DNA of 57,672 nt, the filler included, from Circinaria calcarea (lineage: Eukaryota): the NCBI GenBank assembly GCA_051942165.1. It is 4 parts of 4 records of this genome, joined end to end, with 100 filler letters (N's around TTAATTAATTAA, not from the genome) between each part and the next. Parts side by side here need not be neighbours in the genome. Positions count along the whole stretch, not along the records: positions 28,900 to 43,236 come from JAVECS010000440.1; 3 more parts are not named here. One strand, given 5' to 3'. Of this stretch, positions 1 through 57,672 are shown piece after piece. Both the position numbers and the translations under genes were made by a program. Position 1 is the stretch's first letter. Every line of letters begins with the position of its first letter. The notes beneath the pieces were generated by a model. It worked only from the letters and a program-made list of their open reading frames with translations, made no database searches and was not told the origin of the DNA.

Positions 1-149
1 ATGGCCGTACCAGCAGCGGTATGGTAGAAGTCCTTGCTGAGGAGCTGTCAGACCGTCAGTACAAATACCACGGTCCGCTTCTGCAGTAACGCTTTCGCAC
101 ATACGTCGTTGGATGGCTTAGCAATATCACTGAACGCTGGAATAGACAT
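1..149 (-). CDS. POR1: Mitochondrial outer membrane porin (VDAC), 5' part only
   Basis: Manual translation: exon 149-105 MSIPAFSDIAKPSND, intron GTATGT..CTGACAG (104-45), exon 44-11 LLSKDFYHTAA, then an intron running off the contig. Matches the fungal VDAC N-terminus. Confidence 0.9.
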
Positions 150-692
150 GTTGAGAGCCTGATCAATGGATAATGCGTGGTTTCGATAGTTGTCAAGTAT
201 TTAATAAGACGATGTTTATCGGGCTTTCATGCGAGGAGCGGAAATGGAGAGGAATTTCTCGGAAGCAGTAGGGACGTGCACGGAACTGAACGGCGATTGG
301 TCAGGTAACGTCTACCCATTCATTCATATCAGGGGCTTCGTTAGAATCAGTCAAGCTTCAGATACCGGTTCCGTTCACGGGACTTGCTATGTGAATAAGG
401 GAGTACATGAGGTGTTCAACTTGGCTCCGCTTTAAATTTCAACACAAAGAACCGATATCTCTGGAAAGTACTACAGTAATCTTGTTTGTGCTGACATCTC
501 AATTCCTAGAGTTTCCATCCATGGTATCGTCTATCGGTATCTGTTACAGTACATTGAGCGAAAGCATTTGTGTTCCAAGCCCTAGTATTGACAAGAAATC
601 GAGGCTGACCAGAGTATTTATCAGTAGCATTCACACTCTCCGCTCTCCCATGTGCAGATAAGGAGTCGGGGAGACAGTGTGATAGAGCAAGA

Positions 693-2919
693 TTACGTCG
701 GTTTTGAGCTCGCAACAGCGCCGTTTGTCTCTGATTTTCCGTCATACTTGGCTTGATGTATTCCGATAGCACTAGCAAAGTTAGCTTTCTTAGAAGTTTT
801 GTTCGAATATATTATCAAACATACCGTCCACTAGGATCCGTCTGCTTTGACCATGTAGGCGTCCATCGCATTACTGTGGAAGCGCAGTAGGGTGGGAAGT
901 GCTCATCAAACATTGTGCGGTACCAGTATGCCTCCTTCGTATCTGGAATGTCGTCTCCCCATTCTGCTTTCGGGTTCTTCATCTGTTCGTCGGTAACATG
1001 GATCTCGGCGTTGTCCTTCAGAGAATCAATCCAGCCGTAGCCGACACCATCGCTGAATTGCTCCTTCTGCCGCCACAATATCTTGTTTGGCAAATAGGGT
1101 TTCGTATCTGGTTCATCTGTGGTGTCAAATGCCTTACGTAAAATGTATTTCTCGATCCTATCCTTTGTGATCATCTTCTCTGCTGGGTCGATATTCATGG
1201 CATCCTCCAAGAACTGTACATGTCAATCATTTTTTTCACTGCCGTTTCAAGGGTCTTACCTGCTTGTCCAGAAAAGGTACGCGAGCTTCCACACCCCAAG
1301 CCGCAGTGGATTTATTAGCTCTGAGACAGTCTGAGAGATGGAGGTTTTTGACCCGGCGAACAGTTTCCTCATGAAAAGCATTCTTGTCCGGCGCCGCGTG
1401 GAAGTAGAGGTAGCCACCGAAAATCTCGTCGCTGCCTTCTCCACTCAGGACCATCTTTACACCCATGGCCTTAATTTTGCGGCTTAGAAGAAACATCGGG
1501 GTAGATGCACGGATCGTTGTAACATCATATGACTCTAGATGAAAGATGACATCGGACAAAGCGTCTAGGCCTTCTTGGATCGTAAACGTGAAATCATAGT
1601 GTTTCGTGCCTAAGAATCTTGCAACCTCCAAAGCTGCCTTAGTGTCGGGAGCATTGGGAAGCCCAATTGAGAAAGAGTGTAGTTGAGGAAGCCACTGGAC
1701 CGTCGACAGCTCGTTATTGTCGTCGATGCCAACAAGATCTTGCTTAGGGGACGCTTCGCGATCTTCCAACCTGTTGGCCTGGATGGCAGACATTGCCCGT
1801 AACCGTAATGTCTCTCTTTGGGCTATTGATGCTGTCAAGCTCGAATCGAGACCACCAGAAAGGAGAACACCATACGGCACTTCTGCCATCAGGCGCTTAC
1901 GAACAGCTTTCTCGAGCGATAATCGGATCAACTTGTAATCAATTGGCGCTGATGGAACATTATTAGGGTTCCACCACGAAGGTTGGAAATAACGGGTCGT
2001 GGAATTGGTCTTCGAGTCATATATGTGTCCTGGGGGAAACGCGATGATCTTATCACATACAGGATGCAAGCACTTCAATTCCGAGGCAAAGTAGACAGCT
2101 CCTGGTGTTTCGCTCGACCATCCTTGATAGAAACTTGTGATTCCGATAGGATCCCGTGCGGCAATGGTCCGATCTTGTTTTTTATCATAAAGTACCCAGG
2201 AGAACATACCATCGAGTAATTTAGGAGCGTCTATGTCATGCTCAATATACTAATTTTATCAGCATTAAGATGGAAGGTATCGGTCCTTCAGCATACCAGG
2301 GGTAATATAACTTCACAATCAGAATGTGTCTTGAAGTTGTAAGGTCTTTTGAGTTGCTTCCGCAGAACCCGGTGATTATAGATCTCGCCATTTACCGCCA
2401 ATGAGAGTGATCCATCGTCATTCCAGAGAGGTTGAGCGCCACTTTCTACCTGTAGTTAATTAACCAGATCCATCACTCCTGCGAGGTGGACCAACCAACG
2501 CCAACAATACTCAGTCTTTCATGGGCCAGTACTGGATACATGTCAACTCAATGCCTTCTTCTCTCTCTTTGATCCCGTTAAGGCTTTACTTGTTTTATTT
2601 GCGATGAAGTTTCCGCCTAAGTCTTGTCAGAAATCCTACTCAAACTCCGACTGGGATGAATTTACTCCAATCCGGACCACGATGTCGGGCGCTGATAATA
2701 CCGTAAGCTTCGAGTTTTCACCCAGTAAAAGCATTAGAGCCAACGCACGCCTTTGCCATCCGCAGCGCAGTCGGTTTGAATTTTGTTACATCTGGATGAC
2801 TGGCAAAAATCAGCTTCTAATGAATCAATGGCGTGGAGGCAGCGTCCTATAAGTCAAAACGGGACTGGCTGCTCATCAGCAATTCTAACTCACTGATGAC
2901 ATGCGAAAATCCCACACAT
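693..2919 (-). CDS. ASN1: Glutamine-hydrolysing asparagine synthetase (multi-exon)
   Basis: Spliced N-terminus [54 protein letters not shown] (Ntn Cys2). Motifs [24 protein letters not shown] and [12 protein letters not shown]. Last exon [12 protein letters not shown] ends at 693. Confidence 0.97.
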
Positions 2920-3021
2920 GATTGGGATTGATTCGACCAGATCCGCGAGACTGCGCTTTTGCTAAACTGTCGAATGCGATTTGATTAAAAGAATCTCTAA
3001 ATATCGGTGTTGGAGGGTTTC

Positions 3022-3028
3022 TGAGTCA
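3022..3028. promoter_or_regulatory. Gcn4/CpcA response element (TGAGTCA/TGACTCA)
   Basis: Perfect heptamer about 100 bp upstream of the asparagine synthetase ATG. ASN genes are known general-control targets. Confidence 0.6.
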
Positions 3029-3466
3029 CCGATGTCGGCTATCTACCTAAGAATGACGGGTACGTACATGCCTTATCGTGTGCTTATCTACCTCACGAGC
3101 GTATAAAAGCGTCATGGTAACAATTTATTGATATGGAATCCCTACCAATACGGGTTATTCATATAGGAAGTGGACGGCATAATGTTCTGTCTCATAATGC
3201 ATTACAATACAGCTATTGAGCCTATGGACTATGCTCAACCCCAACTCCGCCGCAAATCATAGTAGTTATGTGGCAAATAAGCATCCGAAAAAGCCTTGGT
3301 ATCCAGCGCATCAGGTATCAGAGTCCGAGATTCGTAAACTTTGCTCTGATAGCATGGGAGGCCGTAGAAGTTCTCCCTAGCTCCACATGTAATTGTAGAG
3401 CTCGAACCTTTGGGAATGACCATATAGCAAAGAGGATTGGCCGGTAACCAATATGGCAGGGAACAA

Positions 3467-4113
3467 TCACGGTGCTGGATTTTCCTTCACAATATGTCTA
3501 ACCTTCTTCTCATATGCCTGCCGATCCTTCTTGAAAAGGTTATAGGCTTCTGCCTGCGCTGGAGACTCTGGGTTCGGGTCGTCGAGCAAATCTTGAATGC
3601 CCTGAAGGATCTGCTTGATCGTGATCGCTGGTTTCCATCCCTCCTCCTCGTTCAAGATTGACAGGCAGACGGTTCCAGACGGATAGACGTTTGGGTGGAA
3701 AAGGGGCGGCACAAATTTACCTGCGGGTTGTCAGAATAGAGACTCACTTTAATAAAGAATCAACACATTCATACATTTCGGCGGTTTCGTCGGATACTCT
3801 GTCAGTATGGTAAGCACGATTAACGATCTGGGTCTGCTCCAATCCGCGTACATACCATCGGGAAATAGGACGTCCAGCTTGAACAGGCCTCCCTCCCATA
3901 GTGTCTTATCTTTACCTGGAATACCACATTCCCACTTCTTCAGATCCAATATTCCGGTGGGCGTCCGCACTGGCTTTGCGAAGAAGCCGAATGGGTGATC
4001 TTTGCGCCACTGCTTACTGAAATGATTTGAATCTGTCAGTTAAGCTACAACCAGTGATGTCTTGTGCAAAGTGCTTACCGCTCTTCCTGTAGGCGGTTTT
4101 GGCATAGTGACAT
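3467..4113 (-). CDS. UBC9: SUMO-conjugating enzyme E2
   Basis: [12 protein letters not shown] / [11 protein letters not shown] / [12 protein letters not shown] / [32 protein letters not shown]; three introns. Confidence 0.97.
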
Positions 4114-4600
4114 CTTTGCGGGGCAGAAGGATGAAAAGGAGTTCGTAAAGGATTCCTAGGAGAATAAAGGAAGGTCTGGTTTTCCTATTGCGCTGTCTAG
4201 GAATGATAAGCGGGTAGTTCTTGATTTATTTAGGTGTGGATGACTGGATACGTACAAAAAAGGAGAGGTAGACGTAGGATGGATGGGCGCCACCAAGTAG
4301 CCCGGCGTGAATTTGTAGGTTTGGAGTGAATAAGTGAGCTTGCAGTTTCATGCAAACAATCGGCGGGAGACAGGGATCTTCTACAGTGAAGCCCCACTAA
4401 TGTCGGTGACCATTGATCAATCTTATCTAAACGAAACGCGGGATGCCTCGGTTATGGTAGTGCAGCCGCCATGTTCTCTTTCAGTAACCAGTACCGGCAG
4501 CAGAAAGTGAAATGCGCAAAGAAGGCCGATGGCATGCTGAACCGTCATAAAGGCGACTGGAGGCTGGATTGAGCTTTCACTTCGCGGAGAAGTTAAAAAC

Positions 4601-5651
4601 ATGGAGAAACCAGCTGAAACCCCAGATAGGGTTTCGGCAGCAATCAAAAGCCCCCAGCATACAGCCGATGAAGCTCCAGATCCTGAAGAAGACGATCTCG
4701 ATGACCTGGACGGTATGCCTTACCTCTCGATGGTATTTTCGTGCCAATTCTAAAAATTCGACTATGCAGATATGCTCGATGAATTTTCTGCTGCTAAGCT
4801 CGACGAAAAGACCGAGGCCCCATCCGCATCTGGACCGGGCAGGCCTGACAGTCATGGTATGAACACTAAAGTTGATGGTAGCACCGACGACTTTAGTAAG
4901 GAACTTCACGAACAAATGGCAGCCCTAATGGGGGAGATTGACGAATCGCCGGAGATGCGACAGCAACTGGAATCTATGATGAAAGAACTCACGACGGCAG
5001 CGGACCCGGGAATATCAGCACAAGCAAATGAAGCAGCCATGGCACCAGGAACTAGTAGAGCAGCCGCCTCTGCATCCGTCCCCGAAGAGTCCTTCCAAGA
5101 GACGATTCGTAAGACGATGGAGCGCATGCAAGCTTCAGGAGAGCAGGCAACAGCAGCAGCGGTCTCGGATGATTCGGATGATATACTGACTCAGATTCTG
5201 AAAGATATGCAAGGTGGGGGACCCGATGGTACTGGCGGAGAGGAAGACTTCTCGAAATTGCTGATGGGCATGATGGAGCAGTTGACCAACAAGGATATCC
5301 TGTATGAGCCCATGAAAGAGTTGCACGACAAATTCCCAGCATGGATGAGTAAGAACAAGGAGAAAACCAAAGCCGATGATTTGCAAAGATATAAGGAGCA
5401 ACAGGGGCTGGTCAAGGAGATCGTGGCAAGGTTCGAAAGTAAAGGGTATTCAGATGACCATGTAGCGGATAGGGAGTTCATTATTGAGAAGATGCAGAAG
5501 GTATGAGTTCACCAACATTGTCGAGTTGAATATCATACTGATTTTTCCGTAGATGCAAGCTGCTGGCAGCCCACCTGCTGATTTAGTGGGTGACATGAAT
5601 GCCGCACAAGAAGCTCTTGGTAATCTAGACTCTGGATGCGCACAGCAATAG
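4601..5651 (+). CDS. PEX19: Peroxisomal membrane protein import receptor Pex19
   Basis: N-terminal EEDDLDDLD-MLDEF, core MMEQLTNKDILYEPMKEL, final exon MQAAGSPPADLVGD..SGCAQQ* with a CaaX box. Introns near 4713-4769 and 5501-5552. Confidence 0.95.
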
Positions 5652-5842
5652 TACAAATTTCTCCTAAACAAATCATGACCTCACTAGCGTGATCCGTGTT
5701 CAAGGCGTACATCACAAAACTCCCATCCCAAGCCATCAACCAAACGCCATCAAAATATTTATACATACCCCATCAATGAAGTTAGACCCTAGAACAAGCC
5801 TGTTGTGAGGCACAACCGCAAGCGGCCAGAGAACACCCCTTT

Positions 5843-6617
5843 TTAGCCCATTTCTGTATCCATATGCTGATCCTCTGGTATCGGGGTTTCGGGATCCAAG
5901 CGAGATTTTTCATTTTCTGCCTGCTCGAGCGCGTCCACGAGCAGTCGTTCGTACTCCTCGTCGTCAGTTCCATACTCTGGCATTATGTGCTTTTGCTCGA
6001 GATTGGTATCCTGCTGCTCGTCCATTTCCAGAGAGAGAGCGTCAAGCTCCCTTTCTTCTTGCAATAGGATCTCCTCGAAGACAATGTCTGTAACCAACTA
6101 TTAGAGTAAAGAATCTAAAACAAGTATCAAGTTCCGTCCTGACCGTGGCCGTAATCAGATGCGTTCTCCACATCCATCTCCTCGTCCTCTGGGGCAGAGG
6201 GTACCTCTGACGCCGAGCGTGCTTTCTCCTCTTCCCATCTCCTCTGCCGCGCAATAAAATCGGATCTTAAGACCTATAGTAAATCCAAAAATATGAATTC
6301 AGCTTCAACCCTTCAGAGTCCAGGCATACTCATACCTGATCCCCTCGTGCCCCCCATCGCGTGTCATCTCCAGCTTGCTTGACTTTCTTCAAAAATAAGT
6401 CGCGTCGCCGGTCACGCTCGGAGTTCTTGTTCGACACTACTGTACTGTATTTCGACTGCCGTCTACCACGTGGTTTGAGTAGACCTTTTGTAAAAGACGA
6501 CATATGTTGGGACGAGTAATGCGACTGATAGCAAGCATTGGGCTCACGCAGCGATAGCGGGGATGATTGGGAAGGTCGGAAGTACTGTGTTGATGGCTGT
6601 GTGAGTACCGCGAACAT
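5843..6617 (-). CDS. Hypothetical protein (3 exons), probably conserved in fungi
   Basis: ORFs 6330-6617 (RRDLFLKKVKQAGDDTRWGARGDQ), a middle exon VLRSDFIARQRRWEEEKAR and acidic 5843-6097, joined by GT..AG introns. Confidence 0.7.
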
Positions 6618-7684
6618 GATGCTGGTACCGGACGTTTAAAAGTTGATCACCAGAGCTTTTGATGTAAGCAGATGTGTGTTTCTTTATCGATTTGAGCAGC
6701 GTGACATTCGATCAGTTGTCGCGTCTGGCACTAAAGGCCCAATAAGGTAAAGCGTGGTCTACATGGGAGCTTATGGTAGCGGGATATGGCTAATCAGGGG
6801 TTTTAATTGGGCCGTCCCCACTCCCCTGACTGTTTTGAAGCTGATATCTTCCGTGATCTCGATCCGACACAAAAGACTATCTCAGATCAGAGAGCATAAA
6901 CCAACAACAATCGGAAGACTCGGTGATGATGCTTCTACTATTTGATTTCTCCGTCTCCTTCTTTTGGTACATTCGGTGGCTTATAACAGTCAGCATTGGA
7001 ATATAGCTGGTAAAGCGAAAGTCATGGGAGCTTGGGTTTTTGGCGAGGTCGTTTCCGTCACTCGCACGGGATCTTGTGGATATAATATTGTGTTCCAAGA
7101 TCCGTAATGGCACAGCAGAGTCTAGTCTGAAGTTTGAGGTGATATGTATTTGAATGGCCCTTGGAAGACGTGAGAATTGGTTTGGCTGTCCTCATACGGT
7201 GGTTTCTTTGATAACCGCTACTTCACTAGCACCCTGATCTTCCACGACAAGCACGTTCCAGCCACCTTCCCATTTCTATAGTGACTCACTGTCTCTTTAC
7301 ATGTTATTCAGGCATCGATCGGACCAAGCTTTTTAACCTTCATCCTAGCCTTATCTATGATCAGATGCAAGCTCACTCCAAGCTACCCTGATTCTAAAAC
7401 AAGAAGCCTACCCCGCTGGGAAGGTGCAACCGGGTGTCGTCGTAAAGCTCCAGTCTTTGTCATGGATTCACCTTCTCCTTTACCCCATCTCTGCCATTGG
7501 CACGGTCCAGAGGCTGTTCGCTGATACTCACCTCCACGTTCCACATCCTCTTCCTTCGCTGATGCGATGTTGTGAGAAGGACCATCACTGCGCTATCTCT
7601 CGCCAGTTCCTTTCTATCCAGACGTACACTGCCAATTGAGCAAAGCACATCCTTCTAGCATATGGCATAAACCTAATCCTGGTC

Positions 7685-9664
7685 ATGATGGTCACGTATG
7701 GTCGAAAGAGGAGAGGACTTTTTCCAACATTCTCGGTGTTCCAAGATGACAAGATCAAGGGAGAGATGGACAGCCGGAGGTCTAGTGAGGAAAGTCTTTG
7801 GCTGATGCAGAAGAACTACCGCTGATTCCCTCTATCTCCAGCTTCCAAGGATATGAAGTCTCGAGAGTCCACTGAAGGCGCTTTGAGACGCCAACGAACA
7901 CCTGCTGATGATAGCATCGATGAGTTGGATCACGCTCCTCTCGAAGATACACCTCAAGACCCTGGATTGGGGGTGTCGACTTACGGCGAAGCTTCTTCGC
8001 AGCACCGGCAACAGTCCACCTCTGATTTGGTTGCTATCAATGATTCGAAGAAACCGCTGCTCCCAATCCCAAACCCAGGGCTACCAGGAGGCGAGCGCGG
8101 TCAGCCTCAGGCTCCCCGGAGCGGAGTCCTTGCACCAAAGACAACTAATCTCAAGGTTCCTGCTAAGAAACCTAGGAAACTTTCAAAGGCAAATATTCCC
8201 CAACAGCCTACTAAACAAGTTCAGATTTCTGCACCAACCGACCTGCAAGTGTTAGACTCTTCTGCTGAGATGGAGATTGGACATGCATTTCAACAAGCGC
8301 ATGCGTCAAACAGAATAGTTGCGAGAGGAGATGCGGCGGATCTGGGTAGAAAACTCTCGGAACTTATGCAGCAAGCAGGCCTCGACGACAACAGTGCATC
8401 CTTGACCTCCAGAACAGCCGCCATCGCCCTGGGAGGTACACAAGGACGAAAACCGTCGCCCCTTCAGAAGAGCAAGGAAGCTGTCGCACGAGCAAAAAGG
8501 GCTATCTCAGATCATCTCGGTAGTAGCGGAGAAAGGAAGCAAACGGAGAAGAAAAATGTTAGCAGCGCACCTGGCTCTAGCTCGGACGAACTCGCTGCTC
8601 CAGATCATACTATGGACGCGGAGATAAGTCAGCGGAGGTTGAATCGTCGTATTGCTGAGGGTGAGAACCTTGGTAAATCAAAGATTAGATTTTTAACCGG
8701 TGACGGCGATATACCACGGAAGCCGCTTCCGGTATATGAGAGCATGAAGTCACCTGGACAACGATCTGAGTCCCCCGATGATCCCTTCTCAGACGATAGG
8801 CGATCCCAGGAAGCCCTCTTGGATCCTAACCTTTCCAAATTTGACTTCGACTTTGACAAACGCAAGGAGAAAAGAACCAGCGTGCAGAAGCTTCTTTCCT
8901 CCCCGCAGCAGATGCAATCTTCTCCCGAAACCTCGAAAAGCACCTTACAACAGGTATCCAGGCCAGTCTCACGATTCTCTGGATTCATCTCAGGCCTTGC
9001 TCAACACTCGGATATAGAATTCTTCTCCAGCAGCCCTGTTGGCTTTTCGACCCCTCGCATTCGTCTAGAGCCACACTTCGATGGAAGTGGCAGGAAGAGA
9101 CTCAGCGCTGTCTCTGCGAAAAGTCCCTCTGTACTTGATTTCAGCTTCGAGGAGCTGAGTGATGATGAATTTGCACATGCACAACAGGCTGAACGGAAGG
9201 GTTTTAGCCCTAGTCTCAGTCTCAAAAGAAAAACTGCTAAGGCCAACCTACGTAGTGCCTCGTCACCGGCTATGAAGAGAGTTAAGAAAGGACCAAGATC
9301 TTCAGACGAGATGTCTCTCACATCAAGGATTGGTAACCTGACCACTAACGATAGTGGTAGTAGTAATGTCAACAGTAATGTCAATAGTAATCAAGGTAGA
9401 CCGAGGAGAGCCGTGGCAGCAAGTCCCAAATCAAAAGGCCTTAAGATTTTCAAGATCAGCAAAGGCAAGGAACCGATCAGAAGTGGCTCAGATTTGGACA
9501 AAAAGTCAAGGGGACATGTAGCGGTTGGAAGGCGATACTCGACATCCAAAACCACCAAGCGATATGTGAATCGTGAGCATAGAGCAAGTATGCCTATATT
9601 AAGCGGCATTCTCAACGAGGAAACGATGAGCGTGGACGAGCTTCAGATGGACGAGTCTATGTGA
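7685..9664 (+). CDS. Hypothetical Ser/Lys/Arg-rich, largely disordered protein
   Basis: Exon 1 7685-7784 MMVTYGRKRRGLFPTFSVFQDD.., then intron 7785-7841 (GTGAGG..CTGAT..CCAG) splices in frame to the 603-aa ORF 7853-9664. Confidence 0.75.
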
Positions 9665-10761
9665 GGGGAGGAAGAAAGATAGTGGAGACTGAAAAAAGGG
9701 TTATGATGTCGCCGTCGTGGGATGGCTCAACTGCTTGTCGCTCCATTGGCAAATCATCGAAGTATGATTTTCTTGCAATGCCGTCGATATTTTCTACCTT
9801 GTGCTACTAGCTTTATTGCATAGCTGAACATGTAGCTACTGGATATCACAATAGCTAGCAGCGGAGATACGTGGTATTGGTAATTAGCAGGTCCTAGCCC
9901 ATGGAATCATCTCCACCAGTGGCAAAGAATCGACGAGGCATTCCTGATGACATTAGAGCGTGGCTGGAACGGTGAAGTGGCGATTGATAATCTCATCCGC
10001 TATATATCTGAGAAGATAACCACGTTCGTCCAAAGAGCTAGCTTGTGATGACAGTCCTCAAGGTCCCATGAGTGAACAGTAATACCTTCTAACAGACGCA
10101 GAGCCTTCTGCTGCTTCCATTTACTGTGAAAGCAATGGTCCACGAGGTAACCTCCTACCCCTGAAGCACTAACGTACCGTTACTGGCTTCGACGCTGTGT
10201 GGCCATGACCATTATATGTTTGCAGGCCCCATCGAACGCTCCTGCGGGTATTATTTCCGATAAAGTTGTACATTTGCAAGAAAGTCTCGACATGCAAAGG
10301 GCGTTCCACATTTTGACGCTTTCGACCCAGTAAAATATTAAATATAGATGGCACTGTGATGAAAAGCCATGGGGATCGGGTTACACATACGCTTTGGTAC
10401 TTGAGTGTTCATATGGGAAATTTGCAAAACCGGACGGGATTCTAGCCTTTTTTTTTTCTTTTTTTCTTTTTTCAAAACAAGGTATTTGATATGGTTTTAG
10501 TTTGGGGGTTGAGTTTATGGATGATCAAGGGGGCTTGGGGGTAGGGTTTGGAAGGAGGAGTTTGGATATGAAAGGGGAATGATCGAAGCAAAGTGAGAAG
10601 TAGAGTGTTGCAGCTCAAATGAATCTTTGATTGGGACCTGTAACATGAATCTTGCAAGATAAGGCTGGTACACAGACACTTTCCAGTTTAAGGGACACTC
10701 CAGGAGATAATCAATGATGCTCACTTTGCTTCCCAACTCCTTTACTGCTGTCCACCCCGCG

Positions 10762-11577
10762 CTAGGTGAGCTTTTGCTTGATGAAAAATGCTCGAAGATG
10801 GGATAACTGCCAAGCGCAGGTGACTCCGAGCACAACTAGTTGGACTAGCATCCACCTTACCACTCGAGCGTTTGTCGTTTCCGACTGATCTCTGAACTCC
10901 GCCTCCCGCTCCTAAGGAGAACCAATTGATTAATAGGGAGCCTTAGGCGTTTGAAAGCGTCATCGAAACATACCCTCTGGAAAACCTGCTCCCTCCGGAT
11001 GTCCTGCAACCTCCCGTTCAGGTCCTTGACCTTTTGTACAATATCATTGATCTTCCCCTTGTCCGTACTCTCAATCGCGCTCGTTTCGCCAATGGCCAAA
11101 TCCAGCGACAGTTTGATGGCTCCTTGCGGCTGTCCTCCGCTCAGCCATCCGCCACCGGCCCCGTATTGTGAGGGCGTGAAACAGATTCTGTGGTCACCAG
11201 AATCCGCGGCGCTGAAAGTGAATTTGCCGCTGTGCGCGCCGCGCTGGGAGACGACGCGGTGGTCGTTGTCGAAGACCTCTTCGACGGAAATGTAGATTTT
11301 CAGGTCAGGGTGTGTGGAGTAGCTATTGGTGGCCGAATCGTATTGCTCGGCTTTGTAGCTGCCTGTAAAGCGGTTAGACCTGCCAGCGCTGAGATTTCTG
11401 CTGGTGAAAAGACTGACCAACCACTAAAGTATCCTTTGGGAGCTCCTCGTAGAAGCACTTTGGAGACACGCCGTCGAGGTAAAAGTACAGAGCGTGAACC
11501 GGCAAGAGTAAATTCGAGAGCAGTATAAGAGCAAATGACTGTAATAGCCATGACGGCCGTGATTGTGATGTCTCCAT
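10762..11577 (-). CDS. p24/emp24/gp25L family (GOLD) cargo receptor, Erp1-like alpha subfamily
   Basis: Signal peptide then [42 protein letters not shown], coiled coil [23 protein letters not shown], and tail [12 protein letters not shown] (FF plus dilysine-type). Confidence 0.93.
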
Positions 11578-11822
11578 GCCTCTGTTGACAGCTTTGAATA
11601 TTTGTGCAGCAAGGCCGCCGCCGAGCTCCTTTCGCGAAGTTGGCTTCACGGAAATTCTGACAGGGATTCTGGCGATCACTCCGGCTTCCTCCCGCAATTC
11701 ATTGAAGGACACGGACACCACCTCGATTTTTCGATTATCTACGTCTTGCTCTCAACACATTGATCAGGCTTAGGCTCATTCTGAGAGTTCGTTGGTCCGC
11801 ATCAGCGACCATATTGATCAAG

Positions 11823-13758
11823 ATGGCTACCGCTGATGTGCGCGATATCCTCGATGTGAAACGGGAAACATCTTCAAGGCCAGCCAAAAAGCAGAAGCTC
11901 ACCCAGCGCAGGCCTGGTATGTATGGGCACTTGAGATACACCTGCGAGTTAGTACTGACGTCAACCAGAGCACATCACTCGAGAGCTGTTTGAACTGATT
12001 GGTGAACGTGCGCCGCCAGTCGCCGCACAAGAGGTTCAGTACAAAATTAAACCAAAGCTCCCCCGCAAACTTAGGCCATGGTCAGCATTCTGAATTAATA
12101 GACCAACCCAGGTGCTAACTCATTGCTACAGGGAGCTATCACCGTTCACAAACCCTTCAAGGGACGATGGACTCGTACTACGGCATTGGAGAAAGAAAAA
12201 AGAACACCACGGAATTACACCTGGTCCAGCTACGCCCGCAGATACGGAAATGGGTGGCGTTGTAAAAAACGAACCAGAGAGCAAACCCTCAGTCGCGGAT
12301 AATTTCGCCAGATTCAACATCAAGCTTAGCGGACCAGAGTATACCGAGGAGGAGTATGATGCTCATCTAAGGAGCGACAATTGGACCAAGGAAGAAACAG
12401 ATTATCTGGTCAATCTGGCCATGGACTTTGATCTGCGATGGATCGTCATTGCGGACAGATACGATTATCAGCCACATGAGCCAGTTCCTGAAGGAGATGC
12501 AATGGCGATATCAACGCCCGTCAAAACAAGAACGATGGAGGATATGAAAGCAAGATACTACGATGTTGCAGCGAAGATGATGGCACTCCATCATCCCTTA
12601 GCAAGCATGTCCACCTCGGAATTCGAACTTCACGAGAAGATGACCAAGTACAATCCCGTCCAAGAAACTACACGCAAGAGACTCGCCGAAGCCCTCCTTT
12701 CACGATCTCCTGAAGATATCAGAGAAGAAGAGATCCTCCTTGGTGAACTGAAACGGATCGTCACAAACGAAGAACGCCTCGCCCAGGAACGCAAAGAACT
12801 CTATGCCCGACTTGAAGCCCCTCAATCCACCGGCAACACCGCTATCTACCAAACAAGCCAAGGGCTCGCTCAGCTCATGGCAACCCTACTGTCAGCCGAC
12901 AAAAGCAAAAAGCGGCGCTCTCTCATGAGTCCCGGTGACGGAGCTTCTAGCCCCGCTGCTGGTTCTTCTAACCATCCACCGAACCAGGTTGACCGCTCTC
13001 AGCGTCCTTCGCTGCCTGGAGGCAACTCCCTAACCAAGAAATCATCCATGTCCACTGGCCAGAACCATCGCCAGCTTACACCCCGCGAAGAAGCTAAATA
13101 CGGCGTCACGCACCATGACCGACTCACCTCGGGTGTGTCCTTCCGCACTGCACGCATTGATAAGCTCATTGCCGCCAAGTCTACGGCTCAGAGTGCCAAG
13201 ATCACGGCTGCGTTGACAGAATTATCCATACCGCCAAAACTGGTCATGCCCACAGCTAAAGTCTGTGCTGAGTTTGAGCGATTGGTTGGAGGGATACAAA
13301 CTTTGCTAGACGTAAGGAAGGTAAGCGAGAAGGTCGAAAGCGAGATCCGAGTTCTCAAGGCACAGCAAGAGGAGAGGGAGAGAAGGGAGAGAGGGGAGGT
13401 GGGTGGGAGCGATGGTACAGGCGAAGAGGAGCGGGAGGAGGAGGCTGAAGAGGAACGAGCAAAAGATGAGGAGGAAGATGAGGATGCGGAGGCAACGAGG
13501 AGAAGCGACGAGGATGAGGACGACGTTGGGGATGGGGAAGGTGAAGAGGATGGAGACGCGAACGGAGATGGGGACGGAGGAGCGGATGAAGGCGAGGAAG
13601 AAGACAGGGACGGGGACGGGGACAGGGACGAAGAAGAGGCCGATGGAGACGAGTCGAGAGGAAGCGTGGCCCCGAGCGTGAAGAGTAATGCCGTCAAGCG
13701 GAGTGCGAGCGTGCTGAGCGAAGGAAGTCAGAAGAGCACGAAAAGGCAGAAGAAGTAA
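11823..13758 (+). CDS. SWC4: SWR1/NuA4 complex subunit Swc4 (Eaf2/DMAP1 homolog)
   Basis: MATADVRDILD start, PFTNPSRDDGLVLRHW, SANT WTKEETDYLVNLAMDFDLRWIVIADRY, RTMEDMKARYY; acidic C-terminal tail; two 5' introns. Confidence 0.93.
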
Positions 13759-14163
13759 GTAAGTAGGCTTAGGGGAGTCACTTTCTAAGTGATAAATTTA
13801 CCCCCCGTAGGGAACTGTCAGAGAGAGACACGTTATGATGATTTGATGGTGCAACTCGATTAAGAGTATGCCATCTTACTGGGTCTTTCGTACTCATCTA
13901 TGCCTCTATACTAACTACTATATACTAAAAGGCGAATGTAGAACCGGGGCTGTTGTGTGTCGAGGTCGAGGATGAACAGCAAGCAAGCAAGCCATGATCT
14001 GACTGATTGGCAGCCCCCATTTCCCCCAAGCGCCGTGTGCAATGCATGCGTCTACGCGCTGATGCTCCTTTCTTCGCAAGAAACTCCCCACGCCATGCCC
14101 ATGCCATCGCTAAAGCCGAGCAAAGTAACAGAGAGAGAAAGCCCATGCTGGAGAAGTCCCAGA

Positions 14164-14188
14164 AAGCCAAGCCAAGCCAAGCCAAGCC
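14164..14188 (+). repeat. (AAGCC)5 microsatellite
   Basis: aagccaagccaagccaagccaagcc visible near the end of contig 1. Confidence 0.85.
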
Positions 14189-14352
14189 ATGCAACGAATT
14201 GAAAAGGGGCCACAAAGCCCGATCCCCCCTATTTTTTCTCCCACCGTCCCTCACTCAATCTACGTGCACTGCCTCTCCCTTTCTCTCTCCCTCTCCTCCC
14301 CCCAAACCCGCCGACTCATCTCCAGCACACTCTCGAAGCCCTCCCTGCCCGC

Positions 14353-14452
14353 NNNNNNNNNNNNNNNNNNNNNNNNNNNNNNNNNNNNNNNNNNNNTTAA
14401 TTAATTAANNNNNNNNNNNNNNNNNNNNNNNNNNNNNNNNNNNNNNNNNNNN
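14353..14452. other. Artificial contig linker N44-TTAATTAATTAA-N44
   Basis: 100 nt, with a 12-mer giving stops in all six frames. Confidence 0.99.
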
Positions 14453-15084
14453 GAGGAGCGGTGGGACTGCGAGTGCGGGTGGGGGTGGTTATGGTTCATC
14501 AGGACCGTAGACGCGTTGTTGATATGGGGACTGCTCACGTTGTGCGACATTCGCCTTTGCGGAGGCATTCCGTGGACCTGGGGTACTTGCGACGGTAGCG
14601 GAGGCATTTGAGGAGGCATTTGATTGGAAAGCTGGGGTGGGGAGCGAGGTGCACGTTCAGGCTTGATATTGTTGACCCCAGCCATATGGGGGGAGCCTCG
14701 AGCTAAGCCATCGGCCATGCTGGTCTGTGGCATGTAATGATAGCTAGGACCAGCGGCGGCTGCGGTGGCCATCGCCGCGGCCGCCTGGCCTGGGGTTATG
14801 CCGTACGGCTGTTGCATGCTTGGAGGTCCGATGCCGTACTGAGGGTTATAGATCGGTGGTTGATGCGATTGCGGCGGCTGCGGTTGGTATTGCGACCCTT
14901 GGGACGGTAATATAGGCGAGGCTTGATGGTTTGGGTGCTGTTGATGTATGTGTGGCGCATGGTGGTTTGGTGGAGAGGTTATCGAAGAAGGCGGTGGTTG
15001 TTGCGAGTTCTGATAACCACCTTGGAGATGTGTCGAGTGATGTTGTTGTCCGTGAGACGGCTGATATTGCGCGTAGTCCATCAT
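14453..15084 (-). CDS. hapB: CCAAT-binding complex subunit HapB/Hap2/NF-YA, N-terminal part (truncated by contig end)
   Basis: MMDYAQYQ..HQASPIL..YGITPGQAAAMATAAAAG..RGSPHM..IKPERAPRSPPQ..QRRMSH resembles the Aspergillus HapB N-terminus as I recall it. The DNA-binding domain is beyond the gap. Confidence 0.8.
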
Positions 15085-18053
15085 GTGTGATATGTCCCCA
15101 ACGGGACGGGTTCACGGTGAGTTGGTGAGCAGGTCGCGAGGATGCGCTGAGGAGTCAACGAGCCAATCTGCTGGCGGTGGGCACCGGTGTTTGGAGCGTG
15201 GCGTTTGACGTTTATAGAACAGGCGGAAGCTTCAGCGTTTCGTGCGGCGGGAAGCCGGGATAGTGAATACTATTGGAGGAGACTTCTGTCCAGTCGCAGG
15301 CTGGGTCTCGAGGGCAGGGATTGTTGAGGATTGGATTGGGTATCGAGCGCGAAACGTTTAACCTTAATCAATATCTTGTCGACATCGAAGCCTGGGAATG
15401 ATATTGGATAGGTGGAAGATTGATCGTTCTTGTGAGGAATCAAGACTTGGCCTACCTGATACCCACGGCGGACAAGACTCAATCGAGGGCAAGAAGTCGA
15501 CAATGGGGGAATTGTTGAGTGTTTTGTCGAAGGTCAAATGTCAGACGTCGGGTTGCAGGGCGAATTGGGCCTCTCTGCAGTGACGGGGCGACAGCTGGTA
15601 TGCGCTGTCCGTTGTTCGGAAACGACAAATTGAGCCTCAGTGCCGGGGTGGAGGGGACCGCCGCAATCTTTTCGATGAGGCGAAAGTCAAGGGTGATGGA
15701 TTCGCTCAATATACTGCGCAGGCCGCCAATACTTGTTAGCAAGGATGGAGCCTATAAATGCATGCGTCAATTGGAAGCTTTGGGCGAGCCAGCATGAACG
15801 TTCGATGAGGCGGTCACATCCCGCGCACCATGCAGTGCCAGCGCATCATGCATCCCCCGACGTACCTAGTATAATCTGCCTTTTCACCGTGCAGTGTTCT
15901 CCCAACGCTCTCTCGTTCCGGTGCGACAATCAGCAGTGACGTTCGAGTTGAACTATGCCTGCGATTGACCTGGTAAATGGGCACGTCGTGGGGTTTATCT
16001 GTTGTGGTTCATATGCCCTCCCTCCCACAGGCGCTTGTAACGCGATCGGGTATGGCGAATCCTCCTCGAAAGGACGGTCGAGTTTATGCGACAGCCGTGT
16101 AACTGCACAATGGCTTGGGGGGCAGGCAATGGTGATCTGAGATGGATTGATACTATGAATGCAGTGTAATTGTCAGTAATTGCGTCACGCCTCGCCGTCG
16201 CGGTTGGGCATTCGAGGGATTCGGCGTCGTGGCCCATCACCGCGCACCTGGGAAGACTAACCGTGGGACCTGAATTGGAAGAATCCCTCACCCGGTACGA
16301 AAGCCGGTGACTGGTCCAGGAGCGATGCGAGCACGATGCGAACTGGGGCCACCAACGGTCACCTGACTCTGTGTGGGATGCTCGGGTCTGGAGACTATGG
16401 CAAATTCGTCCGATAAATGTTTGGCTGTGTTTGGGAGCGCGAGTCGCTATTCTGCACCACGATTGGTGATAGGTGACATCTGCTGCATGGAAGATCACCC
16501 GTGGGGTTTCCAGTACCTTATTGTGATACGGCTATGTGATTCGTGAAGCTGTCGATGCTCCTTGATTGGAGTGCAGAGCGAGCCACTGACGCTCGCAAGA
16601 TCCGGGTGAAAGCCCTGAGACTTGGGCTAGCGGCTTGAAGGGCTTGTTGGCACTACCAGTATGCAATTGTCGGTAGCTTCTGCTGGCCACCGACTAAGCA
16701 CTGATTGGAGGAACCTTTCGAATCGGCCTTTGGCTCTGATTCGGCAAAAATCTCCTCCAACGCCCAATGGCAACTTGACGGTACGGGGCGGCGGAAGGAA
16801 GAAAAGAGACGAAGAGAACAATCTCAACGGGTCGAGAAGAAAGATGGTGACGGGCGCAGGGAGGGGGGAGGTTTACGTGTTGTGTGAGTGGAAAGTCGGT
16901 GAGGGGGACGAGGGAAGGCTCTGCAATAGGGACAAATTGCCCCCGATCGAAGATCTGCGGGTATCCACAGCGCCTAGGCCGACTGCACGTGCCGAGAAGG
17001 CGAAGGATGCTGCTGGACTGAAGGAGAGGGAAAGTGGAGCGAGCTGCGGTACTCCGTATGGTAAAGGATTTACTCGTGTCTGAGGCTGCAGGTGTATTTG
17101 TATACTATCTATCTCCTGCATTTCTCTCCATTGAAATTAAATCCGCCGGCTGAATTCTTTGATTCGTCGGGCGCGCTTGGAATAAAATGCCTCATCGGCC
17201 AACCAGATGTAAGCGCCCGTTGACAGGATTTATTTCTGTGACAGGGACACCTCCCAATCTCGACTACCCCAGACCCTGACATCTCTTTCTCTTCCCCCTT
17301 GGCCGACTCCTCCGTATTGTTATCATTGAATCATTTAATCGCCCGCGTCCGGGTGTCCCGTGGCCCCTGTCATCCTGCCTCTGGATCGACGACTGCAGCC
17401 TTTTTTCCCTTCTAGCCTTTCCGTCGGCTATAGCACATGCATGACATCCTCACCCTAGCTGCAGGCCGTGTCGAGAGAGTGCTGCCGTGTAATGCGAAAT
17501 CATGTCCGACTAATGGGCTCAACTCAAGCCACCGGGAACTCTGGCTCGTATTCGAACCCCAAATTCCTCCGTCATCCGGAGCTCCATATGCGCAGTATAC
17601 CTCGCCGCACGGAGCAAACAACCCGGTTTGATCGAGTGCCTGGGTACGGGGTATAGATGGTAGACGTGACCCGGGATAAGGCTACGGAACGGCTACGAAG
17701 GGTAACATCAAAGTCTTCTTACCGGGGGCCAATGGAAATGGAACAGTAGAAAGTTGTCCGATCATTGGCCGAAGCTACGCCGTTTCATGCAAAATCAAAC
17801 CGGCCGTCAAGGACTTCAGGCCCAGTAAACCCACGCTAGCATTCGACGACTAGCACAGTAGCCGACTGAACAAATGCCAAACTCATCTTGACAGGCGTGA
17901 CAGGGCGAACCGGGAAAACAGAGATCTACCGGAGACAAATCTGCAGACGAATCTGGTGCCCTGGTAAAGACGATGACTCGTTGATCTCGGGGACTGCTTG
18001 TGACGTTTAAGCGCCGGGAAGCCAGCTTGCAGACCGTCGACCACTGGCCCTCC

Positions 18054-19915
18054 CTATTCCTCGTCCTCATTGCCTTCGTTGATTACCTCGCCTTCATCCT
18101 CCCCTTCCTCGAAGGTACCTGGCGGCACTTCGTACAGCCGGAGCAGTGGCTTATTGGGGTCCTTGACCAGTACGTACTTTCCTTCGCTCATCTTAAGGCA
18201 CATATCCACAATAGTCCTTACGATACCCCAGCCATTGGCCAGATTAAGGTTCATCTGCTCTGCAAATTTCCGCGGGTCGTAGCCAACCACGCCTAAAATG
18301 ACATGCCGATCATTCGATTTGGGCGTTGCCCGAGAGACGAACCTTTATAACGTTAGCATAATCGGATAATTAAACCGAAGCATTTGGTAGAAGAGCTCAC
18401 CCAAGCTTCATTATGTCTGCCTTGGCCAAGATACTTTGCACGGTCCACCTAGCTAACTTGCAGCTATTGTTCTTCATCTCAGTAGCGACCACAGCACCCC
18501 TCTGACTCGTCAACTTGGTTCTCCAGTCCAAGGCGCCACCGCTCCCTTGTGCCTTGTGGTCGAACTCGTTAAGCGCCTTCACCGTTAGAAACTGATCCTC
18601 CCCACTGATGTTGTTCTTCATAACCGCATCAAGCTCGGTACGAACAATCAGGTGGAGGGGGTCTTCGTCCTTCTCGAGCGAGAGGTCGAATCTCCGATAC
18701 TTATATGCCTTTGAAGCAAGAGGCTCTGTCTCTTCGGAGGGATTATAAAAAGGGTTCTCATGGGCCATTTCGTATTTGGACGTTTCCGACTCCATAACCG
18801 TCTGGTTCGCGAAGTTGTGGTTGATAAAGGTGGCCTCGAGGGCAAGCGCACCGGGAAAATTAATGGTCTCTTTATTTCCTTCGGATGCCTCCAGTGGCGC
18901 ATCAGCTGCGTTTTCATTCACGCTTACCAGGTCCAAAGAAGCTCCTTCACGCTTGTCTAGATAAACCTTGTTCCCATGCCGTGTGATTACCAAGTCCCAG
19001 GAGTAGACTGAACGTGGAGCGCACATTAGCATCGAAAGTATGTTGTCTGTCGCAAAGATGGTCGCTTCGTCCTTTTCAGCGAGTTCTTGGATGATAGGAT
19101 CGGAGGAGGTCGAGACATTGTAGGCAGCTCGGTCAACCACGTTGAGTTTCCTTTCTGTGTTCTTCACAGGAGGTTTATCGTAAGAACGGTCGTAGTAGTA
19201 CAGAAAGCCATACGTATCGATATCCTCTCCGGCGCTGGTCTCGAGATTGAGCTTTGCTAGGCGATTGAAGTCGATTTCTTCGAGCATATGCCAGTCGGGT
19301 TTGATGTTGACGGAAGAGTCCCGATTCCTTTGTGGTTTATCGTAGTCCTTCCAACCAAATCTACGACCACGGCCACCGCGCCCACCGCGATTATCGTAGT
19401 ATCCGCCCTGCTGACCACCGCGACCTTGCCCCACCCTTTGGAACGTGCCCCGTCCTCCACGTTGATCACGGCCGCCACGACCCCGACCACGAAAGATAGT
19501 CCCTCCGCCACGCCCAAATCCACGAGTTTTCGTCGATGTACGGGTATTATCAACCACTGAGAACGACGACTCGTCTTCGGCAACCTGAACGGCGAAGAGA
19601 CTTGAGGTACCTGCTCCATACACTTGCTGGTCTGCCATGTAATCAGCAGTTATCCTACAACACCCATCCTCCCGACTTTCTTCTATAGTGTAGTAATGTA
19701 CCTCTGTAATTTCTGTTGTATTGCTGTCGCCCACCTCTACCGTCCCGACCGTCTTTGCCCTCCGACGTCCAATCCGCCATCCGTCCCAACTTGTCTCCCT
19801 TCGAATATGGCGCATAAGGTACTCCATCGACGAGAGCTTCGCTGGTTGTAGTTGGGCCCCATGATTCTTCTGATGGTAGTGACGAGATAATATCTGCGAG
19901 AGAGGTAGGCGCCAT
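18054..19915 (-). CDS. eIF3d: Translation initiation factor eIF3 subunit D (Moe1)
   Basis: [24 protein letters not shown]-rich segment, [51 protein letters not shown]; two introns. Confidence 0.96.
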
Positions 19916-22237
19916 GTTGCGATGGATTTTTGAAATCTCTATATCAAATTTGCTTCATCGAACATTTATTGAGTGGGGATTGATCATGGTGAACTCTTGG
20001 CACGGCTAGGGCTGAGCCAGCGGAAGCTATTGAGCGCCGATCCGAGCTATGAGGCTGATAGGGATCAGATAGGAGTATGCCATCCCTTTAATGAATGAAT
20101 ATTTAAGTCCCATGCACCCCAAACTATCAAATCCAGTCATCCAATTTCCACATTACGAAAAGCCTTTCCTGCAAATGTCTCGGGTTGATTGGAAATATGG
20201 GAACTTTCGCATGAGCAGCCTGACCTTCACATAGGTTAAAAGACATGTAGTATCCAAAATAGAAAGGTATGGTAAGGACATTAGGGGAACCTTTTGAGGT
20301 TGATATTGCCGCCACTCCGTATCTTACGGCGATTACTGTTATCCATACATTATATTTGATGGATTTCAGGATCTCCTTGAGAGCCTAAGTCAGTATTGTT
20401 GGAAGACAAGGAATGGCTTAATGGTATGATTCACAATAATAGACCTCTCCATTTTTCTTCTGATTTCACCCAACAACGGAGTCTGTCTAGTTCCAAAACA
20501 AGAAGACATCCAACTCCCTCATGATAACACCCTCAATGCTGTAAAGGTTGCACCCCCTTGATATGCATGCGGACCCTTTTGATCATTATCCAGGAACAAC
20601 TCTAGTATTTCAAAGGATGTAGGGTTAGCCAACATTTCCTCCCCCGGCGGCTGCCGATACAGAGTGGAGACGTACCTTGCGCACTCGATATTGGACTGCA
20701 TTATCGCAGACTATCACATTGATATCCAAAATGAAAGCCGGCCTTAGCGACTGGATGCCCGCAGGATAGGCCGATGTACTCGGCAAGAATTCCGATGGAA
20801 CGTATCACTAGATAGCTACGATCGAGAGGGTTGCAAGCTAATGCTAGGCCCCTTTGGTGTCTAGGAGGATTAACGCATCTCGCTTCAGTCGGTTTCAAGA
20901 ATTGAACGAGGAAAATCTCCTGTACTCCGTACGTACTATATTACTAGCCGCGTTATCGAGCTGAAGAAAGAGAATATGTCGGCAAGAGACGGAGATAATA
21001 AGCGATGAGGCGTTGAATACCTCTGGACTCGATACTTTCTCCGCAATACGGAGCGGTATTGTGCTTGAATTCCATGAAGCTGCTGGTTGAGGTTTTATCG
21101 TGATAATCACCAAGTCATTAGCGGCGGTTGTCTGCCTCGAATAGAAATGGGTAATAGAGGTGGGGGAGTGAGATGTGCACACTCAAAAGGAAGGTACTCT
21201 GTACCTTTTAAGATCCCCACGGCAAGCACCGATTCGAGGGGATTGCTTCGTGCTAACCCCACACTGCTGATTACACGTACAGTTTGCTCTGCAGTAGTGT
21301 CGGCAAGTGGAGGTCCTGTACATTACCATACTCGGCATAGATCTTGCATAGCAATATGCGTGCAGTCGTAAGAACTGTGATTAGAAATGAATGAGGGGAA
21401 GAATAAATGGTTTCGCGAACGAACTCAACGCATCCCCTGTTTATCCTTCAACATCCGACACTTTGGAAGAAGATCGTGCAAAACATCCACAGCATAACAT
21501 CACGGTCAAGGCATTATCCTGAACGACCAGCTCCCGATGTTTGACCTTTGCGATTCATGAATAAAGTAGGAGGGTGTGTTCCGAGAACTCGAGGTAGGCT
21601 CTCCCATGAAAGCAAAGAGTGGGTAGCCCGTAGTCGAGGATACTGTAGATGATGAATAATCAGCAGACACCAAGGAGGCGTCGTTGGTTCACTTGCCGTG
21701 TAGTTGGTCCTGTCAGATACGGATTGCAGGCGAGAGAAGATAGTTGCACGCTGGCCTTGTTGGTGCTCTGCCACTAGTTCCAAGCAGAACCCGCCGGCAC
21801 CTCTCGTTTCCAAAATTTTTAAGCTTTTGATGCTACGGTACCCCTCCTCCGTGGAAGTTCCTCTCTCCACCCGCTCACCACGAACTTCACTCCGCTGCCT
21901 TCTCCAACTTCTGTACGTGTCATATCAGTATATAGATCAGTCGAGTTACTGAACTACAAATCCAGATGCCAAAAGCTACTCTCGGTCATCTCCTACTCTG
22001 AACACGATGCGCTGCTAGCGGAGCCGGGAGCGTCTGCCTTCGTTAGCCTCAGCTATTCCAAGAACTCAGTGGATACTTGCACCAGCAAACGAACCTTATA
22101 CCAGTGCTCTCTATAAAGGCTGGTGCCAGTCCTGCATCATGCAACAACGAACACAAATGTGACCAGACCTTGTTGCTTCCTTCGGGCTCTTGGAAGCGAC
22201 AGAACACATATGATATCGTGCCGCAGAGGCCCTGAAG

Positions 22238-25200
22238 ATGGCTGACGACCTAGGATCTAACAGACAGTTCCTTACTCCACCAGTGCTCCCGGCTCCGCGG
22301 AAGCACGAGTCTGGGCGGGGACACCTGGAGAGGACCGCAAGCATGGACATGCGCGAGGAGCGTGAGGACTTGAAGGAAGCGGCTGAGCAGTCGATGAATG
22401 TGATACTGGATCTCAGCATGGATGGGACTGTACGCTGGGTCAGTCCGTCTTGGAGAGATGTCATCGGCACGCCTGTCGAATTGGTGCAAGGCAAGCCTAT
22501 TGGGGAGACAATCATACTGGACGATGGTTATCCGAATGGCTTCTCTGACGCTATAGAACTCATGAAGAAAGACGACTCGAGAAGCCAAATCGTTCGTTTC
22601 AAAGTTCGCCTGGGCCCTTCCTCTCTACTGCGCCAGGATTCAGCTGAGGCAGCCCTTCAGGGAGAGGAGGAGAGTTTACGGGGGGAAGAGTTTGAGCAGG
22701 AGGGGGCCAGAGATGAACTACTCAGTCTGGAAGGACAGGGGATTATGGTTCATGATAGATCCTCTAGCGGCGAGAGCCATGTAAGCCTCCCTTGGCCCTT
22801 GAGATTTGACGCTATTTCTCAGACTGACCTACATAGACTATGTGGATGATTCGACCTCCTACTCGGCTTAGAGAAATCACAATTGACTTACCCCGAATGC
22901 TAGTCGACTCCCTCGGATTCGGCGCAGAAGTACTTGCGAACTACCTAACTGCATTACCAGAGATCGGCATGAATGATCCTGCAAATCATCCACCCCCACT
23001 CCCGGTCCTTTGCCGTATATGTGAACGCCAGGTTACACCCTGGTGGTTTGAGAAGCATTCTGATCTCTGTCTCCAAGAACACCGAGCAGAGATGGAAGTT
23101 CAATTAGCCCATGAAGGATTGATGGACCATCGCAGCGCCATCGTCAAGGTCCTCGACGCCCTTGAAGCACGCAAAGGCCGTCTTACGTCTACTGATCAAT
23201 CCCCATCTCCGAGCCCACCGGCAGAGTATAAAGGGTTTCCTATCGGACCGATTTCAGCTCCTTCGTCTGGTTCAACGTCGGGAAGGGCTTCTCCTGCCAC
23301 TCCACCACGCTCTCGAGAACGGTCAAGAACTGGTTTCGGCCATACACGCACACGATCCTTTGCTGTTCGACGTCCACTCTCTAGAATTGTCGAGTTAATA
23401 CTCGATCTGTGTGACACTGCAATTGAGATTAAGACTCCAATAATCAGCGAAAGCCGACAAACGTTGGATGGGGAATTCAGAACCCAGTCACCTGGGTCTG
23501 AATCTCGAATATCTCAGGTTCTAGGCTGGCAGACACCCAGTAGCAATACCTTGGAGAACGAGCAAGGCCTAGCAATGCTGAGTACGGATACCGAGAATTT
23601 AGCCAGGTCAAAAGTAGAGGCCATTATAAGACACAGGAGGGTGATCGAATACTCGGAACGGATTCGTGTTGAGTTCCATATGCTTGTCCAGGATTGCATC
23701 AATGCTGCGGTCCGTAAGGCTGCCGATATTAGAGAAGGTCAGCTTAGCGATTCTGCCGGAGAGGAAGACGAAATGGATACACCCGCACCTCAGACAGCTA
23801 CCTTCTTTACTGGTTCCTATGACGGGCCATCAGCAATGGCCACGGCATTAGGGGATACTGCGGACCTCCCTATAAGTTCCCGCTTGCTTAGGAGGCAGTC
23901 CGCTGCAATATCTTCGAGGTCGAGTAGCCCAATGGAATGTCCAACACCGCGCACCAATACTCACGTGGTCGGGCTTTTAGAACACTCACAATCGCTAAGT
24001 AAACGTGCATCACTTTATGGTGGTAGCGATGCCGGCGACAGCGACTGTAGTTTACCCTCTTCAGTATTCTCCGGTGCAAGACGAACAGAGTCCCCAGGAT
24101 CGGAGCAAGCTTTAGGCCGCTCGTTGAGCTCTCGAGAGCGTAAGCGGAAAAGCCTAAAACTTCCTGGTGTGCCTTCGCCGCATCGGCAACAATCGCCCGC
24201 GAGAATGGCGGCACCATCTTCACCATTAAGGCTATCTAAGCCGCGGATACCTAGCGGTCCAGAGCTTTTACCATCCCCTATTACATCGCCCTTGCTTTCA
24301 AATACGGAGTTGTCTTCACCCATGGTAAGCTCGCACAGGCACCGCAGAAAATCTTCTGCAGCATCTTCTGCGGATGCAATGAGACCGCCCATATCTCCAA
24401 GGTTAGCAGCATTGAGTCAGCCTCAAAGTAGGGCAGTACCTACTTCCATCAAAGACTTCGAGATCATTAAGCCAATTAGCAAAGGGGCTTTTGGCAGTGT
24501 CTATTTATCTAAGAAAAAATCAACCGGCGATTACTTTGCTATCAAGGTACTAAAGAAGGCCGACATGGTTGCTAAGAACCAAGTCACGAACGTGAAAGCC
24601 GAGAGAGCCATCATGATGTGGCAAGGGGAGAGTGACTTCGTTGCTAAGCTATACTGGACCTTCTCGAGTAAAGACTATCTATACTTGGTGATGGAGTACC
24701 TAAATGGGGGTGACTGTGCATCGTTGGTCAAAGTCTTAGGTGGATTATCCGAGGATTGGGCTAAGAAATATCTTGGAGAAGTAGTTCTCGGTGTTGAGCA
24801 TCTACACAGTCGAGGAATTGTGCACCGGGATCTAAAGCCAGATAATCTCCTCATAGACCAAAAAGGTCATTTGAAGTTAACTGATTTCGGCTTGTCGCGG
24901 ATGGGCCTTGTTGGACGTCAGAAACGACTATGGAAAAGTCCGAATGATTCTGCTCCAGACCTGCTAAAGCATGGTCCATTTACCCGTCTACCTTCCATGA
25001 CATCTTCAAGGTCGGCCTCCTTCGACTTTCAGGGTACACACTCACCAACCTCTACACCTGTTATGACGCCAGATCTCGCTGGCTCTCTAGGTCAACCCTC
25101 CTATTTCAACTTGAACCGGGATAGTGTTTTAAGCCGTGAACATCCGAGGCGAACGTCAGGCTATCGTAGCGATAGTGGCACGAGTGATACCTTCAACTCT

Positions 25201-27960
25201 ATGTTCAAGAATTTCTCCCTTAATGATGAACAGCTGCAGAGAGGTATCCCCATCGAAGAAGAAGCCAACGAAAATGGTGGTGAATCCCCTGATCCTTATA
25301 TTCTCCACCCAATGATAAGCAATACAAGTACTAGTCTGTACCTCAATACGCCACCGCAGACTAGCATGCTACCTCCTCCAATGGCACTTTTTGACCCGGA
25401 CGATCATAACCGACGATTTGTGGGCACGCCTGACTATTTAGCACCAGAAACAATTAACGGACTAGGTCAAGACGAGATGAGTGATTGGTGGTCAACGGGC
25501 TGCATACTGTTTGAGTTTCTTTTTGGCTATCCTCCATTCCATGCCGAGACGCCGGACAAGGTATTCGAAAACATCTTGGCTCGGAAAATTGACTGGCCTT
25601 CAGATGATGACTGCCCGGTCTCAGACGAGGCAAAAGATCTTATGCTTCGGCTCATGACCGTCAACTCGAAGGAACGGCTTGGTGCAAATATGTCCGAAAA
25701 GTATGGATCGGGCGGCGAAGAAATCAGAAGCCATCCATGGTTCAAATGTATCAATTGGAACACCTTACTCGAAGATGAAGCCCAGTTTGTTCCAGCCCCG
25801 GAGAATCCGGAGGATACAGAGTACTTCGACAACCGAGGAGCGACGCTACAGGCATTTGCTGAGGAGTTAGAGGATCAGGCTTCGTCTCCCGCCCCAACGC
25901 CTGGTGCAGACTACCCGGAGAGGCCCCATGACGCTCTTTCAAGGATCCGGACTCAAGTCAATTCGATGAAGCGAGGTTTAATGCCACTGCACATTCCAGC
26001 TCACGTTCGAGATAGCCGTAGGCGCCAGAGTGAGCCAGTGGCTAACGACGATTTTGGGAATTTTGCTTTCAAAAACTTGCCCGTTCTAGAAAAAGCGAAC
26101 AAAGATGTGATACAGAAGTTACGAGCGGAAGCGCTGCAGACGCAGCCGAAGTGTTCCTTGCCTCCCATTGCCTCGAGTAACTCTCCTGCACCATCGCTTG
26201 AGTGCTCTCCACTTTTACCATCGCCGCTGAAGCGTACATTATCGGCACATAAAGTGAATAACAGGCCTGCGTCACCGTCTAATCTTAGCCAAGCCAACTC
26301 GTCGCCAAACAGAGCCTCGCAACCGACGTCCCCACTTCTTGTGTCGTTCTCTACTGGGCAATACCACGAAAGGAGGAAAACTTCTAGCGCGTCATCAACG
26401 TTGTCTCACCAATCCAGTGCATCATTGCAACCCGGAAGTTTCTTTGAACCACCACGCCTTGTTACGGGTATCTCCAGCATATCAAGCACTTCCTCTCCAA
26501 TCAAAACAGCTCGAATACCAGGGCCAATGCAAGTATCATCACCAGAGAAGGGCCTTGCTCCACAGAGAGTACCCAGTCTCCCACTCTCGCGAGCAAGATC
26601 GCAGACTGTGGGTTCACAGGAAGGTGACGTCCAACCACCTAGACCGTATAGCCATCACAAGCGCAGGAGCCAAGCTTTTGATGTGTCTCCCTCCTCGTCC
26701 GATAATGAAGATTCTCGGGTAAAGGCGTTGCTTCGCGTACAGCGTCGGAGGCAAAGCTCAAGGAGGATGTCCCAAATCACACTGGCCGATGGGCCTGCCT
26801 TCCATGCTCTCGATATCCTGATATGTGAAGACCATCCCGTTTCCAGGCTTGTAATGGAACGCTTGCTGGAGAGGCTACGATGTCGTACTATCACAGTCGT
26901 TAACGGACCCGATGCTGTGAGATATGCCACAGGTGAAGTGCAATTCGATATCATCATGATGGAGGTGAAATTGCCGCAGATGAACGGTCCAGACGTGGCG
27001 CGTATGATAAGAGACACTAAGAGTAAAAATACCCAGACACCTATTATTGCGGTTACTGGTTATCTTAAAGAACTTCCTGAGAACCATCACTTTGATTCAT
27101 TGATCGAGAAACCACCCACCCTGGAAAAACTTACCGAAGTATTAAGCAACTTGTGCACGTGGAAACCTCCACCACCTGATTACAACCCAGATATGCCACA
27201 TGTTGCACCATCAGGACTTCGACAAGAGTCTCGCCATACAGATGACAGCCCAAGCTCGCAATCATCAGGACCATTCACTCGCATGCCCCCAGGCTCCTTT
27301 CGCGGATCGAGCCGAGAGGACTCCATCAGCTCCAGTTTTTTTGGAGACATTGATGCAACAGCCGCAGAAGTTGGTCCTGTGATTATTAGTCACCAGGGAG
27401 ACGATTGGTCTAGTGGCCTCGGTATCACAGACGATTCAAATGATCCAAAAATGTTCATCCATCCAGGGCTCCCACATCTACTTCATCACAATTCGGCGCC
27501 ACCAACTCTAGCACTGCAATCACCTAGAAAACAACCGTCTACCGAGTCTATTCGAGCAAAGCGGGAAAGTATAGAGAAGAAACGTCATGAATGTGCGGAA
27601 TCTGGAGACGACGAAGATGAAGAGCTCGCCCAACCAAAAAGCCCCGGGACCAAGGCTCGTGGGTCCAAACTTGCCATAGAAATGATGAGGACCACTAGTC
27701 GTGGAAGTGTTATATCCAGGTCCGAAGAGGTTCAAAAGGAGGATTATCTTTCATCTTCCAAGCCTACGACGCAAGATGAGCATAACTCTCACCATGCTTC
27801 AATCGTTCCTCCTGAAATTTTCTCCAAGGATGCCGCCGGCCATGTAGCTAAAGATATCGACATGGACGCTACCCCTCGTCAATCAACTGCACAGGTATTG
27901 AATCAAAACAAAACGTCTCCTATGGACTCCTCTCCCTCACCAATTCCGCGGCTTAGATGA
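22238..27960 (+). CDS. RIM15: Rim15/Cek1 (Greatwall-like) Ser/Thr kinase with PAS, C2HC Zn finger, split kinase and receiver domains
   Basis: PAS exon 22238-22780, intron 22781-22836, CRICERQVTPWWFEKHSDLC, IKPISKGAFGSV, HRDLKPDN, DFGLS, a long insert, FVGTPDYLAPE and REC ILICEDHPVS. Confidence 0.97.
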
Positions 27961-28799
27961 GGTTGGAAAAGCACTCTCCTCCAATGTACATAACCTTTTC
28001 TGATGTCGATATTCTGAGCTTGCCCGGTCCCAGTCCATTATTGTACTTCATTGCAGGACTTGCTTCCTTTCCTATATTTTAGATACCACACAAATCTCTC
28101 ACCTTGACTTTCCTCTCCTTTGTTGGCGGCGGCGCTGGAGGCGTTGGAGGTTTGCTGCCATTCGGTGGAACTATTTGGGACATTCTTGGCTGGCTTATAC
28201 TTGATTGATCGCTGGCCTGAGTTGCAGTCAGATGGAGTGGTAGGTGTGTCCTGTTAAGAGTGTACTTGGTAGAGGAAGATAGAAACAACGTCATTGCTGC
28301 CGTGAGCTTGCTTGAAGATCGCTTGACGTGATTGAGTGTACGGTAGATTAATCGAATAGGTTTTTCCACTCACCAATTGCGATCAGATTGCCCCATACAC
28401 AGCTTTGTGATGGAGTGTCAGATCATGCCCCAACTCCAGACTATCATTTTAGTCAATAAAACTCATCTCCTGAGCCTAATTCTACAAATGTATCCTGCGG
28501 GTTTTTCTTTTCTTCTACACTAACCTAATGTAATGAATTCGAATTTAAAAGGGGAGAGGGGGGGGAGGCCTTGTGGAAAACCAACAAACGGGGAATTTTT
28601 TTTTGGGAATGTTATATTTATTATAAGAATCTTTATGCTTTGCAACATACACAGTACGAACCATAAACTCCCAGAGAACTGGGGTCCATCCCGGTTTCGC
28701 TCTGTTACTACCACTACACTACACAAAGCTTTTGAGATCGGGCTGGCTGGGCTGATTTAGTAGTTTAATTGGGGTTTGGGGTGAGGTGGGGTGGAGTGG

Positions 28800-28899
28800 N
28801 NNNNNNNNNNNNNNNNNNNNNNNNNNNNNNNNNNNNNNNNNNNTTAATTAATTAANNNNNNNNNNNNNNNNNNNNNNNNNNNNNNNNNNNNNNNNNNNN
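28800..28899. other. Artificial contig linker
   Basis: N44-TTAATTAATTAA-N44. Confidence 0.99.
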
Positions 28900-28953
28900 G
28901 ATTATTCAAACGCAGCTATCCCCAGCTTCATTTGCACCGATAAACTCGGCGGC

Positions 28954-29948
28954 ATGAATTCCATAGATCCTACAGCGGCGATATTGCTTGGAGATCCCTA
29001 CGACTTCGAAAGGGAGAACAAAGATGACAATTCATACTCCATTACTGACAGTCAAACGACATTTGATACCCAGCTTCAACAGTTGCATTTCGATACAATT
29101 AGGCAAGCTCCAACAACCTGCGATAGAGCGCCCAATGGAATGGCTAGTAACGTCAAGAAAGCCCTTGCTATAGCGCAGTCACCATTGCCCACTGTCAGTT
29201 TGCCTGTCAATCCTGGCGATTTATGCTCGCGGCAATCTAGAGTGCACGTTGGGTCGTCGACAGAAGCACCAGACCCATTTTGGCCTCATTCCTCGGTTAA
29301 CCTTGACACTCTTTCTATAAGCTCTCGAGAAGCTTTGTTGCAAGCTTGGCCGCAAAATCAGCAATATGGTCGTCCGCAGGACTCTCCCCGAGTTTCGCTT
29401 GATTCGCAAGACAACGGCACGGCAGAGAAACCAGGACCATCTGACACGGCAGAGGTTGCTGGGAAAGCAAGCGTACGAGAGAGATCACGTTGCAATTCCC
29501 ATCGTTCTGACCAGGATCATTTTCTTGTTAGGTCCAAACTTTCCGGTATGTCCTACAAGGAAATCAAAGCCCAGGGTCATTTCAAAGAAGCCGAGTCGAC
29601 ACTCCGGGGTAGATTTAGGACTCTAACGAAAAGTAGGGAGCGTCGGCTCAGGAAGCCACACTGGCACGACAGAGATGTGAGCTTCGGTGCAAAAGCTCCC
29701 AATCTAGTATTATACGATTTACTGACTGGGTACAGATCGAGATGCTCCGGAGGGCAGTCGCCGAGTATAGTGGGAGAGGAAAGGATGTTACATCACTGAC
29801 TCCTCCGGTTAGTCAGAAGGACGGATTGGAGGGGCCGAAGATTCCATGGAAACACGTCGCCGAATACGTAGCCCGGCATGGTACCTATCATTTCGGAAAT
29901 GCAACTTGTCGTAAAAAGTGGAACGAGATTTGCGGGTCGGATCCTTGA
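28954..29948 (+). CDS. Fungal Myb/HTH-like domain protein (5' end possibly before the contig start)
   Basis: FLVRSKLSGMSYKEIK..EAESTLRGRFRTLTK..RKPHW, an intron about 29677-29734, then MLRRAV..KIPWKHVAEYV..YHFGNATCRKKW. Confidence 0.75.
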
Positions 29949-31100
29949 GGAAAAGCATCTGCTTCAAGCTTGAACTTTGGGAGGCGTAGCAATACTATCT
30001 GCATTGGCTCGCACGTTGTACTACTTTTATATCAAGCTACCGTATCATGTGCAGATTGTCCTTGGCTTAGCATTCCCAACTCATATCTGCTTGGATGTAA
30101 TTCGTTTGATGAGAGGATTTCCTCTTATTGATTCACCCGGAAGGCTTGAGAAAATCAACAACTCAAGCGAAGCTGATAAAGAAAGGACATCGTCGCATAG
30201 GGGTGGGTGAGCACGAGAAGAATTGAAAGAACATCTCGTTCTTATTGCCCGTGAGTGCAGTCTCTATGGCACGTTGTAAGGTTTCTCGACCCCCAAACGC
30301 TTAACATTAAACTAATGAGACGTGCAACAGTTCTAGTGGCTGAGTAGAAGTCGCCGCCGAGGGTGATATTATGATAGTTAAGGGGCTCCCATGTACGAGT
30401 TGTATCTCGTCAATTGTTGTCAAACCTTGAGTGTTCAGAACTTCGCTGCAACAGACTTGACCTGTAGCGTAGCATGTACAGGGTAAACCACATACACTGA
30501 TTGTCTTTTGTCGGCAACAACTTATGCACCCCGCCTCGGTTAAGACTTTCAATGTATTAATGAGCTGATATCTGTTGCCATAAGATCTATTGTACTGGTG
30601 GCATGCGTACAGCACCTTCACTGCTATAATAGTCAGACGCGAAACCGCAACAGACTCTCAAATTCTCCTCTCTAATGAGAAGATCTCAGATCTGCCGTAT
30701 CTACGTCTTAGGGTAAGAGTTTAGGATTGTGAACTATCTCGTCCTATATTTCCACATATACAAGGCTCCTCTCCGATATTTATTAATAGAAATTGCAGGC
30801 TTTCAGGGGATTTATATTCCTTAATGTTCTCGTTTGGTCCCATTAATCGACTGACTTTCAAATACGCGACCATCAATGATTATGCTATTTATTCCATCTG
30901 GATTCTAAAATTATTTGTTTCTTAAGCGAGATTCCTTGATATTAATAGCATATCGGACACGAATCGGTCGTTACGCCCGAGATGCCCGCCATAGTCTGAT
31001 CTTGTGGATGACGCAAGCCGAGAAGGACCGCTGATATGCACAGAGACACCCCGACCAACATTGTGTCCGGGTTTGAGTAAAAATCGAGGCCAACTATTCT

Positions 31101-31980
31101 ATGGCGTTGCCGAGCCTGGTAACACCAGCGCTGCTGACATTAATCCGCGGACAACCGCAACTCCCAGCGCACTCGTGGTATTTCATTGCCGGTGTGACAC
31201 TATCTGTCTTGAATCGGCCGGATGAAATAGCGAAGGTCTTCAAGCATGCAATCGAGGGAGGACCCGGCTCGCTGGAGAAGAAACCGGAACCCGAAGAGCA
31301 GTTACAGATTGCGCGCAGGATGCGCGAAGCACTGGTGAAAGCGGCTCCTATAGGGGGGCTACCTAAGGTATATCTGCTCTCGCTCTTCCTACACTCGAGG
31401 CACTCCTTTGCATATTTACGAACGTAAAATTCAGGCAATCAATGCCCTGTTCGCATTGAAAGACGCTACGCCCCAATCATTACTTGATGAACCGCTGGGT
31501 TATTCTCCCACCGCTAGACCGGTCGAAGTCTATGACACTCCCTCTTCTACAATCTTGCATCGCGGTCAGACCTTTTTTGACAAAATATACGGGAAAGTGT
31601 CCAAACGAGTAATGGGGCAGATGGACCGGTCGGGCACCGAGGATTTAGGCCTTACAGCCAGACTAATGTACGGCTATATTTTGAGCAACACGAGTGTGTT
31701 GACGGCCGCGGAGAGTAGTTATGTGCTGCTGGCAGGTCTCATACCCCAAGATGTGAGCTACGGAGACGAGAGGTTGTGTTGAAAACTGCTGATGCCCCTT
31801 AAGGTCAACCCACAATTGAAGGGTCACCTGAAGGGAGCAGTGAACAACGGTGCTACCGTCGAAGAGGTCAAGGCAGTCCGAGAAGTAATACTTCGAATAT
31901 GTGAAGCTTCGGGGATGACAAGAATCGAAGGTACGGGGCTTGGTGGATGGGGTTGGAGGGGGAGGGTTGCTAATCTATAG
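31101..31980 (+). CDS. AhpD/carboxymuconolactone decarboxylase-like protein (Pxp2-like)
   Basis: Three exons: RMREALVKAAPIGGLPK|AINALFALK..RGQTFFDKIYGKV..LIPQD|VNPQLKGHLKGAVNNGATVEEV; ends ANL*. Confidence 0.85.
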
Positions 31981-34900
31981 TTGCGCTGTATGATCTTACT
32001 GTTGAGGCTTCCCATTACTTCCCGACGCCTTCGACGCCCCGTTAGACCGCTCGAGTAGCGCGTGTCTGTGGTTGACAGTCGGTTATATATAATATCTGGC
32101 AACGTAGTGCGGAACAAACCAGCTCTTTGTTCAAGTGCCTAAGCTGGATACAACAAAGTTATGTGGGAAAAAGATGGACTTAGCATAAACATGATCCATC
32201 TCAATTTCAGAATTATCAAGTATCACACTAGATCCTACACTTTCTCCCTATTTGGGTGGGCCCGAGGTATTGTAAGAATTTTGCGATTGGTAAGAGAAAC
32301 TGACGTTGTAATGCTCTGATGAAGGCCCAAAAAAAAGGGTATCGACATGTATTCCTCGCCTCCTTCTCGCCTCTGGCCTAAGATCATGTAAGCAAGTCTA
32401 CGCCCCTGGAATCCTCTGGGGCGAAATTGACCAAAAAGTATGTGAATACGGAGAGATGGTTATGTCGACAAGCCGCAGTCACTCTGAGTCAATGCTCGAC
32501 ATGAAAGAAATTAGCCTCTGGTGCATGACGCACCAAGAAGAGATTGTATCGGCAACCGCCATCTTGGCCGATTCTGCAGTCATTCAGTCATTTCTGTCTG
32601 TGGCTCACTAGGCGTGGCCGTACTTCCATGGTCCTGTTAATGCGTCTCAAACTCCGGACGAGTGTCCTGGTTAAGCAGAAGTCATTGTTGAGAGTGACAG
32701 CATTGACATTCGGTGGACCCCCTCCTGCAAAGAGCTGCATTCCCTTATGTGTCACGAGCATTTAGGCGTACCAAAGTTGAGATATATCTCAAATATCCAA
32801 TCACTACTCGGTAGACAGTGAGACCCTTGATACGATCATTGTTCGCCAGCGATAATGACTTTTGCACACCGGCCCCGTATGAGTGCGCCTGTAAAATAGG
32901 CCTACCGTGAGGTTGTGCAGCCAAACACAGTCGGAGAATTTGCCGAATGCAGCATACTGCGCTTGGTACCCTAAGCCTTAGACTAAGCCCTTTGAAATTG
33001 CATCATGCATGGCTGCCTCCCTAGCGCCAATCTTGTTCACCGACACAAATTTCCCACCGCCTCACCCACACTGCAAGTATTTGCACGATTATTGCATCTT
33101 CAAACGCGGTGAGAGAGGCTGCCATGGCCATTCTTTCAAACCTTCCCATACTAGATCCATTTATACGGCGGGTTCAGATGAATCAAGATTCTGGCCTTGA
33201 CCGTCTGATACTATTCCGACCTAAGCCTCACCTCCGAAGAAGACGGCTTCGACGCAATCGGGTGAGTCTCCCTATCGCAATGGAAGTTGCCGATCTGCCA
33301 TGTGGTCGCTGTTTGATCATCGAGGCACACGGGGTCTACGAGCATGCGATGCCTCTGCTGGATTGGTGAAACGAGAGGATGCTTGTGCCACATGTTGGTT
33401 CGTCATCAGTGCCATACCCGAACGTAATAATCTGACCCCGGCCCTACACAGAACACACACCTTATCCAACGTTGCTTCCAAGGAATTGTGCGTTTTGAAG
33501 CTCGGTTTCTACACTCAGAGTAGACATAGGTGATGGGTACGGAGTACGAAACACCGTGATATCTCAATCGTCTCCCATCACCAACGATTAATGCACCGAC
33601 CTCGGTAGCGCGTGCCACTCTACTAAACCTGCCCTGTGTGGGATAGCCTTATGGCGAGACCAAGGAGACACGGCCCATAGCTCAAACGGATATACTCAAC
33701 GGCGGCTGTCCTGCGCGAAATTATGGTTTCCACGTGTAGGATCGTCTCACCCGTACCGACACCGTGGTTCATTGCATCGAGTCTGACAGGGACAAGTGAA
33801 CACGGAACGAAAGGATCGCAGCCATGTGCTTTGAAATTCCACGGGGACTTCCCTGACTCGGCCCGCTCACTGGCTGCCAAGCTGCTCGCCTATCACCATG
33901 TGCACATCCTCATTACTCGAAATGAAGCGGATTCGCCATAACGTCTTGTACGCCGACGGAGTACGGACGGAGTATGAAACCAAGTCCACTCTCGTATTGC
34001 CTGCATCATTCCCTGAACCTAAACATCATGCAGACTGTGAGCTACCTGCCTTTGACTGGTACTTGTAGGCCAAGGTTCTGGACAGCAACCAATGCTTTCC
34101 GGGACAGACTTGCCTGTCCCAGAGTTGTATATCAGTGTACGCCTGCATATTGCGCGTAGATGGGCCTCTGGCGACACGCTATAATTATCGTCATTATGGA
34201 GCATGGGATGCTGACCACTCCTGCTTGGGTCGATGAATGGAACAAAGAAACGATCACAGAGGTCCCCACAATCGGGCTTCAGTCACACTGCTGTCTGGAG
34301 TGTTTAAAATCGTCGTAGGTTATCATCACCCTCGACGGCGGTGTGTCTGCACTCATGGCGACAAGGGCCCGTGAGATTTAAATTGGTGGGAATGTGGGAT
34401 AACGGAGCCAGGGTCTCCACGAATAGCAGCACAGGCTTTCACTGCCTCCCCGGAGCCGGCTGTTATTAAAATCTCACCGACTGCGTTTGGCGAACCACTG
34501 AGGGCGCGGGTCGCATGCACCCTTTTGGCGCTCAGCCTTGCCGGAGTTCTGATTCGATCCTGAGCACGTCGAATACGGTGTACCAGGGTGGAAAGCTGCC
34601 CGGACGGGCCTAGTCAGGCTTGAAGTGAGCACCCATTCAGGCGGGTGGCAGGGATCTCTGACAGCACAAGGCATTTCCATTCACCGCCGCCCTCTTGCTA
34701 GGCTCCCGCTCAATTCTTGGACTCTTCCCCGCCAAAAGTGCACTGCTGTCTGCGACGGCAAGACACGACAGCGGTCTTGAAAAGGCGGTCCTCGGCTTGC
34801 TCGGCCAATTCGAGCATCGGGTCCTGCATGTCCCATAAGGCAAGATGCACCTCCCAGGATGCCATGTTACCGACTGGTGCCCTCCAAGCTTCCTGTACCA

Positions 34901-35489
34901 CTGGCTCCAGACTGCGCATGTGCTTCATCATCGACTGCCAAACTGTTGATATTCTTATAGCTGGCCGCCAGCCCTGGATTCCAGTCTCCATCATCACCCC
35001 CACTACCAGCACCAGCAGCAGCAACTTCAACCCCGAATCTCTCCTTACTACTTTGCAAGTGATGCTTGACTCCTCCGGTATTTGACATCCCTACCACACT
35101 CTCATTATTAAACATCGGATCCTTTGACCTGAGGTGCCGCTGTCGATCGCTGTGCGCAGGCTCTGCTTGAAACATTCGATCGTCAGCTGTCTTGTTATCA
35201 CCAAAGTCTCTTCTGCTCGCACGACCCCGGTTTCATGGTCTTGGACAGTCTACTCCCTCCTATTCCACAGCAACTTGCCTAATCCCGCCGCACCGTATCA
35301 GCTCCTCGGTTCAGCCGCAGAGGTATGCTTGTGGTCCTTGTCTCCTGTCAGAATCTCTCGAGTGTTCCCATGCGAGACCTCTCGATTGTAGATCCCAGTC
35401 TTACTAATCGAACCGCAAGTACAGTTTTCCTGTGCCCGCATCCGGCCACTACTTTGCTGGCCCAGTGGGCAGACTCGTAGAAATAGGGT

Positions 35490-37839
35490 ATGGCGGTGGT
35501 CCAACCTGCGCTTAGCGACTTCGTCCTCTTTCCCCAAGAGCAGTCCTTCTTCGACATGTCAGACGAACGTGCCGACGAGACATTTGCCAACTTTCCTTTT
35601 AATATGGATCAAGACATTCACCAAGGCTTTTTGGATCTGACCGGCACTACTTTTGCTTCCTACCCAGCTAATGCTGCCTATTCGTCGCTCCCAGGCCCGT
35701 TTTACGACACTCCACATCTTGTTGTCGAAGGCCCCAAAGACTCTTCTAGGCAGCTTCAGCATCCGAGCTACACACCTTCTGCATCGCCATCAACTTCAAT
35801 GTCGCATTCCCTGGACCAGCCTCCGTCGACCCTCTCGTCTGCCTCTTGTGCGTCAATCCAAAGCACAGCCTCTTCAGCGGTTGGCTCGCCATACTCCCAC
35901 GCCACGCACAGCCTTCCTGGGCCAGATCAATGCATGGACCAAAACCATGGATTAGGTATCGCACCGGGCATCCTCCAAAGCGAAGGCTATCGTCATGACA
36001 CATATCCAATGCCGGCAATGGGGAACGATCAGGTAATCTTTGATCAGGACAAATTCACGGGAAGCTTTGTTGGTGAGTTGCGAGACGTTTCTTCCACGTT
36101 CATCTCTCCGAGTCCTACCATGAATTCTCCTATTTCTTCTTCTTCAGAATCTCAATCTTTCGTATCAAATACATTATCTTCTCCCTCCTTGGCCCACGAG
36201 ACCTCTGTGGGAGTACGCCATATTACTATCGATACTATTCTTGAAGAGGTCAATGGGAGCGTCGGATGCCCTGGGAGTTTGATATCCCCTGAATCCGCCA
36301 TATCTTCCGTGAACGCTTCGCCAAAAGCATATCACCAATCTCTCACGTCCAGATCTCCAGGCAAAGATCCGCGAAGTTTCAGATCCCCTTCGAATCCTGC
36401 CTCTGCCATGTCTCTGTCTGGCCAGGCTGCGGCATCAACGTTTGGTATGCGGCGACCAGACTCGCGTACAGGGACAACGGGGACTGTTGACCGTCCAACG
36501 GATCAGAGCCACCCTTCCGTCAACAGTAGGCCATACTCGTATGCTCGACCAACAGCACACAACCCGAATATTCTACCCCAGGCTCCAGGGGTTCAGTTTC
36601 GATCCAACTTCTTTAAACAAAGCAGCGGTAGATTTGTTGCTCCACTTGAATCATCTTGTTGGTTTTCCTTGAACTTCCATTCCTTTCTAGTTTCAGTTCC
36701 TTATCAAGTAGCTCATTCTACATCTACATGTCTGGTTTATCGAAATCGTACAGAATCATGCTGACATCAGCGGCGCCATCATAGACCCTTCCCTGATTCA
36801 GCCCACTTTTGATACACCTGTTACATACAATACAACGGCAGCACCGTACCCTGGCATGATTCATGTCTTCCACCCACCTTCACACATGTTTCATCCGCCT
36901 TCCCCAGCTCCATCAGATGAATCCAGCCAGGACTCTCACCGAACGGGCTCCAGTCGGTTCAGAAATCGCCATTCATCTCCTTATTTGCGATCTGCTACAT
37001 ATCACCCATATCCTCCGACCTCGGAAAGGCGCCGCTTGTCGATGAGCTCGGTCCATTCAAGATACTCCCAGGACAGTCCGCGATCTGTCAGTGTTGGGTA
37101 CGAGGAAGAGGGTAAAGAAAGAGGTCGCTGCCCGAACCCTGATTGCAACAAACTCTTCAAGGATCTTAGAGCCCACATGCTTACACATCAATCCGAGAGG
37201 CCAGAAAAATGCCCCATCGTGACCTGTGAGTACCATCAAAAGGGCTTCGCCCGAAAATACGATAAACAGCGCCATACTTTGACGCACTACAAGGGCACCA
37301 TGGTCTGCGGATTCTGTCCAGGCTCGGGATCAGCAGCAGAGAAAAGTTTTAACCGCGCCGATGTGTTCAAGCGGCACCTTACTTCTGTCCATGGGGTCGA
37401 GCAATCGCAGCAAAATAGCCGAAAAAAGAGCCCTTCCTCGACCTCAGCAAAGAAAAACACTAGTTACCCAAGCAACTCTACAGGAAAATGTTCCACTTGC
37501 TCGGCAACCTTCAGTAACGCCCAGGAGTTCTACGAGCATCTGGACGAGTGTGTTTTACGGGTTGTACAGCAGGAAGAGCCGAGTGAGGCTATCAACGAAC
37601 GTCGCCTTGCCGAAGTGGCGAGTGATCAAGCAGTTCAGGAGACCTTAGGTCGCCATATGCTTCCAACCGGGCTCGACCACAATTTACAATCGGAGACAAG
37701 TTTCGAGGAAGACGAGGAAGACGAGGAAGAAGATGAGGCTCAAGAAATCATCGACGATGAAGGATTAATAGAATATGGCAACATGAATCATCGGTCGGGC
37801 AACAGCGTGGTCAAATCCAGTAAGCGAGATTCCAGTTGA
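35490..37839 (+). CDS. C2H2 zinc-finger transcription factor (isoform ending at the first stop)
   Basis: Ser-rich N-terminal exon, intron to the acceptor at 36784, then fingers CPNPDC..HMLTH, CPIVTC..HTLTH, CGFC..HLTSVH and CSTC..HLDEC. Confidence 0.92.
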
Positions 37840-38256
37840 CAATTAGCACATTCCCGGGGTGTCAATCTGCACGCCGGGAATGGCAACTCAATAACAAAAC
37901 ATTGCCGCAATGGCTCTGGGGCGCGGGGCCTTACCCGTTCCAAGGGGGGTGTGCCGCTCCTGGCCGGCAAGGGTCGGAAGAAGAGAAAGCACTACCCCGC
38001 CTCCTGGGGTTGCCCTATGGAGAAGATGAAGATGAAGAAGCGGGTGTTGTGCGTCTATGACGGTCAAAGGCGCCTATGGAAGGACGAGATGATGCTCGAC
38101 AACGAGTTTGAAGTGCGGTTGCGCCTGGGTGAGGGTAATTCTTACGTTACAGATCTGGATGTGATGACGGTGAACCGGGCCGAGGCTTTCCACCATGCTA
38201 CGGAAGCAGAGAAGGGACCTTGGGTTCCAGATGACATTGAAAATCGCTTGGTCTGA
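37840..38256 (+). CDS. In-frame C-terminal extension of the C2H2 TF beyond TGA (138 aa)
   Basis: Same frame as 36856-37839 with no stop until 38254-38256. Protein-like sequence GRKKRKHYPASWGC..MKKRVLCVYDGQRRLWKDEMMLDNEFEVRL..YVTDLDV..EKGPW. Confidence 0.8.
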   Translation, partial: QLAHSRGVNLHAGNGNSITKHCRNGSGARGLTRSKGGVPLLAGKGRKKRKHYPASWGCPMEKMKMKKRVLCVYDGQRRLWKDEMMLDNEFEVRLRLGEGNSYVTDLDVMTVNRAEAFHHATEAEKGPWVPDDIENRLV

Positions 38257-39140
38257 GTGCCCGTGGGGACATAGGGGTTGCGCGTTTTACTGCTAGGTGC
38301 TCGCTTCCCGCTGCCAGCGTGTTCTAGCGATGCCCGGGCTAGGATGGCGCTCCCACTCATTATGAACTTACGGCTGTCACCCAGGAATTTTGGGAGGATC
38401 GGCTACGCCATGAGCATGATGTGTGGTGACTTGCACCTCTTTTGCAATAGTTGTGTAATGTATTGTGTTTATTAGGCTCCGAGAGTGTTGGTGCTGGTCA
38501 CTAGAATTAGAAAAAAAGTCGTCGGCCCTTTCGATGTGGATTCATTCGGAGGCGGTACGCTTCCCAAAATTTGGGTATCCACTATAACCATTTTTTTTTT
38601 AAATATCACCGCTCCCACGATATGAATCCCTTAACGGCACGGTTGTTGTCGGATTCGATGAAACAGACTCATCAGTCCCTGTGCCTGGCGGTTTGGGCGG
38701 CGACTAGGAGAAGCAACCACCAATTAGGCCGCGGCTCTCAACGTCAACATTACAGCACGAGAGTGGATCTTCATACTATGTGCCTGCAGTCCCATATCAC
38801 TAGCCCCCCACGTGGAATGATAAAAAAACGTGATACATAAACTCGGGTGGCCGTCGGGCCTAAAGTTTGTGATGACCCTCTAGATACAGGGACGCAGTAG
38901 CCTAACTATTACGTGATTAATTAGAGGCCATGGAGTATGTGTGTCGCGTACTCCGTATTTTTGGTCACCCCGCGTGCCCCCCGCAGTAAAAGCTGAGGGT
39001 AAATCATAACGAGTCGGGACTCGGGAAAGACCTCGGCAGTTATGACGTACTCCGTAAGACAGGATGCCATCCTGGCACCAAACAGTCAGGCCTACCTTTC
39101 GGAGTAATACCACGAAACAACCTTGGGTCCTGTCCTGATC

Positions 39141-41306
39141 ATGGCGGAACCCAAGGACGATAGCATCTCTCCTTATGACGCCGGAGCTTACGACCCTTCC
39201 AGAATTCCCAACTTCGACACGCAATACATCAGCCAGGCCGACATTGATGAGTTTGCCAAGGCCTTGAGTGCCCCGGAATCCTCGCCCGTCACGGCGCTGA
39301 ACGACTGGCGGCCCGTACACCAACGCGTACGGCGGAAGCCCTCCAGTCGGAAGGGCGGCAAGAAGAAGCCCGCGAAGAGAAGCAAAGACGAAACGAGGGA
39401 AGGATTTGTATATACCATCGTGAAGTGGCCCCTCCTGCTCGTCGTGTTTGGCTGGTTGCTTGTCCTTGGCGTCTCTTATCTGGCCACAAGGTTATACATC
39501 TACGCCTATGAGCACTTGATCATTTGGAGGGGAAAGCGGGAGAGACTCCGGCAAAATGCGCGGTTGGCAACAAACTATGTGGACTGGATGAAAGCGGCAA
39601 AGGAGCTGGACATCTACCTGGAGAACGAGAGGTGGAAGCAAACGGATGACTACGCCTACTATGATTATAAGACGGTCAGAAAAGTAAAAGACCAGCTGAA
39701 GAGCCGTCGGGAACAGGCCAGCAGTACGGCGAATGGCTCGACTGATGTAGAAGCTTCGCAAGATGCTATCCAGGATTTGAAGGGTTTAGTGGAAGCCTGC
39801 GTGAAAAATAATTTTGTTGGGGTGGAGAATCCTAGAATCTACAGTGAAACCTATTACGGTACCAAATACCTTGCTCAAGATTTCATTGACGAACTTTACA
39901 CCTCGCTCAACTTCCTCCTCCAGTCGCCCCAGCTAAGCAACGATCAGAAGTACTCGCTCTGCAAGCACCTCCATACCAATTTCGGGCGTACGGCACTTTG
40001 TCTTTCCGGCGGAGCATGCTTCTCTTTCTATCACTTTGGTGTCGTCAAAGCTCTTCTAGACGCATGCCTCCTACCGGACGTTATCACAGGCACATCAGGC
40101 GGAGCCGTTGTGGCCGCCCTCGCTGCCACTCATACAAACGAGGAACTCAAAAGACTACTGGTCCCAGCTCTGGCTCACCATATAAGGGTCTGCGCTGACT
40201 CATTCCATGTTTGGATCCGACGCTGGTATCGCACTGGCGCACGGTTCGACTCCCTCAACATGGCCCTCGAATCCAGTTGGTTTTGCCGTGGTAGCACAAC
40301 CTTTTTGGAAGCCTATGAACGCACAGGACGGATTCTCAACGTCAGCTGCGTTCCCTCGGATCCACATTCGCCCACAATCCTGGCAAACTACCTTACCGCA
40401 CCAAACTGTGTAATCTGGTCGGCGGTACTTGCCTCAGCGGCTGTTCCTGGAATTTTAAATCCTGTTGTGCTGATGTCCAAAAACCGAGATGGTTCCCTGT
40501 CTCCGTACTCTTTTGGCTCCAAGTGGAAAGATGGCAGTCTGAGGACAGACATACCTCTTAAAGCTCTCAACTTACATTTTAACGTTAACTTTAGCATTGT
40601 CAGTCAAGTGAACCCGCACATCAATCTTTTCTTTTTCGCCTCCCGAGGTACAGTCGGCCGTCCTGTAACGCATCGCAAGGGCCGCGGCTGGCGTGGTGGT
40701 TTCCTGGGCTCAGCAACTGAACAGTACCTTAAACTCGATCTGAACAAATGGCTCAAAGTACTACGCCACTTGGAACTCCTTCCGAGACCGCTGGGCCAAG
40801 ACTGGTCGGAGATTTGGCTGCAAAGGTTCAGTGGTACTGTCACAATCTGGCCGAAGAGCAAATTCAGCGATTTCTGGTACATCCTGTCCGATCCGACACC
40901 TGAAAGACTGGCGCGAATGCTGCAAGTTGGCCAGCAGAGTACCTTTCCGAAACTGCTGTTCATTGCCAACCGGATTAAGATTGAAAGGTTGGTGGAGCAG
41001 GGACTTCTACTAGGGAGGCGAGGCTCGGCAACGGGCAATGGAGGGGATGCTGATAGTATGCATGTACAAGGGCAGGCGATGAGGGGTTTGGTGGAAGAAG
41101 AGGATACGGATGAAGAGGATGAGAGGCTGATATGGAGCGATGCTGATGGCGATACACATGACAGCCGGAGAAGGTTATCCGTGATGGAAGAGCTAAAGAG
41201 GCAGAGTGGTGTTTTCTTCGATGACCTAGCCGGGGAAGGGGACGGGACGGATGGCAGCGAGGAAGATACGAAAGCAGTAGACGATGGACCAACCGAAGTT
41301 GGGTAG
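39141..41306 (+). CDS. Patatin-like phospholipase / triacylglycerol lipase (Tgl3/4/5 family)
   Basis: Intronless. TM near the N-terminus, oxyanion GRTALCLSGGA, nucleophile GTSGG, ASAAVPG and catalytic WKDGS. Confidence 0.93.
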   Translation: MAEPKDDSISPYDAGAYDPSRIPNFDTQYISQADIDEFAKALSAPESSPVTALNDWRPVHQRVRRKPSSRKGGKKKPAKRSKDETREGFVYTIVKWPLLLVVFGWLLVLGVSYLATRLYIYAYEHLIIWRGKRERLRQNARLATNYVDWMKAAKELDIYLENERWKQTDDYAYYDYKTVRKVKDQLKSRREQASSTANGSTDVEASQDAIQDLKGLVEACVKNNFVGVENPRIYSETYYGTKYLAQDFIDELYTSLNFLLQSPQLSNDQKYSLCKHLHTNFGRTALCLSGGACFSFYHFGVVKALLDACLLPDVITGTSGGAVVAALAATHTNEELKRLLVPALAHHIRVCADSFHVWIRRWYRTGARFDSLNMALESSWFCRGSTTFLEAYERTGRILNVSCVPSDPHSPTILANYLTAPNCVIWSAVLASAAVPGILNPVVLMSKNRDGSLSPYSFGSKWKDGSLRTDIPLKALNLHFNVNFSIVSQVNPHINLFFFASRGTVGRPVTHRKGRGWRGGFLGSATEQYLKLDLNKWLKVLRHLELLPRPLGQDWSEIWLQRFSGTVTIWPKSKFSDFWYILSDPTPERLARMLQVGQQSTFPKLLFIANRIKIERLVEQGLLLGRRGSATGNGGDADSMHVQGQAMRGLVEEEDTDEEDERLIWSDADGDTHDSRRRLSVMEELKRQSGVFFDDLAGEGDGTDGSEEDTKAVDDGPTEVG

Positions 41307-42415
41307 TAGGCTTTGATATTTGGGGTGATGGTAGCAATGGAACAGCGAAGTGAGGTATGTTGATGAGTTGATGTAAAATATGGCTTAAGCAAAGATCGCT
41401 CGTAGCTCGGGGGGTTTCCTCGAAGCTAAATGACTGTGCTCCGTGTCCGAGGCCTATCGTATCCGTGTCGGACGTCAAAGACATCATCTATACCTGATGA
41501 ACATCGGCGAGCTTTACTGACAGACATGCAGTTCCTTCATGAAGCTAACCGTTGAGAGAAGCCTAAATTTCGAACTGGGAAATTCCCTTTGGTTGGAGTT
41601 AGCGACAGGCTTCGTGTAGTCTATCCATTTCAACGCCGGGCCCATCAGGACCCGGAGACAGGACGGGGAAATGGTTGCTGAGATTACGTGCACCTACTCT
41701 ATACTATCCCAGACCTTTCCCACGGAGATACTAAATCATCATACAGTTTACGACCGTGGCGGGTTTCCCATTGCCTCGTTCGGACAGTTGAGCTCTATAA
41801 GAAGCACCGGACACTGCATGCATATTATAGGCGATCTCGTACTGGACCTAGGGATGAGCCACACCGTTGAATTGCTTTGGTAATATTGGTCACGTGTGCG
41901 AAAGACCCTATTTAAGCGAGCCCTTCTATTCACGCCTAGAGTAGACGAATTTCCCAGGGTAGGATCTCCGGCGGTAATGGTAAACTCATCATCGGCCGCC
42001 AGGCAAGAGTGGACGATCAGCCTAAATTGTGCTCCAGTTCGTCGGGATGACGCCCGCTGGAGATAATTTAAGTGTTTCGAGGAAGGGGGACCTCATTGTA
42101 GTTACGTAAACTTCCCTGCGGCTTGATTGTAACCCATTCAGGCGTGGATAAACTCTAGGAGTGCCTGAGAGTAAAGCATTATAGAAGACGTAAAGGAGGA
42201 TTTGCTGTACTGAAATACATCTAGTCCAAATGTTGCCCGATAGAAGCCTTCGATAATGAGATTGAGTACACCACAAGGAGACTCTTTATGCCCTTTCCGT
42301 TTCACCCATCAGATAGGTGGCATCTTACCGGCTCATCAAACCATTCATCAGGAACGCTGACCGCAAGGACCCCCAAAATAACTCCAACAACACCACCGGA
42401 TAGGTCGACAAAACA

Positions 42416-43204
42416 TCATAGCATATCCACGCCTGAATCCCCCCCAGTCCCGCATCCCGCCTTGCCCCCGCTCTTCAATAAACAACTCCTCTTGAAGTAG
42501 GTATTTGGATGAACAATGGTATCCAATTCTGTCGCTCCCCAACTGCCTTCCTCCTTTACTTTTCGAATTTCCCCCCTGTGCACCCACTCAAACACGCGAT
42601 TGCATGCGATATGAAACCGCTTCTTGTCCACATCCTCTTTGACTCCTTTCAAGACATCGCGATCGTGCACCCCTGTAGCTTGGAGAAGGGTGGTAAGGTT
42701 CTCGATGTTAAAATGCCGGTATGGACAACCGTGGCTTTGACCGCTGCCGGGCTGGCTTTCGGTCAAAATCTTCTGGCATGAATAGGGGGAATACCCGCGT
42801 CCTCGACGGGTAGCATCCCCACCAACGTCGCCGTAAGCGTAGCGGATGTTGTAGCGATATTCTTTGTTGAAGGTGTCGTCGGTGATAAGACGGAAGGAAT
42901 GGCGCCAAAAGATAAGGCAATCGTCCAGGGTGAGGCCAATACCTTTGAGGAACAATGTGTATTGCAAACGGCCATGATACTTGAGGTGGCTGTTTTTACG
43001 TAGAGTGCTATGGAGGTTGCGCATGCAGAGGGGGAAATGCTGGGATAGGCTATCAACGGAAGCGGCGTTGATAGATATGCCAGGAAGAGAGGTATCGGAG
43101 TCGGAAAGGGTGGAATCGGGCGTGGAGAAGTTCTTGGAAAGATGGTTGAGGATAGGCATCAAGCGGTCGCCTTCATCGAGGCTGGGGAAGGCGCGGGCTG
43201 TTAG
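42416..43204 (-). CDS. PRI2: DNA primase large subunit, last exon (5' part cut by contig end)
   Basis: HFPLCMRNLH..HLKYHGRLQYTLFLKGIG..YSCQKI..HGCPY..FHIACNRVF..HPNTYF, including the Fe-S cluster cysteines. Acceptor at 43205. Confidence 0.95.
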   Translation of the reverse strand, partial: LTARAFPSLDEGDRLMPILNHLSKNFSTPDSTLSDSDTSLPGISINAASVDSLSQHFPLCMRNLHSTLRKNSHLKYHGRLQYTLFLKGIGLTLDDCLIFWRHSFRLITDDTFNKEYRYNIRYAYGDVGGDATRRGRGYSPYSCQKILTESQPGSGQSHGCPYRHFNIENLTTLLQATGVHDRDVLKGVKEDVDKKRFHIACNRVFEWVHRGEIRKVKEEGSWGATELDTIVHPNTYFKRSCLLKSGGKAGCGTGGDSGVDML

Positions 43205-43236
43205 CTAGTTGGTTATGTTAGCATTGGTTTCAATGA

Positions 43237-43336
43237 NNNNNNNNNNNNNNNNNNNNNNNNNNNNNNNNNNNNNNNNNNNNTTAATTAATTAANNNNNNNN
43301 NNNNNNNNNNNNNNNNNNNNNNNNNNNNNNNNNNNN
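43237..43336. other. Artificial contig linker
   Basis: N44-TTAATTAATTAA-N44. Confidence 0.99.
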
Positions 43337-45381
43337 CTTCCTCCCCCGCCCACCCCGAGCACGCTGTTCCCACTCGTACTCCTACTCTTCATCATCCCAA
43401 TCCGACTTTCACCATTCCCACCGCCGGCACCGAATCCTGGCCCTTTGAGCCCGGAGGCCCTGGATATGCTACCACGAAAGTTGCTGTTATCACTACTGGA
43501 AGTCGCGGTACTGGTAGAGGTCGAAGGTTGAAAGGGAGGCTCGGAAGGTGGAGGCGGAGCTGGGGCGGCGGCCTGGATGGAGAGCATTTCTTCGACCAAG
43601 AGGACGAGATCGCCTCTTTCCAGACGTTCTTTTTCGAGGAGATGTTGGACCTGTTCGTGATCTTTCCGACTTCTTCCGAGATCTCCTTGGAGGTTTGCCA
43701 CTTTCCCTCGCATCTCCTCCTCTGAGCGGCGGAGCTCGGTCACCCGTTGTCTCTCCTCTTCAAGTTCCACTGATGTGACCGTGCCAGGTACGACGCCGGG
43801 CACAATTGCGTCTCGCCTTGCCCTCAACTCCTCGTTTTCTTTCCTAACTTCTTCGACTTTGGCCTGTAGCTCCCTCACCAACTTCTCCCACCGAGCCTCG
43901 TAGCTTTTCTTAAGCGCGACAACTTTGGTCTCGTGCTTGGTTTTGTACAGGCTATGTAGTTCGTTTGCGACTCTCTGAACTGCTGCTTCCACTGCCTTGT
44001 TACTACTAGTACCGGGCGTGCTGGCATCACCACTGGCATCAGAAGCAGCGGTTCCGGCCTCCATACCCGAAAGCTTGCTGGATAGATCCACTGCCCGCAT
44101 CTCGGCTTCTTCCCTCTGCATCTCAGCTTCTTCCTTCCGTTTCTCGGCTTCTTCGGCCTTGACGATGAGTTCTTCCCGCTCCTTTTCCCCACGCAGGGTC
44201 TCCTCTTTCACGCTCCGCAACACAGATTGCATCTCCTTTTCTCTCTTTTGCCATTCCGCCTTGTCTGCCTCTAGCCCTTCTTTAGCATCTCGACAGTCGC
44301 GTGTCTCTTCCGAGGCTTCACCAACGCGACGCTCAGCATCTTGGACCGCAGACTTGAGACTGAGTATCTCGGCTTGCCTGCCATCTAACGTAGCTTGTAG
44401 AGAGGAAATCTGAGACAGAAAAGAGGCTTTGACGGATTCGAGTTCTCGAACAGTTATACTAGGAAGAGATCGAGGGGTAGGCGCCGGGGTGATATCAAAG
44501 TCCAGGAGATTTTTGAGGTGTCGCGGTTCAGATGGCGTGTATGGTGGCTTAGCAGATTTGTCTGGAGATCGTCCTCTTAACCCGGATGTATAGCTTGCCA
44601 AGTCAGGCTGGGTGTGAAACTTCTTTGCTGGTGGACGATCATTCCTAGTTGGCGAACTATTGGGAGGCTGGGCGAACTTGCTGAACTGTTCGGTGAAGTC
44701 AAGGATAAGGTCCGTGGTATTCCCTGAATCTGCAGGTCGTGGGCCACGGGGTGTAGGCGAGGAGGATGCAAGTCCGAAGTCATAGTCGTGGTGCCTGCTC
44801 GTTCCGGGCGTGACCGGTCTACTATGCGCGGGAGTCCTGGCACTGTCGCGCCGCCTCCTTGATTTTCCAGGAGTGGTAGCAGAGGTCATCATAGGTGACT
44901 TACCAATTCGCGCAATAACTGTCATGTCCGTATTTGGTACCTCTGAGAATGTGCTGAAAGAGGTGTCGTCCATGCCTGCGTAGGCCTTAGGTCCTCCAAT
45001 CGCGGACATTGCTTCGTTGCCATTCTCAGAGGAGAGTACGCTGTTTTCACCCGTGTGCCCTGTCACGTCCAGTGGTTTCGATAGGCCATCGTTTTCTCTC
45101 AAGGCGTCCTCTGTCAGTGGAAGACCTTGCCCAACTTCTTTCAGCAATTTGGGCGGCGATAGTGATTTGCTAGGACTTTTACTCTTGACCGGAAAGTACT
45201 CGTCGGGTTCGATGTTAGCTTCAAATGGCGAGCTCAGCGGATCCAGACCTGGACTTCCGTACGCATTTTCTGTATCGTGATCCATGATGGACGTCTTAGA
45301 GTGAAATGTCTTCCGCGCCGTAGATGTGGGAATGTTGAGTTTCTGGTTTGAGGCTGATAAAGGTGTCAACGGAGAAGCCAT
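43337..45381 (-). CDS. Coiled-coil protein with a fungal TACC/Slk19-like motif (3' end truncated)
   Basis: Likely start MASPLTPLSAS at 45381. LLDFDITPAPTPRSLPSITVRELES, long coiled coils, and VANELHSLYKTKHETKVVALKKSYEARWEK. Confidence 0.75.
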
Positions 45382-45847
45382 GGTGATTACGAAAAGTTGC
45401 TCATAGAGGCCCAACTGGTAAGCGTAGACGAAACAGTAGCAGGGCCCTGAAGCAATACACTTTCTTGCTAGAGAAGTTGAATTTTCGCGCGTTTGTAAAC
45501 AAAAGAATGGCGTCTCCGGGATAGAGTGGTCAAAGCGCCCATGCTCCCAAGCACTTCTGAGAACACTGAAAGTATACTTGAGTCCCGGGATTCTACACTG
45601 ATCAGATGGATTAGGGCAAGTAACCTCGAAATTAGCTATCACAACCAATCACTATTGATAACCAGATGGAAAATAAACGAGGTTGGTGAGTAGAAGTCGT
45701 TGCCAATTAAACACACTTAGTACAGGGGTGCTCCGCTCTCACTACATACGAATCAAGTCTTTGTTCTGGATCTCTATGCGTTCAAGGTCTCTGATTATTC
45801 AATAAGCTATGTTCTTGTGTGTGGGGTCTTCCAGTATTTTATTATTT

Positions 45848-45892
45848 CCGGCAGCAACTTTTGCATACCGGCAGCAACTTTTGCATACCGGC
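45848..45892 (+). repeat. Perfect 20-bp tandem duplication (CCGGCAGCAACTTTTGCATA x2.25)
   Basis: Directly visible in the sequence. Confidence 0.9.
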
Positions 45893-46254
45893 CTCAAAAG
45901 AATATGACCAACCATCTAACACTTGGACCGGAGTCTGTCAGGATTCCTATCACTTTTTTTCTATACAAGCTGTCTTCTAAGCCGAGGTTAAAGGACGAGA
46001 GGCGTAATCATTCCTTCCAAATATGCCGATTCTATCTCAGGGAGAAGCATTAGGTTCTAAGGAGCGCAGGTCATGTTAAGCGTTGTATGGCTGCTATGTC
46101 TTGCTTCGTCTCCTTTATCAAACCATTTCAACTGAATCAAATCGGCCATCCCAACCCTCCTGTACTTGTTCTTATTTCCAGTAGGTACTAAATAGAGAAG
46201 AAAATAGATCCTGAGACTAGGCAGCCAACCTATTCCGTATAATACCTTAGCACC

Positions 46255-47700
46255 CTACTTCGACACAACACAGGCCACAGCTTCAGGCTTCTCTTTTTCA
46301 CCATCAAAGATAACTCGCCCGCGCGAGAGTCCGTTAGTAAATTTAAGCCAGTCAGTCCAACTAGGGTCTATCAGCTCGCGTTCTGCTACGATGGCATAAT
46401 GCACGACCGAGGCGGTCTTTTGAGAATATGACCTATCCTGGAGTCGCTCTGGTATCCTTTCAGCTATGGAAGTCGCATCGACCTCGAACTGAATATGATC
46501 TTCTCGAAGTACTGGGACTAACCGGTCGGTTAATATTAGTCTTACTGACTCAATCTCTCCGTTAGGATCCTTCCACACCCATTGGACCGTAATCTTGACG
46601 TCCTCACTAACTGCAAAGTTGTAGAAGTTAAGTTTCATCCTGTTATGGACATTGGACCTTTCCACCGCTGTATACGAACAAGAAGGTCCCCGTGGTTTTG
46701 ACTGTCGCCGGGTCTTGGTAACTATTGCTTGCCAGCAAAGCTCATCACGAATAGATATGGTCCAAAGGCCTCCTACGAATCGTCTTTATCTGTGATTCTG
46801 TAATTGACTGACGAGACCTGCTAGAATAGGAAGCTTGTCTTTCTACTTCGTAAAAAGACGACGAGTATATTTCTCCAAGAAGCGTCCCAACCATCTTTCC
46901 CCCAACTCATAACCAACTGGCAGGACTTGCTGGTGTGAACCATGGAACCAAGACTCCATCCCACTTCTGCTGACGCCTAGAATCTCAAAAGTAAACACTT
47001 CGCGGTTTTCCACCACTGCAATATATTTCGTTCAAATTAGACTGGATTGTGTGCAAAGTATATCAGTCGACACGAGAGGAGCCTTTCTTCAATCGTGAAC
47101 GATGTTCTTTGCAGAGGGCAAGCTTTTAGGACACCGTCAAAGCCTTCGGATTGAACACAGAAGTAGAGTGCTTCTTCGGTATGACCATATTTTAAGCGAC
47201 AGGGAAGCTTAATATGACTTCTGATTGGGTTGGGATGGCGATGGAGGCAGCCTGTATCTCCATCTGGAGCTGAAGTGGCTGCCATCATACAGAACGTGTG
47301 AAGGTATACCTTACCAATGACAGCAAATTCTCGCTGCCAATCCTCTGGGTCATCCTGTGCGATATATAGCGAGTCAATCCATAAGTTGTGAACTCCCAAC
47401 TGTTTGTGATAGTAACCGCATTCTTGAAGGTCTTCGGTAGGTCACTGTGGGTAATGGCGGCTTTGCGTCGCTGCAAAGTATCGAGGCATGTCTCGAGAAG
47501 GTTGCCTCCATTTTGGCCACCATTGAGACCAAGGTCCAAGGCTCGCGTTAGAAGTGATTTGTTCTCACCAAGCGGGTTATCAGATGACCGATGACCGGTA
47601 AATGACAATATTGGTGGCTTCTTATAAATCCGAGATACAGCCTCGAATGAATTGGAAGGTCGAAGCTGCGGCAGGTGGCCGTAACCATATATCTCGGGCA
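46255..47700 (-). pseudogene. Degenerate HET-domain (heterokaryon incompatibility) gene
   Basis: DLPKTFKNAVTIT, frameshift, LWIDSLYIAQDDPEDWQRE..KVY..AATSAPDGDTG..PLQRTSFTIEERLLSCRLIYF*, then EKYTRRLFTK*KDKLPILAGL..GGLW..ELCW with in-frame stops. Boundaries are approximate. Confidence 0.85.
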
Positions 47701-48555
47701 ACCGGGTCTGCTACTAACATGAACATGGTCTTTCTCGGCGATGGATCCAAGCAACCAACTCTCTTCGGTATAAGCACCAAGCACGTTATCAAGAGAATCC
47801 TCCCTGGAATCCGAGGCAGAACAATGACAACCACCAAAAGGTCGGCATATGAACTCCTTAACCTTTCAGGGCGGCCGTGTCGTCTAGCCTTAAGGTACCC
47901 GTGTTGCATTTTCGTTCCTTGGTTTTACTGATGGCGTGAATGAACAGACTGCAAAGCTTTTTCTTTGATGAATTTAGCAGACTATTATAGGCTATATAAT
48001 GCGAATAGCAACAAACGTATAGAGCAATATTTTTAGGAAGAGTCGCATAACCTCATCATATAGGTTGATTTCATCTTCCAAACTCCGTAGAATATTACAG
48101 TCCAATATTCTAGATCGAGGAGAACAGCGGCAAGAAGCTATCGAATGAGCCCATGACAATAAGCAATCCCGACAATACAATTCAGAATACTGCAATGAGC
48201 GAGATTGTAGATTAAAAAGTAGAGAGGTTAGAAAGAGGAGTACGATTACGTTGAACAATTGCAAGTTGAGAGGATGTTGTAATCTGACTGGAACATCACT
48301 ACTCCTATCGCCTTTCATTTCTTCCTGACGCATCCCAACTACTTCTTCTTCTACTTCTTGTCGACGAATGCAAGAGGACTTTTCAGCCTCGCACTGAAGA
48401 ATGGCGTCGCTTTCTGAACAAAGGGGTCAACCCACGTCTAGGGCTGAGAATAGTAGGAGAAAAGAAGCCGGAGTTTCTCCGGCGGGGACAAGAGTATTCT
48501 TAGGAGGGGCATGCGAGTAATATGGTAACTTGCCATTGTAATACAGTGATCCAAG

Positions 48556-50782
48556 ATGGCTTCAGAGAGTAAATCTCCGCGTCTGCGGAAAACGGGTAAT
48601 TTCATTTCAATTTCATACCTTTGCAATCCACTCCACCTTCGCTGACGAACATGTACGGACAGCAATCCTAAGCGTTTCTGATAAGGATGGAATACTCGAC
48701 CTGTGCAAAGGTCTGACCAAGCACAATGTTCGCTTGCTGGCCAGTGGAGTATGATGTCTCGTCTCAATCATACTACAGCATACTAAAACCGTCAGGGCAC
48801 TGCAAAGCTCATACGGGAGGGCGGTTTCCCGGTCGAGTACGTCAATCCAGAGGTGGGAGTGCGTGAGGACGTCGCTCATTTGAGATCAGGGATATCTCGG
48901 CCATCACAAAGGCACCTGAAATGCTATCGGGCCGCGTCAAAACCCTACATCCCGCTGTTCATGCCGGTATACTGGCCCGAAATCTGGAGTCGGACGAGCA
49001 AGAGTTAGCAGAACAGGGTCTTCAGTACATCGACTATGTCATCTGTAACTTGTTCGTCTCCCTCGACTTTGGGAAGCTGCAACGAGAATGATTAACCGCC
49101 CGCCTAGGTATCCATTCAAGGAGACAATTTCAAAGATCAATCCTACAATGGATGAAGCAATGGAAAACGTCGACATAGGCGGGGTTACGCTCCTTAGGGC
49201 GGCAGCAAAAAATCACAATCGGGTTACGGTGTTGAGCGATCCCCGCGACTATCCGAGCTTTCTAGATGAATTGGAGAGTGGTGGGGTTTCGGAAAAGAGT
49301 CGAAATTCTTACGCGCTCAAAGCATTCGAGCATACCGCCGATTATGACACAGCAATCGCTCAGTTTCTTCGCAGGTCCTACGCGGGAAACGGTGAACAGC
49401 AGATTTCTCTGCGTTACGGGGTAAATCCTCATCAGAAGCCAGCTACAGCGTTCATAGAAGGAACGAAACTACCATTCAAGGTTCTTTCAGGGTCGCCCGG
49501 CTACATCAACGTCCTGGATATCTTAAGTGCCTGGCCACTGGTCAAGGAGTTGAAGCAGGCTCTTGGAATCGCTGCCGCGACCAGCTTCAAGCATGTCTCG
49601 CCCGCTGGTGCTGCCATAGGTCTCCCTCTTACCGATAGCGAGAAAAAAGTTTTTATGGTTGATGATCTCGACGGCCTTGATGAGTCGCCCTTAGCTATGG
49701 CATATGCACGTGCAAGAGGTAGTGATAGACTCTCGAGTTTCGGGGACATTATTGCACTCTCTGATAAAGTAGACGCTGTGACAGCGAGGCTTATAGGGCG
49801 GGAAGTTTCGGATGGCATTTGTGCACCAGGCTTCACCTCTGAAGCTCTTGAGATACTATCGAAGAAAAAGGGTGGCAAGTATCTTATACTTCACATGGAT
49901 GAGGCGTACGAACCCCCGCCAATAGAAACACGCACTGTGTTTGGAGTTACGATGCAGCAAGGCCGGAACGATATCAAGATTACTCCCAAAGATACCTTTT
50001 CTACAATCGCTACGCCAAAGAATGCTACCGTTCCCGATCCCGCTCTTCGCGATCTGACCATAGCAACGGTTTGTGTCAAATACCAACAGTCTAATTCTGT
50101 TTGCTTTGCATGTAAGTGGTGATTATTATGATATATGGTCTTAACGATGCCATAGACTTATTATCCCACTATAAGTAAACAAAGCTGACTCGATTGGTAT
50201 TGTAGTCAATGGTCAAGTTATAGGTGCTGGATCAGGCCAGCAAAGTCGTATCCACTGCACTCGATTAGCAGCTTCAAAGTCGGACACGTGGTGGATGAGA
50301 TTCCACGAGCGTACGCTGAACCTCAAGTGGAAGAAAGGCGTAAAACGCCCGGATAAAAGCAATGCCATAGATTTGCTATGCAGTAACGTAGTGCCGGTCA
50401 GTGGGATTGAGCGCGAAGACTTTGAGAAGAACTTTGACGAGGTCCCAACGCCTTTCACTTCCGAGGAGCGGGAAGCGTGGCTTGCAAAGAAAACGGACGT
50501 CGCTGTGAGTAGCGATGCCTTTGTACGTTCCCTGGTATCGAACACTAGCCATTGTCAGTTGCTAACTGTACAATACAGTTTCCATTTACGGATAATGTTT
50601 TTGTTGCGGCACGCTCCGGCGGTTAGTTTGCCATGTTCTGAAAACGAAATGAGCTAACCCCAAATATAGCAAAATATATTGCTGCGCCGTTAGGGTCGCA
50701 AGCAGATCAGGCGGTGATTGCCACCGCGGAGGCACTAGGGATCACATTCATTGAGCAGAGTACCAGGCTTTTCCATCACTGA
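48556..50782 (+). CDS. ADE17: Bifunctional AICAR transformylase/IMP cyclohydrolase (PurH/ATIC), about 7 introns
   Basis: [93 protein letters not shown]. Confidence 0.95.
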
Positions 50783-51399
50783 GGGATTTTCAGGAATGTT
50801 CAGACAGAAAACGGTTGATGCTAGTAATGGGGAGACGGAGCATGAATTATGAATCATGAAGCCAAAAAAAATTTGTTGTTATGGCGACGGCCCTATAGAC
50901 AGATGATAAGTCCAGATGAGCAACGAAAATTCATGTATATAGTTCACAGTCAGAACGGACTAATGCAGACATGGCCTACTCTAGCCGTCAGGAGACTAGA
51001 TGGTCGAACGTGACATACACGAATTTCAGAATCTAGGAAAGATCCTAGATCACCGACCCTTCAACCTTCCATTCTCCTACATTCACGTTTCCAAATTTTG
51101 AATACCCAATTCTCTTATCTTTGCAGACGCCACGCATAGGACGCTTGAAATTTTGACAAGAAAGAAAAGGATAAGACAAAATAGCAATTCCATTGTGTAC
51201 TTTACTTGATGTTGTACATAGCATTGGAGAAGGAACAAACATGCAATGGATATTTGTCAATAAGGCATTGCTAGAATGGGCAAGCAGGGGGATGAGCAAT
51301 GGATATTATATTCTAGTTTCTGAAAGGTAACACTATGTTCAGACCCGGTAGGCTAGCCATGTTAGAAGCCTCCCAGATCTTCCTGCCCCATGCAAAGCA

Positions 51400-52628
51400 A
51401 ACACTCGATCTAATTCCCTCTCATCAATACTGGCCATCCCCATTGTGGTTCCAATGTACATACTTACAACCGAGCCTTGTCTGTCCATCTCTGGTAACAG
51501 CCTCGCTACTTGCCTGGCTCCTGTAGTCCCCAATAGATGTCCTAGTATAATTTCTCTTCCTTTGATTTTCACCTTCTCCTCATGAATCCCAATTTTCCGC
51601 TTGGGATATAAAGCATGCGTTGCAAAGGCTTGGTTGGTATCCCATAGCTGGATATCTGAGACGGGGAGACCGGTATACTCTAGTAATTTGGCAATCGCCA
51701 CTACCAGGCCGATTCCCTTTCGTCGGGCACAGTGGACCATATTCCACTTATGGAGAAGGCAAGGCCAAGGGACGAGGCGGCGGAGCAACGCATGAGCAGA
51801 GTAGTAGTTGCGCCATTGGTAATTTGTGAGCTGTTGCCAGCTGGACTAGTTCCATTCACCTTAAAGGTTGGCTTTAGCTTACTTAGGGATTCGACAGTCG
51901 TATTTGGAGGGACGCCGTCATTATGGCTAATGATAACGGTTTCCTCCCAGAAGTTCTCCGGATCCTCGAGTTCTATCCACCTCGTCGTGACGAGCACAAA
52001 TTCAGAATCTTAAAAGCCCGTTTTTCTGTGCTTGAGCAGGTTTTTTAGTGAGAGCGGGCAGCGAAGGTATCTTGACCTTCTCGCGTTACCCTGTATCGAG
52101 ATGCAAGTTCTCCGAGGTTATCCCCATGGGCATAGTGTAATCACGGGCGTCTTTATCAGGAGAATCTTTCAATTTGGCCACCGGACGGTGGGTATTGCGC
52201 GGGAACCTTATTTACGTGGCATGGACTCCATAACCTGCACCTATACCAACTTCGATACTTCCGACTGCAATGGCGCGGGCAACGGAGGTTATGGTGGCAA
52301 GACCCGAGGGCCATTACCGGTTCATAGTGTTAATGCCGTTATTGCTGAAATCCCCGCATGTTTTGGGGCCATACGTCCAGCTTATGCACCTCCCAGATCT
52401 TGCAGTACAGAACCTACTGCGACATCCTGTGTGAGTGCAGTGTATGGTTGGGCATTCTTAGCTAGAGTAGCTATTAGGACTGCGTATAGAAGTTCCCCCG
52501 ATAGGCACGCTTTAGACCACCTTTTTCTGGTCCCGGTGAGAGGCGTGTGTAAGGCGGATAGAATCATGACGTTGCTGGAGTTCTCCCGAAGGATATTTTT
52601 CAAGCCTCTTGGAATGAAACCCAGCCAT
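51400..52628 (-). pseudogene. Degraded 3-ketoacyl-CoA thiolase
   Basis: Fragments in several frames: VMILSALHTPL, DVAVGSVLQDLGGA*, NR*WASGL, NDGVPP..LSKLKPTF..GTSPAGNSSQITNG, TNQAFAT, GHLLGTTGARQ and SMYIGTTMG. Boundaries are approximate. Confidence 0.9.
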
Positions 52629-53077
52629 TGCGTCGTAGCTCAAGCCTGTGGATAAGCGCAGTGCTCATCAATCAATGGATCAAAAACTACCACGCAGACA
52701 TGGAATAGTGACTGTCACAATTCAGATAATACTATTTGTCAACGGTGCTTAAATATGTTCATGGCTTACAAAATGGTAGTAAGCGCTTAAGATCGAGTGC
52801 ATGGTAGTTAGAAATAGCATGATATTTCAAAGGCGGATTGAATACCAAGAATGAGAAGAGAATTTAATCATGGGAGCAAGAAAGGAGATGTGGATAGTAC
52901 ATACAAAGCCATCCATTATCGCTGGTGGAAGTAGACATAGCACTCTCTCACTCTAGTACTAACTTCTAGCCTTACCATACGATGAGCGGGAAATCATTTG
53001 GCCGTAGAATACTTGACGCGTGCGTTTCATCGGGCGAAAGATCTATCAAGCTTCCTTTTAATCAACATGGTCCAACA

Positions 53078-54301
53078 ATGAACAACGTATCCAGGTTTCG
53101 CTCCTCCGCTGGGCGTTTTTTATACAACAATCAGCATCATCCCGGTTATGTTTGTGTCAAATGTCGCCATCAGCTGCAGAAAGCTTCCATTACAACCTCA
53201 GCCTCTCCGAAAGCCCCATCTCAAGCCAATGACAAGGTCCCCTATACGGAGAGAATACGAAGACGGATCTGGGGAAGTGAAAGACCGCCTGGTCTGGAGG
53301 ATCCATATGGAAATCGAAGTGTACTAGACAAGAGCCAGAATAAGGGAAAAGAGCCTGTAGCCTCAGAAGCTATACCTGATGTAAATGCTTCTTCTAAAGC
53401 TCTCGACGCTCAAGCAGAGTACGTGCCTGCAACTTCTTGGGATGGATTGGAGCACATAGGCGGTGCTACAGGGTGGTGGGAAGAAGCTTGGGATAAGAAA
53501 CATCAATTTAGGGGTTTCATGTCATCTTCGAAGCTTGTATCACGAGGTGATTTGGAGAATGCGATTCGACGTGCTGTTATCGAGGTCTACACATTGGTCG
53601 AGGCTGGACGGTCACCCGCAGATGCTACAAACGCCTTGGACGACGGGATTATCCCTAACCCCGGCTCTGTTAGACTGTCCGTTGCTCACGATGGGTCGTC
53701 GGCGGTCATCTACCCAAACGATAAAACACGTCAAGGCCTGTTGGATTCTACAGCAAAATCAAATCCAATTAGAAAGGCATTGAAAGTGAGAGCCGAAAAT
53801 ACGGAATCAGCGGCACTTGGAACAACAGACCTTAGCTCAGTACAGACTACCTCAATAGACCAGGGAATATCTGTTGAAAGCACTAGAGCTGATAGCATTG
53901 AGGCTGAGTCTCTCAAAGATCAAAGCTGGCTGGATGTTTCTCTCAAAGATCCGGTCATTAAATTCGCAGTGAGATTACTTCTTGAACTGAGACGTGCATT
54001 TATACTAAAACGGATATAGATATTCAAGCGCGTCATGCAGCTTACAGGCAGACGGATTCCTGACCCAGCAATGAGCGATATTAACAGTGCTAAGGCACTT
54101 CTAAGTCATATGATGATAAAACCCAAACCCAAGAAACTGGCCGACTCTCTGCTTAGCAAGGATAATCTGATCACAGCTCCTAATGTTGAGATCTTGGACC
54201 GCCGATACACTCCTATCGACAGAGAGAAAGAAGTAGGCAGATGGAAGGTTATTGAGAAGGAACTGCATAGGCGGGGATTGCCTGTAACGGGTCGTTTATA
54301 G
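53078..54301 (+). CDS. Mitochondrial large ribosomal subunit protein mL50
   Basis: Arg-rich presequence, RIRRRIWG..PPGLEDPY, YVPATSWDGLEHIG, WLDVSLKDPVIKFA| intron 53969-54019 |IFKRVMQLTGRRIPD..TPIDREKEVGRWKVIEKEL. Confidence 0.85.
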
Positions 54302-54799
54302 CATCCCCGTTCACTTCAAACTCATTTTGTACCTTGTGTGTCATTGGCAGATGAAAACAGGCACTGCCGTGTTGTTTAGTGAAGAGCATATACCTGGAGT
54401 GTTCAAAGGATTCGCGAGTTCAAGGACAACATGAGACACAGAAGTACAGTGAATGTACCGAGGAAGTGCCTCGTAGATTCAGTCGCACAGACCCGATACT
54501 TATAAGTTCTTGACTTGGCTACACCATACGATTGCCCCAATTCATACCGAACGCAAACCGCATCGACAAAGATATGTAAAAGTCATCAACGCCGCCTCAA
54601 CACCGCTGCAAGACCCAATTTTACTAAGTCTTTTCGATCATCGAGACCACACATCATCCTCGAACCTGACTCTCCCACACTGTTCGACTTGATCTCTGCG
54701 CCCACTGCCATCTATCATCTACCAGGCCCCCTCCGCCTTCTAGAACTTCAGCAACCCAACGCTCACCGCAGTCTCGCTACACGCCTCAATCACTCCAAA

Positions 54800-55042
54800 A
54801 TGTGTAATATAGTCAACGAAACATACCGGTGCTGCGGTCGCATAAATCGACGATACGGAAGAAAATGCCAGAAGAGATTGTTCAATCAAGAGTGCGGCGG
54901 CGTCCATGGTAACCCAGAAATAACGGAGAGAGCCTCTTGGCAGAGAGTGCCGGGAGACTGTCATGACTGCAAGACACAGAAAGCAGAGAAGAAGGGAAAC
55001 TGGAAGGCATTTCTGGGGTTGGGAAAACCGGGTAAGGAGTGA
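54800..55042 (+). CDS. Small Cys-rich protein (80 aa)
   Basis: MCNIVNETYRCCGR..C..C..DCHDC, with an ATG in good context (CAAAATG) after a pyrimidine-rich leader. Confidence 0.6.
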   Translation: MCNIVNETYRCCGRINRRYGRKCQKRLFNQECGGVHGNPEITERASWQRVPGDCHDCKTQKAEKKGNWKAFLGLGKPGKE

Positions 55043-55121
55043 TGAAGGCTCACGGCTCCTGTGTTCTTAGTTCTCTTCATGGGAACACGCAGGGAGAGCA
55101 CAGACGGTGCTTGGTGCACAC

Positions 55122-55745
55122 TCATGCATGCTTCTTTCCCTTTTCCAGCAATAGCTTGGGTGTGTACTCTTCATAGTGAGGTTTGAGCCTTCCAAAAACA
55201 CCAATACAGATTGCAGCCATCAAAAGCAGATGCGTGACAAATCTCATCAGTGCCTCATTCTTGACAAAGACCGGATAATTATCCATTCCATGGCAAATCA
55301 CCATGATCTGCCACTCGATCCACCAGGCCACCGGTATCCTCGGTGGCACCGTCCTCTCCGCATCCAAAATGACCGAGTTCAAGTTTCGAAAGAAGATCTC
55401 GTTCTGCCCGTCCGCCGGCTCCGTCCACTCCTCTACCACCAAGTCTTCCTCCTCATCGTATCGAGCCGAGGGTCGTCTCCATCGATGAATCACGTTCTTT
55501 TCTATTCGAATGACCTTATCTTGGGGCTGATAGATCCTCGTTATGTTCCCCAGCGTGACTTGAGCTCTGCCTTGACGTACTTGGAGAAACTCGACATGGC
55601 TTTCGTGCCAATGCAGTCCGGAGGTCCAGCCCGAACCCGGGGGCAGACAGATGGTCACCGTGGTGCGATTTGCGGAGGGCATCGTGTAGGTGACGGAACC
55701 GACGCGGGTGAAGGACGTTTGGGAGGTGGTGTTGGTTCGTGGCAT
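55122..55745 (-). CDS. RmlC-like cupin domain protein with a C-terminal hydrophobic segment
   Basis: SGLHWHESHVEFLQVRQGRAQVTL (cupin motif 1), IEKNVIHRW (motif 2) and EWTEPADGQNEIFFRNL. Confidence 0.85.
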   Translation of the reverse strand: MPRTNTTSQTSFTRVGSVTYTMPSANRTTVTICLPPGSGWTSGLHWHESHVEFLQVRQGRAQVTLGNITRIYQPQDKVIRIEKNVIHRWRRPSARYDEEEDLVVEEWTEPADGQNEIFFRNLNSVILDAERTVPPRIPVAWWIEWQIMVICHGMDNYPVFVKNEALMRFVTHLLLMAAICIGVFGRLKPHYEEYTPKLLLEKGKKHA

Positions 55746-56450
55746 CGTTGGACCTTGGGGATGGTACTGTACAATGATGCGTGATCTCTCGGTTGTTAAC
55801 GGTGTATATTTCGCAGTATGTCCTTTCTAACTCGGAGCTTTATCTAAAAGGTGCTGCACTCGGGTTTGTCATCCCCGAGTAGATCCAACCCGGTGGATTT
55901 CCGCACTCTTAATCCTGCAACTAGCAGTTGCATCCTTTAATCGTTACAAAAAGCGCTCACGGAGCTCAAAGACGGCTATAATCCCTTAGTCGGCCTGGAT
56001 CTACATCTTCTGTATGCTATTCGATTGGGGGCCTGACTTTAACCCATATGGTGCTCCTACTAAGGGGCCAAGTTGGATAATCGGCGCGCATATGAGATCG
56101 GTAAAGTGCTGTGACGTCGTCCGTCGAGGCCCCGAGATAGTGGGGCAGAAATCTTCGGCCCCTCCAGTTCAGCGCAACGCTCTTCTCCCCAACCTCGACT
56201 CGACTTCCAAAGGCGAACGTTGGCGATAGACGATTTGATCAATGTGAGTCCTACCGCTTCCCCCAAAAGCTGCAATGGCTCGTCTCGTCACCCAATTCCC
56301 CAAAAGCAAAATTTCTCCCCGTTCTTGTCTCCTTCGCCAATCAATTTCCCATTTCCATTCTCCCTAACCATTTCTCTTTTCCAGCAGTCTCCAAAATCTA
56401 CTCAACCTCCCATTCCCCTCATCACCCCCATCAAACCTTAAAAACCAACC

Positions 56451-56678
56451 ATGTCCTCCGCCCCCAACGAAGGCCGGAACTCGCCCGAGCCCGAGAAGCA
56501 AAAAGGGAAACAAGGCGAACCAACCGCCGACGGGCAAGTCGGTGCCGGACCGGACGACGGCAACGCGGAGCAGAAGAGTGACGACCAGAAGGGGAACGTG
56601 CTGGAGAGTAACCCCGAAGGGCCGATGGAGAAGGCGGCGCATGAGAAGGTCAGTAAGGAGGGTCGGGGAGACGTTTGA
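56451..56678 (+). CDS. Small acidic hydrophilic protein (75 aa)
   Basis: CAACCATGT Kozak-like start after a CT-rich leader; motif VLESNPEGPMEKAAHEKVSK. Confidence 0.7.
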   Translation: MSSAPNEGRNSPEPEKQKGKQGEPTADGQVGAGPDDGNAEQKSDDQKGNVLESNPEGPMEKAAHEKVSKEGRGDV

Positions 56679-57048
56679 ATGTGATGGGGGACAGTTGAAC
56701 GGAGGGATGTGAGGACAGGAGAAATAAATGACGTGGACGGGGAAAGGCGGAGGAGGAGAAGTAGACATGGGAGATGGCTGAAATGTAAAGATTGCTTTGA
56801 GGACCTTTGACTGTGGTTCATGTGATTCCAGGATCTGTGATTTGCCTATCAATAGGGCTGTTTCGAGTAGTGAATGTGTACATTGTACATGTATGATACA
56901 CCTAGCCCGCTTCCAGTTGAACATGCCACCGCCCTTGCCATAAGAACTGCAATTGGGACGCCAGCGCTATGAATCTCGGATTTCGTCTGATAGACCTTCA
57001 AAAAAGCTCCTGCAAATCCCCCCAGCCAGATGCAAATATCCCTCGAGA

Positions 57049-57672
57049 TCAATGTCCCAACTCATTCGACACGGGGATATAACTCCGTCTCTCCTGTGCA
57101 CTCTGTAGACACTCATGCGATTAGCACATGTATACTCCAACGTGTAGATCCTAGGAGGGCATCGTTTCTTGCCTCTTGTCTCCTTTCCCCTAAGGACAGA
57201 GAAAGAAAAACTGCAACATACCTGAACCCATCGATCCACCCACGGCCTCACCAACCCCCAGAGCAGCAATCCCGCCGTCGCGACGATGAAAATGAACACC
57301 ACCGCTTCGTCCTTTCTCGAATCCCTTTCTGTCGCCGAAAAAAATCCCCCGAATAGAAATTAGCCCATCTCCCCTAAATATTCAATGATTCCCCTTTTCC
57401 CTTCCCCCATCCTCACAGCCCGAGGGAACCAAAAAGTAGAAAGAAAGAAAAAAAAAACTTACGAAAGCAAACGCTGACCACATCCGCCGGCCCCGCACCG
57501 CGACAGATGGGCAGGTTGTAGTCGAGGCAGTACTGCTTGTTGCAGTCGTTGCAGTTGCCCGTGCGGTACTGTTTCTCCGTGCCTTGCTTTCTGTGGGGAC
57601 TTGGAGGTGATGGCGATGGGGGTTCGTCGTCGGCGTGATCGGCAGGGAACGGGGTGCGGGGGGAGATGACGG
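57049..57672 (-). CDS. Small Cys-rich membrane protein, 3' part
   Basis: Spliced: ..GNCNDCNKQYCLDYNLPICRG..VCF|QRDSRKDEAVVFIFIVATAGLLLWGLVRPWVDRWVQ|SAQERRSYIPVSNELGH*, with canonical GTAAGT and GTATGT introns. Confidence 0.8.

Follow-up and report, generated by a model that had tools for sequence, protein, structure and literature searches.

A probable leaky UGA codon, followed by a conserved CAA-YYA motif and hairpin, in a C2H2 zinc-finger gene of Circinaria calcarea

In a zinc-finger gene of Circinaria calcarea, one that lichen-forming fungi share with related groups, the frame that carries the fingers ends at a TGA codon and then continues, open and in register, for another 138 codons. The question raised by this locus is whether, and by what route, that second stretch is joined to the first. 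The gene lies in the window, meaning the whole stretch of DNA that was analysed (57,672 nucleotides of assembly GCA_051942165.1), in the part from 28,900 to 43,236 (JAVECS010000440.1). An earlier note on this DNA had described the stop, the CAATTA that follows it and the open frame beyond, and had predicted that the stop is programmed to leak. All three are present in the window as described (TGA 37837-37839, CAATTA 37840-37845, ORF 37840..38256 in the same frame until the TGA at 38254-38256), and comparison with relatives supports the prediction: programmed readthrough of the UGA, from which a transcription factor would arise in a short and a long form, is the probable explanation. The features are as follows.

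35490..36657, plus strand: exon 1 of the zinc-finger gene, from the ATG at 35490; N-terminal region, poorly conserved
36658..36784, plus strand: predicted phase 1 intron (GTTGGT ... CTGAC branch ... AG), read from the sequence
36785..37836, plus strand: exon 2 up to the proposed leaky stop, with C2H2 fingers at about 37123-37392 and 37483-37551 and an acidic linker
37837..37839, plus strand: proposed leaky stop, in-frame TGA; the homologous codon is TGA in 41 of 80 related loci
37840..37845, plus strand: CAATTA, a CAR-YYA hexanucleotide, directly 3' of the stop
37840..37866, plus strand: block of ~27 nt with nucleotide-level conservation, CAA YYA RCA CAT YCC CRR GGT GTC ...
37849..37882, plus strand: predicted RNA hairpin, 9+4 base pairs with a 6-nt loop in the window, starting 9 nt past the stop
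37840..38253, plus strand: putative readthrough extension of 138 codons, a linker with a basic patch and then a conserved domain
38254..38256, plus strand: second stop, TGA followed by G, the predicted end of the long isoform

The product is predicted to be a C2H2 zinc-finger protein and is a proposed transcription factor. Its fingers sit in the ORF at 36712..37839, upstream of the TGA, and match zf-C2H2 (PF00096) at E 1.5e-4 and 22.5 bits, under the curated cut-off of 25.2; across 15 orthologs the finger region is almost invariant and its Cys/His pattern is invariant. Exon 1 was placed on the ORF at 35487..36764 and on an N-terminus that can be aligned to annotated orthologs, its end being set by the reading frame and the donor GTTGGT at 36658. 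The intron proposed at 36658..36784 has a homologous junction ('..PLESSY|P[ST]LIQ') that is spliced in the cDNA-like contigs L050 and L058 and in ortholog models.

Taken by itself the TGACAAYYA 9-mer is within chance: the window has four copies where 2.03 are expected, and a count of four is reached in 14 of 100 shuffles. Chance is exceeded by the strongly homologous open frame of 138 codons and by the stop and context kept in relatives. The comparison set comprised 80 related metagenome loci, many of them near-identical copies from one assembly set, which amount to about 19 lineages by our tree grouping; the stop-bearing sequences, window included, number 32 distinct ones. In 41 of the 80 loci, which come from two fungal classes, the matched region contains exactly one in-frame stop, always TGA and always at the homologous codon, and TAG is never found among the distinct sequences (TGA in 32/32). 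The next codon is CAA in 32/32 and the one after it YYA in 32/32 (TCA 16, TTA 10, CTA 5, CCA 1), the YYA being kept though the encoded residue differs (S/L/P). The earlier expectation of a conserved in-frame stop with CARYYA in relatives is thus borne out, as TGA-CAA-YYA at the same codon, and four more database ORFs end at the stop column (P0268, at 96% identity, P0281, P0303 and P0314).

The extension corresponds to the conserved C-terminus of this C2H2 protein family, with 479 relatives at E<=1e-3; the 120 matches listed of these 479 all carry the precomputed Pfam assignment PF28332.1, at 58-82% identity to the extension. Searched against a local copy of Pfam, the extension gave only TOC159_MAD, at E 0.13 and under the cut-off. 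In relatives the extension runs to 129-157 codons and ends in TGA, TAA or TAG. The earlier note had proposed that a real extension should have dN/dS<1, and the downstream same-frame ORF does bear a protein-coding signature: its pN/pS of about 0.15 equals that of the finger region while synonymous sites are near saturation (pS 0.73-0.78), which indicates purifying selection. The GRKKRK basic patch is where it had been reported, at extension residues 45-50 (37972-37989). The description of the extension as folded holds in part. In an AlphaFold2 model, residues ~55-130 (~38002-38229) form a block with pLDDT 60-86, predicted to be a small beta+alpha domain, and residues 1-50 are predicted to be disordered, the mean pLDDT of the whole model being 64.9. 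A Foldseek comparison of this model with the PDB gave no match at E<=0.001 (best E 1.9), and a look-alike search of the ESM Atlas with the extension gave no usable match. Because some relatives' extensions end in TGA, UGA is an ordinary terminator in these mRNAs. A changed genetic code, with UGA as a sense codon, was rejected because TGA is what terminates the extension, both in the window and in many relatives.

Directly past the stop, conservation reaches the level of the nucleotide. Third-position conservation is at least 0.97 in six of the first seven codons, a value reached in 2 of 76 control columns with an invariant amino acid (mean 0.60), and pS is 0.17-0.33 in this block against 0.71-0.80 elsewhere. 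These ~27 nt supply the 5' arm of a 13-bp hairpin. The consensus structure of 13 pairs (RNAalifold, 21 sequences) has 97.4% of its cells paired, against 41-59% when slid along the alignment. Compensatory changes occur at three pairs among these related sequences, with 11 cells altered on both sides; 0 of 500 shuffles reach 11, which is a control rather than a probability. In the window the 70-nt fold has an energy of -28.1 kcal/mol (z -5.9), and the hairpin is the minimum-energy fold in six of seven relatives folded singly, the exception being L003. A covariance model of the stop and hairpin (R1) matches the window at 37834-37886 with 72.8 bits; it recovers 41/41 TGA loci at 63-81 bits and 0/39 loci that have no stop, and a plus-strand search of 392 kb gave no match beyond the window and the 41 TGA loci. 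The 3' arm encodes H-V/A-G-G-G, which some lineages without the stop keep as peptide, so its conservation may be partly at the protein level. Extra helix pairs below the hairpin in the window fold (RC with GY) were left out, being without covariation on our reading. An Rfam search of 37700-38000 found no match, its two chance-level rows falling far under the gathering scores. The conserved hairpin is absent from the earlier note, and it strengthens the case made there.

The element has decayed where the stop was lost. At L045 and L051 the stop is replaced by GGT, and both the hexamer and the hairpin arms are gone; at L015, L020 and L021 a 27-nt deletion takes out the stop and the 5' arm. As regards a selenoprotein, with UGA read as Sec, the sense replacements at the stop codon are G, W or S and never C, and Sec is not known from Ascomycota. 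The stop is also missing from Eurotiomycetes-like and Leotiomycetes-like clades, and in every lineage without it the extension is fused to the upstream ORF. As some lineages have replaced or deleted the stop and two clades are without it, a constitutive long form is viable.

The earlier note had looked for an unspliced, unedited TGA in RNA, and this is what the relatives have: the codon is kept in spliced, cDNA-like contigs. L079 is 99.8-100% identical to the genomic L075, is without two GT-AG introns and retains TGA-CAACTA, while L050, L058, L042 and L048 are without introns relative to L052 and retain the TGA; it is in these two comparisons, both among relatives, that the stop is seen in mature mRNA. 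L049, L068 and L073 have long unbroken upstream ORFs. A search of sequencing runs found no reads of the window's own organism (shares of only 0.05-0.13). The contigs that four runs' RNA libraries yielded belong to a relative, 90-99% identical to the window, and are colinear over the site with no joints.

Under programmed readthrough, most ribosomes would stop at 37837-37839 and release a short form, consisting of the fingers and acidic linker, with neither the GRKKRK patch nor the conserved C-terminal domain. Some would decode the UGA with a near-cognate tRNA and continue for 138 codons in frame to give the long form. Readthrough would be favoured by two cis elements, namely the CAA-YYA hexanucleotide directly past the stop, of the tobamovirus type (CARYYA), and the 13-bp hairpin beginning 9 nt past it. 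Ribosomal readthrough itself, like any difference in location or activity between the isoforms, is our inference.

A long form could also come from edited transcripts, if A-to-I editing changed UGA to UGG (Trp), perhaps in one life stage. The relative P0003 has W at the site, equivalent to a hard-wired edited state, a hairpin is close by, and some filamentous ascomycetes commonly show stop-loss editing (PMC13123824). However, the same source describes fungal editing as favouring UAG, the edited A being placed in a hairpin loop (PMC13123824), whereas here the stop is TGA in 32/32 and never TAG, its A follows a G, and it stands 9 nt upstream of the stem rather than in a loop. Editing would also leave the strict CAA-YYA without a reason. 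At the third base of the stop, A is found in all eight cDNA-like contigs, although these are consensus contigs, which could mask partial or stage-specific editing. We regard editing as unlikely.

Termination might instead be complete, with the extension made apart by reinitiation, internal initiation or a transcript of its own, and some gene callers do give a short independent ORF here (P0121, P0122). The conserved residues, however, begin upstream of any conserved AUG. None is found between the stop and the conserved GLT.SKGGV...GRKKRK.YP.SWG stretch, which makes internal initiation unlikely, and in the window the extension has no ATG until codon 60. The extension moreover never departs from the frame of the upstream ORF, all stop-less lineages have the two fused, and the CAR-YYA motif and hairpin fit readthrough. 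We know of no reinitiation signal of that composition. Separate production of the extension is thus very improbable.

Deposited gene models assume a third route, in which the stop is spliced out within a very short or unconventional intron: those of Alternaria infectoria (P0042) and Pleopsidium flavum (P0030) omit 25 and 31 residues at the site. The window itself offers GTAAGC at 37820 and TAG at 37844-37846, a 27-nt span in frame, and L015, L020 and L021 lack 27 nt at that place. Twenty-seven nucleotides is below the normal length of fungal introns. Against splicing, cDNA-like contigs from which two real introns are gone retain the whole region, the RNA-library contigs of the window's relative contain no joint, and the residues that flank the stop are homologous, in frame, to contiguous sense-codon ORFs of relatives. 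Neither a GT nor an AG is conserved around the stop, and on this ground and that of the spliced contigs both the 27-nt intron (37820 to 37846) and a branch-point reading of TTGAC/ACTAAC were rejected. We hold a short intron here to be highly improbable, and the deposited models mask the stop with short introns that are false.

A recent nonsense mutation, an assembly error or a dying gene whose open frame is a leftover might be entertained because the 9-mer alone is unexceptional and the run search gave no own-organism reads over the site, but with the same TGA in 41 related loci of two fungal classes, and with no further stop in 129-157 codons and pN/pS at 0.15 even though synonymous sites are near saturation, its probability is close to nil.

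Readthrough as proposed here can be compared with several known systems. The type I signal, a stop directly followed by CAR-YYA, is that of tobamoviruses, benyviruses and pomoviruses (Skuzeski et al. 1991, cited in PMC3542737); it is the arrangement found in the window and in 32/32 sequences, CAA-UUA and CAA-CUA being the variants of TMV and Providence virus (PMC3542737). CARYYA is effective with UGA too (PMC3542737), and in S. cerevisiae it induces readthrough (PMC3609751). In nature, type I cases mostly have UAG, one benyvirus example being UAG-CAA-UUA with a compact stem-loop (PMC3542737), whereas the present signal has UGA throughout, belongs to a cellular fungal gene and adds a conserved hairpin. 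Structures from ~8 nt past the stop are common stimulators of readthrough, and type II viral signals consist of UGA-CGG or UGA-CUA with an extended stem-loop ~8 nt downstream (PMC3542737); the C. calcarea element resembles these in having UGA and a 3' stem-loop, from 9 nt past the stop, but differs in that CAA (32/32) takes the place of CGG or CUA and the hairpin is compact, at 13 bp.

Among cellular fungal genes, UGA-CUA readthrough appends cryptic PTS1 peroxisome signals and likewise yields two isoforms (PMC4207609). The 138 codons here would instead give a zinc-finger protein a conserved domain and a basic patch, through a signal that includes a hairpin. Extensions of the PTS1 kind are short tails that target metabolic enzymes, and their context is short. 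C-terminally extended readthrough variants are also described for animal transcription factors, a Drosophila POU/Oct factor (PMC8417969) and the human vitamin D receptor (PMC5868278), although these cases differ from the fungal gene in kingdom, gene family and signal. The stop-loss editing of Sordariomycetes is another way in which fungi extend a protein C-terminally beyond an in-frame stop, there with UAG in a hairpin loop and short disordered tails (PMC13123824); here the UGA lies 5' of the stem, and what would be added is long and conserved.

A literature search, with most subscription journals outside its coverage, found no earlier description of readthrough in this gene. Outside animals, few cellular genes are known to have deeply conserved readthrough, and the known fungal cases, as far as that search reached, add short targeting tails. 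In this gene a whole conserved domain and a basic patch would be placed under a leaky stop in a DNA-binding protein, by a classic viral hexanucleotide and a hairpin retained across two fungal classes. The element would be a natural, compact (~50 nt) readthrough cassette from a eukaryote, open to direct testing in reporters. For this family the deposited protein sequences are wrong around the stop site, and since gene predictors hide such stops behind false introns, further cases may be buried in fungal annotations.

It is possible, and we put it forward tentatively, that TGA-CAAYYA-hairpin is an ancient translational switch, predating the split between Lecanoromycetes and Dothideomycetes, which sets the ratio of two regulator forms with different behaviour. 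If so, the short form would bind DNA and might be mislocalised or act as an antagonist, while the long form would be complete, and the ratio of the two could respond to anything that alters termination efficiency. The bipartite signal could then be used to find fungal readthrough genes that have been annotated away as introns.

The C2H2 zinc-finger gene of the window reads ...AGT TGA CAA TTA GCA... at the proposed leaky stop, a TGA at 37837-37839, and the same frame behind it is open for 138 codons to a second TGA at 38254-38256, just as an earlier note had described it. The fingers lie within an ORF (36712..37839) that ends at this stop and matches Pfam zf-C2H2 weakly (E 1.5e-4, 22.5 bits; cut-off 25.2). 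The window sequence and ortholog alignments point to a two-exon gene, its upstream exon being drawn from the ORF 35487..36764, with the following features:

35490 (ATG) to 36657, plus strand: predicted exon 1
36658 (GTTGGT) to 36784 (AG), plus strand: predicted intron, with a CTGAC branch
36785, plus strand: predicted start of exon 2
37849-37882, plus strand: predicted RNA hairpin starting 9 nt after the stop (RNAalifold, 21 sequences)

The next large ORF downstream (39108-41306, plus strand, 732 aa stop to stop) has a GTSGG motif and may encode a patatin-like phospholipase. By itself the motif TGACAAYYA is not unusual, with four occurrences in the window where 2.03 are expected, and the case must rest on comparison with relatives.

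A first comparison aligned 23 of 120 listed protein matches, all from metagenome or run assemblies and without a deposited gene model, to the window translation with X at the stop. Those similar enough to have the local sequence in common show a sense codon in that column, namely G (P0001, P0012), W (P0003) or S (P0009), each possibly one base change from TGA (GGN, TGG, TCA; the DNA was seen only for the metagenome loci L045/L051), and the first impression of a nonsense mutation private to the window was dropped once the stop was found in relatives. A second protein search, with exon 2 plus the extension, returned proteins that end exactly one column before X and are without PF28332: P0268 (96% identical, 327 aa) and P0281, P0303 and P0314 (∼67-69% identical). 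At the DNA level, 366 pattern matches on metagenome contigs included 328 encoding a relative; when the best 80 of these were translated in the matched frame, 41 loci showed a single in-frame stop, always in the homologous codon, and 39 showed none. Counting identical sequences once and including the window, 32 of 65 distinct sequences carry the stop, which is TGA followed directly by CAA in every one (32/32). The next codon is TCA (16), TTA (10), CTA (5) or CCA (1), so that YYA is kept while the residue varies among Ser, Leu and Pro, which means that selection acts on the nucleotides; an in-frame TGA with the CARYYA context is thus conserved among the stop-bearing relatives.

Sequence 5' of the stop is variable, and the ∼27 nt 3' of it are nearly fixed (CAA YYA RCA CAT YCC CRR GGT GTC). 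Third codon positions are conserved at 0.97 or above in six of the first seven codons after the stop, compared with a mean of 0.60 across 76 control columns elsewhere in the alignment (invariant amino acid, degenerate codon), of which only two reach 0.96; likewise pS, 0.71-0.80 in other parts of the gene, falls to 0.17-0.33 over codons +1 to +17. RNAalifold, applied to 21 of the 32 distinct stop-bearing sequences (one per near-identical group), gives a hairpin with 9+4 predicted base pairs, the conserved block forming its 5' arm. In its alignment 97.4% of cells pair, vs 41-59% with partners slid by 1-3 columns, and two-sided changes occur in three pairs and 11 cells (C-G to U-A; G-C to A-U twice). 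None of 500 shuffles reached 11 such cells or the observed covariation score, a test inflated by the kinship of the sequences, and two measures counting pairs or pair types were not above the 500 shuffles. Folded alone, the 70 nt of the window give the same hairpin (-28.1 kcal/mol, z -5.9), and it is the minimum-energy structure in six of seven relatives folded singly, the exception being L003. A 5-bp stem around the stop codon itself (GUUGA...UCAAC-like, 37831-37845 in the window) appears in some single-sequence folds (window, L001, L003, L070) and is absent from the RNAalifold consensus. A covariance model that covers the stop, the spacer and the hairpin in 53 positions, built from the same 21 sequences, matches the stop site of the window and all 41 TGA loci at 63-81 bits, half of these matches being training rows or near-copies of them, and does not match any of the 39 stop-free loci; its only other matches in the 392 kb of the window and 80 loci are weak ones on the reverse strand that echo this hairpin. 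A search of Rfam found nothing at the site.

A quick maximum-likelihood tree, built from 103 rows (the 65 distinct sequences and 38 database proteins, P0003 being left out because the anchor motif was not found in it), places the stop-bearing loci in two groups. One, with the Lecanoromycetes (Pleopsidium, Xylographa, Lambiella, Letrouitia, Wetmoreana, Polycauliona), holds the window beside P0001, and the other lies with the Dothideomycetes (Lophium, Corynespora, Neocucurbitaria, Alternaria); clades with Chaetothyriales/Verrucariales and Leotiomycetes sequences lack both the stop and the ∼27-nt block. The stop state changes at least five times on this tree, which is unrooted and does not distinguish gain from loss, and the presence of the same module in the two classes favours a single origin followed by losses. 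In L045/L051 the stop codon is GGT, and YYA and the hairpin arms are gone; in L015/L020/L021 a 27-nt deletion has taken the stop together with its preceding codon and the 5' arm, leaving a 3' arm that has drifted. In these loci the element is lost wherever the stop is lost.

The extension does code for protein. Against 5.8 billion proteins, longer proteins only, its 138 residues gave 479 matches at E<=1e-3 out of 656 candidates, and each of the 120 listed among the 479, at 58-82% identity, has PF28332.1 as its precomputed Pfam family. When cluster representatives were scanned with full HMMER, 204 proteins scored E<=1e-3, 29 of them E<=1e-30. Among annotated orthologs (Lecanoromycetes, Dothideomycetes, Eurotiomycetes, Leotiomycetes, Xylona) the extension makes up the C-terminal end of the zinc-finger protein itself. 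The suggestion that it looks folded holds for residues ∼55-130, modelled by AlphaFold2 (26-row alignment) as five strands and helices (block pLDDT 60-86), and fails for residues 1-50, which are modelled as disordered and include the basic GKGRKKRK, a putative nuclear localisation signal; the whole model has a mean pLDDT of 64.9 and no match in the PDB by Foldseek. Beyond the hairpin, pN is 0.11 and pS 0.73-0.78 inside each stop-bearing group (10 Lecanoromycetes-like and 10 Dothideomycetes-like sequences), a pN/pS of 0.15 comparable to 0.14-0.21 near the fingers, and median dN/dS, where computable, is ∼0.06. These values are well below 1 and show that protein-level constraint has lasted, with the TGA in place, for long enough that synonymous sites are saturated.

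Some of the loci are short contigs that resemble transcripts, and they indicate that the stop is part of the mature mRNA in relatives. The 2853-nt L079 matches genomic contig L075 at 99.8-100% identity except for two stretches that it lacks, bounded in L075 by GTAAGC...TAG and GTAAGT...CAG; it is colinear across the stop and reads TGA CAA CTA, so the TGA is kept unspliced in a contig from which two introns are removed. The same two gaps separate L050, L058, L042 and L048 from genomic L052 (∼87-94% identity), with unbroken ORFs up to the TGA of 689 codons in L050 and 665 in L058 (spliced junction ..PLESSY|PTLI..), and L049, L068 and L073, judged from the contigs alone, have ORFs of 519-541 codons upstream of it. 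In an RNA library of the window's nearest relative one contig spans 37411-38266 gaplessly and another 37716-38450, without joints, which speaks to colinearity only.

The first intron absent from L079 (L075:989-1096) lies ∼630 nt 5' of the coding intron, in the transcript 5' region. The coding intron of the L052 lineage has two donors (1356 to 1894 in L042/L048, 1788 to 1899 in L050/L058), and the N-terminal regions of the two forms differ in length by ∼432 nt (144 codons), a sign of alternative splicing; both N-terminal forms are likewise found among deposited models, e.g. P0095 and P0098 of Cladophialophora immunda. In L067, a presumably genomic 22.5-kb contig with an unbroken 621-codon ORF to the TGA, upstream of 2918, this intron seems either to be missing or to be in frame and stop-free.

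Gene models deposited for close relatives skip the stop. P0042 (Alternaria infectoria) is missing 25 residues that L075 has (..SRRGRSGKGGIKSSKKD-X-QLTHSRG..) and P0030 (Pleopsidium flavum) is missing 31, from exactly the X of L001; these and P0017, P0031, P0054, P0004 and P0006 skip 10-31 residues at or near the site. Since the spliced contig L079 keeps the region, a short intron over the stop is contradicted for the L075 lineage. The skips are most likely false short introns from gene predictors, and at this place the proteins in public databases are probably incorrect.

The type I readthrough signal is stop-CAR-YYA, works with UGA as well, and RNA structures from ∼8 nt after the stop are described as common stimulators, a benyvirus in the review's table combining UAG-CAA-UUA with a compact stem-loop (PMC3542737). 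CARYYA triggers readthrough in S. cerevisiae (PMC3609751), and no base matters more than the C at +4 (PMC5397192). The module in the window fits on every count (TGA, C at +4, CAA-YYA, hairpin at 9 nt), and this fit is a reason to regard ribosomal readthrough of the UGA at 37837-37839 as likely; with the conserved context, the hairpin and the constraint on the extension, comparison thus lends good support to the programmed readthrough that the earlier note had claimed for this gene. Editing of UGA to UGG, the main rival, would also give the long form and is disfavoured, as only TGA is used, a G precedes the A of the stop, the stop lies outside the hairpin and A is the consensus letter in cDNA-like contigs (for criteria see PMC13123824). 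Splicing out of the stop, pseudogenisation, separate initiation (no AUG is conserved between the stop and the GLT.SKGGV...GRKKRK.YP.SWG stretch in the window and distinct relatives) and a change of the genetic code all stand contradicted, the last because extensions, which end in relatives after 129-157 codons at TGA, TAA or TAG, also terminate at TGA, so that UGA serves these organisms as an ordinary stop.

Readthrough as a mechanism and the two types of signal are already known. The fungal case that surfaced is UGA-CUA in peroxisomal targeting (PMC4207609), and transcription-factor readthrough is described in animals (PMC8417969, PMC5868278). Full-text searches turned up no account of readthrough in this zinc-finger family, most subscription journals lying outside their scope, and an earlier report may exist. 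What appears new is a deeply conserved cellular member of the readthrough class with a composite signal. Termination at the UGA would yield a short protein of fingers and acidic linker, and readthrough a long one extended by a disordered basic linker and the conserved domain, and the two forms may differ in function.
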